Below are positions 1 to 64,000 of a DNA stretch of 64,000 nucleotides, one piece after another. Position numbers and translations under genes: made by a program. The stretch covers positions 2,243-66,242 of the forward strand of contig JACOTG010000253.1 of NCBI GenBank assembly GCA_016178505.1, given 5' to 3'. The DNA is from Planctomycetota bacterium. Lineage in GTDB: Bacteria; Planctomycetota; JACOTG01. The notes beneath the pieces were generated by a model. That model worked only from the letters and a program-made list of their open reading frames with translations. It had not been told where the DNA came from and searched no databases. The stretch's first letter is position 1. Every line of letters begins with the position of its first letter.

Positions 1-1949
1 ATCGTATCGACGATCGTCACGCTGAAGCAGCACTGTGAGGCGTTGTTCGAGTCGTCGGTCGCGGTGCAGCAAACCTGCGTCGTGCCGAAGGCGAAGTTCG
101 AGCCCGACGCCGGCGTGCAGACGATCGTGGGCGTCGCGTCGCACGTGTCCGTGGCGGTCGTCGTGAACGTGACGGCCGCGCCGCTCGCCGACGTGCACTC
201 GGCGGTGATGTCAGCCGGGCAGTGGACCTGTGGCGCGACGCGGTCGACGACGGTCACGTGGAAGCAGCATCGCGACGAGTTCTGGCGGCCATCGGTCGCG
301 GTGCAGCAGACCTCGGTCGTGCCGAACGGGAAGCTCGAGCCCGAGGCCGGGCTGCAAACGATCGCCGGCTCCAGATCGCATTTGTCGCGCGCCGTCACCG
401 TGTACGAAACCGCAGCGCCGCTGGCCGAGGTGCACTCGGCGGTGATGTCCGTCGGGCACGTGATCGCCGGCGGCGCGCTGTCGATGACGGTCACGTCGAA
501 GCAGCATCGCGACGAGTTCTGGCGGCTGTCGGTCGCGGTGCAGCAGACGGGCGTCGTCCCGAATCCAAAGGTCGCGCCGGAAGCTGGCGAGCAAACGACG
601 ATCACGTTCGGGTCGCAGGCGTCGGTCGCGGTCGCCTCGAAGACGACGGTCGCGCCGCTCGGCCCCGAGCACTCGGCGGTGATGTTGCCCGGGCACGTGA
701 TCGCCGGCGCGACGGTGTCCGTCACGGTCACGTTGAAGCAGCACTCCGCCGAGTTCCCGGAGTCGTCCGTCGCGGTGCAGCAGACCCGTGTGGTTCCGAA
801 GGGAAACGTCGAGCCCGAGGCGTGATCGCACACGGCCGGGACGCTCAGGTCGCAAACGTCGGACGCGGTGACCGAGAAGGAAACCGCGGCACCGCTCGAG
901 CTCGTGCACGCCGCGGAAATGTCGCTCGGGCAGTGGATCGAGGGGGCCGTGTGGTCGACGACCGTCACGCGGAAGCAGCACGGCGACGAATTCAGGTCGT
1001 CATCGGTCGCGGTGCAGCAAACCTGCGTCGCTCCAAACGAGAACGTCGAGCCCGACGACGGAACGCAGGAAACCGTGAGGCTGGCGTCACAGTTGTCGGT
1101 CGCCGACGCGCTGAAGGTGACGGCGGCGCCGTTCGGGCTGGTGCACTCCGCGGTGATGTCGCCGGGACAGGAGATGTTCGGCGCCTGGCAGTCGGCGACT
1201 GTGACCGTGAATTGACACCCGACGACGGTCCCGGCGGCGTCCGACCCCGTGCAATTGACCAAGGTGGGTCCTTTGACGAATGTGGAACCGGAAGGCGGAT
1301 TGCATACGACGACCGACGGGGGACAAACGGTGGTCGCGCTGACCTCGAAGCGAACGACGCCGTCGCAGCGATTGGGATCGGTACAGGCCGTGACTCCCGT
1401 CGGGCATTGCAGGGTGATCGTGCTCGGCGCACTGCAGTTCGTGTCGTCCGTCGGATTGCTGCAACCGGCGCCGAACGTTGCGGCGTTCAAGTGAGAGGCC
1501 TTCTCCGCGCCGTCCGCACGTCGTGCGATGAACGACTCGTCCGTGCTTTCGCTGCAGCCCTCGACGCCGTACTGGATCGGATACGTGAGGCAGGCGTTTG
1601 GCGGCATCGTCACGGCAAACGTGTAGACGCCCGTGCTCTGCTTCGTCGCGGTGAGGCACTGGTTTCCGTTGGAACTGCTCTTCACGAGCACCTTGATCGT
1701 CGAATCGGTGCCCCCGTGTGCGCGGTCCGTGAGGTTGCTGAGCGTGACGCGATAGGTCTTGCCCTGCTGCACGTCCCACCTCTCGACGGCGGTGGTCGGA
1801 ACCGAGTCCTGGTAGACGCATCCGCCATCGAGGGGCGTGACACTCGTCACCCTTGCGGCTCCGAGTGACGCGGCGAAGGCCTCGGTCGCGATCGCGAGAC
1901 TACAGAGGAACGAAATGCCAACGAAACGACAGGACCCCTTCGACTGCAT
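1..1949 (-). CDS. Secreted Cys-rich HYR-repeat protein (3' end runs off the window)
   Basis: Not in the ORF track because it has no stop inside the window. Manual translation from ATG 1949 gives MQSKGSCRFVGISFLCSLAIATEAFAA (signal-like), then at least 6 repeats of ~79 aa with consensus DxxAPxIxCPxDITAECTSxSGAAVxF...SGSxFxFGTTxVCCTATD.xNSSxCCFxVTV. Confidence 0.88.
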   Translation of the reverse strand, partial: MQSKGSCRFVGISFLCSLAIATEAFAASLGAARVTSVTPLDGGCVYQDSVPTTAVERWDVQQGKTYRVTLSNLTDRAHGGTDSTIKVLVKSSSNGNQCLTATKQSTGVYTFAVTMPPNACLTYPIQYGVEGCSESTDESFIARRADGAEKASHLNAATFGAGCSNPTDDTNCSAPSTITLQCPTGVTACTDPNRCDGVVRFEVSATTVCPPSVVVCNPPSGSTFVKGPTLVNCTGSDAAGTVVGCQFTVTVADCQAPNISCPGDITAECTSPNGAAVTFSASATDNCDASLTVSCVPSSGSTFSFGATQVCCTATDDDLNSSPCCFRVTVVDHTAPSIHCPSDISAACTSSSGAAVSFSVTASDVCDLSVPAVCDHASGSTFPFGTTRVCCTATDDSGNSAECCFNVTVTDTVAPAITCPGNITAECSGPSGATVVFEATATDACDPNVIVVCSPASGATFGFGTTPVCCTATDSRQNSSRCCFDVTVIDSAPPAITCPTDITAECTSASGAAVSYTVTARDKCDLEPAIVCSPASGSSFPFGTTEVCCTATDGRQNSSRCCFHVTVVDRVAPQVHCPADITAECTSASGAAVTFTTTATDTCDATPTIVCTPASGSNFAFGTTQVCCTATDDSNNASQCCFSVTIVDT

Positions 1950-2301
1950 CTTTTTACCCCTGTTGCCGCGTCGAACGACGGCCGACCCCACGTCTGGCCT
2001 GACGTCACGAAAATCGCGCTGAGCGCGATGACCGTGAATGTGCGGCGATTTTTTTCTTGGAGGATGGAGGCGCGCGAGCGGACGCCGCGCGGCCGAATTA
2101 CCCCGTTACTTCAAAACCCCTTTTCGCCTCGTGAACGCTCGAGCGAGCGCCGTCACGGAGGCGGTACGACGATGAATCGATATACCCCTTCGACGAGCAA
2201 GATGTACCCGACGATCGGCGAGCGGTCAAATCGACGAGGCGCTTTTCGCGGCAATTGGCGCGAGTGAGAACGACGGTCGTTCCGCGGCGGTTCGAATGAC
2301 G

Positions 2302-2344
2302 CGCCGAGGAGCACTGGCACGAAACGTCCGAGCGCTCCTCGGCG
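2302..2344. terminator. 11-bp inverted repeat just downstream of the VOC gene
   Basis: CGCCGAGGAGC (2302-2312) pairs with GCTCCTCGGCG (2334-2344). There is no clear U-tract. Confidence 0.4.
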
Positions 2345-2353
2345 AGTGACGTC

Positions 2354-2842
2354 TCAGTGTTTCGCGGCGACGGGCTGCTTCGCCACGAACTCTTTGTAAG
2401 CCGCGATCATCTCGTCGTGCGTGAGGTCCATCAATTGGGTGGAGATCGCCCAGATATGGCCGAACGGGTCCATCAGCCGGCTGTAGCGGCCGCCCCAGAA
2501 CATGTCGGTCGGCGGCAGGATCGGCGTTGCCCCGGCATCGATCGCGCGCTTGAACGCGGCGTCCGTGTTTTCCGTGTAGATGAGGAGCCCGGACGCCGTA
2601 CCCTTCAGCGTCGTCGGCGACGTGAGGCCCATCTCCGGCATCTCGTCCGCGATCATCACGATCGAGTTCCCGATCGTGATCTCGGCGTGGCCGACCGTCC
2701 CATTGGGGGCAGTCATCCGGTAGCGCTCGGTGGCGCCGAACGCCTTCTTGTAGAACTCGATCGCTTTGGCGGCGCCTTTGACGATCAAGCTCGGTGTGAT
2801 CGTGTAGAAGCCGTCTGGGATGGGTTTCGCTTTGGTTGCCAT
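2354..2842 (-). CDS. VOC/glyoxalase (PhnB-like) family protein
   Basis: Motifs TITPSLIVKGAAKAIEFYKKAFGA, HAEITIG and DMFWGGRYSRLMDPFGHIW; GGAG RBS. Confidence 0.92.
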   Translation of the reverse strand: MATKAKPIPDGFYTITPSLIVKGAAKAIEFYKKAFGATERYRMTAPNGTVGHAEITIGNSIVMIADEMPEMGLTSPTTLKGTASGLLIYTENTDAAFKRAIDAGATPILPPTDMFWGGRYSRLMDPFGHIWAISTQLMDLTHDEMIAAYKEFVAKQPVAAKH

Positions 2843-2963
2843 GCGTTCTCCTGTTTCGCTACGCCGTTACCTGCAGTGCCGAATGCGGCCGCCTCGATAC
2901 GCGACGAACCGAATTTCGATGCGGGCTTTTTCGAGGTGATCGGCAGCATATACTACGCGGCGA

Positions 2964-3491
2964 ATGACTGCGACCCGATCCGCGAAGCTCCCGGCGCTCC
3001 AGACGCTCGTGCTCGGCTGCCTCATCACGGGAACGATCCTCGTGAGCATCGTGGCGGCCGGCAACTTCGCCATCCTCGACGCGGAGAGGCTGCCGCGTGC
3101 GGCCGAGCGACTCCACGCGGCCGGCGCCGACAACGTGCGATTCGCGCTGCGTCACGGCGCGGGCGAATTGAACCGCTTCTACTTCCTTCTGTGGAATCGC
3201 GTGCAGCTCGGGCTCGTGCTGCTCTTCCTCGTGTTCGAGTGGCTGCGATCGCGCGGCAAGCGGATGCTTCGCCTTTGGGTGGGCGTTGCGGTGCTCGTGC
3301 TCGCTGCCGCGATGCTCTTCTACTTCACGCCTTGGATCATCGAGACGGGACGCTCCATCGACTTCGTCCCGGCCGAGCCGATCACCCCCGAGCGCGCGGC
3401 ATTCCGGACCATGCACGGCATCTACATGGCGCTCGACGGCGTGAAGCTGCTCCTCGCCGCTTTCCTGGTCGCGCTCACCTTTCGCGACTGA
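2964..3491 (+). CDS. Membrane protein, DUF4149-like
   Basis: Four hydrophobic segments and a C-terminal FRTMHGIY motif. Confidence 0.65.
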   Translation: MTATRSAKLPALQTLVLGCLITGTILVSIVAAGNFAILDAERLPRAAERLHAAGADNVRFALRHGAGELNRFYFLLWNRVQLGLVLLFLVFEWLRSRGKRMLRLWVGVAVLVLAAAMLFYFTPWIIETGRSIDFVPAEPITPERAAFRTMHGIYMALDGVKLLLAAFLVALTFRD

Positions 3492-3563
3492 CTTCGCGGG
3501 TCGTTGAACGCGTAGTGATGCCCCCGGCGTTCATGAAGTCGCTCATCTCCAGGCCTGGCCGAG

Positions 3564-4787
3564 TCAGCGGATGACGAGGATGACTGCGTTGGTGATGCTG
3601 AGGCCCACTGCGTTCGCGGCGCCGGCGTCCTCGATCACACCTTGCGCGGTGACGACGATCGGATGCGAGATGCCCTGGGATCGCGTCATCGTCCACGGCG
3701 CGAACTGCGGCGACGGCAGGTCGGGCGCGTGGCCGCATCCGAGGGGCTGCGCGCCCGGGCTGCGGAGGCACGCGAACGGCTGCGGTTGGAGTCGCGGCGT
3801 GAGCGGAGTCGGCAGGGCCGTCGTACCGATCACGACGCCGCGCGCGGTGAGGTCGGTGGCGTTGCGCGGGGTGCCGGACCAGAGCCACACGACGTAGTGC
3901 GAATCCATCGGGCCGGCGGGCGACGCGTCGAGCGACAGCGTGATCGGCTCCGCGCGCGAGACGACGACTTGGCGAGTCGTGCATACGGATCCGGGATCGC
4001 CGTTGATGCGAAGCACGTCGGTGATCGGTCCGGTGGCGGCGTTCACGTTGCCGGTGAGTCGAGCGGGCTCCTCGTCGACATAGAACAAGACTTCGGCGGT
4101 TGCATCCTCAGCTAGTCCGTCGAAGACCGCGCCGTTGATCGTGAACAATTCGAACTGACCGGGCGTCGGCGCGAGTTGGCTCCAATGGTCGATTCGAATC
4201 TCGATGTCGGTCGTGTCGCGATTCTCGTCTTCATCCGGAATGGAAGTGTCGACGGGGCAGCCGGCAGTCCCGAGCTGGATGGCACCGGTCGCGCCGGGGA
4301 TCGCAACCTGATTCGGATCGAGGATGCTGAAAGCGTTGTTCCGATACTGGACCCAAAGATCCCCGGGATCGGAGAAAAACCCGTTGCCGTTCGTGTCGAT
4401 GCGAACGATGTAGAACTCGTCCATCCCAACGCCGGGCTGTTCGAGGAACGGCGGCGCCACGCAAAAAGGGTTCCTGTTCGTATCCGGGTTGCCGTCGCCG
4501 TCCGCGTCGCCGGGGACGCCGACGCCTCGCGTACCGAGTCCCGGCGGGACGTCCATGATGTCGAGTCCGACGTAGACCGCGTCACCCTGACAGTCCCAGT
4601 AGACGTAGACGTGCGAGAGATCGAAGCCGCTCCGCTCGAGCAGACAAATCTCGTTGATCGGGTCCGCTTGCTGTCCCTGCGCGACCGCGATGAGGTCCGA
4701 TAGATCGCCGTCGAGCGTGACCTGCGCGCGCGCGACGCCGCTGATGGCGATGCCGAGCGCGAAGACGAAGAAACCGCGTGAGATCAT
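3564..4787 (-). CDS. Secreted protein with an Asp-rich N-domain and the shared C-terminal domain
   Basis: Signal peptide ending ARA-Q; DADGDGNPD and DTNGNG motifs resemble Ca-binding loops; C-terminal GNVNAATGPITDVL...SITNAVILVIR; GGAGG RBS. Confidence 0.8.
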   Translation of the reverse strand: MISRGFFVFALGIAISGVARAQVTLDGDLSDLIAVAQGQQADPINEICLLERSGFDLSHVYVYWDCQGDAVYVGLDIMDVPPGLGTRGVGVPGDADGDGNPDTNRNPFCVAPPFLEQPGVGMDEFYIVRIDTNGNGFFSDPGDLWVQYRNNAFSILDPNQVAIPGATGAIQLGTAGCPVDTSIPDEDENRDTTDIEIRIDHWSQLAPTPGQFELFTINGAVFDGLAEDATAEVLFYVDEEPARLTGNVNAATGPITDVLRINGDPGSVCTTRQVVVSRAEPITLSLDASPAGPMDSHYVVWLWSGTPRNATDLTARGVVIGTTALPTPLTPRLQPQPFACLRSPGAQPLGCGHAPDLPSPQFAPWTMTRSQGISHPIVVTAQGVIEDAGAANAVGLSITNAVILVIR

Positions 4788-4826
4788 CTCGCCATCCTCC
4801 TGCGTCGAGACGCCGACCGGATCGAC

Positions 4827-5057
4827 CTACGCCTTCGCCAATTCCTTGCTGCCGACGACGGTGAGGTTCATGCCGATCTGCGCGGTGACGGGCTTGCCGC
4901 CGACGTCGACGGTGACTTTGCCGTTCAGGTACCAGCCGAACGAACCGGTCGAGAACTCCTTCGGCTCCGCCATGAGCTGGATGCCGTTGATCGTCACGGT
5001 CACGGGTTGCGCCTTGTCGTTGAACTCGGCGCGAGTCACGGGACACTTGATGGCCAT
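4827..5057 (-). CDS. Small hypothetical beta-rich protein (76 aa)
   Basis: Strong GAGGGAGG RBS, coding-like codon use, FSTGSFGW motif. Confidence 0.8.
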   Translation of the reverse strand: MAIKCPVTRAEFNDKAQPVTVTINGIQLMAEPKEFSTGSFGWYLNGKVTVDVGGKPVTAQIGMNLTVVGSKELAKA

Positions 5058-5123
5058 TTCGTTGCCTCCCTCTTAGATGAGGTGGGGAACCATACCCGAT
5101 TCGCCCGGACGTGAGAAGACCCG

Positions 5124-6077
5124 TCACGCCACGCGTCGTCGTCGGCGCACGGCGTCGAGCGCGACGGCGAGCACGAGCACCGCGCCGATCACGAAGATGT
5201 GCCAGAGGCTCTCGACGTTGAGGAGGATGAGCCCGTTGTTGAGGACCGCGATCACTCCGGCGCCGAGCAGCACGCCGAGGATCGATCCCTCGCCGCCTGC
5301 GAGCGAGCACCCTCCGATCACCGCGGCGGCGACCGCGAAGAGCTCGTACGACGCGCCGAGCTTCGGATCGCCCTGTCGTTGGCGCGCGGTGTAGAGGAGC
5401 GCGGCGATGCCCGCGAGGCCCGCCGACGCGACGTACGCCAGCGTGACGACGCGAGCGACCGGAACGCCGGAGAGCCGCGCGGCGGTCGCATTTCCTCCGA
5501 CGGCGTAGAGGCGCGTGCCGTACGTCGTGCGCGTCGTGACGACGATCGCCGCCGCGGCGATCACGAGAAGGAACCAGAACGGCCCATGCAGTCCGAGGAA
5601 CTTCCCGTCATGGATGAGGAAGAACGTGTCGTGCCCCGAGATCGTGACCGGCGCGCCGCCATTGATTCCTTGCGCGACCCCGCGAGCCATGCACAGGGTT
5701 CCGAGCGTGACGACGAACGACGGAACGCGCACGATCGTCACGAGGAATCCGTGGAAGACCCCGACGCCGATCGATGCGAGAAGGACGATCACGGCGCACA
5801 CCCACGTGGGAATGGTGTTGCCCGAATCGGCGCCGACGCGCATGAGGACGGCGGCGAGCATCGAGCCGAGCGCGAGCAGCGAGCCGAGCGAGAGATCGAC
5901 GCCACCCGTCAAGATCACGAACGCCTCACCGACCGCGATCACGGCGAGGAGCGCCCACTGCCGCACGAGGATCGACAGGTTCTCTTCGCTGACGAACCGC
6001 GGATTCGCCACGCCGATGACGACGCACAGGACCACCAGCGCAACGAGGATGCCGGCTTCTTTGTGGGTTCGGAACAT
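5124..6077 (-). CDS. Monosaccharide ABC transporter permease (RbsC family)
   Basis: Motifs GGVDLSLGS, YAVGGNATAARLSGV and YELFAVAAAVIGGCSLAGGEG; multiple TM helices. Confidence 0.93.
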   Translation of the reverse strand: MFRTHKEAGILVALVVLCVVIGVANPRFVSEENLSILVRQWALLAVIAVGEAFVILTGGVDLSLGSLLALGSMLAAVLMRVGADSGNTIPTWVCAVIVLLASIGVGVFHGFLVTIVRVPSFVVTLGTLCMARGVAQGINGGAPVTISGHDTFFLIHDGKFLGLHGPFWFLLVIAAAAIVVTTRTTYGTRLYAVGGNATAARLSGVPVARVVTLAYVASAGLAGIAALLYTARQRQGDPKLGASYELFAVAAAVIGGCSLAGGEGSILGVLLGAGVIAVLNNGLILLNVESLWHIFVIGAVLVLAVALDAVRRRRRVA

Positions 6078-6169
6078 CGCGGCGGGAGTCTACCCGGCAC
6101 CGAAGCAGATTCATAAGCTCTCCTAGCTTCGGCGGGGTGACGGATGGCTCCTGAAACCGCGCTCGATAG

Positions 6170-6210
6170 AGAAAAAGAAGCGGGGGTCGAAGCATTGCCT
6201 CGACCCCCGC
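6170..6210 (-). terminator. Rho-independent terminator of the IPT-domain gene
   Basis: Minus strand reads GCGGGGGTCGAGGC-AAT-GCTTCGACCCCCGC followed by TTCTTTTTCT. Confidence 0.85.
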
Positions 6211-6255
6211 ATGACGTCGCGGTTGAACGAACGACCGGTCGCCTGATGCAGTTGC

Positions 6256-8571
6256 CTACTGGATGTGCAGCTCCACGAGGTTCGTGATGCTGAACCCGTT
6301 CGGGTTGGCGGCCGCGTCGTCGCGGATGAACGCAAAGAGACTGCCGGTGATCGGGTGCGTCGCTCCGCCGTTGAGCCGGAAGATCGTTCCCGGCGCGGGC
6401 GGCGCGTCGGGGAGATTCGACGTGCCGAGCAGAGGCTCGTGCCGCAGTTGGTTCAGGATCTTCAGCGGTTGCGGACTCCCTCCGGTGAACGGAGTCGGGA
6501 GGCACCCCGTGCCGAGCGAGATGCCGTTGTGCGATTGCTCCGTGACGGTCGAGCGCGTCGCAACGCCGTGGTACGCATAGAAGCAATACTTCGACGTCGA
6601 GCGCGAAGGCGGAAGACCCATCGAGATCGTGACCGGCTGACGAACGCCGACAGTCACGATGCGGTCGGGCTCGTTGCCGAACGAGCCGTTGACGAAGAGC
6701 GTCGGCGTGATCGGCCCCGCGCCCGCGTTCACGTTGCCCGGCCTGCAGAGGATCTCCGGACCGAGGAACCGGTACGCGCCGGCGAGAGTGCCCATGCCGT
6801 TCTGATTCGAGACCACGACGTCCACCGTCGATTCCGCCGACGCCGGCGTCGTGCACGTGATCTGGTTGTCGTTGACGACGACGATGTTGGTGGCCGTGAC
6901 GCCGCCGAACGTCACCGAGATCGAATGGATGCGATCGACGAATCCGAACCCGGAGATCGTGACGTTCGTGCCGACGTTTTCGGGCCCGTACTGCGGTGCA
7001 ATCGTCAGAGGAGTCGGGCGATCATCGTAGTTGTAGGCGTTCCGAAGCACGTTCGAGCCGTTCGCGTTCGAGATCGTGACGTCGACGAGGTCGACGCCGG
7101 CGGGCGTGCGGCACGTGATCGTCTGGTCGTCGATGACCTGGACGTTCGTGGCCAAGTTCGCGCCGAAGCGGATGGTCGGCGCGCCGCCATTCGCGAACTG
7201 CCAACCGGTGAGCACGACGAACGTGTTGCCGGCTTCCGGACCATGGTGCGGTGAAACGCGCGCGAGTCGCGGCGCGACCGTCGACAGGAACGACGACACG
7301 CTCGGGTTCTCGTCGTCGCCGTCGAGACCGGCCGGAGTGCTTTGGACGGCCGGCGCGGTCCACAACCGCGTGTCCGGATCGTACGACGCATAGAAGATGT
7401 CGCTCGGCGGAAACGCTCCGCCCTGCGACCACCACGTGGCGAGAACGCCGCTCTTGATCGGACAAAGCGCGATGCGGGTGTCGACGCCTCCCGTCCCGCC
7501 GAGGATGTCCTCGGTCGTGAACGACGTGCCGAGGTTGGAGTTCCACTCGAGGAATCCGTCGAGCGAATACCCGACGACGAACCCGCCGACGCCGTCCGTC
7601 GAAATCGCGGGCGAATGCGCGCGATCGAGCGCGAGCTTGTCGCCGCCGGCCGAAGTGGAGACGCCGGTCCAGCTCGCGCCGTCGAAGCTCGCGCCGGCGA
7701 TGCCGGGCGAGGCGATGAGCGCGGACGTCGCCTCGCCGCCCCACGTGGCGATCGTGTTGCCCGCGGGCCCCGCGGCGAGGCCGAGTCGCGAGAACGGATC
7801 CGATGCGACCTCGAACGCGCGACCACCCGAAACGGGGATGGGCTGATTGGGCGTCCAGGTCACGCCGTTCCACGCGGAGAAGAAGACGCGCGATTGACTC
7901 ACGCCGAAGCTGAGGTCGCTCCAGATCGCGACGGCCCGGTGCACGGTCGTGCCTCCGACGATCGAGGCTTGCGAAGTGAACGCGAGCTCGGGGATCGCGG
8001 CTTGGCCAGGCCATGTCCCGGGAACCGGATTGATCGGTGCGGCGAGAGTCCACATCGATCCGTCCCACCGGCTCGTGTAGATGACCTTGCGAACGGCATC
8101 GTCGTGCACCCAGATCGCGAAGGCCGTTCCGTCGGTGTCGAACGCAATCGCGGGATCGGAGTCGTCGCCGGCGAGCGTTGCGATCGGAAGGGCTCCGGAC
8201 CACGTCGATCCATCGAAGACCGAGTACCAGATGTCGGTCGTGATCGCTGCATTCTCGGTGTCGTGCTCCCAAACGGCGAGCGCGCCGCCGGTGGGCGCGA
8301 ACGCAACGGCCGGATTCACGTCATCGCCGGGAAGCGAGGAAACCGGGTCGACGAGGTCGCTACCGTTCGCGTGCCACTCGAGCCCCGCAAACGAGTTGAC
8401 CTCCAGCACGGAGTAAAAGACGTCCCATCCGCCGGTCGAGGCGTCGCGGTGTTGCCAGACGGCGACGGCGTCGTCGGATGCCGCGCGGGCGGCGGCCGCA
8501 CCGGTGATGGCGACGGCGGCGAGCAGCGCGCCTCGAACGATCGACAATCTGAGCTTCGACGATGAACGCAT
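6256..8571 (-). CDS. Secreted protein: Trp-rich propeller-like repeats, two IPT/TIG domains and the shared C-terminal domain
   Basis: ATG 8571 follows a GAGGAGG RBS; signal peptide; repeats of the type AVW...DIxYS.xDGxxWS; two VSPxxGPxxGxTxVxIxG IPT units; C-terminal GNVNAGAGPITPTL...SITNLVELHIQ. Confidence 0.85.
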   Translation of the reverse strand: MRSSSKLRLSIVRGALLAAVAITGAAAARAASDDAVAVWQHRDASTGGWDVFYSVLEVNSFAGLEWHANGSDLVDPVSSLPGDDVNPAVAFAPTGGALAVWEHDTENAAITTDIWYSVFDGSTWSGALPIATLAGDDSDPAIAFDTDGTAFAIWVHDDAVRKVIYTSRWDGSMWTLAAPINPVPGTWPGQAAIPELAFTSQASIVGGTTVHRAVAIWSDLSFGVSQSRVFFSAWNGVTWTPNQPIPVSGGRAFEVASDPFSRLGLAAGPAGNTIATWGGEATSALIASPGIAGASFDGASWTGVSTSAGGDKLALDRAHSPAISTDGVGGFVVGYSLDGFLEWNSNLGTSFTTEDILGGTGGVDTRIALCPIKSGVLATWWSQGGAFPPSDIFYASYDPDTRLWTAPAVQSTPAGLDGDDENPSVSSFLSTVAPRLARVSPHHGPEAGNTFVVLTGWQFANGGAPTIRFGANLATNVQVIDDQTITCRTPAGVDLVDVTISNANGSNVLRNAYNYDDRPTPLTIAPQYGPENVGTNVTISGFGFVDRIHSISVTFGGVTATNIVVVNDNQITCTTPASAESTVDVVVSNQNGMGTLAGAYRFLGPEILCRPGNVNAGAGPITPTLFVNGSFGNEPDRIVTVGVRQPVTISMGLPPSRSTSKYCFYAYHGVATRSTVTEQSHNGISLGTGCLPTPFTGGSPQPLKILNQLRHEPLLGTSNLPDAPPAPGTIFRLNGGATHPITGSLFAFIRDDAAANPNGFSITNLVELHIQ

Positions 8572-8819
8572 ACGATTGACCTCCTCACACCAACGAATGC
8601 CGCTCGCGCCACTTCGGCGGGCGGAACCAGCCAATTGCGCCACGGAGGGCACGACGGGAGCCGCGTCTCATCATCCGTCGAGACGATTGGACCTTGCGGC
8701 AACGCTCGCTTGCGGTCGCCATGAATGCGCGGCCGCCGATACCCCCTGAGAATGCGCGAGCCAAGATACCGGTCCGCGAGGGTGGGCGCAAGGTCGTGAG
8801 GGCGCGCACCGGCGCCGGC

Positions 8820-8850
8820 GACTCACCCTCACGACTCACGACTCACGACT
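8820..8850. repeat. Short tandem heptamer repeat (GACTCAC)
   Basis: gactcac-cctcac-gactcac-gactcac-gact lies in the divergent promoter region. Confidence 0.5.
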
Positions 8851-8914
8851 GAAGATCGGCGATCATGGGCCGGGCCGAGCGTGACGTTTCTCGGGCGACG
8901 GTCGAGTATGAGAC

Positions 8915-11900
8915 ATGAGCATGAATGATCGGTTGTCATCGTTGGGGTTGGACCGCTTGTTCGACCGATTTCGCCGCAAGGGTGACGTCGCGGCTCTCGG
9001 CGCCGTGTTCGATCGCACCGCTTCGGAGCTCCTGCGCGTGGCCTCGACTTTCGTCCGCGATCCGGCAGAGGCCGAGGATCTCGTGCAGGCGACGTTTCTC
9101 ACGGCAATCGAGCGCTCCGACCGCTACGACTCGTCGCGTCGCCTGACGGCGTGGCTGCTGGGGATTCTCGTCCACCATGCGCACGAGCTTCGGCGAAAGC
9201 ACGCCCGTGAGATCGACCCGGATCGGGTCAGGTCGATGGCGTCGTTGCCGTCGCAGCCCGATGCCGAGGTCGAGGCGCGCGAGCTGTCGACGGAAGTCGA
9301 ACGGGCGCTCGCCTCGCTCTCACCGAAGGACCGCGCGATCCTCGATGCCTTCCTCCGCGACGGAAAGCGAGCCGTGGACATCGCGCAGGCCGAGGGCCTT
9401 GCTCCGGGGACGGTCCGCATGCAAATCCATCGCGGGCTCGACCGTCTGAGAAAGGCGCTTCCTGCAGGGCTCGTGGGCGGAGCAGTGGTCGTTGCGGGCG
9501 GCCGCGGGCTGGCGGCCCTTCGCGCCAACGTGATGCAGCGAGCCGCGACGACTGCGGCGTCCGTCTCGGCGACGGGCGCCGCCGTCGGAGGCGGCGCTCT
9601 TCTCGGAGGATGGATCGTGAGCAAGAAAGCCGTCGTCGTCGCGCTCGGCCTCGCCCTCGTCGCCGCGATTCTCTGGCTCGCGAATCCGCGCGAGGCACGC
9701 GATGCGGCGCGTCCTTCGAACGTCGTCGCGTCGTCGAGCGCGCCGGCGCCGGCGATGACGGCACCGACCGCAACGGTGACGATTGCGCGACCGGCCGAGG
9801 CGTCCTCCGTCGCGCGCGCTCCGTCCGCGTTCGAACGCGCGCTCGCAGGGCTGACGGGCCGGCTCGTCGAGCACGACGGAACGCCCGTTCCCGAAACGCG
9901 AATCGCGCTGGTCGAAGTGCGCGCCGAGCTTCTCGCCGATCTCTTCATCGGAAGCGTCGATCCGAATCCGCGACCGCTCGACGTCGTGGTCGCCACCGGC
10001 GTCACCGACGCCGAGGGGCGCTTTCTCCTTCGCGGCGCGCGCACGCTCGGGTCGCATGCGCTCGGCATCGATCTCGGCGGAGCCCGCGGTGCGCTGAAGT
10101 TGATCGACGCGGCGCTGCACCCCGGCGAAGTCGTCGACGTCGGCGACGTGCGGCTCGCGGCCACGGGATCGCTCTCCGGTCGAGTCGTCGACGAGCTGGG
10201 CCGGCCGGTCGCGAGGGCGCGGGTTCGCGCGGCGGAAATCCCGTCCGCGTTCCTCGAGCTGGGCGCGACCGAGGTTCGAGGAGACAGCGTCCTCGCGTGG
10301 GTCTCGGGACCGAAACCTCGCGTCGAAGAGCTGCCGCCCGCGATAGGCGCGTACGAAGACCGCCTGCCGGTGGCGACGACGCGCACCGACGGCGAGGGAC
10401 GCTTCGCGCTCGAGCGCGTCCCGGTGGGCAAGCAGGCCGTCGTCGTCGATGCGCCCGGGTTCGCGACGCTCACCGACGGCCCCATCGCGCTCGCCGAGGG
10501 CATGAGCTACTCGATGGGAGACGTTGCGATCTCGCGCGGTCTCGCCGTCCACGGATGCGTCGTCGCCGCCGACGGACGTGGCGTCGCTCGCGCGGAGGTG
10601 TGCGTCGGGCCGCTCTCGATCGTGCGAGGGATGGCGCAAACCGGTTTCGCGATCCTGCAACGTTGCGGGCGCACCGACGCGAGCGGTCGATTCGAGGCGG
10701 CCGGCGTGCGCGCGGCCGACGCCCTCGTCGTCGCGGCGCGCGACTCGGCCTCGCATCCGTGGGCGACGTCGCTCGTGCGCGACGCTTCGAGCGAGGTCAT
10801 CGTGACGCTCGAGGCGGCGTCGTCCGCCGTCGTGGACGTCGTTGACGACGAGGGCGCGCCCGTCGCCGGCGTCACGTTCAGCGCTCATCCGGACTCGGGC
10901 GCGCTCGCCGGGGGGCGCGTCGGGCAATTCTCGGCGGATGTGATTTCGGCGACGCCCGACGCGGAAGTCCACGGACGCTACCGACTCGAGGATTTGTCGC
11001 GCGGCGCCTACGCGCTCGTCGCGCGGGCGACGGATCACGCGTTCGCCGTGGTCCCGCTGCACGTCGAGGGATCTGCCGAGCCGACGCGGATCGTGCTGCC
11101 GCGCTGCGGCGGCGTTGAGATCCTCGTGCGGGACGGTCGCAGCGGCGAGCCGGTCGCAGACGCAGAGGTCACCGTGCAGCGAGTCGACGTGGCGGTCACG
11201 CCGTTGGAGATCGTGCGCACCGATGCCGACGGCATCGCACGAATCGACTGTGTCGTGCGCAGCGCAGACGTCGCCCTTCGCGTGCGCGTGGCTCATCCCG
11301 CGTATGCGACGGCGAGCGTTCCGTTCGATCCGACGACGGATCGTCACGTCGTCGCGCTTTTGCCCGGCGGCGAATTGCTCGCCCGCCTTCGCGACGGCGA
11401 GCAATTCACGCGGTCGTACGTCCTCGTCCTCGACCAGAAAGGCCCGCGCGGATTCCCGGACGGCGTGCTGACGCGGACGGGGGCGTTCGATTCGAAAGGG
11501 GCGTCGCGCCTCTCGCGGCTCGAGCCGGGGCGATGGACGTGGACGGTCCAGTTGTCGTTCGGCGACGCCTCGCCGCTCGAGCTTCTCGCCCCGCAGCACC
11601 ATTCTGATTACCTGAAGAGGGGCGACGTCGAGATCGAAGAGGGCGAGACGACGGAGATCGAGATCGTGCTCGACGGCGAACCGCGGACCCTCGTCGATCG
11701 GCAAGCGAGCGCGATGCTCGCGGGAACGGTGCGCATCAACGGCGAGCCCGCCGCGGACGTGCGCCTCGACTTGAACCCGGAGAACGACGAAGGGCCACGC
11801 GACATGGGCGTGAAAACGAATCGCCGCGGCGCTTACGACTTCGGCGCGATCACGCCCGGGCGGTACAAGCTCATCGTTCGTCGCACGCAGTTGACCGAGA

Positions 11901-12562
11901 CGTCAGGTAGGTTAGGCGAGATGGGCGCACTCGAGAAGATCGACCTTGCGTCGGGAGAGCATCGTCAATTCGACGTCGATTGGACGGTGACCGACGTCGA
12001 TGTGCGAGTCGTTCGCGCGCGCGGCGGCGAGCCCGTGTCCGGCGCTCTGGTGCAGCTCCGCCCATCGAGTAGCGGTAGCGGACGCCTCCTTTCCGCGGCC
12101 TCGGCAGACGGAGACGGCCACGCGCACGTGTCCGTCTTCGCGGGCGGCTCCTACGACGTGGCTGCGCATCACGACGAGCGCGGCGTCGGCAAGGCCACGA
12201 TCTGGCTCGGTGACACGCAGACCCACGCCGAGTTGACCGTCGCTCTCGACGAGGGCGTCGAGTGCTCGGGGTGGATCGTTGCCGACGAAGGGCTCCCGGT
12301 CGGCGACGGACACGTGAGGCTCTCGGTCTGGGCTTCGGGGGACGGTTACGTGCTCATCTCGTACCCGCTCGTCTTCGACGGCCGCCGGGCGCCGTTTCGC
12401 GTCGTCGGGCTCGCCCCGGGGAGCTACTACGCGAGCGTGCACATGCCCGGTGGGCAAGGCGTGGCGGTGCCGTTCGAGCTTCGCGCCGGCGGCTCCCGGA
12501 CGTTCGAGTGGACGTTCGTCCCGCGGAAAGACGAGAACGAACCGGGTGCCGATCATCGCTGA
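8915..12562 (+). CDS. ECF sigma factor fused to a TM helix and carboxypeptidase-regulatory-like Ig repeats
   Basis: Sigma2 (AEAEDLVQATFL...AWLLGI) and sigma4 (IAQAEGLAPGTVRMQIHRGLDRLR), TM AVVVALGLALVAAILWLA, then repeated GRVVDxxGxPVxxAxV...TDxxGRF units. Confidence 0.9.
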   Translation: MSMNDRLSSLGLDRLFDRFRRKGDVAALGAVFDRTASELLRVASTFVRDPAEAEDLVQATFLTAIERSDRYDSSRRLTAWLLGILVHHAHELRRKHAREIDPDRVRSMASLPSQPDAEVEARELSTEVERALASLSPKDRAILDAFLRDGKRAVDIAQAEGLAPGTVRMQIHRGLDRLRKALPAGLVGGAVVVAGGRGLAALRANVMQRAATTAASVSATGAAVGGGALLGGWIVSKKAVVVALGLALVAAILWLANPREARDAARPSNVVASSSAPAPAMTAPTATVTIARPAEASSVARAPSAFERALAGLTGRLVEHDGTPVPETRIALVEVRAELLADLFIGSVDPNPRPLDVVVATGVTDAEGRFLLRGARTLGSHALGIDLGGARGALKLIDAALHPGEVVDVGDVRLAATGSLSGRVVDELGRPVARARVRAAEIPSAFLELGATEVRGDSVLAWVSGPKPRVEELPPAIGAYEDRLPVATTRTDGEGRFALERVPVGKQAVVVDAPGFATLTDGPIALAEGMSYSMGDVAISRGLAVHGCVVAADGRGVARAEVCVGPLSIVRGMAQTGFAILQRCGRTDASGRFEAAGVRAADALVVAARDSASHPWATSLVRDASSEVIVTLEAASSAVVDVVDDEGAPVAGVTFSAHPDSGALAGGRVGQFSADVISATPDAEVHGRYRLEDLSRGAYALVARATDHAFAVVPLHVEGSAEPTRIVLPRCGGVEILVRDGRSGEPVADAEVTVQRVDVAVTPLEIVRTDADGIARIDCVVRSADVALRVRVAHPAYATASVPFDPTTDRHVVALLPGGELLARLRDGEQFTRSYVLVLDQKGPRGFPDGVLTRTGAFDSKGASRLSRLEPGRWTWTVQLSFGDASPLELLAPQHHSDYLKRGDVEIEEGETTEIEIVLDGEPRTLVDRQASAMLAGTVRINGEPAADVRLDLNPENDEGPRDMGVKTNRRGAYDFGAITPGRYKLIVRRTQLTETSGRLGEMGALEKIDLASGEHRQFDVDWTVTDVDVRVVRARGGEPVSGALVQLRPSSSGSGRLLSAASADGDGHAHVSVFAGGSYDVAAHHDERGVGKATIWLGDTQTHAELTVALDEGVECSGWIVADEGLPVGDGHVRLSVWASGDGYVLISYPLVFDGRRAPFRVVGLAPGSYYASVHMPGGQGVAVPFELRAGGSRTFEWTFVPRKDENEPGADHR

Positions 12563-12889
12563 GCGGCGTGGCGTCCCCACCGTTGGGGGAAGGTCGACAC
12601 CGCGCGCGGAATAATCCACGCACGATCGCGGCGTCGACCCGAGGTTTGGCGTGCCGGAGCACCGATTTCTCATCGCAGCGCCACGATAGACCGCACCGTC
12701 GCACGTCCGCCCGCCGCGAGAAAGCCGGATGGGCTGGCACCACGATTGCTCCGGTATCGATCGTCGACCCGGGGCCCCGAGCGGCCGCCCGGGAGGGCGA
12801 TCTTCCGATGCCTGCCTCGGAGCCCCGAGACAGCGAAACTTCTATCCCCGACGTTGCAGCGGGCTACTCTGCCCGAAGGATGACGAACC

Positions 12890-13741
12890 ATGAAGACTCC
12901 AACGCGTATCCGCGGATGGATCGTTGGCTCGATCGTCTGCGTGTCGATCGGTCTTACGCTTCTGCCGAGTGCCCATGGGCAGTTGCCGCCGTCGGTGAAG
13001 TGCGCGCGTGTCGTCTACCAGGAGAGCGGCGGGCTTCTCGGCGTGGAGAACCGGCTTTCGCTCTTCGACGACGGGCGAGTGGTCTACGCGACGGCCGACG
13101 TCCGAGGCGCGCGGACGATCGAGTGGGTCGTGCCTGCTCGCGAAGTCGATCTCCTGAACGCGCTTTTCGTGGGAACGGAGTTCATGAAGATGCCGCCCGC
13201 CTTCAAGGCGGACGGAATCGTGATGGACGGCGTGACGTATCTGGTGACCTACAAGTCACCGGACGGTCCGAGCCACACGGTGCAGAGCGAGACGCTCGCC
13301 GCCGAGCCGCTCGGCTTTGTAATGATCCGCGAACAGTGCGCTGCGCTCGGACGAGAGGTGCTCGACGCGGTCGTCTTCGAGATGAAAGCCCGCGGCGGGT
13401 TCGTCGGTGAGGATCATAGCCTGGTCGTGCGTGCTTCGGGCGAATGGGCCTATCGCTGCGAGACTCCGGGCCATCCGGAGCGGACGCACGACGCACGAGG
13501 CGTCTTCCCTCCGGCTCAGCTCGCACGACTGAGCGGCGCACTTCTCTCGGACGAATTCATGTCGCTTCCCGTGTGCCTTGGCGGACACGGTGGCGCGGAC
13601 GTCGTCGACTACGAGGTGAGTGCTGCGATGGACGGGGCCCATCACACGGTTCACTTCACCGACCTCAGCCCCGCGATCCCGCACGTCTTGACGATGGTCG
13701 AGGGATCGATGAGTCGTCTGATCGCGCGTGTCGAGCCCTGA
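12890..13741 (+). CDS. Secreted protein with two tandem emfourin/DUF6438-like domains
   Basis: Signal peptide ending AHG-Q; internal duplication YQESGGLLG...DGVTYLV versus MKARGGFVG...DVVDYEV. Confidence 0.6.
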   Translation: MKTPTRIRGWIVGSIVCVSIGLTLLPSAHGQLPPSVKCARVVYQESGGLLGVENRLSLFDDGRVVYATADVRGARTIEWVVPAREVDLLNALFVGTEFMKMPPAFKADGIVMDGVTYLVTYKSPDGPSHTVQSETLAAEPLGFVMIREQCAALGREVLDAVVFEMKARGGFVGEDHSLVVRASGEWAYRCETPGHPERTHDARGVFPPAQLARLSGALLSDEFMSLPVCLGGHGGADVVDYEVSAAMDGAHHTVHFTDLSPAIPHVLTMVEGSMSRLIARVEP

Positions 13742-13864
13742 ACTGGCGTCATTGCGGATCGGCGCGCGAGGGCCCGAGGGACGCGAGTTCCTTGGGCCCG
13801 GCTTTTCATGTGGATTGAATCCTCCCTCGAATCGCGCGACCGAGGCTTACAATCGCCCGCCCGA

Positions 13865-15901
13865 ATGTCTCCGCGGACCTCCGCTCTCGTCGTCATGCTC
13901 GTGGCAGCGCTCGCGTATGCGAATGCGCTCGGCGGCTCTTTCGTCGGCGACGACCGTCAGCTCGTGCTCGAGAATCCGGCGGTACGATCGCTGAAGAACG
14001 TGCCGGCGATGCTCGGGCTCGAAACGGGCGTGCCCGAGGCTCGCGCGCTTCGCAATGCGAGCTACGCGCTCGATTGGTTCGTGGGGAATGGGTCGCCGGT
14101 CGCGTTTCACGTCACGAACCTTCTCCTGCACGCGCTCGCGACGGGACTCGTCTTCGCCGTGGCACGGCGGGTGATGCCGCGCGCGGCGCTCGCCTCGGCG
14201 CTGCTGTTCGCGCTCCACCCGGCGCACACGGAATCGGTCGCGTGGATCGCCGGACGCAAGGACGTGCTCGCGACCGTGTTCGTGCTGGCGGGCTTCCTGT
14301 CCTTCCTGCGATGGCGGGAGCGCGGCGGAAACCGCTGGCTCGCGTGGCTCGCCGCGGCATTCGTCGCCGGCGTCCTCTCGAAGGAAGTGGCGTGCGTGCT
14401 TCCCGTGCTTTGCCTTGCGTACGACGCTTCCGTTGGCGGTTGGCGCGCGATCCGAACGCGCTGGCTCCTGTATGCGATCGGCGGGGCGATCGCATTGGTC
14501 GTCGTTGCTGCGGTGCTGTTCGAGTGGCGCGTTTCCGCGGTTGCGGGTGCAGGCGGATTCCACTGGGTCGCCGGCACGCTTGCCAAATCCGCGCCGACGA
14601 TCGCCCGCGTCGTGAGCCGCTACCTCGTGCTCCTCGTGCTTCCGGTGAGGCTCGTCGCGGACTACTCGTTCGACGCGTTTCCGATCTCGTCGAGTTGGAG
14701 CGATCCGTTCGCCATCGCAGGACTCGCCCTCGTGGTGTTCGCGTTCGTCGCGGGCGTCGTCGTATGGCGTCGCAACCGTTCCCTCGGCTTCGCGATGGCC
14801 TGGATCGGGCTCGCGCTCGCGCCGGTCGCGCAGATCATCCCGCATCACGAGTTGCTGTCGGAGCACGACCTCTATCTGCCGTCGGTCGGCATCTGCTGGG
14901 TCGGCGGATGGTTCTTCTCGACGCGCGCGGCTCGGCCGTTCCTCGTGACGACGTGCGTCTTGTTCGCACTGCTCGTGATTCGACGCAATGGGGAGTGGCG
15001 CGACGAGCGCTCGATCCTCGAGAGCACCGTGCGTGTGGCGCCGCGCTGCGCGCGTGCCCAGTTCAATCTTGCGAGGCTCGACGGCGAACGAGGCGACGCG
15101 GAGTCGATGCGCTTGCGTCTTCTCGCCGTCGATGCCATCGGGCCGGGTCCCGACGCAATGGCGAGTCGCGCCTTCGTCGCGGCCGAAAACGAGATCGTCG
15201 TGCAGGCGTTGCGCGGGGGCGCGACCGGAGCCGCGGAGGCCGAATCGCGACTTCGTCGAGCGATCGCAGCGATGCCCCAGGACGCGGGCTCGCGGCTCAA
15301 CCTCGCATCCGTTCTCGGCAGTCAAGGGCGCGTCGCCGACGCGGCGACCGTGCTCGAGGACGGAGTTCGTCGAGGGATCGACGACGCGACCGTCACGCGA
15401 ACCCTTGCGCGCGCGCGCGGGGAACTGGGCCTGCCCGCGGCGGACGTGCTCGCGCCACTCGCGGCGTCCCTGCGGGCGGCGCGCCGTGACGTCGATCGTG
15501 ATGCCGGCGTCGCGCTCTTGCTGCTACAGTTGGATCGTTCTCACGACGACGGACTTCGACTCCTGGCGTACCGCGCGCTCGGGCGATCGGCGGAGGCGTC
15601 GGAGTGCCGACGCCGAATCGTCGCGGACGTCCGCGGCGGCGTCGATCTCGTGCCCAATCGCGCCGGCGCCCGCAAGCGAGCGCTCGAAGTTGCGCGTCGG
15701 GATTCGAATGGATGCGCGTTGCTCGATCTCCCGGGAGCGCTCGACTCCGTGTCGATGAAGCGAGCGCTCGGTCACCTCCGCGCCCACGTCATTCTCGCGA
15801 TCGCTGCGGAGCGCGAGAGTTGGCGCGAGGCGACGGCGGCCGGGGACCCGTGGCGTCTCGTCGACACCGATTTCCGGAGGCTGTTCGGCGAACTGCGCTG
15901 A
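13865..15901 (+). CDS. TMTC-like GT-C glycosyltransferase with C-terminal TPRs
   Basis: Acidic loop YANALGGSFVGDD, then FHVTNLLLH, FALHPAHTESVAWIAGRKD, SKE, LVADYS and HDLYLPSVG; TPR-like tail. Start trimmed to ATG 13865. Confidence 0.85.
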   Translation: MSPRTSALVVMLVAALAYANALGGSFVGDDRQLVLENPAVRSLKNVPAMLGLETGVPEARALRNASYALDWFVGNGSPVAFHVTNLLLHALATGLVFAVARRVMPRAALASALLFALHPAHTESVAWIAGRKDVLATVFVLAGFLSFLRWRERGGNRWLAWLAAAFVAGVLSKEVACVLPVLCLAYDASVGGWRAIRTRWLLYAIGGAIALVVVAAVLFEWRVSAVAGAGGFHWVAGTLAKSAPTIARVVSRYLVLLVLPVRLVADYSFDAFPISSSWSDPFAIAGLALVVFAFVAGVVVWRRNRSLGFAMAWIGLALAPVAQIIPHHELLSEHDLYLPSVGICWVGGWFFSTRAARPFLVTTCVLFALLVIRRNGEWRDERSILESTVRVAPRCARAQFNLARLDGERGDAESMRLRLLAVDAIGPGPDAMASRAFVAAENEIVVQALRGGATGAAEAESRLRRAIAAMPQDAGSRLNLASVLGSQGRVADAATVLEDGVRRGIDDATVTRTLARARGELGLPAADVLAPLAASLRAARRDVDRDAGVALLLLQLDRSHDDGLRLLAYRALGRSAEASECRRRIVADVRGGVDLVPNRAGARKRALEVARRDSNGCALLDLPGALDSVSMKRALGHLRAHVILAIAAERESWREATAAGDPWRLVDTDFRRLFGELR

Positions 15902-15941
15902 GCGCTGGAAACGGTCGCCGATTCCTGGGAGAAGTGGCGCC

Positions 15942-17066
15942 ATGAACCCAGCATGGCTCTCGATTTCGATGGTCCTCCTGCAGGCGCCGCCGGCCGAGAT
16001 GCCCGCGACGCCTCCGCCGTCTCCTGACGAACTGATCCGCGTCGCACTCCCACAGTTGATCAAGATGCAAGAAGAGGGCGGTCAGTGGCCGTACGAGGGC
16101 GTGTATCGCGTCCACGAAGAGATTCCCGTCGGCTACCGCGTCGGCGGCACGGCGATCGTCGCCGGAACGCTGCTCGTTGCGGCGGATCCGAACGACGCTT
16201 CGGCATCGGCTGCGATCGATCGCGGGCTCGAGTTCGTGTTGTCCCGCGCCGGGCTCGGCCATGACGACATGGTTCCGAGCACGCGCGACGCGTACGACGT
16301 TCGTGTATGGGGACACGCGTACGCGCTCGAGTTCCTCTGTCGGGTTCGCGCCGCGAAACGCGCCGGCAAACACGCCGCCGAGGTGGATTCGTGGATTCCG
16401 AAACTCGTGAAGTCGCTCGAGACCGAAGAACTCGCGAACGGCGGCTGGAATTACGCGACCCGTCGGGAGCCCGCGAGCTTCGTCACGGCGCCGGTCGTGC
16501 AAGCGCTCCTCGTTGCGCGTGGCAGTGGCGAAAAGACGTCGGATACGATCTTGCGGCGGGCGCGCACCGTGCTCGAAGGTGAGCGTCTCGATTCGGGCGC
16601 GTTTCTCTATTCGGGCATCCTGACGCCGCAGAAGGGCGATGCGAAGCGGCCCGACGTCCGCGCACAATTACCCGGTTCGATCGCGCGATCGCCGATTTGC
16701 GAGACGACGCTGCGTCTCCTCGGCGGCGGCTCGGTGGAATCGATACAGGCGTCCATCGACGCGTTCCATGAGCACTGGAGCGAGATCGAGAAGCGTCGCC
16801 GCAAGAGCGGAACGCACGAGGGACCGTACGGCATCGCTCCATACTACTGCTACTACGGGCATCGCTACGCCGCACAAGCGATCGAGATGCTGCCGAAGGA
16901 GAAACGGGAGAAGGAGCGAGCGCGCTTCCTCGAGGTCGTGATGAGGACTCGCGACGATGACGGGACGTGGAACGATCGCGTCTTTCCCCGCTCGCGAAAC
17001 TTCGGCACTTCCATGATCGTGCTGGCGCTGCTCGGTGAACGCATGCCCCTACCGCCACCGTTTTGA
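15942..17066 (+). CDS. Prenyltransferase/squalene-oxidase-repeat (alpha/alpha toroid) protein
   Basis: QEEGGQW, NGGWNY, SGAFLY and DDGTW repeats; YYCYYGHRYAAQA. Confidence 0.75.
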   Translation: MNPAWLSISMVLLQAPPAEMPATPPPSPDELIRVALPQLIKMQEEGGQWPYEGVYRVHEEIPVGYRVGGTAIVAGTLLVAADPNDASASAAIDRGLEFVLSRAGLGHDDMVPSTRDAYDVRVWGHAYALEFLCRVRAAKRAGKHAAEVDSWIPKLVKSLETEELANGGWNYATRREPASFVTAPVVQALLVARGSGEKTSDTILRRARTVLEGERLDSGAFLYSGILTPQKGDAKRPDVRAQLPGSIARSPICETTLRLLGGGSVESIQASIDAFHEHWSEIEKRRRKSGTHEGPYGIAPYYCYYGHRYAAQAIEMLPKEKREKERARFLEVVMRTRDDDGTWNDRVFPRSRNFGTSMIVLALLGERMPLPPPF

Positions 17067-17108
17067 AGTCGTGCTGGCGCTGCTCGGTGACCGCATGCCC
17101 CTGCCGCC
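17017..17108 (+). repeat. 40-bp direct repeat duplicating the 3' end of the upstream gene
   Basis: 17017-17056 and 17069-17108 match at 38 of 40 positions: TCGTGCTGGCGCTGCTCGGTGA(A/C)CGCATGCCCCT(A/G)CCGCC. Confidence 0.9.
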
Positions 17109-17114
17109 GGGACT

Positions 17115-18932
17115 CTAGAAGCGCACCTCGGTCTGCAGGAAGACGACGACGGCTTCGTCGCGGCGCAGGTCGAACGCTCCGCCGGGATGGAACCAGCCGA
17201 CGTCGAGCTCGATCTTGAAGTTCGAGATCGCGCGCGTTCCGAGGACGAGATCGATTTCGTACCCGATGTCCGGGCTCAGGCCGTTGGTGTTCCTCCGGAT
17301 TCTCGAGTGATCGCGGAATCGTTCGGCCACGGTCGATTCCTGCCGGAAGAGGTGATAGACGAGGTCGACGGACGTCTTCTTGATCGGGTGGACGCCGACG
17401 CCGCCGGTGAAGATCTCGAGATTCGTCAGTTGGGGGTCGACGATCTCGCCGTAGTAGCGAAACGTCGTGACGCCGTTCCACCGCCCGATGTTCTGCTGGA
17501 GTCCCGTCTGTTGATAGGAGCGGTTCACGCCGTCGAACGGCGTGTCGTCACCGGTTCCCACTGCGTACGAAACCGTGATCGAGGGCTCGTAGTCGGACCG
17601 GAATACGTAAGTGACTCCGGTGTCGACGGCGTAACCGAAGTTGCGCTCTCCATCGAGGCGGCCGCGAGACATCGCCGCGTCGAGCCAATGCCGCAAGCCG
17701 CGCGTGGGCTCGGCGCGAGTGCGGATCCCGAGGTTGAAGTTCTCGAGCTCCGATTCTTGGTCGCGCCGATCGACGATGAACGCCGCAACCTCGGTCTTCG
17801 GTCCGAAATGCCACGAAGCGTTGCCGATGTAGTCGGTCACGTCGCGGTCCGAGGCGGGAGCGTCGAACAAGACTTCGCCGACGGATGCTTCGAGAAGGAG
17901 CGGGCCGAACTTGCCGAAGGCTCGAAGCGCATCGAGCTGCTTCTTGTAGAGCCACTGCCGGTCGTCCTCGAAGTCCTGGCGGCCGATCTCGACGTCGAAC
18001 GGCAGATCCCATGGCTCCTTGGCAAAAACGAACAGCTCCCGCATTCCCGTTCGCTCGATGTCATCGAGGTTTCGATCCTGATCGTAGATCACGTCGTTTC
18101 GCTGCGTGCGGAAGTCGGCGAACGCAAGAACGTGATCCGAGACTTCCGCGGTGGCCTCGAGATCCAGGATCTCTCGACTGCGGCCGGTGTCGCCGTGCCT
18201 CGTTCGATCGAGGTCGAAGTTCACTTCCAAGCGCGTGTCCCAACGCCCGCGCGCGCCGAACTTGAGCGGTCCGAGGCGCAACCGCGGCGCGCGGGGCAGG
18301 CTCGAGGTTCCCGCGCGATATCCGAGCTCCCCGTGACGGCGAACGACGCGGGGTCCGTCGGGATACACGACGGGGTCGTCGGGTGGGCGCTGCAGCCACT
18401 CGACATCGATGCCGAGGAGTTTGAGCTTGCGCGGTGATTCGTCGGAAGGACCGATCCACTCGATCGAGCCTTCGAGCTTCTCGATGCCTTGCTGGCGACC
18501 GCCGGAAACGACCTTGATTCGGCGCGCTCGGAACCGCTTTCCGTTTCGCGGCTTGCCCTCGACGCGTACCCACTCTCCAACGCGAAGGCTGCCGATCGTG
18601 ATCTTCCGTTTCTTGGCGCTCTCGACGACGAGCGGCTTCGACTCGTAGGGCACGACCGTGAATCCGAGAACGTCGAGCGACGGCTTTCCCGGATCGACCG
18701 CACGAATGAATCCCCAGAGCGTGTCCGTGGTACGGGCCTTTCGGCGGACGAGGTCCCAAGACTCGAACACGCCGTCGTCGCGGAAACGTCCCGTGAGCTT
18801 GACGCGAGATCCCACGCGAAGCTCGCGAGAGCCATCGGCATCGGGCGTCTGTGCGCGAGCGGGAGATCCCATCGCGAAAAAAACGACGCCGATGAGCGCT
18901 GCCCCGCGAAGGGCTGCGCGCATCGGCGTCAT
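17115..18932 (-). CDS. Alginate-export (AlgE-like) outer-membrane beta-barrel with N-terminal DUF5666-like OB domains
   Basis: Signal peptide; LRVGSRVKLTG and LRVGEWVRVEG repeats; GRQDFEDDRQWLY, YQQTGLQ and FRYYGE motifs; terminal Phe (TEVRF). Confidence 0.82.
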   Translation of the reverse strand: MTPMRAALRGAALIGVVFFAMGSPARAQTPDADGSRELRVGSRVKLTGRFRDDGVFESWDLVRRKARTTDTLWGFIRAVDPGKPSLDVLGFTVVPYESKPLVVESAKKRKITIGSLRVGEWVRVEGKPRNGKRFRARRIKVVSGGRQQGIEKLEGSIEWIGPSDESPRKLKLLGIDVEWLQRPPDDPVVYPDGPRVVRRHGELGYRAGTSSLPRAPRLRLGPLKFGARGRWDTRLEVNFDLDRTRHGDTGRSREILDLEATAEVSDHVLAFADFRTQRNDVIYDQDRNLDDIERTGMRELFVFAKEPWDLPFDVEIGRQDFEDDRQWLYKKQLDALRAFGKFGPLLLEASVGEVLFDAPASDRDVTDYIGNASWHFGPKTEVAAFIVDRRDQESELENFNLGIRTRAEPTRGLRHWLDAAMSRGRLDGERNFGYAVDTGVTYVFRSDYEPSITVSYAVGTGDDTPFDGVNRSYQQTGLQQNIGRWNGVTTFRYYGEIVDPQLTNLEIFTGGVGVHPIKKTSVDLVYHLFRQESTVAERFRDHSRIRRNTNGLSPDIGYEIDLVLGTRAISNFKIELDVGWFHPGGAFDLRRDEAVVVFLQTEVRF

Positions 18933-18945
18933 GGGGTCGACGATT

Positions 18946-20418
18946 TCAGTAGACTCGGAATTCGTAGAAGTCGGTGTCGAGGACGGCGCCGGTTCCCGGA
19001 TCCGTGACGGTCACGAACACTCGGACCGGCACGCGAAGGAAGCGCGGACGCAGGTTGCCCGGCACGTGGGATTGAAGAGGGCCAACCGTCGTCGTCCCCG
19101 GGCCCGCCGGAAGGGATCGCGAGGTCTGCGGCACGAGCGTCCGAACGATCGAATTGTTGAACGCCTTGCCGACGACGGTGTAGTTCACCGTCCGAGCCGA
19201 ACCCGTGTTGTTCCGGAGGTTGATCGAGTAGTGGATGAAACCACCGACCGTCGTGCCGACGTCGGCTGGGACGATGTCGCACGTGACGTTCGACGTCTGG
19301 AGCGCGAAGTCCTGCGTGCGATCCCCGGTGATCGAGAGGTTCTCGAGGAAGACGTGCTTGAAGCCCGAGGGGCTCAGCACATCGACATAGAGGTCGTCCG
19401 ATCCGCTGGGAACGATCGTCGAATAGACGCCGGTCGCGTCGGTGACGTCGCCTTGGATCGGCACTCCCGCGTCGTTCGAAGAGTAAGCGTCGAGGTTGAT
19501 CCGCGACACCGGCGATCCCGCCGCCGTCACCGTGCCGGTGACGTTGAATCCCGCGACGACGTTGATCGTGCCGATGTTGGCATCCGAGACCACGTCTACT
19601 TTGAGGACGCGCGCGGGTACGAGCCGCGACCCAACCGTGGGCTGAGTGTCGATGTCGAACGAGCCCTGCGGAAGAATGATGCTGAAGTTGCCGAGCCCGT
19701 CCGTGTTGTCTCCGACGAGGCGAATCGACGCGCCCGTGAACGTGTCCCGGGCGTCCATGTCTGCGCCCACGACGCTCGCGTTGCCCGGTCCTGCCACCCG
19801 ACCGGTGATCTGGAACCCGTTGTCGAGGTTGACGATGCCGAACGACGTGTCGCCCGAAATCGTGATGCCCGGCAGCACTCGTCCGACGAGAAACGTGGAC
19901 TGCGGCGGGTCGATCGCAATGTCGTACGTTCCCGGCGGGACGATCACGTCCACGAAGCCCGAGAGATCCGAGTTGTCGCCGGGCGTGTACCGCTTCACGC
20001 CGTCAGACGTGCGAATCGCGTCGATGTCGACGGCGTCGACGGGAAACCCGCCCGAGTCGTGAATGGTTCCCGACAGAACGAATCCGTGTTGGACGATCAG
20101 CGTGCCCATGTTGAGGTCGCCGGGGACCACGACGGCCTTGATCTCGAGTCCCGCGAGGCGATCCGCGAATTGCGGGATGACGTGCACGTCGATCGTGCCG
20201 GTCGGCACCGTGAACGCGAAGTTCCCGCTCACGTCCGTGTGGTCCAGCGTCGTCGCGATCTGCGTTCCGGTGGCACTGTCGAACACGTTGACGTTTGCGT
20301 CGAAGACTGGATTGACTCCGTCCGTCACATGGCCGGACAGTATCGCCGCCTGTGCCGTCGTGAAGAACGACGCGGCGCCGAGGAGGGTCATTCCAAAGGT
20401 GAATAACGAAGGCTTCAT
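18946..20418 (-). CDS. Secreted protein with four carboxypeptidase-regulatory-like repeats and a C-terminal beta domain
   Basis: Signal peptide ending AQA-A; repeats LSGxVTD...DxTDxxGxFxxxVPxGTxDI. Confidence 0.85.
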   Translation of the reverse strand: MKPSLFTFGMTLLGAASFFTTAQAAILSGHVTDGVNPVFDANVNVFDSATGTQIATTLDHTDVSGNFAFTVPTGTIDVHVIPQFADRLAGLEIKAVVVPGDLNMGTLIVQHGFVLSGTIHDSGGFPVDAVDIDAIRTSDGVKRYTPGDNSDLSGFVDVIVPPGTYDIAIDPPQSTFLVGRVLPGITISGDTSFGIVNLDNGFQITGRVAGPGNASVVGADMDARDTFTGASIRLVGDNTDGLGNFSIILPQGSFDIDTQPTVGSRLVPARVLKVDVVSDANIGTINVVAGFNVTGTVTAAGSPVSRINLDAYSSNDAGVPIQGDVTDATGVYSTIVPSGSDDLYVDVLSPSGFKHVFLENLSITGDRTQDFALQTSNVTCDIVPADVGTTVGGFIHYSINLRNNTGSARTVNYTVVGKAFNNSIVRTLVPQTSRSLPAGPGTTTVGPLQSHVPGNLRPRFLRVPVRVFVTVTDPGTGAVLDTDFYEFRVY

Positions 20419-20498
20419 GTTGAATCTCCTTGCTCTCTTCTTCGCTCTCTTACCGGCCCAAGCGTCGCGCCGGTTCCCACTGACGTGATTTTGCTATC

Positions 20499-22301
20499 TC
20501 AAATCGGATGACTGTGTGCACCGGAGTCGTCGAGGACCATCTCCTGTTCCTCGGGTTCGGGCTGATCGTAGAGGCGAGTGTAAACACCCGCGCGGGCGAT
20601 CAACTCCTCGTGCGTGCCGGATTCCACGAGCCTTCCGTGATCGAGCACGAGGATGAGGTCCGCATCTCGCGCCGTGCGAGCGCGGTGAGTCGCCACGAGA
20701 ATCGTGTGAGTTGGCCGGAGACGTGCGAGCGCATCGTGGATCGCGGCTTCGCTCTCCGGGTCCACTTCGGACATCGGCTCGTCGAGCAGCAGGATCGGCG
20801 GAACCTTGATGAGCGCTCGAGCGAGCGCGATTCGCTGGCGATGACCGCCGGCGAGCATGCGCCCGCGTTCGCCGACTCTTGCGAGGAGGCCGTTGGGGTC
20901 CTCCTTGACGAAGTCGAGGCAATCGGCGGCATCGAGAGCCACTTCCATCTGCTCGTCTTTCGCGTCTCGCTTCCCCGTCCAGAGGTTCTTTCGAATGGAG
21001 CCTGAGAAGAGGAACGCATCTTGGGGCACGTAGCCGATTCTCTTTCGAAGCGATCGCAGCGTGACCTGGGAGACGTCCTGGCCATCGATGAGCAGTTCGC
21101 CCTGCGACGGGCGCTCGAATCCCAGCAACAGGTGGAGGAGAGTCGTCTTCCCTGCGCCGTTCGATCCGACGATCGCGACGAGCTGGCCGCGCTCCGCAGT
21201 GAACGAGACGCTTTCGATCGCGGGCTTGCCCTTTCCATACGCAGCAGTGACGTTTCTGAACTCGATCCGGCCCTCTGACACGACCAACTTCTCGGCGGCC
21301 TCTCGTTCCACCTCTGGACGAACGTGAAGCAACCGCAGGATCCGCTGGATTTGCACGCGCGACGTCTGAACGACCTCGTTCAAGTGCACGAGGCGACGGA
21401 TGGATGGATAGAGCCGATGGAGCAACGTGTAGAAGGCGACGAACTCACCCTTCGTGAGTGCTCCGGCTAGTACCTCGGTCGTTCCCACGGCCAACACGAG
21501 GCCGCCCGACAGGAGCACGACCGTCGAGCCGATGCCGTCGAGCCGGCCACCGAGAAACGCTTGCGCGAGTGAACGCTCGCGCAGTTTCTCGGTGCGCTCG
21601 GCGAACCTCTCGGCGTGGTGTTTCTCGCGGCCGAACGCCTTCACGACGTGCATTCCCGCGATTTGCTCTTGGATCTCGCCCGACAGCTTCGCGCGCTGCG
21701 TTCGGACCTGGCCGCTCAGCTTTCGCAATTGCGGATTGAATCGCCGAAAGGTCCACAAGTAGAGCGGCACGAGCGCGATGGCGACCAGCGCGAGGTGCCA
21801 GTTGATCAGCACGAGCGCGGTCATGCAGACGATCACTCGCGTGCCCTCGGCAAACAGTGCGGCGATGCCGTTCGTGACCCATCGCCGCACCGCGCTGATG
21901 TCGCTGATGAACCGCAGCATCACGGACCCGATCTGGCGCTTCCGGAAGAAATCGAGCGGCAAGATCTGGAGATGGCGGAAGAGCTTCAAGCGAAGGTCGT
22001 AGATCACGCGTTGACCTGCGGTCTCCGCGAATCGCCGCTCCGCGTACACCGCGAAGCCGCGGAGGAACGCGAAGAACGCGAGCGCTGCGATCACCCACGT
22101 GAAGAGGTCCGAGATCTTGAAATCGAGCCACAGCAGATGGACCAGTTTGTGGTGATGGATGATGTTGTCGATGATGACCTTGAACAGCCACGAAACGGCA
22201 ACGTCGGAAAGAGTCACGAACAGCGCGCACGTGGTCGCGAAGACGAGTAGCTTCCGGTAGGGCCGCAGAAGCGGCCACATGAATTGAAACGACTCTTTCA
22301 A
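20499..22301 (-). CDS. ABC exporter, fused TMD and NBD (MsbA/MdlB-like)
   Basis: Walker A GSNGAGKTT, Q-loop VPQD, variant signature LAGGHRQR, Walker B LLLDEP; TTG start. Confidence 0.93.
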   Translation of the reverse strand: MKESFQFMWPLLRPYRKLLVFATTCALFVTLSDVAVSWLFKVIIDNIIHHHKLVHLLWLDFKISDLFTWVIAALAFFAFLRGFAVYAERRFAETAGQRVIYDLRLKLFRHLQILPLDFFRKRQIGSVMLRFISDISAVRRWVTNGIAALFAEGTRVIVCMTALVLINWHLALVAIALVPLYLWTFRRFNPQLRKLSGQVRTQRAKLSGEIQEQIAGMHVVKAFGREKHHAERFAERTEKLRERSLAQAFLGGRLDGIGSTVVLLSGGLVLAVGTTEVLAGALTKGEFVAFYTLLHRLYPSIRRLVHLNEVVQTSRVQIQRILRLLHVRPEVEREAAEKLVVSEGRIEFRNVTAAYGKGKPAIESVSFTAERGQLVAIVGSNGAGKTTLLHLLLGFERPSQGELLIDGQDVSQVTLRSLRKRIGYVPQDAFLFSGSIRKNLWTGKRDAKDEQMEVALDAADCLDFVKEDPNGLLARVGERGRMLAGGHRQRIALARALIKVPPILLLDEPMSEVDPESEAAIHDALARLRPTHTILVATHRARTARDADLILVLDHGRLVESGTHEELIARAGVYTRLYDQPEPEEQEMVLDDSGAHSHPI

Positions 22302-22322
22302 CGTTGACGTCTTTCGTTCCTG

Positions 22323-23393
22323 CTACCGCGTCGGTCGAGCCAGCACCGCGGGCTCGTCCTCCTTGACCCCGATGCCGAGCGCCGTCAGCAGGCCGCCCGT
22401 GCACAACATCTCCGAGTTCAGGCACGGCAGATTCGTCGCCGAAACGACCTCCTGCATGCCGAGTTTGCTGCACGTTACGAGTCCACCGATGGCCGCGACT
22501 CGGAATCCGAGGCTCTTCAGGATTCGCGTTCCACTTTCCGCAGCCAGCGCATCGGCGCCCGTGAACAAGACGTGGTCGACGCTCGTCTTGAATGCGGCGT
22601 CTCGAAGGAGCATTGCGGTCTCTCGCTCGAAGATGCCGTCGGCGATTTCGAACAAGACGTAATCGGGCTCGTGCTCGAGGAGGTGCGAGTAGAGCGTTCG
22701 GTGCACGTCGAGCAACTCGTCGAGCGAAATCATGTAAGTCGACGGGTGGCCGCAGTCCGAGAAGTCGCGAATGTCGAGCGCACCGGCATCATGCATCAAC
22801 CACGTGTCCTTGCTGCAGGCCGTGCCGGTGATCTTGGCTGCGCAAACGCGATAGCCGGCATTCGTCAGGCCGCGCACTGCGTTGGCGACGGTCGTCGTCT
22901 TGCCCGAGTTCATCGACGCTCCAACGACGACGATCGTCTTCGGTTTCTTCGCGGTCGTGATCGGACGGGGCTGAATGCGGTGATCGCGGATGTTCAGCCG
23001 TTTTCCTGCGGCGTCGCACACGTATCCGATCATCTGAACCTTCGTCGGCTCCTCCTGGAGCAGCTCGTTCTTCGACGCGACGTGCCCGCACACGCCACCG
23101 ATGCTGACGACGTCGTAGATCTCCGGATTGGACGCCGGGACGTACGCTTCGTATTGGTCGGTTGCGTACCGATTGCCGAATACGCCGACCAAGACGTCAC
23201 CGATGAATATCGACGTGCGTCGGCTCTCACGGTTCTCGACGGCAGTGTGCTTGCCAATCGAGAGGATCTTGCCGACGACCAGCTCCCCGACCTGAGGCGT
23301 GTCGTTGGAGTTGCGAACCGAGTGCATCTCGCTCTTCGCCACACCGTGAGTGACGAACCCGTACTTCGCGCCCTTTAGCTCGGAAACGGCCAT
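22323..23393 (-). CDS. DUF1611-like P-loop NTPase
   Basis: Motifs GNRYATDQYE, GASMNSGKTT, AAKITGTAC..D, DFSDCGHPSTY and EIADGIFERET; AAGGA RBS. Confidence 0.8.
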   Translation of the reverse strand: MAVSELKGAKYGFVTHGVAKSEMHSVRNSNDTPQVGELVVGKILSIGKHTAVENRESRRTSIFIGDVLVGVFGNRYATDQYEAYVPASNPEIYDVVSIGGVCGHVASKNELLQEEPTKVQMIGYVCDAAGKRLNIRDHRIQPRPITTAKKPKTIVVVGASMNSGKTTTVANAVRGLTNAGYRVCAAKITGTACSKDTWLMHDAGALDIRDFSDCGHPSTYMISLDELLDVHRTLYSHLLEHEPDYVLFEIADGIFERETAMLLRDAAFKTSVDHVLFTGADALAAESGTRILKSLGFRVAAIGGLVTCSKLGMQEVVSATNLPCLNSEMLCTGGLLTALGIGVKEDEPAVLARPTR

Positions 23394-23412
23394 GGCAATG
23401 TCCTTTCTCTTG

Positions 23413-24618
23413 TCAGCGAATCGTGAACTGAGTCACGTCGGAGTCGAGTAGTAGACTCGAGGTTGCGTCGTTGACGACGATCCGGAGATTCAATGGACGA
23501 CCGATGAATCGTTGCGGCGTGCTGCCCGGGATTCTCAGGCCCAGGGGGGTCGTGACGGGACCGAAGTTCGCAACGAGCCTTCCTTGTCTCGGCCCGACCA
23601 CGTTGCCTTGCACTCCGCTCACCGGTTCCTCGACGAAGATTCGCGCGGTGACGCGCTGCACGGACGGCGTGGTGTTTCGAACCCGCACGCTGTAAGCAAA
23701 GGTGGTCCCAACGCGAGCCAATCGACCGGAGCGGGAGATGCCTACCGCGACGGGCGTGGCTTGGAGTGCGATGTTCAACATCCCATCTCCGACGACGTGA
23801 ACCCCGGTCGTTCTCGAGTGCGCGAGACCGAGACCGATCGGAGGCTCCGCATCGACCGAGATCGTTCCTGCCGGCACGAGGATGGAGTAGTTGCCGTTCA
23901 CGTCGGTATTGTCGCCGACGGTCGCGATCAGAGCACCGTTCGTTTCGTCGTAGGCGTTGAGGTCGATCGCGGAAGCGCTGGCCCCGCCGGATCCGGTGAC
24001 TCGCCCCGAGAGGAGGAACCCCTGGGCGCATGGGATCGTTCCCACGTTCGTGTCACCGGCGATGACGACGCCGACGAGCACGCGCGCGACCGCGCGAGTC
24101 GTCTTGGCGGGTAGAACGAGGATGTCCCGAGTGCCGGCCGGCGCGAGGAACGAGAAGTTGCCGTTGACGTCCGTGTGATCCGCGTGAGTCGGCACGCGAT
24201 CGCCGGTGAACGAATCCTCGACGTCTTGATCGACGTCGAAGATCGGATTGCCCAGGTAATCGACGACGTGTCCTGTGACCAAGTACCCGGTCTCGAGCGT
24301 GATGTCACCGAGGTTGGTGTTGCCGGGGACGGCCACGTTGAAGATCTTCTTGTCGGCAAGTCGCAACGCTGGCGGTGGAATGAACGCGATGTTGTAGGTG
24401 CCGTTCGGCACCGCGAAGCTGAAGACACCCTGTGCGTTCGTGTGATCGGCGATCGTCGCGATGGGAAGACCGGTCGCCGAATCGTCGAGGTCGAGGTCCA
24501 CGTTCACCGCGGGCACACCGCCCGGGCCGACAACGCGCCCCGTCAGAGTCGCTGCCTGGGAGATCGCCGAAGCGGAAGCGAACAGGATCGCCGTGCACAG
24601 GAATCTCGATCGGTTCAT
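23413..24618 (-). CDS. Secreted protein with three carboxypeptidase-regulatory-like repeats; paralog of 18946-20418
   Basis: Start MNRSRFLC with a signal peptide; same repeat consensus and a similar C-terminal domain. Confidence 0.85.
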   Translation of the reverse strand: MNRSRFLCTAILFASASAISQAATLTGRVVGPGGVPAVNVDLDLDDSATGLPIATIADHTNAQGVFSFAVPNGTYNIAFIPPPALRLADKKIFNVAVPGNTNLGDITLETGYLVTGHVVDYLGNPIFDVDQDVEDSFTGDRVPTHADHTDVNGNFSFLAPAGTRDILVLPAKTTRAVARVLVGVVIAGDTNVGTIPCAQGFLLSGRVTGSGGASASAIDLNAYDETNGALIATVGDNTDVNGNYSILVPAGTISVDAEPPIGLGLAHSRTTGVHVVGDGMLNIALQATPVAVGISRSGRLARVGTTFAYSVRVRNTTPSVQRVTARIFVEEPVSGVQGNVVGPRQGRLVANFGPVTTPLGLRIPGSTPQRFIGRPLNLRIVVNDATSSLLLDSDVTQFTIR

Positions 24619-24954
24619 CGTGGAAGAGTCCTTTCTGCGCCCCAAGTCTCCGGCGCCGCCCGCCGTACACAAGGGGCGTGCCGTCCTCCATCAATATTGC
24701 AAGCCGCTGAAAGGACTAAGCTTGACCCACATTGGCTACCTCTTGCGTCCCGGCCGAACTTGGGACTTCTTCGAATGCCCCATGTCGATTCCAGTTCGTG
24801 GAAGGACCGATTCGGGACACACTTCCCCGGCTCGCCGCGAGGAACGATCTAGTAGTGGAGTTCAAAGCTAATGGGCGGTCCGACGAGAAGCAAGGGTGCT
24901 GGCGATTCGGCACGGTTCCGGTGTGTCCGAATCGGACGCCGATCGCGCAGGCGG

Positions 24955-25926
24955 TCACGACGACTTGATCCCGAGCCTGTTCAGGCCGTCGATGTACTCG
25001 GCGAGTTTCTCGCGTGTGACGACGTCGACGCCGGTGTCGATGATGCGATCGGTGGGTACTCCGGACAGCGCGGGTTCGCGCCCCTTCGTGCGAATCTCGT
25101 GAAGGAGCTTCACGCCGCGATATCCGAATTCGTACGGGCGCTGCACGACGGTTGCCTCGATGACGCCGTCTCGCAGGAGCTCGAGAGTTTGCGGCTCGGC
25201 GTCGAAGCTCACGATCTTCACTTTGCCGACGAGGCCGAGTCCGCGGACCGTGCGTCCCGCTGCCGGGCCGTCGTACGAGTAAATCGTGAAGAGCGCCGCG
25301 AGGTCGGGATGTGCCTGAAGCGCGGTCTCCACGTTTGCCTGCGCTTTGCCCGCGTCGCCGTCGTCGAGGTACGTTTCGACCAGATCGATCGGAGAGCCGG
25401 CGATCGCCGACTTGAATCCATCGAGCCGTTCGCGTGCGTTTGCGGCGGTGAGCATCCCCACGAACGCCGCGACCTTCCGTCTTCCTCCGCCCGAATCGCC
25501 GAGCACGCGAAGCATCGTCTTTGCGGCTTCCTCGCCGGCCTTGCGGTTCACGGTGCCGATGTAAGCGAGGCGCCCGGACGCGGGCGCGTCCGAGTCCATG
25601 CAGATGACGTCGATGCCGGCCGCGAGCGCTCGTTGGATCACCGGGCGCAGCCCATTGGGATCGATCGGTGAGATGCAGATGCCGGTCACCCCTTGAGCAA
25701 TCAGCGATTCGACCACCGAGATCTGCGCATCCACGTTCTGCTCCTGCGGCCCGACGCAGTCGACGTCGACGCCGCACTCGGCCCCGGCGCGGCTCATTCC
25801 GATCTTCATCGGCTCCCAGAAAGGAGAGTGGTTGTTGACGACCATGCGCACCACTTCTCCCGACTTCTTCCCGCATCCGAAAAGCACGGCGAGTGAGAGT
25901 GTCCCGACGACTCCGATTCGGCTCAT
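24955..25926 (-). CDS. Sugar ABC transporter substrate-binding lipoprotein (RbsB-like)
   Basis: Lipobox LFGC; PFWEPMKIG, ICMDSD, YIGTVN and VVQRPYEFGY motifs; GGAGG RBS. Confidence 0.9.
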   Translation of the reverse strand: MSRIGVVGTLSLAVLFGCGKKSGEVVRMVVNNHSPFWEPMKIGMSRAGAECGVDVDCVGPQEQNVDAQISVVESLIAQGVTGICISPIDPNGLRPVIQRALAAGIDVICMDSDAPASGRLAYIGTVNRKAGEEAAKTMLRVLGDSGGGRRKVAAFVGMLTAANARERLDGFKSAIAGSPIDLVETYLDDGDAGKAQANVETALQAHPDLAALFTIYSYDGPAAGRTVRGLGLVGKVKIVSFDAEPQTLELLRDGVIEATVVQRPYEFGYRGVKLLHEIRTKGREPALSGVPTDRIIDTGVDVVTREKLAEYIDGLNRLGIKSS

Positions 25927-26369
25927 GAGTTCCTCCGGTAATCGCGCGAGTATACCCACGCACGCCGCGAAGAGATCGGAATCAGAGAGATCGGGGGCGC
26001 GGGACGGCTCGAGCCGTTCGAACGATCGCGACGCTCGACCGGGTGATGCAGGATCTCGCGCTTGCTGCACCGCATCGCTCGGCCGGCGCGCGCCTCGAAA
26101 CGAAACGGGCGACCCGCTTTCCCGAACCGGTGTCATCTCGGCTGGTGTCCGACTCCAAGGCCGCGCAACCTCTCGATGCGCCGGATCTCGACGGATTGCT
26201 CGCGCTCAGCGACGAGCCTTGAGGAGTTGTCCTGAGGCAGTTTCGCTCAACTTCCGCGGCTGGGTTCTCGATGAGTCTTGTCGCGACGCGCACCGGCGTG
26301 GGGCAGTGCGCAACGCACCAACAGGACGACTTCCGATCGACGTCCGAAGCGATTCGAGGATCGCCGAAT

Positions 26370-26522
26370 CATGAAGATTCTGATCGTCGAACTCTCGTCG
26401 CGGGCGGCATGCCACCAAAACCGGGGTTGTCGAGCTCTCCTCGCGGGCAGGCACGCCATGAGAACCAGGGTTGTCGAACTCGCTTTGCGGGCAGGCACGC
26501 GATGAAGATCATGGTGGTCGAA
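26370..26522 (+). repeat. Three degenerate 43-44-bp tandem repeats plus a partial fourth that forms the response-regulator start
   Basis: Units at 26370-26412, 26413-26456 and 26457-26500 share GTCGA(A/G)CTC...GCGGGC(A)GGCA(C/T)GC. Confidence 0.85.
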
Positions 26523-27200
26523 GATGATCTGATTTGCCGAAAACTGCTCGTTCGATTCCTGGAAAAGGCCGGCTACACGGTCGTGGAGTTCGAATCGGCG
26601 ACGTCGGCGCTCCAAGCTATCGGCGAGGCGACGTTCGACTTGATCATGACGGACGTGTCCATGCCGGAAATGAGCGGCATCGAGTTCATTCGGCGTTTGC
26701 GCGCAGACGCCCGAACGGCCTTGACTCCGATCATCGTCTGCACGGCGAACGCCGAGAAGGACATCGTGGTCGAGGCTGTCCAGATGGGCATCCGTGACTA
26801 CGTCCTGAAGCCGATCGATCGAGCCACCCTCCTTCCGAAGATCGAAGAGGTGAAGGGCCGCATTCGACCGCCGCTCGCAGATCCGACGAAGGTCGCGTCG
26901 ACGCTCGGAATGGACGGCGCGGAATACAAGGAACTCCTCACGCTTCTCGTGAAGAACGTTTCCGAGCGACTCGCGGAAGCCCGAGCGAAGATCGAATCGG
27001 GCGACGTTCAGGCGCTGATCCAATTTGCGCGAGACGTGAGTTGTTCGGCTTCCAACCTCGGCGCGGACGCGCTCCAGAACACGGCGACCCAAGCGGCAAC
27101 GATGCCCACGGGCGACAGCAAGCCGCAGATCCAGTCGCGATTGGCAAGCATCGAGGGCGAGCTCAACCGCCTCCAACAGGCGATCACCGAGCTGTCCTGA
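26502..27200 (+). CDS. Response regulator receiver domain with a degenerate HPt-like domain
   Basis: MKIMVVEDD, TDVSMPEMSG, CTA and KP motifs; helical C-terminus ARDVSCSASNLGA. Confidence 0.88.
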   Translation: MKIMVVEDDLICRKLLVRFLEKAGYTVVEFESATSALQAIGEATFDLIMTDVSMPEMSGIEFIRRLRADARTALTPIIVCTANAEKDIVVEAVQMGIRDYVLKPIDRATLLPKIEEVKGRIRPPLADPTKVASTLGMDGAEYKELLTLLVKNVSERLAEARAKIESGDVQALIQFARDVSCSASNLGADALQNTATQAATMPTGDSKPQIQSRLASIEGELNRLQQAITELS

Positions 27201-27215
27201 GCCCGGCTTGATCGG

Positions 27216-27818
27216 TCACGTTGCGGGATCGGGCTCGATCCACGCGGTGTCGACGACCGTGCCCAGCTCCGCGCGAAGCAGGGTTCGTGCGCGAAACGCG
27301 CGAACGCGAGCCGTCGCTTCCGTGATCTCCGCCGCGTGGCCGATTTCGGCGTACTCCATTCCATTGACGTAACGCAGGAGGAATGCCTCGCGCAGCGGAA
27401 TCGGCAAGCGGTCGATGGCGACTTCCATTCGCTCGTTGATTTCTCGTCGCAAGATCGTCGACAGAACGCCGAGGCGGCGCCCGTGACGCGCCGGGTTCTC
27501 GTCGAGATGCTCGGGGTCGACGACGCCCGCGTGTCGGGCTCGACTTCGCAGCGTCTTTCGGCAGATGTTGAGAACGATTCCGCAAAGCCACGTCGCGAAC
27601 GCAGACCGTCCCTCGAATCGAGCAATGTCGGCGAACGCCCGCGTGATCGCTTCCTGCGTTACGTCTTCGGCTTCGTCTTCGTTGCCGAGCATGAACGCCG
27701 CCGTGCGCCACAGCCACTCGCGGTAGTGGCCCGTGAGCATGGCGAAGCTCTCGCGGTCCCCCGATCGACAACGAGCGAGCAACGCCTCCTCGTCGGGAAG
27801 CCGTGGGTGCTTCGCCAT
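27216..27818 (-). CDS. ECF RNA polymerase sigma factor
   Basis: C-terminal part of ORF 27216-29189 from ATG 27818; DEAEDVTQE, FEGRSAFATWL and MEYAEIG motifs. Confidence 0.92.
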   Translation of the reverse strand: MAKHPRLPDEEALLARCRSGDRESFAMLTGHYREWLWRTAAFMLGNEDEAEDVTQEAITRAFADIARFEGRSAFATWLCGIVLNICRKTLRSRARHAGVVDPEHLDENPARHGRRLGVLSTILRREINERMEVAIDRLPIPLREAFLLRYVNGMEYAEIGHAAEITEATARVRAFRARTLLRAELGTVVDTAWIEPDPAT

Positions 27819-27865
27819 CGTCGATCCGTTCCCACTCGAGGGTCGAAGGCCCGGTGCCGGACTCG

Positions 27866-30421
27866 TCAACGCGAGTGACGGTCGAGCCATTCTCTGAACG
27901 CCGGGCGTTCGCGAACGCTCGCGAACTTCGAATCGCGCAGAACTTCCTCGATCTTCGTCCCGCGCGCAACGGCTTCGTCGAGTTGCGCACACATTTGACG
28001 GTCGTCGCCAGCGGTTGCTGCCAGTAGGGCGAGATCGTAGTGGCAATCCCGCTCGATCGCCACGCGTTCGTCGTCTCCCACACCGTCGAGGCGAGCGAGT
28101 GCCGTGTCTCCAAGTCGTTCGAGGATCGCATCGCACGTGCTCCGGCACAGGTCCGAGAGGCCGAGCCGGAGCTGCCAATCGCGCGACGTGCACATCAAGC
28201 GCGTGCGCGTGGGTGCCGCGGCGAGCGTGGTCAGCGTCGTCAGCTCGCGGTGGCTCAGGGCGAGCGATGGGGGATCGGGTAACAGGTGAAACGCGGCCAG
28301 GTCGGCGGCTGCGGTATTCCATCGCGAGCCGATCTCGGTGATCGCGGCGCGCAGCAGCAGGCTCGCGGGCTCGTTCCATCGCGCGAGCCGATGATCGAGG
28401 CGCACGCGCCAATACTCGAGTGCTTCGAGGTCTGGGACGGCCATGCCTGCCTTGCCGAAGACTCCGACGACGCCGAGGTAGATCCGCCCGAGATCGGCGT
28501 CGACCGACGGGTCGAGCCGAGCAACCCGTTCGAAGTTCTCTTGCGCGACATCGTACTGGCCCTCGCGTTCTTGGAGGATCGTCCGCAGCAAGTAGGTCTC
28601 CGCCGACGTGGGAGCCTGAGACAGGAGAAGGTCGGCGTCCGCCCACGCTCCGGTCGCATCGCCGGCGACGTGACGCGCTAGTGCGCGCAGCCAGCGGACG
28701 GCTGCGCTGCGAGGTTGCGCTCGCAGCAGGGCATCCATGTCGCGCAGCAGGGCGCCGAGCAGCGTTTTCGATTCCTCGGATGTCGAGTCGCGAACCACTT
28801 GCATCAGCTCGAAGGTTCCTCGAACCAGAAGAACGTCGTCCGGCGCTCCGCCGCTGGCTCGCGCGGCTTTTAGGTTTTCGAGGGCCCGTGCCGGCTTGCC
28901 GTCGACGTAACGTGCGACTGCGGCGACGAGCGAGCTGTCGCCTTGCGTCGCTCCGGAGGCGATCATCGAGTCCTCGATTGCACGCACGGCGTCGCCGTCG
29001 ACGTGCGGAAAGATCCCGATTCCCAGGAAGGGCATTCGTGCAGGTGCGGCTGCAAGCCTGTCGAGGACGAGCCGGCACCTCGCCCCCATGTCGCTCGGAT
29101 CCTTTTCGACGACTCTCGACGTTTCGAGAGCCGCAAGCCCGTAGCAACCGAGTCGACGGTGAATGTCGGCCTCGAGCGAGGTCGACCACTCATCCGCCTT
29201 CTCCGGCGCAATCGAAGCCAGCTTCTCGTAGGCCCCTTCGAGCGATCGGCTCCGCGCGCCGAAATCCTCGAGACGGTCGGCCTGCTCGATCTCCGATTGA
29301 ATGAGCGCGAGCTGCGCGGCCATGGGAGCGTAGTCGTCGGCGTCGCCGGCATCGCCCGCATCCGACGGCCACACTTCCCACGCCGCGACGAGGGCGAGCA
29401 CGGCTCCGAGCGCGAGCGCGGCGATCCAACGAATTCGTGGCGAGCGGATCCACGGTCTCGGCGATGGGACGTCCCGCGGCGTCGCGGCGCGCCGTTCCGC
29501 GAGGCAATCGTCGATGGCTGCGAGCATCGCTTCCGCGCTCGCGAACCGGCGCGCCGGATCCTTCTCCATCGCGCGCAAGATCAGTGCGTCCACGCTCTCC
29601 GGAATCGTCGGGTCGATGCGCGACGGGGGCGCCGGCTCTTCTTCGTCGATCCGTCGCAAAACCGAAAGCAGCGTCGCACTCTCAAACGGCCTCCGTCCCG
29701 TCAGCATCTCGTACAGCACCGCGCCGAGCGAGTAGACGTCGGTGCGTCCATCGACTTCACCCGTGGCGGAGAATGCTTGCTCCGGCGACATGTAGTGAGG
29801 CGTTCCCATCACCGTGCCGGCGAGCGTTGCCTCCTCCTCGTCGAGTCCGCGTGCAAGTCCGAAATCGAGGATGCGCACACGCCCGTCGCCATCGATGACG
29901 ATGTTCGCCGGCTTGATGTCGCGGTGGATGACGCCGTGCTCGTGAGCAAACTGGAGCGCCTTCGCGACGGCGTGCGCAATGCGAAGCGCGTTGTCGATGC
30001 CGAGCCGTCGCGTCGAAAGGAGCTTCTCGAGAGTTCGACCCGCAATGTGTTCCATGACGATGTAATGGAGGCTGCCTTCGCTGCCCACGTCGTGGATCTG
30101 AACGATCCCGGGGTGATGGAGCTGCGCGGCTAGGCGCGCCTCACGCTGGAAGCGGCGAAGGGTTTCCTCGCTCGCGTGCTCGCCCGCGACCAGGATCTTG
30201 ATGGCAACGTCGCGTTGCAGGTCGGGTTGAAATGCGCGATAGACGCGACCCATGCTTCCGCGCCCGATCAGCTCGCGGATCTCGTACTTTCCGAGCGATC
30301 GTGGAGGGTTTGGCCCGAGGGATCGCGCTTTGGCCGCACACGCCGCACACAGGCCGCGTAAGGCGGCCTCGTCGTCGGGGACATCCATCGTCGCCTGACA
30401 TTGCTTGCAAACGATCTGCAT
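27866..30421 (-). CDS. Hanks-type Ser/Thr kinase with an N-terminal Zn-ribbon, TM helix and TPR-like C-terminus
   Basis: CKQC...CAAC; IGRGSMG, VAIK, HRDIKPAN, DFG and GTPHYMSPEQ motifs; TM WIAALALGAVLALVAAW. Confidence 0.95.
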   Translation of the reverse strand: MQIVCKQCQATMDVPDDEAALRGLCAACAAKARSLGPNPPRSLGKYEIRELIGRGSMGRVYRAFQPDLQRDVAIKILVAGEHASEETLRRFQREARLAAQLHHPGIVQIHDVGSEGSLHYIVMEHIAGRTLEKLLSTRRLGIDNALRIAHAVAKALQFAHEHGVIHRDIKPANIVIDGDGRVRILDFGLARGLDEEEATLAGTVMGTPHYMSPEQAFSATGEVDGRTDVYSLGAVLYEMLTGRRPFESATLLSVLRRIDEEEPAPPSRIDPTIPESVDALILRAMEKDPARRFASAEAMLAAIDDCLAERRAATPRDVPSPRPWIRSPRIRWIAALALGAVLALVAAWEVWPSDAGDAGDADDYAPMAAQLALIQSEIEQADRLEDFGARSRSLEGAYEKLASIAPEKADEWSTSLEADIHRRLGCYGLAALETSRVVEKDPSDMGARCRLVLDRLAAAPARMPFLGIGIFPHVDGDAVRAIEDSMIASGATQGDSSLVAAVARYVDGKPARALENLKAARASGGAPDDVLLVRGTFELMQVVRDSTSEESKTLLGALLRDMDALLRAQPRSAAVRWLRALARHVAGDATGAWADADLLLSQAPTSAETYLLRTILQEREGQYDVAQENFERVARLDPSVDADLGRIYLGVVGVFGKAGMAVPDLEALEYWRVRLDHRLARWNEPASLLLRAAITEIGSRWNTAAADLAAFHLLPDPPSLALSHRELTTLTTLAAAPTRTRLMCTSRDWQLRLGLSDLCRSTCDAILERLGDTALARLDGVGDDERVAIERDCHYDLALLAATAGDDRQMCAQLDEAVARGTKIEEVLRDSKFASVRERPAFREWLDRHSR

Positions 30422-30506
30422 TCACGCCTCGCCCGCAGCGGGTTCGAAGGTCGCGCCGCTCGGCGACGTGGGCGTTCCCGCGAGAGGTCTCGTCTGCACG
30501 GACTCG

Positions 30507-30968
30507 CTACTCGCCGATGTCCTCGGCCCAGAGATCCGGTTTTTCCCGCTGCAATCGCTGCATGAGCGCCACGCACCGGGGATCGTCGCGAAGAACGACG
30601 TCGATGCCGTTCCGGCGCATCCACTCTTCGGCGCCCGCGAACGTGCGATTCTCCCCGACGATCACGCGCGGAATCTTGAAGAGGATCGCCGTGCCGGAAC
30701 ACATCGGACAGGGACTGAGCGTCGAGACGAGGGTGAGCGATCGCCAATCGCGTCGGCGACCGGCGTGGCGAATGCACGTGACCTCGGCATGTGCCGTAGG
30801 GTCGCCACTCTGCACCCGTTCGTTGTGTCCGCGAGCCACCACGCGCCCGCTCGAATCGACCAGCACCGAGCCGATGGGGATGCCGCCCTCCGCCCACGAT
30901 TTCTCGGCTTGCTCGATGGCCGCGTCGAGCCAACGCGACGCGTCGTCGTTCGTCCGTGGGTTCGGCAT
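30507..30968 (-). CDS. Nucleoside/cytosine deaminase (Zn-dependent CDA fold, fungal FCY1-like)
   Basis: EGGIPIGSVLV, HAE and SPCPMC motifs; C-terminal LWAEDIGE. Confidence 0.9.
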   Translation of the reverse strand: MPNPRTNDDASRWLDAAIEQAEKSWAEGGIPIGSVLVDSSGRVVARGHNERVQSGDPTAHAEVTCIRHAGRRRDWRSLTLVSTLSPCPMCSGTAILFKIPRVIVGENRTFAGAEEWMRRNGIDVVLRDDPRCVALMQRLQREKPDLWAEDIGE

Positions 30969-31102
30969 GGCGCCCATGATCCGCGCTCGCGGCCGGCTTG
31001 CCAAGGTGTGACGCTGCTGCCGTTTCGTCGAGTGGCCGTCGCCATCTCGAACGTCTGGTGCCTCTCTTGACGGCCGCGGACGGTCGAGTACGCTCCGCCG
31101 CG

Positions 31103-31843
31103 ATGGCGACCACCGCTCCGGTCTTCCTCGTTGCGTGGCCCGATTTCCGGCGCCGTGACGTGAACGCTTGGCACTCTCGTGCGCTCGGCGCGACGGGCGC
31201 TCGGAAACCTCGAGTCGCCTTCGTGGGCGCAGCGAGCGGCGACGATCGGTTCGAGGAGCGATGGATCGCCGGCTATTTTCGACGGCGATTCGGGATCGTG
31301 TGCCGCCCGGTCGCGATCGAGAGCGGACGAACGTCGCGCGACGAGGCGCGACGCCTCTTGTCGCGTGCGAACCTCGTCTATCTCGGCGGCGGCGATCCAC
31401 TCTTGTGCGTTCGCGCCGTGGAGCGTGCGGGAGTGGCGGATCTCTTGCGGCGCCGCCGGCGCGCCGGCACCGTCTTCTTCGGCATCTCGGCCGGCGCGAT
31501 CGCTCTCGGGCCTTGCTGGCCGAAGTGGCCCGACCCGCCGAATTCGAAGCTGCCCGAGGACGGCGCGCGTCTCGTGCCGTGTCTCGGGATCCATCGAGCG
31601 GGGGTCTTCGACATGCACTCCGAGGATGACGGCTGGCCGGAATTGCACGCGTGCCGCCGGCTGACCTCGCGATCGGCCCGCTGGCGCCGGCTCGTGGCGT
31701 GCGGCGTGCCGAAGCGCGGCGCGGCGTTGGTGGAAGCGGCCGCGCGCGACGGTGATCACATCGAGATCCTGGGCGAACGGGGACCCGTGCTCGGGCCCGC
31801 CTCGTCGATCACCCGCCCGAAGTCTTCGTCGAATCGGGCGTGA
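31103..31843 (+). CDS. Peptidase S51 (dipeptidase E/cyanophycinase-like) protein
   Basis: FVGAASGD, YLGGGD, nucleophile elbow GISAGA and DMH motifs. Confidence 0.78.
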   Translation: MATTAPVFLVAWPDFRRRDVNAWHSRALGATGARKPRVAFVGAASGDDRFEERWIAGYFRRRFGIVCRPVAIESGRTSRDEARRLLSRANLVYLGGGDPLLCVRAVERAGVADLLRRRRRAGTVFFGISAGAIALGPCWPKWPDPPNSKLPEDGARLVPCLGIHRAGVFDMHSEDDGWPELHACRRLTSRSARWRRLVACGVPKRGAALVEAAARDGDHIEILGERGPVLGPASSITRPKSSSNRA

Positions 31844-34800
31844 CGCGCAGTCCGGGGACGCACTCCTTGCCGTCGGCGTCGAGCACTTCGAAGAAGAATC
31901 CCCACTCGCCGAAGACGTTGTCGATTTTCACGAGGATCGAGTTCCGGCCTTTCTCGAGATGGACCTTCACGACGTCCTGCCGAGCCGCTGCCGCTCGCAT
32001 CGCCCTGTTCTCGTGGATGCGCTTTCCGTTCCAGAAGACGACGATGCCGTCGTCGCTGCCGAGTGCGAGCGTGACGTCGCGCGCCTCCGGTGACGTGATC
32101 GTGGTGAACGCATACCCGACCTTGCGCTCCCGCACGCCGAGCGCGCGAACGAAGTCCAGCTCGCCGTCGGGTGTCGACGTGATGATGCGCCACTTCATCG
32201 GGCCGCCCGCACCAACCCACTCCTTGCCGAGGTCGAAGGCGGCGTCGGTTTCGGGGATGAATGGCTGATCGAGGCCGCTCCTCGCTTCGTCGCTGGGAAA
32301 GGGCGCGAGGAACGCCCAGCGTTGGAGCTTTTCTTTCGCTTTTCGGTATCGGGCGAGCGTTTCGTCGCCGTCGAAGCGCTCGGCGTTCGAGGTCGCGGGA
32401 TTCGGCGTACTCGCCCACCGCACGAGGTTCACGAGAAGGCGCGCGGCGAGGGGGTCGCGGTCGAGTGCCCGTCGAAGGCGCAGCTGCGACAGGACGATTC
32501 GTCCCGCACCGCAGGGGAGCACGATGACGTCGGAACCCAGGAACTCGCTGTGTCCCCCGATCGTGCCGGCGAGCGTTTCGCCGTCGAGTCCCTCGAACGT
32601 CTCGTCGGGGATCACGTTTCGATAGGCTCGGCCCATGAAGCACGACTTCGCTAGACCGTCGAAGAGCGGATGATCGGCGGCGAAGTGAAAGAACCCGATG
32701 AAGTCGCCGACCGCGCGGGTGCGTTTGAACGGAGGGAGAAGTCCGGATGCGACGAGTGGACCGTCGGCGTCGGGAGCATCGAGGATGGCCAGTGTTGCGC
32801 CTCGGCGCGCTCGCTGGAACGCGGAGAGCATCGCGAGGAACGCCGGCTCGTCGTCCCAAAGATCGGGGCCGGAGAATGCGAGGATCACGGCTGCTTCGGG
32901 CGCGATCTTGAAACCGAGCGATTCGAGGCGAGATCGGAGGCGATCGTCCGCGCCGAGGAGCTGGACGGGAGTCGCCGGAGGTCGGCCGGGCGCGATCGCG
33001 GGAGTGGGCGCCGCCGGCAATGGGGTCCCGGAGTGAAGGTCGCGAAACGCTTCCAGCGCTGCCTTTGGCGCGCCGAAAACGTCGACGAGCCCCGCCGAGC
33101 ACTCGGAGTACGCGTCCTGCCACTGCGTGAAGACGTAACCGTCGAGCTTCGGGTTCGCGAGCATCGCCGCCGCCATGTCGTGCGCGCCCTCGGCCTGGAT
33201 GCGTTGGCCGTCCGCCCACATTCTCTCCATCGAAAGGAAAACTCGATCGAGGTGGTGCGCGTCGAAGTCCTTGCGCGCGCGTTCGAGGTAGTTTGCGTAC
33301 AGTTGCGCGTCGTCGAGAAACGTTCGATCACCGAAGCCGCCGACCGCAAGTCTCAGATCGGTCAGGCCGCCGAATCCGAACTCGGAGACGAACCCGAGCT
33401 TCCCCGATTCGCCGATCGTTCGAAAAAACGTCTCGTCCTCACCGGACAGCGGCGAACGGCGGTACGGATGATCGTCGAAGTATGAAACCGGTTGATCGCT
33501 GTCCGGCGCATAGTAGTGGGCACCGCTCCAGCCGCCTGAATCGTCGAAGACCAGCCGCGTTGGGTCGAGCGATCGTGCGTAGCGGCACAGGCTCTCTTTC
33601 ACTCGCCAAACTTGGTCGCTCATCTCGTTCAGGATTCCCCAGATCACGACGCACGGATCGTTGCGATCGCGCCGGATCATGCCCTCGATCTCGCGCTTCA
33701 CCCGCGTTTCGATTGCGGCGATGTCCGGCCCGTGCAGCCAACCGCACGTGGGTTCCTCCATGACGAGAAGTCCTTGGCGATTGCATTCGTCGATCAGCTC
33801 GCGCGGCGCCAGTCGGACGTGCGCACGCACGAGGTTGAAGCCGGCATCCTTCATGCGCGTGACCTCGCGCTGCACCCAACCCGAGTTCGGCGGCTGCGCG
33901 AGCGTTTCCGGGTAGTACGGCTGATACAGCACTCCGCGCAGGAACACCTTCTTGCCATTCAACTGGAAGTCGCCGTCCTTCACGACGAACTCGCGGAACC
34001 CGACGTCCGTTTCGCGCGCGTCCAGCGTTCGTTGGCCATCGGCGACTTCGACGCGCACTCGAAAGAGATTCGGAGTTTCCGGTGTCCACGGCTTGGCCTC
34101 CGCGACCGTGAGGCGAAACGTGCGCTCGAAGGGTCCGGGCGAGGTCGCGAGGTCGATTGTCCGCGGCGATTGATCGGTGATCGACGCGCGAAGATCGAGG
34201 CGCTGCTCGGTCGCGAGATGAGACGTTCCGCGGACAGTGACGTCGGCCGAGCGCCCGGCGCGATCCGTCACCACGACGAGATCGGTGATCTCGACGGCGG
34301 GAATCGGTCGCAGCTCGACGGCGCCCGCGAGCCCACCCCAGTTCACGTACCACGTTTCCTTCGCGTTCGGAGTCGCGAAGACGTCGAGCCCGTCGATCGG
34401 CGTCTTCCCGGGATCGAGTACGCGCACGACGAGCGTGTTCGGAGAGCCGATCTTGAGCGCGGAGCCACACTCGACGTCGAACGGGAGATAGCCTCCCTCG
34501 TGCTCTCCGAGGAGCTGGCCATTGAGCCACACCGTTGCGAGGTAATTCACTTGGCCGAAGTGCAATCGCGCCGCCACGGCGTTCCAGTTGGCCGGTATGC
34601 GAAATCGAACCGAGTACCACGCGACGCCGTCGTAGCCCACTCCTTCTGGCATCGCTTCCCAAATTCCTGGGACGCGAATCGGCTTACTGGCTGGCAGCTT
34701 CCCGGGAATGTGCCATTCGAGCTCTCGACCGCGATTCTCCTTGTCGAACACGATCGTCCAGCCCGTGTCCAACGGGATCGATTTCGTGGCGGCGAACGCC

Positions 34801-34859
34801 ACCGCCGGGCGGGGCACGACGATGGCGGCGCAGCAAAGGACGGCTTCGAGGACGGCCAT
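31809..34859 (-). CDS. Glycoside hydrolase family 2 with a C-terminal PA14-like beta domain
   Basis: HEGGYLPF, WTPETPNL, GFNLVRAH, acid/base GILNE and nucleophile VSEFG; tail GSDDGIVVFWNG. Confidence 0.9.
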   Translation of the reverse strand: MAVLEAVLCCAAIVVPRPAVAFAATKSIPLDTGWTIVFDKENRGRELEWHIPGKLPASKPIRVPGIWEAMPEGVGYDGVAWYSVRFRIPANWNAVAARLHFGQVNYLATVWLNGQLLGEHEGGYLPFDVECGSALKIGSPNTLVVRVLDPGKTPIDGLDVFATPNAKETWYVNWGGLAGAVELRPIPAVEITDLVVVTDRAGRSADVTVRGTSHLATEQRLDLRASITDQSPRTIDLATSPGPFERTFRLTVAEAKPWTPETPNLFRVRVEVADGQRTLDARETDVGFREFVVKDGDFQLNGKKVFLRGVLYQPYYPETLAQPPNSGWVQREVTRMKDAGFNLVRAHVRLAPRELIDECNRQGLLVMEEPTCGWLHGPDIAAIETRVKREIEGMIRRDRNDPCVVIWGILNEMSDQVWRVKESLCRYARSLDPTRLVFDDSGGWSGAHYYAPDSDQPVSYFDDHPYRRSPLSGEDETFFRTIGESGKLGFVSEFGFGGLTDLRLAVGGFGDRTFLDDAQLYANYLERARKDFDAHHLDRVFLSMERMWADGQRIQAEGAHDMAAAMLANPKLDGYVFTQWQDAYSECSAGLVDVFGAPKAALEAFRDLHSGTPLPAAPTPAIAPGRPPATPVQLLGADDRLRSRLESLGFKIAPEAAVILAFSGPDLWDDEPAFLAMLSAFQRARRGATLAILDAPDADGPLVASGLLPPFKRTRAVGDFIGFFHFAADHPLFDGLAKSCFMGRAYRNVIPDETFEGLDGETLAGTIGGHSEFLGSDVIVLPCGAGRIVLSQLRLRRALDRDPLAARLLVNLVRWASTPNPATSNAERFDGDETLARYRKAKEKLQRWAFLAPFPSDEARSGLDQPFIPETDAAFDLGKEWVGAGGPMKWRIITSTPDGELDFVRALGVRERKVGYAFTTITSPEARDVTLALGSDDGIVVFWNGKRIHENRAMRAAAARQDVVKVHLEKGRNSILVKIDNVFGEWGFFFEVLDADGKECVPGLRVTPDSTKTSGG

Positions 34860-34970
34860 GGCGAAAAGCCTATCCGTGAGTCGCCGGGAACGCCACGGCG
34901 GATCGTCGCGACGATTGCCGGCGATCGTCCGGCGATGGAGGAGGGGCTTTCGTCTTCGCGAGCAAGACCG

Positions 34971-36611
34971 CTACGGCGTGTCGGGAGTCTGGTCGAACCA
35001 CACGTCCTCGAACGGCAGGTCCGCGATGCCGAAGGGCCCCATCACGAACCCGCGAACGCGAGGCTGCAACACGTAGACCTCGCCGTAGTGGTAGAGCGGG
35101 ATCACCGGAGCGTCTTCGAGGACGAGCTGCTCGATGCGGCGACAATTGTTGTAGCGGATCCGAGAGTCTTGCATGCGCAGCGATTGCTCGCCGAGCGTCT
35201 CGACTTCTCGGTTCGCATAGCCGAAGTAGTTCTTCGAGCCGGTCGAGTGAAAGAGCGTGAAAAGGAAATCGTCGCCGTCAGTCGCCTCGCCGGCATATCC
35301 CATTTCGAAGATCGGCGCAAACTTCTCCACGAGCGCACGCTCGAGCAGGAACCGGTGCACCGGGCGGATGCGGAGCGTGATCCCGATTTCTTTCAGCTGC
35401 CGAACGACCTCTTGTTCTGCTTCGCCGCTCCAGGCCAAGTAGAACGTGAGCGGTGGGATCCCGGCACCATCGGGATGTCCGGCCTCCGCAAGCAATCGCC
35501 GCGCCTCGGCCGGGTCGTACTTGATCGCGCTTTCGTCGACGGAATAGCCGAAGTATCCCGGTGGGACGAGACCCGTGGCCTTCGTGAGTGCCTCGCGAGA
35601 GACCTTGACGACCGCTTCGCGATCGATCGCGTGCGCGATTGCCTTTCGAACGCGGGGGTCGTCGAACGGCGGAGTCTCGGTGTTCATTCCGAGGAAGTAG
35701 AGGCTCGGATCGCGGTGTTGGAGCAGCGGGAATCGATTCTCGGCTTTTAGGTCGGCGAGTTGAATCTGGAACACCGGGACGATGTCGAACTGGCCGCTTC
35801 GGAAGCGATCGAGTGCGACCATCGGGTCGGCGATCGAGTCCCACGAAACGAAATGAACCTCGTCGAGGTATGCCGCGCGCCCGTAGTAGCCGTCGAATCT
35901 CGCGAGGACGAGCTCTTTGTCCGTCCACGACTGCAAGCGGAACGGTCCGGCGCCGACGGGATGCTTGCTGAACTCCTCTTCGCTCGACCGTTCGATTTCC
36001 TCGCGCGGCACGACCTTGGTGCTCGCCGACGCGAGGGCGCTGAGAAAACCATGATGAGGCTCCTCGAGGTCGATCTCGAGCGTGTACGGATCGGGTGCTC
36101 GCATGCCTCGGAGTTCTTCCGCTTTCCCGGCAATGAAGTCGCGCGCACCCTCGATGACCCGAAGCGCGTCGCGGCCCGGCGACGGCGTGTCTTCCGGCGC
36201 TTGAAGGATCCGGCGAAACGAGTAGATGAAGTCATCGGACATTACCGTGCGTCCGTTCTGGAATCGGACGCCGCGCCGGAGGAAGAACCGATAATGGAGC
36301 CGGTCCGGTGAGATTTCCCAGTACTCGGCGATCGCCGGTCCCGGCAGCAGATTCTTGTCGAGCGTGACCAACCCGTCGAAGATCTGATTGATGACCATCG
36401 TCTCGGAGTCGTCGTCGGAGTAGGGAGGATCGAGCCGCCGCGGCAATCCCGTCAGCGTCGTGAACGTGCCGCCGGGGGTTGCCGTGACCTGGGGTACGGA
36501 TTCGGCCCGCGTGCTCGGCTTCTCGCAACCGGCGAGCGTCGTGACGAAGATGGACGCGCACGCGACGACGACTCGCACGTCCAGCCGCAGGCTGGGGCCG
36601 CGGCGCGTCAT
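34971..36611 (-). CDS. Oligopeptide/dipeptide ABC substrate-binding lipoprotein (family 5)
   Basis: Lipobox LAGC; IFDGLV, PVGAGPF, PFDDPRVRKAIAHAIDR and EDAPVIPLY motifs. Start is approximate. Confidence 0.92.
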   Translation of the reverse strand: MTRRGPSLRLDVRVVVACASIFVTTLAGCEKPSTRAESVPQVTATPGGTFTTLTGLPRRLDPPYSDDDSETMVINQIFDGLVTLDKNLLPGPAIAEYWEISPDRLHYRFFLRRGVRFQNGRTVMSDDFIYSFRRILQAPEDTPSPGRDALRVIEGARDFIAGKAEELRGMRAPDPYTLEIDLEEPHHGFLSALASASTKVVPREEIERSSEEEFSKHPVGAGPFRLQSWTDKELVLARFDGYYGRAAYLDEVHFVSWDSIADPMVALDRFRSGQFDIVPVFQIQLADLKAENRFPLLQHRDPSLYFLGMNTETPPFDDPRVRKAIAHAIDREAVVKVSREALTKATGLVPPGYFGYSVDESAIKYDPAEARRLLAEAGHPDGAGIPPLTFYLAWSGEAEQEVVRQLKEIGITLRIRPVHRFLLERALVEKFAPIFEMGYAGEATDGDDFLFTLFHSTGSKNYFGYANREVETLGEQSLRMQDSRIRYNNCRRIEQLVLEDAPVIPLYHYGEVYVLQPRVRGFVMGPFGIADLPFEDVWFDQTPDTP

Positions 36612-36746
36612 GTTCGTGTTCGTGGCGAGAAGCATCAAATGGCGATCCGTGTTCTGATGAACTCGAGGCGGTCGCGGACTATGGTCCGTGAGTCGCGAAT
36701 GCCAGTGATATCGACCGGAACGCGGGTTTTCCTTGATCTCATCGGG

Positions 36747-37877
36747 GTGCCACGCGGCTCGGATCGGCACATTCGTCGTTCTCGTCGGTTCGTGGCGACG
36801 GTCGCGTTGGTCTTTGGCTTCGCGGCGTGTCGATCCGTCGACGACCTTCGGGCGCCGCGGTTTGACGCGACGCCGTGGCCTGCCGCCGATCGCCTCTTCC
36901 ATCAGGATCCGCGTTGGCTCGGCGCCGACAGCGCGTACTCGGTTGCTCTCGGCAGCCGCCGCACGCTGTGGCTTTTCGGCGACACCTTCGTCGCAACGGC
37001 ACCCGGAGGCGCACGGTCGGGGTCACGGATGATTCGAAACTCCATCGGGGTTCAGATCGGCGACGACCCGTCGAAATCGGCGATGACGTTCTACTGGCGC
37101 GGTGAAGGCGGCGAGCCTCGGTCGTTCTTCGAGGCCGGCGCGAGCGACGAGTGGTTGTGGCCGGGCCACGGCGTCGAAATGGGTGGCGCGCTCGTCCTCT
37201 TCTTTTTGCGCATGCGCCCGAGCGGTCGAGAGGGGATGTGGAACTTCGAATCGGTCGGCAACACGGCATTCCTCGTCGAGAACCCCCACGAGCAACCGCC
37301 GGCGTGGCGCGTTCGGCGGCTCGCCATTCCGGACAACGCGTTCGGGGTGAGCCTCTCCGGCGGCGCTCTCGTCGACGGTCCGTACCTCCATGTCTACGGC
37401 GTGAGCGAGCCCGACCACCGCGTGTGCGTCGCGCGCTGGCCGCTCGTCGACGCCGAGCGAGGCGACCTCTCGGGTGCCGCATGGTGGTGCGGGTCGAGTC
37501 GCGGCTGGGTCTCGCAGCGCTCGATCGACGGCGCTCCGGAGCCGATCCTGCGCGGCTCGCAAACCGAGTTCACCGTGCATCGAGACCGCGAGCGCGGGTT
37601 GTTCGTCATGACGCACACGGAGGGTTTCGGCGCGGCCGTCATCGAGCAGTGCTTCGCGAACCGTCCCGAGGGTCCGTGGTCGGAGTCCGTCGTCGTCTAT
37701 CGACCCGAGGAGACGGCGGTGAAGGACGTGATGATCTATGCCGCCAAGGCGCATCCGCAACTCCGCGGCGCCGACCTCGTGCTTACGTATGCGACGAACA
37801 GCTTCGACTTCGGGGCGATGGTGTCGAGCCCGACGCTCTACTACCCGCGCTTCGTGCGGCTCATGCGCGAACCGTGA
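36747..37877 (+). CDS. DUF4185/DUF5005-like propeller lipoprotein
   Basis: Lipobox FAAC; WLGADSAYS, LWLFGDTF, PEGPWS, YAAKAHP and YYPRF motifs. Start is uncertain. Confidence 0.75.
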   Translation: MPRGSDRHIRRSRRFVATVALVFGFAACRSVDDLRAPRFDATPWPAADRLFHQDPRWLGADSAYSVALGSRRTLWLFGDTFVATAPGGARSGSRMIRNSIGVQIGDDPSKSAMTFYWRGEGGEPRSFFEAGASDEWLWPGHGVEMGGALVLFFLRMRPSGREGMWNFESVGNTAFLVENPHEQPPAWRVRRLAIPDNAFGVSLSGGALVDGPYLHVYGVSEPDHRVCVARWPLVDAERGDLSGAAWWCGSSRGWVSQRSIDGAPEPILRGSQTEFTVHRDRERGLFVMTHTEGFGAAVIEQCFANRPEGPWSESVVVYRPEETAVKDVMIYAAKAHPQLRGADLVLTYATNSFDFGAMVSSPTLYYPRFVRLMREP

Positions 37878-37911
37878 AACGAGCCGGGATGCGCGCGCTT
37901 CGCACTCGGCG

Positions 37912-39036
37912 TCAATGCACCACCACGCCGCGAAAGGGGTCGTTCACGTAGTCGAGTGCCCAGGGTCCGTCGATCTCGAGCGCGTGCTGCCATCGCGCCG
38001 CGGGGTCGAAGAAAAGCGCGCCGACCTCGCGCGACGAGAAACCGAACGAGACCGCGAACGGAGAGATGCCGCGATCGTTGCCGAGAGGCCCGCTGTAGAG
38101 GTTCCCGTCGTAGGTGCGCGGCATCTTCGCGATCGTCAGGCGCGAGTCGTGGTAGCGGCACGGATCATCGAAGAGTCGGCCGTCGCCGACGAGAGACCCT
38201 GCGACGAGAAGCGGCCACAGCTTGGCGGTGGTCGACTCGAGGCGATAGGGGACGACGCCGGAATCGAAAGAACGGGGCTCGTCGACGCGTTCATCGTCGT
38301 GCGCCGCGCGCAGCTGCAGTCCTGATCCCTTGCTAAACGTCGCTCGTCCGATTCCGTCGATGCTCACGCGCGAGCAGCTGTCATCGGTCCCGTAGATCCC
38401 GTGTCCCTGCGACTCGACGAAGACCGCGACGTGGAATCCGCCGGGACTCGGATGTCCGTCGTCGTCGAGCGTGACGAAACTGTCTCGGACTCGCACGTCG
38501 CCGTCGCGAAAGGTCGCCCTATCGCGAGCATACGCCCGACCGCGATAGTGCGCTTGCGCGAAGAGGAGTACGGGCCGGCCGCTCGCCTTCTCGACGACCA
38601 CTTGAAAGTTCTCGCCGTCGTTCTCGTGCACGTCCTGGAGTCCGAGGCGAATGGGCGCCCAATCGCGCGGGTGGAACAGGTGGAAGGTGAGAAAGCGATG
38701 CGTCTCCGTTTCGAGCGACGCGTAATACACGGTCGGGGTGAGACGAAAGCGCTCGATGTTCTCCCAGTTGTCGTTCCCGATGAGGTCGCCGTCGAAATCG
38801 ACGTTGCACGGGAGGTCTTCGCGGCCGCGCTTGCGGTCGGTCGCCTGATAGACGAACGGCGAGTAGCGCCGAGCCCACTCGAGGTCGCGATCGACGACGG
38901 GAGGCGGCGAAGCGTCGCGCAATTCGTTCGCGTAGTGTGGCGCGGTTCTGCAGCCGAGCGTGAGGATTGTCGCCTGGAGCGCGAACGCGACGACGAGCGC
39001 CACCGCGCCGCCGCCCGCGATGCATTTCCGGGTCAC
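37912..39036 (-). CDS. Hypothetical lipoprotein with His/Asp motifs
   Basis: C-terminal part of ORF 37912-39969 from GTG 39036; lipobox TLGC; DFDGDLIGNDNWEN, FHPRDW, HENDGE and ESQGHG motifs. Confidence 0.7.
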   Translation of the reverse strand: MTRKCIAGGGAVALVVAFALQATILTLGCRTAPHYANELRDASPPPVVDRDLEWARRYSPFVYQATDRKRGREDLPCNVDFDGDLIGNDNWENIERFRLTPTVYYASLETETHRFLTFHLFHPRDWAPIRLGLQDVHENDGENFQVVVEKASGRPVLLFAQAHYRGRAYARDRATFRDGDVRVRDSFVTLDDDGHPSPGGFHVAVFVESQGHGIYGTDDSCSRVSIDGIGRATFSKGSGLQLRAAHDDERVDEPRSFDSGVVPYRLESTTAKLWPLLVAGSLVGDGRLFDDPCRYHDSRLTIAKMPRTYDGNLYSGPLGNDRGISPFAVSFGFSSREVGALFFDPAARWQHALEIDGPWALDYVNDPFRGVVVH

Positions 39037-39038
39037 GG

Positions 39039-39986
39039 CTACCTCAGCGCGAGCTTCCAGCACTCGAGCATCGACTTGTCGAGCCGAAGGATGCCCGCCC
39101 GCGTAACTCCATCCGGCGGCTCGCAATGGGCGACCATCTTGTCGTAGACCCGCTCGCGCTCGACTCCGTCGACGCGGGACAGAAGGTGCCACAGCGTGAG
39201 GTTGTCGATCTCGCGCGCAGCGTCCAGCACTTCGTGGAGCGCTGCGCTGCCGCCTTTCTCGAAGTCGAATCGATAGAGCGCTCGCTGCAGCGCTTCGGGT
39301 GCGTCGCGCATGAACGGCGTTCCGGGGCCGATTCCCGGCCGCGTGCGACACTCGGCGTTCTTGATCACGTACGACTCGCGTCCATCGCGCTCGAACGACA
39401 CCCATCCGGAGCTGACCGAAAGCACACCCGCACCCGTACGGTCGACTTCCAACGTGTAAGCGCACCCGAGATCGACGGCAACGGCCGACGGCGTCTCGAC
39501 CAGGAACAGGCGCGGCGGCGCATAGACCTTCGCGCTGATCGAGCCGTGCGCGAGATTGAGGCGGTGCTCGTCGCGACCCGTCGCAACGAGGCCGATGCGC
39601 GTGTCCGGCTCGACGTCGACGTGGCCGATGTTGGCGGCGTCGATGCGCGCGCGCGATTTGCCGTCGGTCTCGAGCCATTCGCCGATGCCGAGCTTCGCCG
39701 ATCCGTCGAACGCCGTCGTCCCAACGCATGGCGCCCCATCGACGCGCGAGACGTCCCACGCCGCGCCCGGCGCGGAATGCGGACGCGAGAGGCTCACGAC
39801 GAACGCGACGACCGCGGCGGCGGCGACGAACGCCGCAACCCACAACCATCGGCGGATGCGATTGCGAGAAGCGGTGGCGACGTCGGGCGCCGGTCGATCG
39901 TAGCGAAGCGTCCCGAGAACCCGTTCCAGACGCTGGACCTCGGGGTCCGGCTCGCCGGATCGATCCCACAGGTACGAATCGCTCAT
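39039..39986 (-). CDS. FecR-domain anti-sigma factor
   Basis: MSDSYLWDRSGEPDPE, one TM helix, then FecR-like LAHGSISA...FLVETPSAVAVDLGC; lies directly downstream of an ECF gene. Confidence 0.85.
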   Translation of the reverse strand: MSDSYLWDRSGEPDPEVQRLERVLGTLRYDRPAPDVATASRNRIRRWLWVAAFVAAAAVVAFVVSLSRPHSAPGAAWDVSRVDGAPCVGTTAFDGSAKLGIGEWLETDGKSRARIDAANIGHVDVEPDTRIGLVATGRDEHRLNLAHGSISAKVYAPPRLFLVETPSAVAVDLGCAYTLEVDRTGAGVLSVSSGWVSFERDGRESYVIKNAECRTRPGIGPGTPFMRDAPEALQRALYRFDFEKGGSAALHEVLDAAREIDNLTLWHLLSRVDGVERERVYDKMVAHCEPPDGVTRAGILRLDKSMLECWKLALR

Positions 39987-39990
39987 GTGA

Positions 39991-40536
39991 TCACTCCAAA
40001 CCCGGAAGTCCGAGTTTTTCGCGAAGCTGCTTCATGCCGCGGCACAAGTTGACGCGCACGGACCCCGGCGTCAGGCCCGTCCTCTCCGCGATCTCGGGGC
40101 CGGTCATCCCTTCGACGAGGCGAAGGATCAAGGTCTCTCGATAGGCCTCTGGAAGCTCGCGAACGACGGCGAGCATCTCCTCGGCTTCGGCCCGGCTTGC
40201 GTGCGTCGGGCCCGCTCGCGCCATGTCGTCCTTCAACTCCTCCACCTTCCGCATGCGGCGCCGAAAGTCGCTCGCGCGGTTGCGGGCGATGACGGCGAGC
40301 CACGACCCGAACGTCCCGGCATCGCGCAGAGTGTGCAGCTTGCGCAGCGCCATCACGAAGACGTCCTGCACGAGGTCGTCGGCCTCGCGTCGCGGGCCGC
40401 GCGCCAGCAGGATGCCGTGCACCATGCGCGCGTAGAGGTCGTGGAGTCGGCCGAATGCGAGGCGATCGCCGGCACACGCAGAGCGCACGAGATCGGCGTC
40501 GTCGGTCGTTGCGACCGGCGCCGTTCGCGAAGGCAT
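39991..40536 (-). CDS. ECF RNA polymerase sigma factor
   Basis: EADDLVQDVF, FGSWLAVIARN and LPEAYRETLILR...GSVRVNLCRG motifs. Confidence 0.92.
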   Translation of the reverse strand: MPSRTAPVATTDDADLVRSACAGDRLAFGRLHDLYARMVHGILLARGPRREADDLVQDVFVMALRKLHTLRDAGTFGSWLAVIARNRASDFRRRMRKVEELKDDMARAGPTHASRAEAEEMLAVVRELPEAYRETLILRLVEGMTGPEIAERTGLTPGSVRVNLCRGMKQLREKLGLPGLE

Positions 40537-40789
40537 TTGCTCGAACACGATGATAGGGTGGCCGAGGTGAGGGCCCCGGTCAATGCTCGCCGAAGTGCCG
40601 CGCACGACCCACGAAACCGTTCATGACTGGTACTCCTCGATTCGGGGGACCGAACAGGGACGCCGAGTTGCGGGCCGGCGTTAACGCCGCGAGGGCCGCG
40701 TTCATTGGTCATTTGTCTTTCGGGGTCGTTCTGCTAGCTTTTTCGGCCGATCGCCGATCGTTCGCCGACCCAAAGGAACTGGAGGACTC

Positions 40790-42505
40790 ATGCGCGCGCT
40801 CACGCAGATTGCCATCGTCACGGGAATCCTCGCCGGGGCGGGTTGCCAATCGACGGCACCCTCGGCTTCGTCGCCATCGAAGGACGGCTCCATGAACACG
40901 ACATGCCGGACGTTTCTCGACAAGCTCACCGAGAAGATCCGACCGGTCGAGAGGCAATCGAACCTGGCGTGGTGGGAGGCCAACACGACCGGAGACGACG
41001 CCGCATTCGCGCGTCAAGTCGAGTTCGCCAACCAACTGGACGCGATCTACGCAGACCCGACGGCGTTTTCCGAGATCAAGAGGTTCCGCGACTCGAAGCA
41101 GGTGACCGATCCGACGCTCACGCGCGAGCTCGACGTCTTCTACTTCGCGTTCCTCGGCAAGCAAGTCGACCCGTCGCTTCTCGCGAAAATGAACGAGAGA
41201 TCGACCGAGGTCGAGAAGAAGTTCAACGCGTACCGAGGCAACGTCGACGGAAAGGAGATGTCGGACAACGAGATCCGCGAAGTCCTCAAGAGCTCGACCG
41301 ACAATGACCTTCGCCGCAAGGCGTGGGAAGCATCGAAAGGCGTCGGGCCCGTGCTGCTCGCCGACCTCCGCGAGCTCGTGAAGCTACGCAACGAATCGGC
41401 GAGGAAGCTCGGCTTCGAGAACTTCTACGTGATGTCGCTCGCGCTGAACGAGCAGTCCGAGAAGCAGGTGCTCGACCTCTTCGACGATCTCGATCGCCTC
41501 ACTCGCAAGCCGTTCCTCGACGCGAAGGCCGAAGTCGACCAGCGCCTCGCGAAGCGCTACGGCGTCGACGTTGCCGACCTGCGGCCGTGGCACTACCAGG
41601 ATCCGTTCTTCCAGGAGTCGCCGAAGGTCTACGACTGCGACCTCGATGCGATCGACGCGAAGGTCGACGTGCTCGCGACGTGCCGCGACTTCTACGCCGG
41701 CATCGGCCTTCCCATCGCCGACGTGATCCAGCGCAGCGACTTCTACGAGAAGCCGAAGAAGAACCCGCACGCGTTCTGCACGAACATCGATCGCGGCTCG
41801 GACGTGCGCGTCCTCGGCAACATCAAGCCGAACGACTACTGGCTCGAGACGATGCTCCACGAGCTCGGCCATTCGGTCTACGAGAAGGGATTCGGTTCGA
41901 GTCTGCCGTTCGCGCTCCGCACGCCGTCGCACACGCTCACGACCGAAGGCATCGCGATGATGTTCGGCCGCCTTTCGAAGAGCGCGCCGTGGATGCACGC
42001 GGCCATCGGCATGTCGGATGCGGACGCGCAGGCGATCGGGCCCGAAGCGTGGAAGATGCTGCGCTTCAACGAGCTCGTCTTCAGCCGGTGGTGCCAGGTG
42101 ATGCTGCACTTCGAGCGCGAGCTCTATCGCAATCCCGACGGCGACCTCAACAAGCTCTGGTGGGATCTCGTCGAGAGCTATCAAGGCGTGAAACGTCCGG
42201 AAGGTCGGGATGCGCCCGACTTCGCCGCGAAGATCCACATCGTTTCGGCGCCGGTCTACTACCACAACTACATGATGGGCGCTTTGTTCGCATCCCAGGT
42301 GCACCGCACGATCGCGCGCGACGTTCTGCATCAGGACGAGCGCGCGTGCGTTTACGTCGGCGACCCGCGCGTCGGCCGCTACCTCACCGATCGCGTCTTC
42401 GCACCGGGCAACCTCTACTCGTGGAACGAGCTGACGAAGTACGCGACGGGCCAGCCGCTGACTCCGGACGCGTTCGCCGCGCAATTCGTGCAGGCGAGCA
42501 ACTAG
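40790..42505 (+). CDS. M2/M3-type Zn metallopeptidase lipoprotein (peptidyl-dipeptidase A-like)
   Basis: Lipobox GAGC; HELGH, downstream TEGIA and KIHIVSAPVYYHNY motifs; GGAGG RBS. Confidence 0.9.
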   Translation: MRALTQIAIVTGILAGAGCQSTAPSASSPSKDGSMNTTCRTFLDKLTEKIRPVERQSNLAWWEANTTGDDAAFARQVEFANQLDAIYADPTAFSEIKRFRDSKQVTDPTLTRELDVFYFAFLGKQVDPSLLAKMNERSTEVEKKFNAYRGNVDGKEMSDNEIREVLKSSTDNDLRRKAWEASKGVGPVLLADLRELVKLRNESARKLGFENFYVMSLALNEQSEKQVLDLFDDLDRLTRKPFLDAKAEVDQRLAKRYGVDVADLRPWHYQDPFFQESPKVYDCDLDAIDAKVDVLATCRDFYAGIGLPIADVIQRSDFYEKPKKNPHAFCTNIDRGSDVRVLGNIKPNDYWLETMLHELGHSVYEKGFGSSLPFALRTPSHTLTTEGIAMMFGRLSKSAPWMHAAIGMSDADAQAIGPEAWKMLRFNELVFSRWCQVMLHFERELYRNPDGDLNKLWWDLVESYQGVKRPEGRDAPDFAAKIHIVSAPVYYHNYMMGALFASQVHRTIARDVLHQDERACVYVGDPRVGRYLTDRVFAPGNLYSWNELTKYATGQPLTPDAFAAQFVQASN

Positions 42506-42701
42506 AGCCGAAGGCGCTCGCGTCAGAGATCTCGGAGCCGATCGGCGAATCGGCGTCGATCGGGTCTCGCGCCGAGTGTCGTCGACGCTTGCTCGCGACG
42601 CGTACGAAGGCCTCGCGCACGACCGCGTGCGAGAAACGCGGGCCCATGGAATCGCTCCATGCCTGGGCATTTCCCAGAATCCGAACGACGTCGTGCGATC
42701 G

Positions 42702-43790
42702 TCAGCGCGAGTCGAACAGCGAGAGCTGGCCGCCCGTCGGACGGCGGAAGGCGGCGGTCGACAGCTCGGGCCCTCGATCCGCGAGCCCGGCCTTGCGACA
42801 CGCGATCTCGAACAGCGACGCGATCTCGTCCGCGAAGACGCCTTCGCCCTTCATGCGCGATCCGAAGCGCGGGTCGTTGAGCTTGCCGCCGCGGAGCGAG
42901 CGGAGGCGGTTCAGCACCTTGGTGGCGCGCAGCGGAGAGTGCTGCGTCAGCCACTCTTCGAACAGCGGGCGGACCGCGTGCGGAAGCCGCAGCATCACGT
43001 AGCTCGCGGATTGCGCTCCCGCTCGCGCGCACGCTTCGAGGATCGCCGGGATCTCGTGGTCGGTGAGACCCGGGATCACGGGCGCGACGAGCACGGAAAC
43101 GGGAACGCTCGCGCGCGACAACTCTTCGATCGCGGCGAGCCGCTGTTTCGGCCGTGACGTGCGCGGCTCGAGCACGCCGACGAGGTCGTCGTCGAGAGTC
43201 GTCACGGAGACGTGAACGGCCGCGGCGCGATCTCGCGCGAGTGCGGCGAGGACGTCTCCGTCCCGCGTCACGAGCCGGTTCTTGGTGACGATCTCGACCG
43301 GGTTTCGAAACTCGGCGAATACCTCCAGGCAGCGTCGGGTGAGCCGGAGCCGTCGCTCGATCGGCTGGTAGGGATCGGTGACGCCCGAGAGAGCCACGGA
43401 TCGCGGCGTCCATTTCGGCGACGACAGCTCCCGGCGTAGGAGGTCGGGCGCGTCCTCCTTCACGAAGATCTTCGTCTCGAAATCGAGCCCCGCGGACAGG
43501 CCGAAGTATTCGTGCGTTGGCCGCGCGTAGCAGTAGATGCAGCCGTGCTCGCAGCCGCGATACGGGTTGATGCTGACGTCGAACGGAACGTCCGGGCTGT
43601 CGTTCGTCGTCAGGACCGAGCGCGAGGCGTCGCGGAAGAACTGCGTCGTCGGAAGTACCGGATCGTCGTCGACGAAGTCCAGGTCCGGAACGAACTCGAT
43701 CTTCTCGAATCGATTCGGCGGGTTCGAGGCCGCGCCGCGGCCGTGGAAGCCGGAACCACCCGTGCGGTCGATCCTGCCGTCCACGGCCAC
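42702..43790 (-). CDS. Radical SAM protein, PA0069/SplB-like family
   Basis: NPYRGCEHGCIYCYAR, TDPYQPIE and LEPR motifs; C-terminal QLSLF resembles a beta-clamp-binding motif. Confidence 0.93.
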   Translation of the reverse strand: MAVDGRIDRTGGSGFHGRGAASNPPNRFEKIEFVPDLDFVDDDPVLPTTQFFRDASRSVLTTNDSPDVPFDVSINPYRGCEHGCIYCYARPTHEYFGLSAGLDFETKIFVKEDAPDLLRRELSSPKWTPRSVALSGVTDPYQPIERRLRLTRRCLEVFAEFRNPVEIVTKNRLVTRDGDVLAALARDRAAAVHVSVTTLDDDLVGVLEPRTSRPKQRLAAIEELSRASVPVSVLVAPVIPGLTDHEIPAILEACARAGAQSASYVMLRLPHAVRPLFEEWLTQHSPLRATKVLNRLRSLRGGKLNDPRFGSRMKGEGVFADEIASLFEIACRKAGLADRGPELSTAAFRRPTGGQLSLFDSR

Positions 43791-43797
43791 ACCGGCG

Positions 43798-45846
43798 TCA
43801 GTTCTTCGAAGCTTCGGTCGCGTCGAAATCGATGGACTTCAAGAACGCGTCGAAGACCGCCGTGTCTTCCGGCGTTGCGACCCCATCGGCGGCGAAAACG
43901 TAGAGCGACTCGCCATCGATGACATACACCGCTCGGCGCTTCTTTGCTTCGTCGGCGAATCCTTTTCCTTTGCGCCCATCGATGACGACTTCGCCGATCG
44001 ACGCCGCGCCCTTCGAGGTGAATCGCTCGTCCATCATGCTCGGCTTGAATTCGGCGGGCACGTACGCAGACGTCACTTGGATCGAGCAATCGGCTCCGCT
44101 CGGCGACTTGCCTTCGATCCGGAGAAGCTCATTCGAGATCTCGGCGGCGGCCTTTCGAGGCTGGAATGTGAAACCGTCCGGCTTCGTCAGCGCGAGGCTC
44201 CAGAGCCGGTTCGTGTATCGATTCCCGTCGATCTTCACCACGTCGTCGTCCGACGGTCGCAGGGTTCGGCCCTTGCTGGTGATCTCGACGACGTCGATGT
44301 CGATGTTGCCGATCCCGGCGAGCAAGTTGCCGAACTCCTTGGCGAAGCTTCCGTCCTTGAGCGACATTTTCGAGAACGCGAGGTGCAGCGGATCGACGAA
44401 GCCGTAGCCGTTCGTCGCGTCGAGCGCATACCACTCGCCGTCGATCCACACTTCGTCCCACGCGTGACCGCCCCAGACTCCGCCGACGTACTCCAAGCCC
44501 ATCACGGGTCGCGCAGGGATGCCGGCCGCGCGGCAAAGCGCGGCGAGGAACACCGAGTGCTCGGTGCAGTCACCCGAGCGGTTCTTGCACACCTCCAGCG
44601 CCGAGGCGAACGCGACGTCCATGTTCTTGTTCGTCACGTTGTCGTCGACCCATCGCTCCAGCTTCTGAGACGCCTTCCACGCGTCGGTTTCGTCGCCGAC
44701 GACGTCGTTCGCGACCTTCACGATGTCCGGCGCGTCCGACTGGATCATCGGGTTCGGAGCGAGGAAGTCCGCAAGCTCGGCCGAAGGATTGCGGAGTGGT
44801 CGCGTGCCGGTCTTGCCCGGCGGCGGCACCGTACGACGATTGCGGAGCAATATCGTTCCGCCGGCTTCTTTCGATTCGACCGCCTGCCGTGCATCCTCGA
44901 GGTTGGGGAGATTCACGTCCGCCGATTTCGGCCGAATGCGCAGCAAAGCCGACTCGGTCGTGCGCGGGTTCGGGATCAGCTCCTTCGACGTGACGAGGGT
45001 CTTCGCGAAGACGTCGGGCGACAGAGTTGCCGCTTCGGCGGAACCGCTGAGGGCTCGCTCGCGGTTGACGCTGAACGTCTCGATCTTGAGTCCCATCATC
45101 GGAACCGACGTCTTCATCGGATCGCCATTCTCGGCGACCCACTCGGAGGTCTTGAACATCGGCATCACGTCGAGCGTCGTCTCGAGCTTCGTCAGCGTTT
45201 CCTTCTTGCCGTCGAGAAGTTCCGTTTCCTCGGGCCCGATGATCGTGACGTGAGCCGTCGCCGGACCATTCACTTCGGCCGCGAACGTCTTGGCATCGTA
45301 GGTCGTGCCCGGCTTCAGCCCCTTCTCGATCGCCAGGCGCTGGATCTTGTACGGTCCGAGCGCGTCCGGCGGACAGTTGAGAGTCGATTCGTGCTTCGAT
45401 CCGAACGTGTCCGTCACGACCTGTGCCTTGCCGCCGCTGAACGTCACGTCGGTGATCGTTTCCTTCGCGGATTGTTTTGAAACCGTGTGGATGCGGACGA
45501 GCTCTCCGCTCTCGCGCTCGAGGGTGGTCGACGATTGCGCGACTTCGATTGCGGCGCCGAGGCGCTTCATCGAAACCTTGGTTTCGATTGCCGTTTCGAA
45601 GAGCGGCCCGGAGGCGTCGGACTTCTTGCGGATGGTGGTGTGCACGTAACCGACGTCGCTGCCCACCATGCGCATGAGATCCCATCGCTCTTCGATGAGT
45701 TCATCTACCGGCTTCGGCGCGGACGCCGTCGAAGCGAGCATTTCCGTTCGAGGTGCGTCGCCTCCGCGGCAGCCGAGTGACAGCACCAGCGGGATGGCGA
45801 GCAAAATGCAGAGCGACGTCCAGAGACGGCGTGAGGCTCGGGTCAT
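43798..45846 (-). CDS. Transglutaminase-like domain lipoprotein
   Basis: ATG 45846 follows GGAGGAG; lipobox SLGC; triad GDCTEH...HAWDEV...LDAT. Confidence 0.9.
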   Translation of the reverse strand: MTRASRRLWTSLCILLAIPLVLSLGCRGGDAPRTEMLASTASAPKPVDELIEERWDLMRMVGSDVGYVHTTIRKKSDASGPLFETAIETKVSMKRLGAAIEVAQSSTTLERESGELVRIHTVSKQSAKETITDVTFSGGKAQVVTDTFGSKHESTLNCPPDALGPYKIQRLAIEKGLKPGTTYDAKTFAAEVNGPATAHVTIIGPEETELLDGKKETLTKLETTLDVMPMFKTSEWVAENGDPMKTSVPMMGLKIETFSVNRERALSGSAEAATLSPDVFAKTLVTSKELIPNPRTTESALLRIRPKSADVNLPNLEDARQAVESKEAGGTILLRNRRTVPPPGKTGTRPLRNPSAELADFLAPNPMIQSDAPDIVKVANDVVGDETDAWKASQKLERWVDDNVTNKNMDVAFASALEVCKNRSGDCTEHSVFLAALCRAAGIPARPVMGLEYVGGVWGGHAWDEVWIDGEWYALDATNGYGFVDPLHLAFSKMSLKDGSFAKEFGNLLAGIGNIDIDVVEITSKGRTLRPSDDDVVKIDGNRYTNRLWSLALTKPDGFTFQPRKAAAEISNELLRIEGKSPSGADCSIQVTSAYVPAEFKPSMMDERFTSKGAASIGEVVIDGRKGKGFADEAKKRRAVYVIDGESLYVFAADGVATPEDTAVFDAFLKSIDFDATEASKN

Positions 45847-46220
45847 GAACGGCTCCTCCAAATCGAAGGGGTCGGGTGCGAACTCGAGGCGCTTTCGTAC
45901 ACCGTTGCTCTCGCAGTGGGCAACGCGGGCCGGAACCATACGCGGGGCGCAGCATTCCGTTCCGGCCTCGACGGCGCGCGAAGGTACCATGACGCGCTTC
46001 CGGGCGCGATTCCCGACGGGAGGTGATATGTGATTGCAACGCATCGGTTCGGCGTTCGAAGTCGAGGCCGGTGGTGAGCCGCGCCTCGCGGTCCTCGACA
46101 CCGGCTCTCCCATGGTCCTCCTTTCGAAGAGCTTTGTCACCGAACACACGCCTCCAGACAAGCTCCGCACGATGGCACCGCCGATGCTCACGCTCGAGGG
46201 ACTGAAGAACGGATGGGCCG

Positions 46221-46250
46221 TTGACTCGCCGACGCCGCCAGGCCTATCCT
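46221..46250 (+). promoter_or_regulatory. Putative sigma70 promoter
   Basis: TTGACT-N18-TATCCT ends about 45 bp upstream of ATG 46295. Confidence 0.5.
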
Positions 46251-46294
46251 CTCGGGTGCCGGGTCCGGCGAAGACCCGGAAAGGGGAACGAACG

Positions 46295-46972
46295 ATGAGA
46301 CTGGTGCGCGTTTCCGCCTTCGCTGGAATGCTACTCGGCATCGGCTTGATGGGGCTCGCGGACGACGACGAAAAGGCTCCGACGCCTTGTCCGGAGCACC
46401 GCGACCTGGTGAAGGTGCTCGACGAACATCTCGTCGACGCCGAGAAGGCGCTCGCGTCGAACAAGCTCGAGGAAGCGGCGGCTCGTCAAAAGCAGATCCT
46501 CGACGATCTCGACAAGATCATGAACCTCCATGCCGGGCAGGGCGGCTGACCCGGCGGCGGCGGCTGACCCTTCGGGGGAGGCGGCTCGGGCGGTTCGTCC
46601 GGGCAATCGACGGGCGGCGGCGGCAGCGACGACGCGAAGAAACGCGAGTCATCCGCAGAATCGAAACAACGCGAGGAGGCGGCGCGCGCGAGGCCAGATC
46701 ACAAGTCGGGCGCGCCCAAGGATGGCAAGGAGTCGAACGACCCGAAGCGCGACTCCGGGAGATCTCGCCACCGTCCACCGGATGCAGCGAAGGCGGGCCG
46801 GTCCGACGCGAACTCGGCTGGTGTCTGGGGCAACCTGCCGGCGCAGGTCGTCCAACAGCTCGGCACGGTAGTGACGTCGCCATTTCTCGCGAAGTACCGC
46901 GATGCGCTCGAGTCGTACTTCAAACGCCTCGCGGATTCGGAGACGAGCACCGGGACGTCGAAACATCGCTGA
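46295..46972 (+). CDS. Secreted protein with two in-frame UGA codons (candidate selenoprotein or readthrough, 225 aa)
   Basis: AAAGGGG RBS and signal peptide; TGA at 46547-46549 and 46565-46567; the frame then stays open for 134 codons and ends WGNLPAQVVQQL...KYRDALESYFKRLAD...KHR-stop. Confidence 0.7.
46584..46604 (+). promoter_or_regulatory. Candidate bacterial SECIS hairpin
   Basis: GCTCGGGCG-GTT-CGTCCGGGC forms 9 bp (two G-U). The loop starts with G, 25 nt after the second UGA. Confidence 0.45.
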
Positions 46973-47037
46973 TCGCGACCGCCGTCTTGTAGAATCCCGA
47001 AGCGCGTTCTCCTCTCCCCAACGAAAGGATGGATCTC

Positions 47038-47622
47038 ATGGAACCGCTCGCTCGGAACATCATGCGATCACGGGTGATCACCGTGACGCCGGAAACACCG
47101 CTGTCGGAGCTGGCGCGGACGTTCGTCGAGGACGGGATCAGTGGCGTTCCCGTGGTGCAGGTCGACGGCAAGCTCGTCGGTGTGGTGAGCCGCACCGACC
47201 TCCTCGAACGCCTCGTATCGGGGAGCGTCACGCCGGGGATGGGGCCGTATTTCACGGAGTTGTTCGCGGCGTCGGAATCCGAAACTCCCGATGAGCCGAT
47301 GTCGGAGATGGAAGCAGAGTCGGAACGCGAACAGCTCGGCACCGTCGACGACATCATGGAGAGTGACGTCGTCACCGTCGCGCCGACGACTCCCGCATCC
47401 ATCATCGCTGCAAAGATGGCGCGCGGACGCGTCCATCGCGTGGTCGTCGTCGATCGGCAAAGGGTCGTCGGGATCGTTACCTCTCTCGACATGATGGGCC
47501 ATTGGCAGATGCCGGCGGCGCCGGTCGTCACGAAGAAGCCGAAGGCGGCGGTGGTGACGGCACGGGCGCGACCAAAGCCCCGTGCGAAAAAGGCGCGGAA
47601 GGCGGCGGCTGGCCGGAGGTAG
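47038..47622 (+). CDS. CBS-domain pair protein with a basic Lys/Ala tail
   Basis: ARNIMRSRVITV...GVPVV...GVVSRTDLL and VDDIMESDVVTV...GIVTSLD. Confidence 0.92.
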   Translation: MEPLARNIMRSRVITVTPETPLSELARTFVEDGISGVPVVQVDGKLVGVVSRTDLLERLVSGSVTPGMGPYFTELFAASESETPDEPMSEMEAESEREQLGTVDDIMESDVVTVAPTTPASIIAAKMARGRVHRVVVVDRQRVVGIVTSLDMMGHWQMPAAPVVTKKPKAAVVTARARPKPRAKKARKAAAGRR

Positions 47623-47639
47623 TTTCAGGCATCGAACGG

Positions 47640-47689
47640 AAACGAGAACAACAGAAAGCGGGTCGGGACCGGAAGGCCCCGACCCGCTT
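47640..47689 (-). terminator. Rho-independent terminator between convergent genes
   Basis: Minus strand reads AAGCGGGTCGGGGCC-TTCC-GGTCCCGACCCGCTT followed by TCTGTTGTTCTCGTTT. Confidence 0.85.
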
Positions 47690-47709
47690 CATTTACGTAG
47701 TCGGACGGA

Positions 47710-50160
47710 TCAGCGAACGGTGATGCGCGCCGTTCCGATCTGAACGCCGTTCCGGAACAGCACGGCATTCTGGAACTGAAGGGCGGTCTGCAGGAACTCA
47801 CGCGGGAACGTGAACGATGCCGCGACGAGACCCGCCGCATCCGGCGAGAAGGGCACGTCGAAGTCACCCCCAGGTCCGGTGAATCGCACGAGGTAGGCGC
47901 CCGCCGGAACGCGCAAGGCGTCGACGGTTCCCGTGATGTCTCCCTCGTTGGGCCCGACCGTGTTCGTCGTGACGGACGTGCGGAACGTGATTCGCGCAGC
48001 GCCAATCCGACCCAGGATCAAGGCTCGACCCGTGGCGGTCAGACCGGCGTCGATGATCACCTGCCCCACGAGGGTGGTGCCATCGAGGAGATCGAGCGTG
48101 TCCGCCCAGAAGACACGGCGGCGGAAATCGCCGCGGGGAGTGCGGAGCACCGCGGTCACGTTGCCGAGGGCGTTCGGACGAACCGTGCCGAGCGTGATGT
48201 CGCTGAGCGGGCTCGAAAGAACGACGGTGAACCGGCCGGTCGGATTCAGCGGGACGGGGAGGCCCGTGCCGACGAACCGCACCGAGCCCGCAGTTGCCGA
48301 AAACGATCCGGTGATCGTGATGGCGCCGAGACCGGCGACACCGTCACCCGCGATCGGGAGGATCGGCTTCGAGAAGCCAAGTTGATTGTTCACGGTGACG
48401 GCCATCGTCGCCGTCGGACTCGCGTTGTTCGCGGCATCGAATGCGATGGCCGAAATCGTATGCGGGCCGTTGCTCACGGCCGACAGATTTGCCGTCGCCG
48501 CGAAACTCGGCGCGAGTCCCGTAGCGATCGTGGCGCCGCCGTCGAGCGAATAATCGACGCGCGTAACGCCGATGTTGTCGAAGGCGTTCGCCGCGAACTT
48601 CGCCGCGGGGCCGCCGATGAGCACCTTGCCATTCGGCGCGGTGATCGTCACGTCGGGTGCGATCGTGTCCGCCGCGGCCTGGTTAACCGTGAATGCCAGC
48701 GCGCCCGTCGTCTGCGTATTGCCCGTCACGTCCGTGGCGATCGCCTCGATCGTGTGGTTCAAGCCGAGACCGACGGTGTTCACGATGAACTCGTACGGTG
48801 AGCTGATGTCGTCGACGGCCGCGCCGCCATCGAGCTTGAAGCTGACTTTCTTGACGTTCTCGTTGTCGGACGCGTTCGCGACGAACTTCACCAAGCCGTT
48901 GAGCGGGTTCGCGAGGCTCGGAGATGCAAGCGAGACCGTCGGGTTCGTCAGATCGATGAAGCTCGGCGTCGGGCTGGTGACGTTCGGGTGATCGAACGGC
49001 GAGAGCCCGTTGAGAGCGCGAATGTCCGAGATCCCGTTGCGGAGGAACTCGGCGAGGTCGGCCTTCTGTTGAGCCGACAGGCCGAGCGGACGAATGAGCG
49101 GGTCCTGCTGCACGTGGAAGTCGCCCCCGCGATCGTAGAAGTCGACGAGTTGCTCGATGGTTTGGATCTTCCCGCCGTGGAAGAAGGGCGCAGCTGCCGA
49201 CAGGTTGTTCAGAACGCCGGTCTTGAATGCTCCGCGATGGCGTACGCGGCCGGTCGTGTTGAACGTGCCCAAGTCTTCTTCGATCGGCGTCACACCGATG
49301 TTGTGCACCTGACCATCCGAGAAGTTCTCGCCGTTGAGATGGCACTTGTCGCATCGGCCGGCTCCACGGAAGACGTTCCAACCGCTGAACTGCTGCGGCG
49401 TCATCGCGGCCTGGTTGGCGGTTGCCGCCATGACGTGGAAGGGCGATTGATCCGTCAACAGCGAGCGCTCGTATGCGGCGATCGCCTGCCCAAAGCGGTC
49501 GAACGTCACCGATGCCGGCCCGGCGATGGCGTCGCCGAACGCTGCGGCGAAGAGCTGCTGGTAGGACGTTCCCGTCGAGATCGCGCCGTTCAGAGCCTGG
49601 AACTTCGCTTCGATTTCAGCGGGAGTTCGGTTGAGGTGCCCCATCTCGACCGGGCTTCGCGGCGGTCCGACGGCTTGCGCTTCAAGGGAGCCGTTCCGCA
49701 CGACCAGTTGGCCCGGGTTCGTGGTGCTGAAGAAATCCGGACCGGCTCGACGATCCCAGAACTGGTTCGCCTGGAACTGCGTGTTCATGAAGTTCGGAGC
49801 CTGGCGGCCGGTCGTCTGACCGTGGATGCCGATCGAGCCGAACACGTCGTCCGCCGTGCCGAACAGCTCGTCCTTGCCCGGGTTCTTTGCCAGAACATTC
49901 AACGACAGCGGATGCGATCCACCTGCCTCGGGCGTGTGGCAGGATCCGCACGCCACCGTGTCGTCGGAAGACGTCCGGACGTCCCAGAAAAGCTCCTTGC
50001 CGAGCTGGATCTTGGCGGGGTTCTGCGGATTGTCAGCTGGCACCGGCACCGCGTTGAACGGCGTTCCGGTGTTGGCGATGGTCGCTTGCGCAAACATCAG
50101 CGCAGCGCCCGCAGCCGCAAGCGAGACAATCGGACGAATACGCGCACGCACGAGTTTCAT
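47710..50160 (-). CDS. Di-heme cytochrome c peroxidase/MauG-family protein fused to two Big-like Ig domains and a C-terminal beta domain
   Basis: Signal peptide; LGKELFWD, CGSCH, QFWDRRA, SPVEMG, CDKCH and GAFKT...APFFHGG; PTVSLASP and PDVTITAP Ig repeats. Confidence 0.92.
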   Translation of the reverse strand: MKLVRARIRPIVSLAAAGAALMFAQATIANTGTPFNAVPVPADNPQNPAKIQLGKELFWDVRTSSDDTVACGSCHTPEAGGSHPLSLNVLAKNPGKDELFGTADDVFGSIGIHGQTTGRQAPNFMNTQFQANQFWDRRAGPDFFSTTNPGQLVVRNGSLEAQAVGPPRSPVEMGHLNRTPAEIEAKFQALNGAISTGTSYQQLFAAAFGDAIAGPASVTFDRFGQAIAAYERSLLTDQSPFHVMAATANQAAMTPQQFSGWNVFRGAGRCDKCHLNGENFSDGQVHNIGVTPIEEDLGTFNTTGRVRHRGAFKTGVLNNLSAAAPFFHGGKIQTIEQLVDFYDRGGDFHVQQDPLIRPLGLSAQQKADLAEFLRNGISDIRALNGLSPFDHPNVTSPTPSFIDLTNPTVSLASPSLANPLNGLVKFVANASDNENVKKVSFKLDGGAAVDDISSPYEFIVNTVGLGLNHTIEAIATDVTGNTQTTGALAFTVNQAAADTIAPDVTITAPNGKVLIGGPAAKFAANAFDNIGVTRVDYSLDGGATIATGLAPSFAATANLSAVSNGPHTISAIAFDAANNASPTATMAVTVNNQLGFSKPILPIAGDGVAGLGAITITGSFSATAGSVRFVGTGLPVPLNPTGRFTVVLSSPLSDITLGTVRPNALGNVTAVLRTPRGDFRRRVFWADTLDLLDGTTLVGQVIIDAGLTATGRALILGRIGAARITFRTSVTTNTVGPNEGDITGTVDALRVPAGAYLVRFTGPGGDFDVPFSPDAAGLVAASFTFPREFLQTALQFQNAVLFRNGVQIGTARITVR

Positions 50161-50555
50161 AGACTACCCCTTTCGATGCTATGGCTCCCCAATGTGACCG
50201 ACACCACTTCACACGACAACCCCGCGAAAAGGCAGTCCCTTTCGCGGTCTGAAACCAGTGCTGACTTGCCACGAGCTCGACGACTGGAGTGTGAGTCGCG
50301 GTTGGGACGCTAACTTTTCGCCAGATTCTCCGCGACTCGGCTCCCCGTCGAATTCAATTCCCCAAAGACAACCGCTTCGGCGCTGATGTGCTTCCAGACG
50401 CCGGACGGCAGGCTACACGATTCGCGCGTCGAGAATCAAGACCCACGGGATTTTCCTAGTGTGCGCCATCGGGCAGGTCGGCCAGGAGCCGGGTCGCGCG
50501 TTTCAGTTCGCTTCGATGCGTTGCCGTCTTTTCATCGAGACGGCGCGTTCGTAAG

Positions 50556-52091
50556 ATGAGCCGCTCGACTTCCGAGAGAGAGGGTCCGCGCAATGATCGA
50601 AACGCCAGAGACCGACATCGAGCGCCGTCCGCAATGCCGCGCCCGGAGCCCAAGAAACATGCTCTTCGAGGTCATCCAGTGACCGCCGATCGCCGCGCCG
50701 CTCGTGCGATCGAGAACGAACCCGAAGCCCCAGCAGTTCCGCAGACCGCCGAAGGCCGGCTCTACAAGCGCATCAACGATTTCATCCGCATTTGGGTCGA
50801 TCCGTTTCGGAAGCTCGCGCCCGAGGCGTTGCGCGTCTGGGAAGCGAAGCCGGCTGGCTACCACGGTCCATTCGATCGATCGGAGCCGGCGATGCTGCTC
50901 TTCAACGATTTCTTCGTTCACGACTATCGCGTGCCGGGTCCGGGCAATGGCGCGACCGTGCTCGAGCTGTTCCGCGCGCGGCACGGCATGCAACTTCCTC
51001 ACGACGAGCGATTCCTGCTCGAGGATTGGATCGCGACGCACCTGTCGGTCTACGAAGTGCGGCGCGTCCGGACCGATCCCGCCGCCGAGGCGGGCGTCGA
51101 CGTCGTCGACCTTCTGACCGGCGGTCGCCGCTTCGTACACGACGTCGCCGCATCTAAGGGAATGGTTCGGTTCGACGTCTTCCTCGGTCGGATCAAGAGC
51201 AGCGGTGGGGCTCTGACGCTCTCGGGCGCGGCGCTGTTCGTCCCTCGAGAATTGTTGCCGGAGTTTCGGCGTCGACTCGATCGCGCACTCGCCGAATTCC
51301 GCGACGAGAATCCCGACGCGTCGTGGCCGGCTTTCCTGAAGTCCGAGGCGGCAGTCGTTCGCCAGCTCCTTCGCGAAGTGATCGACGGGATTCGCTCGTC
51401 CGTTCTCGCCGGCGGCGGGAGGCTGGCTCCAAGCGAAGCGTTGTATGACGTGCTCGACTCCGGAAAAGTCGAGACGGCGCTGGGCCAATCGGACGATTTC
51501 AAGGATGCGCCGGGGGCTCCACGAGGTGGTCGACGATTCCACTGGGTTGCGTCCGGGCAGTCCGTCGAGGGAGAGTCGTCGCCCGGGGGAAAGCGGCCCG
51601 ATGCCGTCCTCCAAAGCGTGTGGGTCTCGCCCGACGGCAAGGAGAAGCGCATCGTCGAAGGCGAAGTGCGCTTCGCGCAAGGGTACCTCGCGGCATCGGC
51701 GCTTTCGTGGGACCGGCTCCGCCGCCTTCGCGAGGTGCTCGAGGCACGGCTCGGCGCGACCATTCGGTATCGACGGTCCACCACGCGCGAGGCCGTTCCC
51801 TCTCCAGCCCCGCCGCTGGCGATGCCGCGGATTCCCGCTCGAGTCGAGGGGCAAGGGCTCTCGGTCGAGGCAGAAAAAGAAGTCGATCGCTGGCTCGACC
51901 AACCGCAGGCGGCGCTCGGCGGCAAGACGCCGCGCGCCCTATGCTCGGACCCGGACGGCAAGCGAATCGTCGAGGAAGCGCTCAAAGACGTCGAGAACCG
52001 CGAGCGACGCGCTTCGAAAACGCAGCACGACGCACCGTTTTCGGCGAGCATCCGCGCGAAGCTCGGCATCGTCGACGAGACCGGAGGGTGA
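50556..52091 (+). CDS. Hypothetical protein with a C-terminal Xre/MbcA/ParS-antitoxin-like helical domain
   Basis: C-terminal WLDQPQAALGGKTPR...IRAKLGI; central SVYEV...DLLTG..FVHD. Start is uncertain. Confidence 0.7.
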   Translation: MSRSTSEREGPRNDRNARDRHRAPSAMPRPEPKKHALRGHPVTADRRAARAIENEPEAPAVPQTAEGRLYKRINDFIRIWVDPFRKLAPEALRVWEAKPAGYHGPFDRSEPAMLLFNDFFVHDYRVPGPGNGATVLELFRARHGMQLPHDERFLLEDWIATHLSVYEVRRVRTDPAAEAGVDVVDLLTGGRRFVHDVAASKGMVRFDVFLGRIKSSGGALTLSGAALFVPRELLPEFRRRLDRALAEFRDENPDASWPAFLKSEAAVVRQLLREVIDGIRSSVLAGGGRLAPSEALYDVLDSGKVETALGQSDDFKDAPGAPRGGRRFHWVASGQSVEGESSPGGKRPDAVLQSVWVSPDGKEKRIVEGEVRFAQGYLAASALSWDRLRRLREVLEARLGATIRYRRSTTREAVPSPAPPLAMPRIPARVEGQGLSVEAEKEVDRWLDQPQAALGGKTPRALCSDPDGKRIVEEALKDVENRERRASKTQHDAPFSASIRAKLGIVDETGG

Positions 52092-52182
52092 CGATTGGCT
52101 GCCTCGACGCGGAAGCGGTCGCGCGAGATACTAACCGCGCGTCTTTTCGAGAACGGTCGTCGTCGTCGATCGACCCCTCAAG

Positions 52183-53538
52183 GTGGCTGACGTCGTGAAC
52201 ATCGATTCGTCGGGTGGGAACACGGGAGTCCTTTCGGAGCCGTCGTACCCCGATTCGCATTGGGAGGCGACGAGCAGCGCACTCGCGTGGGCGCTCGAGG
52301 CGATCCCGCTCTATGCTGGCCACGCCAGGCACGGAGACCGCACGCGCATCGCGACGGCATCGATGGACGCGGACGCCACGAAGTGCTTGCTTCGCGAGTT
52401 GCCGATCCTGTCGAAGCAGGACATCCGATTGCACTTTCCGAAGCAGCTCCTTCCCACGGGGTTCGACTGGCGCGCCGCCGTCGAGCGCAATGAAGCCGTG
52501 CTCGTCGCGACGTCGGGCACGACCGACGAGCGGCTGCAGCTCCTTTGGGAGGAGGGCTGGTGGGAGCGGCAAGAGCGAGCTGCACTGTGCCTTCATCCTG
52601 CGGTCCGGCTCGTCCTCTCGCGGGATTACCGGGAGGCCGTTCTCACGAGCCCGCTGTGTTCGGGGACGACGTGCCACTCGGGGCCGACGCCGCTTGCCGA
52701 GCGAACGATCGGAAACCTGCTCTTCCTGAACCAGCGCGGGGACCCGACGTACTGGACCGATTCGGACGTCCGCACGATGGTGAGCGAACTGAATGCGTTC
52801 GAGCCCGACGGGCTCGAGGCGGATCCGGCATATCTCGCGGAGCTGTGCCGTCGCGCGCGACGTCTCGGCCTCGATCTTCACCAGCCGAGCTACGTGACTT
52901 TGTCGTACGAGTTCGTGTCCGGGCTCCACCGGCGCGAGATCGCGAAAGCGTTGAGTGCGCCGCTCCTGAATCTCTACGGCTCGACCGAGGCGGGGGTCCT
53001 CTTCATGGAGTGCGAGCGCGGGCTCTTGCACCACAACCACGACTACTCCCACGTCGAGCTCGTGCCGTCCGGCCTTTTCGGTGCGCCGACGTCTCTCGCT
53101 CGCGTGCTCGTCACGCAGTTGTCCAATCGATTCACGCCGCTGTTGCGCTACGACATCGGCGACTTGGCCTTCGTCGAAGCTCGCGGTTGCGACTGCGGCG
53201 CCGGCGACGGCTGGGTCCTCCGGTCGATCGAAGGACGGTTGAAGGACGTCACGACGACGACGCGATCCGAAGCGGTGACCGTCGGGGAGCTCGATCGCGA
53301 GATATCGCAGACCCGCGAGCTCGCGGCCTATCAAGTCATCCAGGAGCGAGATCGCGGACGCTGGCTCATTCGCTGGGTTGCCGGCGACGACGCGCGGGGC
53401 ACGGACGAAATCGAGCGAGAGATCACCGATCGCATGCGTGTGCTCTATGGCGCCGACGCGCACGTCGAGTGCCGGCGCGAGCGGTTCATCGCTCCCGAGC
53501 CATCCGGCAAGTACCGCCTCGCGATGCGAAAGCCGTGA
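52183..53538 (+). CDS. Phenylacetate-CoA ligase (PaaK)-like adenylate-forming enzyme
   Basis: TSGTT, YGSTEAG, RYDIGD, EGR and SGKYR motifs. Confidence 0.85.
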   Translation: MADVVNIDSSGGNTGVLSEPSYPDSHWEATSSALAWALEAIPLYAGHARHGDRTRIATASMDADATKCLLRELPILSKQDIRLHFPKQLLPTGFDWRAAVERNEAVLVATSGTTDERLQLLWEEGWWERQERAALCLHPAVRLVLSRDYREAVLTSPLCSGTTCHSGPTPLAERTIGNLLFLNQRGDPTYWTDSDVRTMVSELNAFEPDGLEADPAYLAELCRRARRLGLDLHQPSYVTLSYEFVSGLHRREIAKALSAPLLNLYGSTEAGVLFMECERGLLHHNHDYSHVELVPSGLFGAPTSLARVLVTQLSNRFTPLLRYDIGDLAFVEARGCDCGAGDGWVLRSIEGRLKDVTTTTRSEAVTVGELDREISQTRELAAYQVIQERDRGRWLIRWVAGDDARGTDEIEREITDRMRVLYGADAHVECRRERFIAPEPSGKYRLAMRKP

Positions 53539-54722
53539 CACCGCGCAACGACTTTCCGCTGCTGGAGCGCCAAGTCGACGGCCGTCGAATCACGTACCTC
53601 GACAGCGCATCGACGACGCCGAAGCCCCGCGCCGTCATCGACGCGGTTCGCCGCTACTACGAGAACCACACCGCGAACGTCCACCGCGGCGCGCACGTGC
53701 TTTCCGAGGAGACGACCTCGCGGTACGAGGAGGCGCGCTTCTCGATTGCCGCTCTCGTCGGCGCGGCTCCCAACGAGATCGTTTTCGTTCGCAACACGAC
53801 GGAGGCGATCAACCTCGTCGCCCACGGACTCGGGCTGTCTTCCGAAGACGAGATCGTGACGACAGCGCTCGAACATCACTCGAATTATCTGCCGTGGCGG
53901 CTGCATGCTCGTGCGGTGCCGCTGCCGCTCGACGAGGATGGCGTCCCGCGATACGAACTGCTGCGTGAGCGTTTGACGTCCCGCACGAAGCTCGCTGCGG
54001 TCGCGCACGTGTCGAACGTGACGGGCGTCGTGGCGCCGATCGAGCGCTGGATCGAAGAGAGCCACGCGCGGGGCGTGCCCGTTCTGCTCGACGCGAGCCA
54101 ATCGGTCAGCCATCTCCCCGTCGACGTGAAGGCGCTCGACGTCGACTTCTTCGCGTTCTCGTCACACAAGATGCTTGGGCCATCGGGGGTGGGCGCGCTC
54201 TACGCGAAAGCCGACTGGCTCGAGCGCTTCCCGCTCTATCAGGTCGGAGGAGGAATGGTGGCGCGCCACGACGACGACCGATTCGAGCCGCGCGAGGTGC
54301 CGTTTCGCTTCGAGGCCGGGACGCCGGCGATCGAGGCGACCATCGGATTTGGTGAGGCCGCGTCATATCTGCGCGCGATCGGGATGGAGCGGGTCGCGGA
54401 GCATTCGCGCAGGATCGGCGCGGAGATGGTCGATTCGCTCCGGTCGATCCCCGGCGTGCGGCTTTTCGGCGCGTCCATTCCACCCGAGCGTCGGATCGGA
54501 CTCGCCACGTTCACCTTGGACGTCGGCGATCTCGCGCAACGCGACGTCGCGCGCCTTCTCTCGGACGGGCATCAAGTGATCGTTTCCGGCGGCCTCCATT
54601 GCGCTCACCTCTTTCATCAGCGGATGACCGTCGCGGGAACCGTTCGAGCGTCGTCGCACGTCTTCAACGATTCTTCCGACGTCGCGAGGCTCGCCGCCGC
54701 CGTACGAGAAATCGCCTCGTGA
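53535..54722 (+). CDS. SufS/CsdA-like PLP cysteine desulfurase or selenocysteine lyase
   Basis: GTGA overlap with the upstream gene; YLDSASTT, EHHSN, SSHKMLGPSG, FEAGTP and GGLHCAH motifs. Confidence 0.9.
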   Translation: MTPRNDFPLLERQVDGRRITYLDSASTTPKPRAVIDAVRRYYENHTANVHRGAHVLSEETTSRYEEARFSIAALVGAAPNEIVFVRNTTEAINLVAHGLGLSSEDEIVTTALEHHSNYLPWRLHARAVPLPLDEDGVPRYELLRERLTSRTKLAAVAHVSNVTGVVAPIERWIEESHARGVPVLLDASQSVSHLPVDVKALDVDFFAFSSHKMLGPSGVGALYAKADWLERFPLYQVGGGMVARHDDDRFEPREVPFRFEAGTPAIEATIGFGEAASYLRAIGMERVAEHSRRIGAEMVDSLRSIPGVRLFGASIPPERRIGLATFTLDVGDLAQRDVARLLSDGHQVIVSGGLHCAHLFHQRMTVAGTVRASSHVFNDSSDVARLAAAVREIAS

Positions 54723-55399
54723 CCGTGCCCGGCAACGTGTTCTTGATCGCGTACGGACGGCTCAACAAGGCCGAGCGCCGCTTCCACGAGGAAGCGGTGA
54801 AGGCGACCGGCAAGGAATCGCCGCTGGTCGGGTTCATCGGCGCTGCAAGCGGTGATCACCGCGGGTACATCGAATCCATCGAGTCCTACTTTCGCGACGC
54901 GTTTCGCGCCGAGGTCCAGCCGATCTATCTCTCGCGGGATCCGATGCCGAAGTCCGACGCCGAAGCGATCGTTGCGCGAGCCGACATCCTTTATTTCGGT
55001 GGCGGGGACGTCTCTGTCTTGGTGAGGACGGTGCGCGCGGCTGGACTCGAGTCGGCGTTGCGAGGTCGTCATGAGGAAGGCGCCGTCGTGATCGGAGTAT
55101 CCGCGGGCGCGATCGGGCTCTGCCGCTACTGGATCGAGTGGCCGGATCCGCCGACGCCGGACGCACCGTTCGAGGGCGCGATGCTGTTGCCTGCGCTAGC
55201 GATCGTTCCCAATCTGGTCTGCGACGTTCACGACGTCGAGGACGATTGGGGCGAGCTGCGGACGCTCGTCGCGCTTCTCGAGACGCGCGACGAAAAACTC
55301 ACCGCATACGGCATTCCGGGCGGCGGCGCGCTCGTCGTGGACGGCAACGGCCGCGTGCGCGGAATGGGTCGACGCAAAGTCGTGATCGCGGAGCCTTAA
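54719..55399 (+). CDS. Peptidase S51-like protein; paralog of 31103-31843
   Basis: GTGA overlap; FIGAASGD, YFGGGD, GVSAGA and DVH motifs. Confidence 0.8.
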   Translation: MTVPGNVFLIAYGRLNKAERRFHEEAVKATGKESPLVGFIGAASGDHRGYIESIESYFRDAFRAEVQPIYLSRDPMPKSDAEAIVARADILYFGGGDVSVLVRTVRAAGLESALRGRHEEGAVVIGVSAGAIGLCRYWIEWPDPPTPDAPFEGAMLLPALAIVPNLVCDVHDVEDDWGELRTLVALLETRDEKLTAYGIPGGGALVVDGNGRVRGMGRRKVVIAEP

Positions 55400-55507
55400 C
55401 AATCGCTCTATGCCGAGTTCTCGATTTCTTCACCCGCGTCGTGCATCTTGATCCGCCAGAGTCTCGGATCGAATCGTCACATTTCTGACAGCGCCGGCGA
55501 GGTAAGC

Positions 55508-56215
55508 GTGAAGTATCCGGGGAAGCTGATCATCGTCGAGGGGATCGACGGCTCGGGAAAGAGCACGCAGCTCATCCTCCTTCGTCAATGGCTCGAGTCG
55601 GAGGGATACGGCGCCTTCTTCAGCGAGTGGAACTCGTCGCCGATCGTTCGCGAAACGACTCGTCGCGGCAAGAAGCAACGGATGCTCACCCCGACGACGT
55701 TCAGCCTCATTCACGCGACCGATTTCGCCGATCGCACGGCGCACGACATCTTGCCGCCGCTCAAGGCGGGGGCGCTCGTGTGCGCGGACCGGTACGTCTA
55801 CACCGCGTTTGCGCGCGACGTTGTCCGGGGCGTCAGCAGCCGGTGGGTTCGCAGCCTCTATCGATTCGCCGTGAAGCCCGACGCCGCGTTCTACTTCCGA
55901 GTTTCGCTCGACGTCGCAATGAAGCGCATCCTCGGGGGCCGAGACGCGATCAAGTACTACGAAGCAGGAATGGACCTTGGACTCGCACCCACGCCCGAGG
56001 AGAGCTTTCCGATCTTCCAGGCGCGGATCATCCAGGAATATGAGCGGATGGTCGGCGAGTTCGGTCTGACGGTGATCGACGCGACGGGCTCGATCGAATC
56101 TCAACAGGCACAGATGCGCGAGTACGTGAAGCAAAACGTCCTACCGGGCGTGAAAAAGATGAAAGTGCGGCGATGGGTAAACCTGAGTTCTACGGTGAGG
56201 GGCTTCCGGGAATAG
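55508..56215 (+). CDS. Thymidylate-kinase-like protein 1
   Basis: EGIDGSGKST, ATDFADR, DRYVYTAFARD and YYEAGMDL motifs. Confidence 0.9.
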   Translation: MKYPGKLIIVEGIDGSGKSTQLILLRQWLESEGYGAFFSEWNSSPIVRETTRRGKKQRMLTPTTFSLIHATDFADRTAHDILPPLKAGALVCADRYVYTAFARDVVRGVSSRWVRSLYRFAVKPDAAFYFRVSLDVAMKRILGGRDAIKYYEAGMDLGLAPTPEESFPIFQARIIQEYERMVGEFGLTVIDATGSIESQQAQMREYVKQNVLPGVKKMKVRRWVNLSSTVRGFRE

Positions 56216-56862
56216 ACCTCTCGGAGCTGCGCGGCAAGCTGATCGTCCTCGAAGGGACGGACGGAGTCGGCCGCACGACGCAGGTGGCGCTTCTGCGGAG
56301 CTGGCTCGAATCGAACGGCCACGCGGTCCTCGACACGGGCATGACGCGCTCGGCACTCGCGGGTCGCGGTCTCCGTCAGGCAAAGGCGGGACACACGCTC
56401 GACGCGACGACACTGGCGGTCTTCTACGCAACGGACTTCGCGGATCGTCTCGAGAACGAGATGATCCCGGCGCTCCGCGCGGGCTTCGTCGTGCTCACCG
56501 ATCGCTACATCTACTCGCTGATCGCCCGCGCCATCGTTCGCGGAGCGGACCCGGGTTGGATTCACGACGTCTACGGATTCGCGCTCGTGCCCGACGCGAT
56601 CTTCTACCTCAGAATCAGCATCGAGGACCTCATCCCGCGCGTGCTGCACTCGACGGGCTTCGACTATTGGGAATCCGGAATGGACCTGCGACTCGGCGAG
56701 GATCGATACGACTCGTTCGTCGCGTACCAGAGCCGGATCCTCGCGCAGTTCGACGCGATGGCCGCGGGCTACGGCTTCGAGACGCTCGACGCTTCGCAGT
56801 CGATCGAGAAGCTGTTCGAGTCCCTGCAAACCCGAGTGGAGGCGGTGCTCACCAGGAAATGA
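56173..56862 (+). CDS. Thymidylate-kinase-like protein 2 (Walker A Lys replaced by Arg)
   Basis: EGTDGVGRTT, ATDFADR, DRYIYSLIAR and YWESGMDL motifs. Confidence 0.9.
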   Translation: MGKPEFYGEGLPGIDLSELRGKLIVLEGTDGVGRTTQVALLRSWLESNGHAVLDTGMTRSALAGRGLRQAKAGHTLDATTLAVFYATDFADRLENEMIPALRAGFVVLTDRYIYSLIARAIVRGADPGWIHDVYGFALVPDAIFYLRISIEDLIPRVLHSTGFDYWESGMDLRLGEDRYDSFVAYQSRILAQFDAMAAGYGFETLDASQSIEKLFESLQTRVEAVLTRK

Positions 56863-58394
56863 GGCTCGCGACGATCGACGTCGGATCGAACTCGATTCAC
56901 CTTCTCGTGGTCGACGTCGAGAAAGACGGGAAGATCGTTCCCGTCGATCGCGAGCGCGACATGGTGCGTCTCGGCGCTCATTCGCTCACTCGCGGGTCGA
57001 TCACCGAAGCTGCCTCACAGATCGCGCTCCGTTCGTTTCGGCGTTTGGTCGAGCTCGCACGCCACCTCGAGGCCGAGCGCGTCGTCGCGACCGGCACGAG
57101 CGCACTCCGGGAATCGCGCAACCGTGACGAGTTCGTCGAGCGCGCGCTCCGCGAAACCGGCGTGCGGATCGAGATCCTGTCAGGCCAGGAAGAAGCACGA
57201 CTCGTCGCGCTCGCCGTCAATCACGCAATGCGCCTCGGCACGACGCGCACGCTCATCGTCGACGTGGGCGGCGGATCGACCGAATTCGCGATCACGAAGG
57301 GGCGCGAACCGCTGCTGCTCCGCTCGGTCAAGCTCGGCGCCGTTCGACTCACCGACGCGTGCATTCGGTCGGATCCGCCGTCGCCGCGCGACGTGGCGCG
57401 GCTCGACGAGCAGATTCGCGACGGGCTCGCGCGCACGCGCCGCGCGGTGGCGAACGTCGGATACGAACGGGCCGTGGCAACGTCGGGCACTGCACTCGCA
57501 TTGGCGCGCCTCGTCGCGCGATTCTCGAAGTCGGCTTCGAGCCCGCTGACGCTCGACGCCGTCCGAATCGTTCGCGAGCGGCTCGCGCTGCTCTCGGTGA
57601 AGGAGAGCCGCCGACTTCCCGGCGTGAACCCGAGGCGCGCGGACATCCTCTTCGCCGGCGCGATGCTGGTCGAGCGAATCCTGGAACTGTTCGCCATCGA
57701 AAAGCTCGAGACGTGCGACTGGGGATTGCGCGAGGGCGTCTTGCTTCACCTCCTCCGCGACACGCTGGTCGGCGAAGCGGCGGAGCGTCGAACGCTGCGC
57801 CGGCGAAGCGTGCTCGGCCTCGCGCGACGGTACCAATACGACGCGGTGCACTCGCGCCAGGTCGCGCATCTCGCGAAGAAGCTCTTCGACGCCACCGCCG
57901 TCCTGCACGGTCTCGGGGCCGCTCACCGGGAGATCCTCGAGCACGCCGCGGTCCTGCACGATATCGGCTACTTCGTTTCCGACGTCGACCATCACAAGCA
58001 CACGCAGTATCTCGTCGCGCACTCCGAGTTGCAGGGATTCACGCGCAACGAGGTTGCCGTCATCGCCAACGTGGCGCGCTATCACCGAAAATCGCTCCCT
58101 CGCGACCGACACCCCGGCTTCACTGCGCTCGGAATGGAGGAGCGCGAGATCGTCCGCAAGCTCGCCGCGATCCTTCGGCTCGCCGACGCACTCGACCGTA
58201 GCCACGCCTGCGCGATCGCCGACGTCGAGGTGTCCATCGGCCCACAAGTAGCCGAGGTCCGCGCCAGATCCCGCGGATCGATCGAGCTCGAGCGCCTCGC
58301 CACGCGCCACAAGAGCGACCTGTTCGAGCGTGTTTTCGGACGTCGCGTTCGCTTGCGCGATCTGCGTCGTCCGGCGAGCCCTCCGGTCGCCTGA
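56859..58394 (+). CDS. ppx: Ppx/GppA exopolyphosphatase with HD domain
   Basis: ATGA overlap; IDVGSNSIHL, TSALRE, GQEEARL, DVGGGSTE, GLREG and LHDIG motifs. Confidence 0.93.
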   Translation: MRLATIDVGSNSIHLLVVDVEKDGKIVPVDRERDMVRLGAHSLTRGSITEAASQIALRSFRRLVELARHLEAERVVATGTSALRESRNRDEFVERALRETGVRIEILSGQEEARLVALAVNHAMRLGTTRTLIVDVGGGSTEFAITKGREPLLLRSVKLGAVRLTDACIRSDPPSPRDVARLDEQIRDGLARTRRAVANVGYERAVATSGTALALARLVARFSKSASSPLTLDAVRIVRERLALLSVKESRRLPGVNPRRADILFAGAMLVERILELFAIEKLETCDWGLREGVLLHLLRDTLVGEAAERRTLRRRSVLGLARRYQYDAVHSRQVAHLAKKLFDATAVLHGLGAAHREILEHAAVLHDIGYFVSDVDHHKHTQYLVAHSELQGFTRNEVAVIANVARYHRKSLPRDRHPGFTALGMEEREIVRKLAAILRLADALDRSHACAIADVEVSIGPQVAEVRARSRGSIELERLATRHKSDLFERVFGRRVRLRDLRRPASPPVA

Positions 58395-58510
58395 TCGGGA
58401 CCGCGTCGGACCGCCGAGGTTTCGTGACCGGCCGCGCGACGCCGCGACGCCGCACCCAAGGTCCGCCTCGTCGCTCATCTTTGAAAGTGCTTCGCAGCCG
58501 CGATTTGTGC

Positions 58511-58571
58511 GCACTTTCCGCACTTTCCGCAATCGTCGCGACTTGAGACATGGCTCGGATTCGGGTAGAAT
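58511..58571 (+). promoter_or_regulatory. Putative sigma70 promoter with an upstream 9-bp direct repeat
   Basis: TTGAGA (58543)-N17-TAGAAT (58566); GCACTTTCC x2 plus GCA at 58511-58531. Confidence 0.55.
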
Positions 58572-58605
58572 CGCGCCCTTCTGTGGGGTGGAAACTCGGG
58601 AAAAG

Positions 58606-59091
58606 ATGCACGGAACTCGACTGTCCGAGCTGCTTCGTTCTGGGGCGATCGTGCCCAGCTTGAAGAGCACCAAGGTCGAGGCGGTCGCTTCTGAATTGGT
58701 CGATGCGCTCATCGAGGCCGAAGCGCTGCCTCACGTGCATCGCGAATCGGCGATCATCTCGATCCTGAAGCGAGAAAACGCGTCGAGCACGGGCCTAGGC
58801 TCGGGCGTGGCACTCCCGCATGCGAAGGTGCCGTTCGTTCGGGATTTCGTCGCGGCGTTGGGCCTCGCGTCCGAAGGCGTCGATTTCAATTCCTCGGACT
58901 CGGCTCCCGTGAAAGCGGTCTTCTTGCTTTTCTCGCCGAAGGACGACCCGTACGGGCACCTGTGGTTGCTCGGCACGATCGCCGGTCTCATTCGGCAGCC
59001 GAGATTCGTGGATTCATTGCTGCGAAGCGTCGACCGTGAACAGGTTCGCGAACGGATCGCGGACGCAGAGGATCGATTGCATGGCGCGTAA
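58606..59091 (+). CDS. PTS EIIA component (Ntr/Fru family, PtsN-like)
   Basis: KRENASSTGLGSGVALPHAK carries the phospho-His; GVDFNSSD follows. Confidence 0.9.
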   Translation: MHGTRLSELLRSGAIVPSLKSTKVEAVASELVDALIEAEALPHVHRESAIISILKRENASSTGLGSGVALPHAKVPFVRDFVAALGLASEGVDFNSSDSAPVKAVFLLFSPKDDPYGHLWLLGTIAGLIRQPRFVDSLLRSVDREQVRERIADAEDRLHGA

Positions 59092-60226
59092 GCCAACGTC
59101 GTCGTCGACCGCCGAATCGAAGCCCGAAGTCGAGAACCGCGTCGCCGTGGCACCGGCTGCGTCGATCACCCCGACCGAGGTCCGCCGGAGCGTCGTCGTG
59201 AAGGCGGCCGTCGAGTCGCTGTTCGGCGCGTTAACCGATGCGTCCCAGCTTCAGCGGTGGCTGTGCGAAGCGGCGAAGCTCGAACCGAAGGCCAACGGCA
59301 AGGTCTCTCTGACGTTCGGAGCCAACTCGACTCTCGAGGGCAAGATCACCGAGTTCGCGCCCGGCGAAAGGGTCACGATGTCGCTGACTCCGTCCGGCTC
59401 GAAATCGGCGAAGCTCGCGCTCACGGTCGACCTCCGCGTTCGCGGCGAAGGCGCGGGCGCCCGCGTGACGCTCACGGAAACCGGTCTCGCAGACGCGGAC
59501 GCCGTGAAAGCGGCTGATCGCGGTTGGGCGCATCGACTCGAGAGACTGCGGTCGCTCTTCGAGGATGGCGCGCAGGCGCTCCGCGGAACAGAGGAGGTCG
59601 CGACGATACCCGTCTCCGGCGAGAGTCCATACGGCGTCGCCTGGGACGGCAAGCACCTTTGGCACACCGACGCCAGCGCTGGAAAGCTCATCAAGTTCGA
59701 CCCGACCAGCGGAAAAGTCCTCGCCGAGTTCGATGTGGGCGGAGGACCGACCGGAGTCGACAGCGACGGCAAGGATCTGTGGGTTCTCGATCCCAAGCGA
59801 AAGGCCATTCTCCAAGTGGACCCGGGATCGGGTGAAGTGAAGCGCCGACTCCGCGTGTTGCGCGTGGCCGGCGACCTCACCGACGTGGCGTGGGACGGCA
59901 AGAGTCTCTGGGTCGGTATGACCGGAGAAGGGGGAAAGATCGTCCGAATCGATTCGCGCACCGGCATGGCTCAAGGCTCGCTTCCGAGCCCAGAGGTGCC
60001 GAGTGGCGTGGCCGTCGACCGCAAGGACGGGGCGCACCTGTGGGTGGCGGCCGTCCGGTCGAGGGTCGTGACGCGAATCGACTCGAGGAAAGGGACGATC
60101 GTAGATCGTTTCGGTTTGCGCGGCGAGCCCGCAGGGCTTGCGTGGGATGGGGAGTGCCTCTGGCACACCGATCTCGAAGCGCGCGCGCTCGTTCGCGTCC
60201 GTCCCCTTGTGGAGCGGACGAGCTAA
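59081..60226 (+). CDS. SRPBCC/AHSA1 domain fused to a beta-propeller
   Basis: ALTDASQLQRW...GWAHRLERL, then repeated PxGxAWDGxxLW blades. Confidence 0.82.
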   Translation: MARKPTSSSTAESKPEVENRVAVAPAASITPTEVRRSVVVKAAVESLFGALTDASQLQRWLCEAAKLEPKANGKVSLTFGANSTLEGKITEFAPGERVTMSLTPSGSKSAKLALTVDLRVRGEGAGARVTLTETGLADADAVKAADRGWAHRLERLRSLFEDGAQALRGTEEVATIPVSGESPYGVAWDGKHLWHTDASAGKLIKFDPTSGKVLAEFDVGGGPTGVDSDGKDLWVLDPKRKAILQVDPGSGEVKRRLRVLRVAGDLTDVAWDGKSLWVGMTGEGGKIVRIDSRTGMAQGSLPSPEVPSGVAVDRKDGAHLWVAAVRSRVVTRIDSRKGTIVDRFGLRGEPAGLAWDGECLWHTDLEARALVRVRPLVERTS

Positions 60227-60247
60227 CCCGTAAGGAGTGGAGGCAGG

Positions 60248-60697
60248 ATGGGTCAGGAAAGAGTCATCAAGAACACCGTCTCGATCAAGAAGGCGGCCCC
60301 GGTCGTGTTCCAGGCGCTGCTGGATCAAGACGAGGTCTGCAAGTGGTTCGCCGACGACGCCAACGTCGATCCGCGGGAGGGCGGGCGGTTCGAAGTGATG
60401 GAAGAAGGCTTCTGGAGCAAGGGGCGGGTCTTGAAGCTCGAAGCGAACAAGCGGCTGTCGTTCACGCTGGCGCTACCCGAGGAAGGCGTCATGGGTCCGA
60501 CGCGCGTCGAGTACATGCTCGAAGCGAAAGGAAGCTCCACGCACGTGTCTCTCACGCACAGCGGGTTCGGCTCGGGGCCGGAGTGGGAGAACGTCTTTCA
60601 CGAGTTCGAAGCGCACTGGCCGGACAGCCTCGACTCGCTGAAGAAGTTCGTCGAGACGCGAAAGTCGTCTCGGAAGTCGAAGTCAAAGTCCGCGTAA
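60248..60697 (+). CDS. SRPBCC/AHSA1 family protein
   Basis: VFQALLD...KWF...VDPREGGRF...LTHSGF...WPDSLDSLKKFVE. Confidence 0.88.
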   Translation: MGQERVIKNTVSIKKAAPVVFQALLDQDEVCKWFADDANVDPREGGRFEVMEEGFWSKGRVLKLEANKRLSFTLALPEEGVMGPTRVEYMLEAKGSSTHVSLTHSGFGSGPEWENVFHEFEAHWPDSLDSLKKFVETRKSSRKSKSKSA

Positions 60698-60758
60698 CGC
60701 TCCGTCGAATCGACGCACGGCGGGGATCGATGATCGATCGGTCCTCGCCGTTTTCGTC

Positions 60759-60917
60759 TCAGCGCGGTTCGCTCGACGCCACGCAGACGTCCTCGTCGTC
60801 GCCAGTGCCGCCGGCCACGCCGTCGCGACCCCAGCTCACGATTTCGAATTCCTGGTTCGGCAGCACGACGAACTCGAACGGCCGCTTCCACGGATCGACG
60901 AAGTTGTCACGACGGTT
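60759..60917 (-). pseudogene. Fragment resembling the type II secretion GspG (T2SSG) C-terminal domain
   Basis: Manual translation gives NRRDNFVDPWKRPFEFVVLPNQEFEIVSWGRDGVAGGTGDDEDVCVASSEPR*. An in-frame TGA at 60918-60920 precedes it. Confidence 0.6.
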
Positions 60918-60922
60918 TCAGA

Positions 60923-63900
60923 TCACTCGGTCGATTCGAGCACGATGCGTTCGTCTTCACGGTCGTCGATCTCGCGGCACCAGGCGATGAGCTCGGGGTA
61001 GCGCTCGATCGAAATGCGCTCCGGATCGAACGCCACTTCGCGTTCGACGACGATCGCGCCGTTCTCCTCACGGCAATCGAACCGATAGTTGCCGAAGAAT
61101 CCGCGCGACTCGAGCGACTTCGGCAGCCGCTTCACGCGGTACTTGTTCCCGAGGTGGATCGTGACGTGATTTCGTTGGTGCTCGAAGTCGCGATAGACGA
61201 CGGGCCAAGTCCGTTTGTCGCCGCTCGAGAATCGCGCCGTCAGATGGAGCGGCGCGATGCCGGTCTTGCAACCGATCTCGCCGCCGCTCGTGTCCACGAA
61301 GCGGCGCAACCCGGCCGTGACGTCGATTGCCATCGGCGAGTCCGGCTGCGCCAGCCCGGGGAACTCGATCGTCCGCAGCGTGCTTCCCGGGAAGTACTGC
61401 ATCATCATTCGCGCCCCGAGTTGCTTTCGCTGCTGGTCCTCGAGCGTGCGAAACGTCTCCTTCAATCCGTAGCCCGCGAAGGCCGGAATGCGGGTTTGCA
61501 TGCCGACCGCGAACGCGCCCCCCTCCTCGACGTCGATGTTCGCGCTGGTGTCGGACGTGAGGAATTCGTCGGACGGAAGCTTCGGCATCGTCTCGCGTCG
61601 CCCTTCGCCGCCGTCGATCACGAACACCGGCGCTTCGCTCAGATAGAAGGGGATTCTCCCGAACGGGAGGTCGCGCACTTCGAGCCAGACCCACACCGGC
61701 TCGTGATCGCGCGGCATCACGCGCACGATCGCCTGAGGATAAAGCGATTCGCGCACCCAGTCCCACTGCGGATCCTCGGCGTCGAGCCCCGGATTGACGC
61801 GACATCGCGCCTCGTCGAATGGCACGCCGGCGGCACGCAGGAGCGCGCGATACAGCGAGAGCCGGTTTCCCTTCCGCTCCAGCAGCGCCGCAGTCGGATT
61901 GTTGGAGTTGCTCGATTCGCGCACGGTCTCGTTCACGAACTCGTAGAGCTTCTTCGCCTTTGCATAGTCGCCGTCGACTCCCGCCGTCGTCGCGCGAGCG
62001 GCGCGCTCGAGTTCCGGCGTCAGGCGCAATGCGGCGAGGCGCTTGTACGCCTGGTTCACTTCCTTCCACGTGCGGTTCTGCGAGAGCGTGACCCGCGGGA
62101 CGACCTCGCGCGGGTCGGGCATGTACGGCTCCTTCTTCACGATCGATTGGTTGTGCACTTGGTAGATCGTGACGCGCGTCTGTCCGTCTGGGAGATCGTG
62201 AACCTCCGGCTCGCCGGGGAAATTCTGAACGATGTGTCGCACGTCCAGCGACTTCGGCTGGATCACGACGTACCGGCTCCACAAGAAGGGCTCCTCCTGA
62301 TCGACGTCCTGGAAGTAGAACGCCGGAATGTCGAGCGGCATTCCCGGGGGCCAGCGATCCATGTCCGCGTAGCGCCACTCGACGGCGGCCCCGATGCCGA
62401 GCCCGGGGAGCGTGAGTCCCTGCTCGGCCGGCAGCGTCACGGGCTCGAGCACGGATCCGTCCGGCTTGATCACGTGCAGCTCGAGAAGCTCCTCGCCGGG
62501 TCGGAACGTCGCGTACTTCTCGACGCCGTGCTCGTTCTGGATCTTGAAGAGCTGGTGCGTGATGCGCCGGTTCGAGCCATCTTCATAGAGACGCAGCACG
62601 AGGTCGTCGAGAACCGCTAGGCTCGTCGCGCGGGGATATCGCGAGGCGTCGGGCGCTTCACGCAGCAGCTTCAGCGCATCGACCTCGTAGGCTTTGAACT
62701 CTGGATCCTCGCCGCCTTCGAGTCGCCGGAGGATCTCGCGTACTTGGTGGTAGCCCGGGTCGACATCGAGCGCCCGGTGGTACCACGAGCGCGCCGTGTC
62801 GGCGTCGCCGAGCTCGAGGAAGAGATCGCCGATCTCCTTCTTGAACGACGAGTAGCGCGGGTATCGCTTCGCGAGATCGAGATACGCTGCAATGGCTCGG
62901 TTCGTATCACCCCGGTCCCGTTCGAATGCGGCGATCGATTCCGATCGGCTGAGATCGACTCGCGGATCCTGCTCGCGGCTCTTGCCGTAGAGATCGCGCA
63001 CGCGATCGTCGAGGCCGCGTTCGCGGTACGCGTCGACGAGACTTTGACGCACGTCGTCTTGGCGCTGGTCGGCGCGCAGAGATGCCTCCCACAGCTCGAG
63101 CGCCCGATTCGAGTTTCCCTCGTCGGTCCAGAACTTGGCGAGTGCATTGAGGACGGAGGGCTGGGCCGGCTCAAGCCGCCTCGCGGCCTCCAGCTCGTCG
63201 ATCTGTTCCTTGCGCCAATTCTGCTTGGCGAAATAGCCGGCGAGGAGGAGATGCGGCACGTGCGAAGTCGGAGCGACTTCGGATGCGTGCCGGAGTATCG
63301 TCGCCGCTTCCTCGATCTTGTCGTCGCCGGCCGCGAAGCTCGCCGTCCACAACAGTGCCGGAACGAAATCCGGGTCCTTCGCTCGAGCGGTTTCGTAGAG
63401 GACGCGCGCCTTTTGCGTCCGCCAGCCGGCCGGCAGAAACGGAGCCGAGTTCAGCGCCGAGCCGTAATACGAAAGGAACCAAGGCGAGTCGGGTGCGGCC
63501 TCGCTCGCTCGACGAAGAGCGTCGAGTCCCATCGTCTCGAGACCATTGCGATAGAGCGCCCATCCGTACGCCGTGAAAAGATGAGGACTCGCGGAGTCAC
63601 CGGCTTTCGCCACGGCGCTCTCGAGCATCGTGAGCGCCGTCGAGAACGCTCGGGGCGCCTGGCGAGCCTGTGATTCCGGTGCCGCGAGCGGCCGAACCGT
63701 CGTGTCGCTTTCCTCGCGCACGTCCGTGATCGGCGCGCCGTCGATTCCAACGAGCCGCGCGGAGAACGCACCTTCCCCCGAAGTGGACGCCTTCACCAGC
63801 ACTCGGTTCCATCCCGCGCGCATCCGGAATGGCACACGATACGTGTTCGGGAGATCGAACCTCGCGCGGTCGACGTCGAGCACGAACGCGCCGTTGATCC

Positions 63901-64000
63901 ACAGTCGAGCGGAGTGTGACGGACTGAAAACGAGGTAAGCATCGCGCGCGGTCTGCGACAGGAACTGACAGAGCGCGTAGGCGGCGCCTTCCGGAGGGTA
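60923..64000 (-). CDS. Large TPR + DUF3857 + transglutaminase-like protein (5' end outside the window)
   Basis: Frame is open to 64000; many TPRs; DUF3857-like LYEDGSNRRITHQ...LPGLGIGAAVEWRY; TGase-like GNRLSLYRALLRAAG. Confidence 0.85.
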   Translation of the reverse strand, partial: YPPEGAAYALCQFLSQTARDAYLVFSPSHSARLWINGAFVLDVDRARFDLPNTYRVPFRMRAGWNRVLVKASTSGEGAFSARLVGIDGAPITDVREESDTTVRPLAAPESQARQAPRAFSTALTMLESAVAKAGDSASPHLFTAYGWALYRNGLETMGLDALRRASEAAPDSPWFLSYYGSALNSAPFLPAGWRTQKARVLYETARAKDPDFVPALLWTASFAAGDDKIEEAATILRHASEVAPTSHVPHLLLAGYFAKQNWRKEQIDELEAARRLEPAQPSVLNALAKFWTDEGNSNRALELWEASLRADQRQDDVRQSLVDAYRERGLDDRVRDLYGKSREQDPRVDLSRSESIAAFERDRGDTNRAIAAYLDLAKRYPRYSSFKKEIGDLFLELGDADTARSWYHRALDVDPGYHQVREILRRLEGGEDPEFKAYEVDALKLLREAPDASRYPRATSLAVLDDLVLRLYEDGSNRRITHQLFKIQNEHGVEKYATFRPGEELLELHVIKPDGSVLEPVTLPAEQGLTLPGLGIGAAVEWRYADMDRWPPGMPLDIPAFYFQDVDQEEPFLWSRYVVIQPKSLDVRHIVQNFPGEPEVHDLPDGQTRVTIYQVHNQSIVKKEPYMPDPREVVPRVTLSQNRTWKEVNQAYKRLAALRLTPELERAARATTAGVDGDYAKAKKLYEFVNETVRESSNSNNPTAALLERKGNRLSLYRALLRAAGVPFDEARCRVNPGLDAEDPQWDWVRESLYPQAIVRVMPRDHEPVWVWLEVRDLPFGRIPFYLSEAPVFVIDGGEGRRETMPKLPSDEFLTSDTSANIDVEEGGAFAVGMQTRIPAFAGYGLKETFRTLEDQQRKQLGARMMMQYFPGSTLRTIEFPGLAQPDSPMAIDVTAGLRRFVDTSGGEIGCKTGIAPLHLTARFSSGDKRTWPVVYRDFEHQRNHVTIHLGNKYRVKRLPKSLESRGFFGNYRFDCREENGAIVVEREVAFDPERISIERYPELIAWCREIDDREDERIVLESTE

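Follow-up and report, generated by a model that had tools for sequence, protein, structure and literature searches.

A candidate double selenoprotein from a putatively exported Planctomycetota family with proposed selenocysteine in a flexible hinge

To our knowledge, the bacterial selenoproteins catalogued so far are, with few exceptions, enzymes or redox proteins of thioredoxin type that carry a single selenocysteine (Sec). In their SelB- and SECIS-dependent genes, with fdhF of E. coli as model case, an in-frame UGA is followed by a stem-loop within the coding region, Sec/Cys homologue pairs occur, and selA, selB, selC and selD are found in the genome. Among animal proteins, thioredoxin reductase contains a C-terminal Gly-Cys-Sec-Gly arm and selenoprotein P is secreted with multiple Sec residues. 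Double selenoproteins and CU-motif proteins are also described in a 2026 inventory (PMC13188914), which lists TsoB, a rhodanese/DsbD fusion-like double selenoprotein with a UxxxxU motif (NF045694; its Table 1), the metal-binding double selenoproteins MbdU with CU (NF045648) and a putative mercuric-reductase-like protein with UxxU (NF041115), and CU-motif proteins such as SaoC (Table 1).

The gene described here lies at 46295–46972 of a 64,000-nucleotide stretch of Planctomycetota DNA (the window; all features are on its forward strand). It shares the listed properties of SelB/SECIS genes, including a small apical loop starting with G-U at the distance of 16–37 nt given as consensus in PMC13188914, but it differs by containing two UGAs 18 nt apart, the second of them inside a first hairpin whose UUCG loop does not fit this consensus. 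Like TsoB, as characterized in the inventory, it would place two Sec a few residues apart in one bacterial protein, although the sequences are unrelated (no NCBIfam match), the spacing is U-x5-U, and TsoB has enzyme-type domains, whereas the Sec positions of the window protein fall into a disordered hinge following a helical hairpin. With proteins of the MbdU/SaoC type, some family members (G230, G074, G098 and G384) have CU dyads or closely spaced Sec pairs in common, but the family does not match the NCBIfam models of MbdU or NF041115, has another architecture and shows no metal genes nearby. Thioredoxin reductase and selenoprotein P offer an analogy only: Sec adjoins Cys or another Sec within a flexible stretch rich in Gly, and the protein is secreted with more than one Sec, but both are eukaryotic, use a SECIS in the 3'-UTR and are unrelated in sequence.

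The initial annotation had proposed a candidate new selenoprotein family, and we find no known one that matches. In scans of the window protein and 9–10 relatives against Pfam and NCBIfam, no model came close to its cut-off, nor was any of the 119 families in Table 1 of PMC13188914 matched. Those defined there by cd or PTHR entries only (TlpA-like, Prx-like, 2Fe-2S, BtuF and Fe-S oxidoreductase types) were set apart by their descriptions, which appear unlike the predicted helical model. Within the scope of that table, a widespread family is thus absent from current bacterial selenoprotein lists. Our literature search found no paper on the Planctomycetota selenoproteome.

The gene and its two in-frame TGA codons

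The coding sequence comprises 225 codons and a terminal TGA (46970–46972), by translation the true stop. The DNA reads GGC GGC TGA CCC GGC GGC GGC GGC TGA CCC TTC, as initially annotated, with the two TGAs at codons 85 (UGA1, 46547–46549, proposed Sec85 in GG-U-P) and 91 (UGA2, 46565–46567, proposed Sec91 in GGGG-U-P). Beyond UGA2 the frame stays open for 134 codons up to the terminal TGA, with neither stop nor Met. The list of open reading frames made with translation table 11 indeed closes this frame at 46549 and contains no downstream ORF of at least 40 aa in the same frame; standard annotation calls the gene as 84 or 171 aa. The GC content by codon position is coding-like in frame, with GC3 of 0.78, whereas the two alternative frames have 0.64 and 0.60. 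Both TGAs are held in a near-tandem duplication of GGCGGCTGACCC, which is short and could be recent.

In the contigs of four sequencing runs both TGAs are unchanged, with 0 differences. Two of these contigs (X1 and X2) span the whole stretch and may be the source of the assembly; the others (X3, covering 46426–46788, and X4, covering 46516–46687) stem from other samples of the same study, which upholds the reality of both codons. The promoter, ribosome-binding site and signal peptide that had been proposed are recognizable by sequence. A promoter-like TTGACT-18 nt-TATCCT element (46221–46250) resembles a sigma-70 site by consensus match only (9/12 matches; one such site found vs a mean of 0.0 in 50 shuffles), the purine-rich stretch AAAGGGGAA (46280–46288) is located 6–14 nt upstream of the ATG, and residues 1–22 (MRLVRVSAFAGMLLGIGLMGLA, 46295–46360) look like a Sec-type signal peptide, with a comparable hydrophobic N-terminus, mostly ending in AxA-Q, in 20/20 aligned relatives. 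The 225-aa product is thus probably exported via this signal peptide.

All components of the Sec machinery are present in the genome, namely SelA (475.5 bits), SelB (350.8 bits at a cut-off of 242), tRNA-Sec (selC, found by ARAGORN and with 71.6 bits by Rfam) and SelD (362 bits), the last encoded with an in-frame TGA of its own (SCGG-U-ASK). Across the phylum, SelA was found in 30/30 genomes with a TGA at the hinge of this protein family vs 290/401 overall.

Hairpins downstream of the UGA codons

The bacterial SECIS model, as outlined in PMC13188914, asks for a loop of 3–9 nt with G among its first two positions, a stem of at least 4 bp, a spacing of 16–37 nt and a minimum free energy of at most -7.5 kcal/mol. 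These limits accommodate a SECIS-like hairpin after UGA2 (hairpin 2, 46584–46604, -13.7 kcal/mol), in which a perfect 9-bp stem (arms 46584–46592 and 46596–46604) carries the loop GUU (46593–46595) at 25 nt from UGA2, in agreement with the stem and G-initiated loop described earlier. A hairpin with a GUU loop is also found in selD of the same genome. The second structure that had been pointed out, CCC-UUCG-GGG at 46568–46577, is likewise present and is contained in hairpin 1 (46559–46586, -16.0 kcal/mol), an interrupted 9-bp stem with the loop UUCG (46571–46574), which begins 24 nt from the U of UGA1 and holds UGA2 in its 5' arm. Hairpin 1 falls outside the consensus because it lacks a G in the first two loop positions, and no hairpin complying with the model as published there was found for UGA1, with hairpin 2 at 43 nt being beyond the range of 16–37 nt. 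The first hairpin of two other double-TGA genes (G006 and G357) does comply, with the loop GUGAA. Two tandem hairpins are present in 5/5 double-TGA genes. In a candidate arrangement, double-Sec members would use two SECIS hairpins in tandem, the first of which contains the second UGA.

Such hairpins are enriched after the TGAs of the family. Under a strict rule, 38/47 Sec sites pass vs 43/490 pseudo-sites in non-Sec relatives, with 394/4700 passing in a codon-shuffle control; with the bacterial SECIS constraints as given in the published model the numbers are 38/47 vs 38/490 control sites, and 9/47 Sec sites do not pass. In an RNAalifold consensus of 23 sequences of the YDNG subfamily, 8 pairs are formed, 3 of them with compensatory changes. 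The folding energy of the region is not better than that of shuffled sequences (z of +1.0 and +1.15), being non-significant for the window gene and two relatives, and we thus base our argument on the enrichment over homologous control sites rather than on energy. GC-rich Gly codons readily fold in any case. No Rfam family was detected in 46450–46750 at E-values up to 10.

A Planctomycetota family with a variable hinge

The gene belongs to an unnamed family whose profile matches 284/401 Planctomycetota genomes and covers the product of 46295–46972 from the N- to the C-terminus. A signal peptide leads into a helical hairpin, and a disordered linker connects the latter to a C-terminal WGxLP...YRxxLxxYFxRL domain. 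Such an architecture had been proposed for planctomycete proteins and is real: a helix ending in IDxLI is joined to a WGxLP...Y..L tail by a Gly/Ser/Gln linker, which sometimes contains Cys. In the window protein, Cys32 (TGT, 46388–46390), the sole Cys of the mature form, precedes by one residue an antiparallel helical hairpin predicted by AlphaFold2 for residues 33–81 (H33–54 and H58–81, 46391–46537; alignment A3, pLDDT 82–94). The linker (residues 82–174, 46538–46816), with both Sec codons at its start, is Gly/Ser-rich and then charged; it is predicted to be disordered (means of pLDDT over 10-residue blocks of 47–59 for residues 81–180) and is of low complexity in all relatives. The C-terminal helical domain (residues 175–218, YRDALESYFKRLA, 46817–46948), with its WGNLP motif at 46826–46840, is defined by conservation in 65 sequences, among which W178, L181 and P182 are invariant and G179, Y201 and Y208 are conserved to at least 90%. 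The AlphaFold2 model thus combines helices with a disordered linker and contains no strands, consistent with the earlier description as a non-thioredoxin protein. A thioredoxin-fold redox selenoprotein, defined by CxxU or UxxC at a helix start within an alpha/beta fold, was rejected, as there is neither such a fold in the model nor a fold match in the PDB, where a structure search returned 0 matches at E ≤ 0.001 and just generic helical hairpins. A PDB sequence search yielded designed coiled coils and polyQ as compositional matches and nothing else.

As predicted, relatives hold TGA or Cys at the same hinge. A TGA was flagged in 32 of the 150 listed profile matches, and once the genes were fetched it was located, singly or in pairs, at the hinge in 30 of them, from 30 genomes; in the other two it was the terminal stop (G013) or lay outside the hinge (G235). 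The UPxxxxUP pattern of the window gene recurs in G376/L068 (with L132 being the same contig stretch as L068) and in L130, Ux6U is found in G006 and G357, and further patterns include CU, UxxC, UxxxC, Ux4C and Cx4U. Among 78 fetched family genes, 6 have a Cys-only hinge (CxxC, Cx4C, Cx7C or a single C) and 43 have neither Sec nor Cys there. The core role of the family thus does not depend on this site, a dispensability that is unusual for selenoproteins. Outside the hinge, Cys is found in only 3/78 genes, with G235 as a fourth gene carrying TGA there. In the YDNG subfamily the TGA is kept in 28/34 species-level loci amid variable flanking residues.

At least 12 changes of the Sec state are counted on the family tree, and genomes often contain a Sec or Cys copy beside a chalcogen-free one. 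The genome of the window has a second, intact paralogue free of TGA (BLASTP over residues 26–219, E = 2e-17). The window gene itself resides on a long branch, and no close relative was found in genome contigs searched with the window protein alone; related loci were found with a narrow C-terminal alignment (A2). A word-index protein search returned 24 matches, with no Pfam domains and no name other than 'hypothetical protein'.

When a family profile that leaves out the window gene is applied to the region following UGA2 by itself (46568–46969), the score is 74.9 bits (E = 4e-19 at Z = 1e6) and thus above chance, compared to just 15.6 bits for the N-terminal 84 aa. In YDNG, the best-sampled subfamily, the 39 codons downstream of the TGA show a median dN/dS of 0.042 and a maximum of 0.269 (133 of 351 pairs with usable dS, from 27 genes), far below 1, and the downstream domain is under strong purifying selection in this subfamily. 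As the C-terminal domain is conserved and selected across the family, translation past the TGA is required.

The usual family copy is located directly downstream of proteins matching DUF4175 (PF13779), with DUF4175-like envelope proteins on one side and an alpha/alpha-toroid (prenyltransferase/TED-like) protein on the other; the window copy stands alone, outside such a cluster. In one locus (L028, G043), a single long open frame ends with the family helix and the C-terminal domain. Membership of the family in DUF4175, for which we know of no function, was rejected, since neither the window protein nor 10 relatives match PF13779, whereas the large proteins adjoining the operon copies do.

Decoding of the gene and role of the hinge

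We consider it likely that 46295–46972 is a real selenoprotein gene whose two UGAs are both read by SelB with Sec-tRNA(Sec), and its product is most likely exported and equipped with two Sec at a flexible hinge. The UxxxxxU pair of the initial annotation, with Sec inserted at both codons as we infer, finds support in relatives, machinery, hairpins and selection, with UGA1 lacking a canonical SECIS. In the proposed mechanism, SelB carrying Sec-tRNA(Sec) would take translation through UGA1 and UGA2, the latter served by the canonical SECIS-type hairpin 2 (9 bp, GUU loop, 25 nt downstream), and the former by its own hairpin enclosing UGA2 or, less canonically, by hairpin 2. The signal peptide would export the 225-aa product and then be cleaved, to leave a mature form in which the helical hairpin is followed by the flexible U-P-GGGG-U-P hinge, a linker that is long, charged and disordered, and the small C-terminal helical domain, and the window protein would thus be a stand-alone, Sec-bearing paralogue within the Planctomycetota family.

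Other readings of the two codons appear much less probable. Bacterial Sec insertion competes with release factor 2, and two UGAs in series should thus reduce the yield of full-length protein. Together with the absence of a canonical SECIS (in the terms of the published model) for UGA1, this would suit TGAs that act mainly as stops, with an 84-aa secreted helical hairpin as functional product and the full-length protein as minor or selenium-regulated isoform. We regard this as improbable in light of the conservation of the C-terminal domain, the purifying selection downstream of the TGA and the TGA position kept in the 28 YDNG loci. An 84-aa termination product may still accompany the full-length form, since such a by-product is compatible with Sec insertion and does not rival it. 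More improbable still is a recent pseudogene, generated by an 18-nt duplication containing TGA, in which the downstream frame has yet to decay. The near-tandem repeat of GGCGGCTGACCC holding both TGAs, the long branch with no close relative found and the intact TGA-free paralogue would all agree with such an origin, but UPxxxxUP with two tandem hairpins exists in another lineage (G376/L068 and L130) and Ux6U in a third, a GUU-loop SECIS that is canonical by the published model is found at the right distance, and the frame is still open over 134 codons, with the 74.9-bit domain and a GC3 of coding type. An ancestor with a single TGA would already need Sec decoding. Sequencing or assembly errors, or a reassignment of TGA to a standard amino acid, for which only the prior for metagenome-assembled genomes speaks, have a negligible probability, as contigs of four runs agree without differences, and as TGA terminates the window gene and 15/20 tabulated family genes and is thus not reassigned genome-wide, in a genome that contains tRNA-Sec, SelA, SelB and SelD.

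With respect to function, there is an about even chance that the hinge constitutes an exposed, reversibly oxidisable diselenide or selenenylsulfide centre (U85, U91 and possibly Cys32) engaged in periplasmic redox reactions. In the model, the helical hairpin places Cys32 near the hinge. In the main competing view, the Sec hinge would be a chelating rather than a redox-active loop, with Cu(I), Hg, Cd, As or selenium itself as the soft metal or metalloid bound in the periplasm. This view draws on the motifs UPxxxxUP, CU, UxxC and CxxC, situated in a flexible loop that is rich in Gly and lacks an enzyme-like fold, and on the metal-binding double selenoproteins with CU and UxxU listed in PMC13188914. 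It appears rather unlikely, given that neither the window copy nor any operon copy examined has a metal-resistance or transport gene as a neighbour, and that the spacing between the two chalcogens is widely varied (0, 2, 3, 4, 5, 6 or 7 residues), with many members having a single one. Our preferred order of roles is thus redox chemistry, followed by soft-metal or metalloid binding and by covalent cross-linking. That the family founds a phylum-wide selenoprotein type with Sec in a disordered hinge, possibly as part of a diselenide relay with the DUF4175/alpha-toroid proteins, we rate as somewhat short of an even chance.

If Sec is indeed inserted, it would reside in the flexible hinge of an exported, non-enzymatic-looking protein that is common in one phylum (284/401 genomes, with Sec in at least 30), and double-UGA members would offer a natural test of SelB acting on two closely spaced UGAs with nested hairpins. 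As standard annotation stops short at the TGA, members of the family are mis-annotated systematically. The link of the family to DUF4175 clusters offers a way into a widespread envelope system, and if the hinge were to act as an extracytoplasmic diselenide relay, it would be the first functional handle on the DUF4175/alpha-toroid system of the envelope.

Coding capacity beyond two in-frame TGA codons

The gene at window positions 46295-46972 (plus strand) is most likely a genuine selenoprotein gene. As described in the initial annotation, the frame opened by the ATG at 46295 contains two TGA codons, UGA1 at 46547-46549 (codon 85) and UGA2 at 46565-46567 (codon 91), both located within the stretch GGC GGC TGA CCC GGC GGC GGC GGC TGA CCC TTC, and it stays open after UGA2 for 134 codons devoid of methionine up to a terminal TGA at 46970-46972; an ORF call with translation table 11 stops at 46549. 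The upstream signals are found as well, with a promoter-like site at 46221-46250, a purine-rich stretch preceding the ATG at the place of the proposed ribosome-binding site and an N-terminus that, as read from the sequence, looks like a Sec signal peptide. Both TGA codons recur in the sequencing data, where contigs from four public runs span them with 0 differences. Two of these runs are a possible source of the assembly; the other two belong to different samples within the same study, and their contigs span 46426-46788 and 46516-46687. At 46918-46951, a 34-nt stretch of the C-terminal motif is matched by other contigs of the sequencing runs X1-X3 with 3 differences followed by divergence, and these contigs probably belong to family members from other organisms in the same samples.

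Downstream of UGA2, the GC content per codon position in the frame of the gene is 0.65/0.60/0.78, with third-position values of 0.64 and 0.60 in the two other frames, a pattern resembling that of coding sequence in a genome with 65.5% GC. When scored with a family profile built without the window, the part following UGA2 reaches 74.9 bits (E 4e-19 at Z = 1e6) and the N-terminal 84 residues alone only 15.6 bits. The proposed comparison of substitution rates also speaks for selection on the protein beyond the UGA, as 27 distinct Sec-bearing genes of YDNG, the best-sampled subfamily, show dN/dS values that reach at most 0.269, with the median at 0.042, over 39 codons from GRWGRLP on (133 of 351 pairs with finite dS > 0.05).

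The genome encodes the complete set of components for which a search had been suggested: SelA (contig C3, 13313-14407, 475.5 bits), tRNA-Sec (C3, 10785-10877), SelB (contig C140, 350.8 bits vs. a cut-off of 242) and SelD (locus L138 in the window's own genome G000, C3, 12278-13198, outside the window, 362 bits). selD, selA and tRNA-Sec are clustered on C3. The selD gene is a selenoprotein gene in its own right; it contains an in-frame TGA (SCGG-U-ASK, U denoting Sec), with a GUU-loop hairpin about 36 nt 3' of it, and is a positive control for the decoding of UGA as Sec in this organism. A general reassignment of the codon is contradicted by its use as terminal codon in the window gene and in 15 of 20 tabulated family genes. 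Of the 401 genomes sampled, 290 contain SelA, and these include 30 of 30 genomes that, among the family matches listed, carry a TGA at the hinge, the Gly-rich flexible site following the N-terminal helical hairpin; since relatives are not independent, this co-occurrence is supportive and no formal test. In the order of the window, a family copy in an operon is located about 4.5-5.6 kb from selA in 4/4 genomes (G000:C3, locus L133; G001:C419; G002:C135; G003:C167), which may reflect conserved synteny or a functional link.

SECIS-like hairpins

The proposed decoding mechanism is the same as in ordinary bacterial selenoproteins, for which the SECIS model in PMC13188914 describes a stem no shorter than 4 bp, a loop of 3-9 nt with a G in its first two positions, a UGA-loop distance of 16-37 nt and an MFE of at most -7.5 kcal/mol. 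When only perfect stems are counted, 38 of the family's 47 distinct Sec sites agree with this model vs. 38 of 490 pseudo-sites, taken from the homologous position in 49 relatives without Sec. With a stricter rule of stems of at least 6 bp, the numbers are 38/47 vs. 43/490, and 394 of 4700 codon-order shuffles pass. The remaining 9 of the 47 Sec sites fall outside these rules. Usual loops are GUC, GUU, GGUC(A), AGUUC and GGC, and RNAalifold predicts 8 pairs in 23 YDNG sequences, 3 of them with compensatory changes. The 9 failing sites count against the SECIS reading, as do plain folding energies, which did no better than shuffles, and an Rfam search over 46450-46750 of the window (E up to 10), which returned 0 families.

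For the window gene, the hairpin claimed for UGA2 (hairpin 2, 46584-46604) fits the model, with a 9-bp stem, a GUU loop, a spacing of 25 nt and -13.7 kcal/mol, whereas UGA1 lacks a fitting hairpin, hairpin 2 being 43 nt away. Hairpin 1 (46559-46586) has a UUCG loop and -16.0 kcal/mol. All five double-TGA genes (the window gene, those of genomes G376, G006 and G357, and locus L130) share a layout of two successive hairpins, one located after UGA1 with UGA2 inside it and the other after UGA2. G006 and G357 have a canonical first hairpin, with UGA2 forming part of its GUGAA loop.

A family with a variable TGA/Cys site

Of 61 related genomes, 27 encode relatives of the read-through product, its own genome included. 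With a profile built from 20 members and E <= 1e-5, the family is detected in 284 of 401 genomes of the phylum. The records of related loci are titled Planctomycetota MAGs; two YDNG loci (L119 and L131) belong to MAGs whose titles name Bacillota and Proteobacteria, which probably reflects mislabelled binning rather than transfer. Four parts are common to all aligned members: a signal peptide, a helical region with I(D/E)xLI at its end, a linker of low complexity that is rich in G/S/Q and then charged, and a C-terminal domain RWGxLP...(F/Y)PxxYRxxLxxYFxRL. An AlphaFold2 model from an alignment of 65 sequences (mean pLDDT 63.8, pTM 0.34) contains a confident antiparallel hairpin (residues 33-54 and 58-81, pLDDT 82-94), a low-confidence region from about 82 to 174 and C-terminal helices at 183-192 and 197-218, and thus places Sec85 and Sec91 directly after helix 2. 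Cys32, the sole cysteine of the mature protein, directly precedes helix 1, on that end of the modelled hairpin where Sec85 and Sec91 follow. At the spot of Cys32, just ahead of helix 1, the Sec-bearing copy of locus L075 (genome G320) contains CPTCGGDC at its mature N-terminus. The second family member of the window's genome (P0026, on C3) aligns with residues 26-219 (BLASTP, E 2e-17) and shares the identical tail KRLADSETST; its hinge is without Cys.

The occurrence of Cys or TGA in homologues, proposed as a check, is evident at the hinge. Among 150 listed profile matches, 32 were flagged for an in-frame TGA, fetched and read through, and in 30 of these the TGA is located at the hinge, 10-28 residues past the Leu of IDxLI. 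The flagged TGA of G013 was rejected as merely a terminal stop. In G235 (L076), the TGA resides in another Gly-rich loop (GGGT-U-KSG), which precedes the final helix of the N-terminal domain by about 20 residues and may be a further site for Sec in this family. Hinge motifs comprise UPxxxxUP (the window, GG-U-PGGGG-U-PF; G376, KT-U-PSGGV-U-PK), U-x6-U (G006, G357), adjacent C-U (G230, G074, G098, G384), UxxC (G232), UxxxC (G274), Ux4C (G349, G180), Cx4U (G330) and a single U in all other hinge-TGA genes, besides the Cys-only forms CxxC (G025), Cx4C (G054), Cx7C (G056) and single C (G003, G375, G389). The 78 unique fetched genes distribute into 29 with hinge Sec, 6 with hinge Cys only and 43 with neither, counts that are no prevalences because the sample is enriched for TGA-flagged matches; G180, which fell below the score cut of this set, comes in addition to the 78. 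Outside the hinge, Cys is present in the mature part of no more than 3 of the 78 genes, and one further gene, that of G235, has its TGA there. Species-level genomes were also scanned with the YDNG C-terminal motif. This yielded 34 loci, several of them in genomes already named here by their G numbers, and of these loci 28 have a hinge TGA, 2 have Cys and 4 are without TGA. The neighbours of the TGA vary (GGG-U-SSG, TGS-U-QNG, TGT-U-PNG, GKG-U-QGGGC); L130 and L132 carry KT-U-PSGGV-U-PK, L132 covering the contig stretch that is also listed as L068 (G376).

A quickly built maximum-likelihood tree of these 78 genes, in which the window gene forms a long branch of unsure placement, requires the Sec state to change 17 times, and well-supported branches impose 12 of these changes. 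Sister pairs of one Sec/Cys copy and one without are found in G320, G232, G330, G230, G098 and G054, and tandem paralogues differing at the hinge at loci L065, L073, L075, L082, L048 and L032. In several genomes the tandem copies are mutual closest relatives, which suggests repeated duplication or gene conversion with the hinge difference kept.

The usual family copy resides between large DUF4175-matching proteins and an alpha/alpha toroid protein of about 400 residues (G054, G057) that is prenyltransferase/squalene-hopene-cyclase-like (TED-like). On C3 of G000 the toroid protein is present, and the large upstream protein, cut by the contig end, is without Pfam match. At locus L028 (G043:C4), family helix and C-terminal domain end a single open frame of 1441 residues with a Q-rich, DUF4175-like upstream part, which would represent a fusion. 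The window copy lies on its own. Upstream, a divergent gene (43798-45960, minus strand) encodes a transglutaminase-core lipoprotein-like protein of 720 residues (PF01841, 76.7 bits); a transglut_core gene beside a Sec-insertion operon is described for a Porphyra planctomycete in PMC4807772. Directly downstream follow a stand-alone CBS-pair protein (47029-47622, plus) and a protein that combines a di-haem cytochrome c peroxidase (CCP_MauG) with Big_7 Ig domains (47710-50160, minus).

A probable new selenoprotein family and its putative role

The proposal of a new selenoprotein family is supported. Pfam and NCBIfam scans of the window protein and 9-10 relatives gave 0 matches, no relative was found in the PDB, and a word-index protein search returned only unnamed or 'hypothetical' matches. 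The family is missing from the 119 families and subfamilies in Table 1 of PMC13188914 and from the nine new deep-Sep families in the main text of PMC12013277. A literature search on the Planctomycetota selenoproteome returned no paper, and supplementary candidate tables (e.g. S9 of PMC4807772) might name single members. TsoB (UxxxxU) is among the closest analogues by motif and shows no sequence kinship.

The family comprises secreted-type, non-enzyme-like proteins with their chalcogen residues grouped at a single flexible site, where TGA or Cys is kept in many lineages and lost in others. This site could alternatively bind soft metals, and the metal-binding CU/UxxU double selenoproteins (PMC13188914), unrelated in sequence, are likewise among the closest analogues by motif, or it could serve for covalent cross-linking. 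In the redox role that we infer instead, an exposed pair of selenols in the periplasm would be reversibly oxidised to a diselenide or selenenylsulfide, and Cys32 may join this cycle as the hairpin places it nearby. Since about half of the family is without it, the site would confer an added function rather than the core role of the family.
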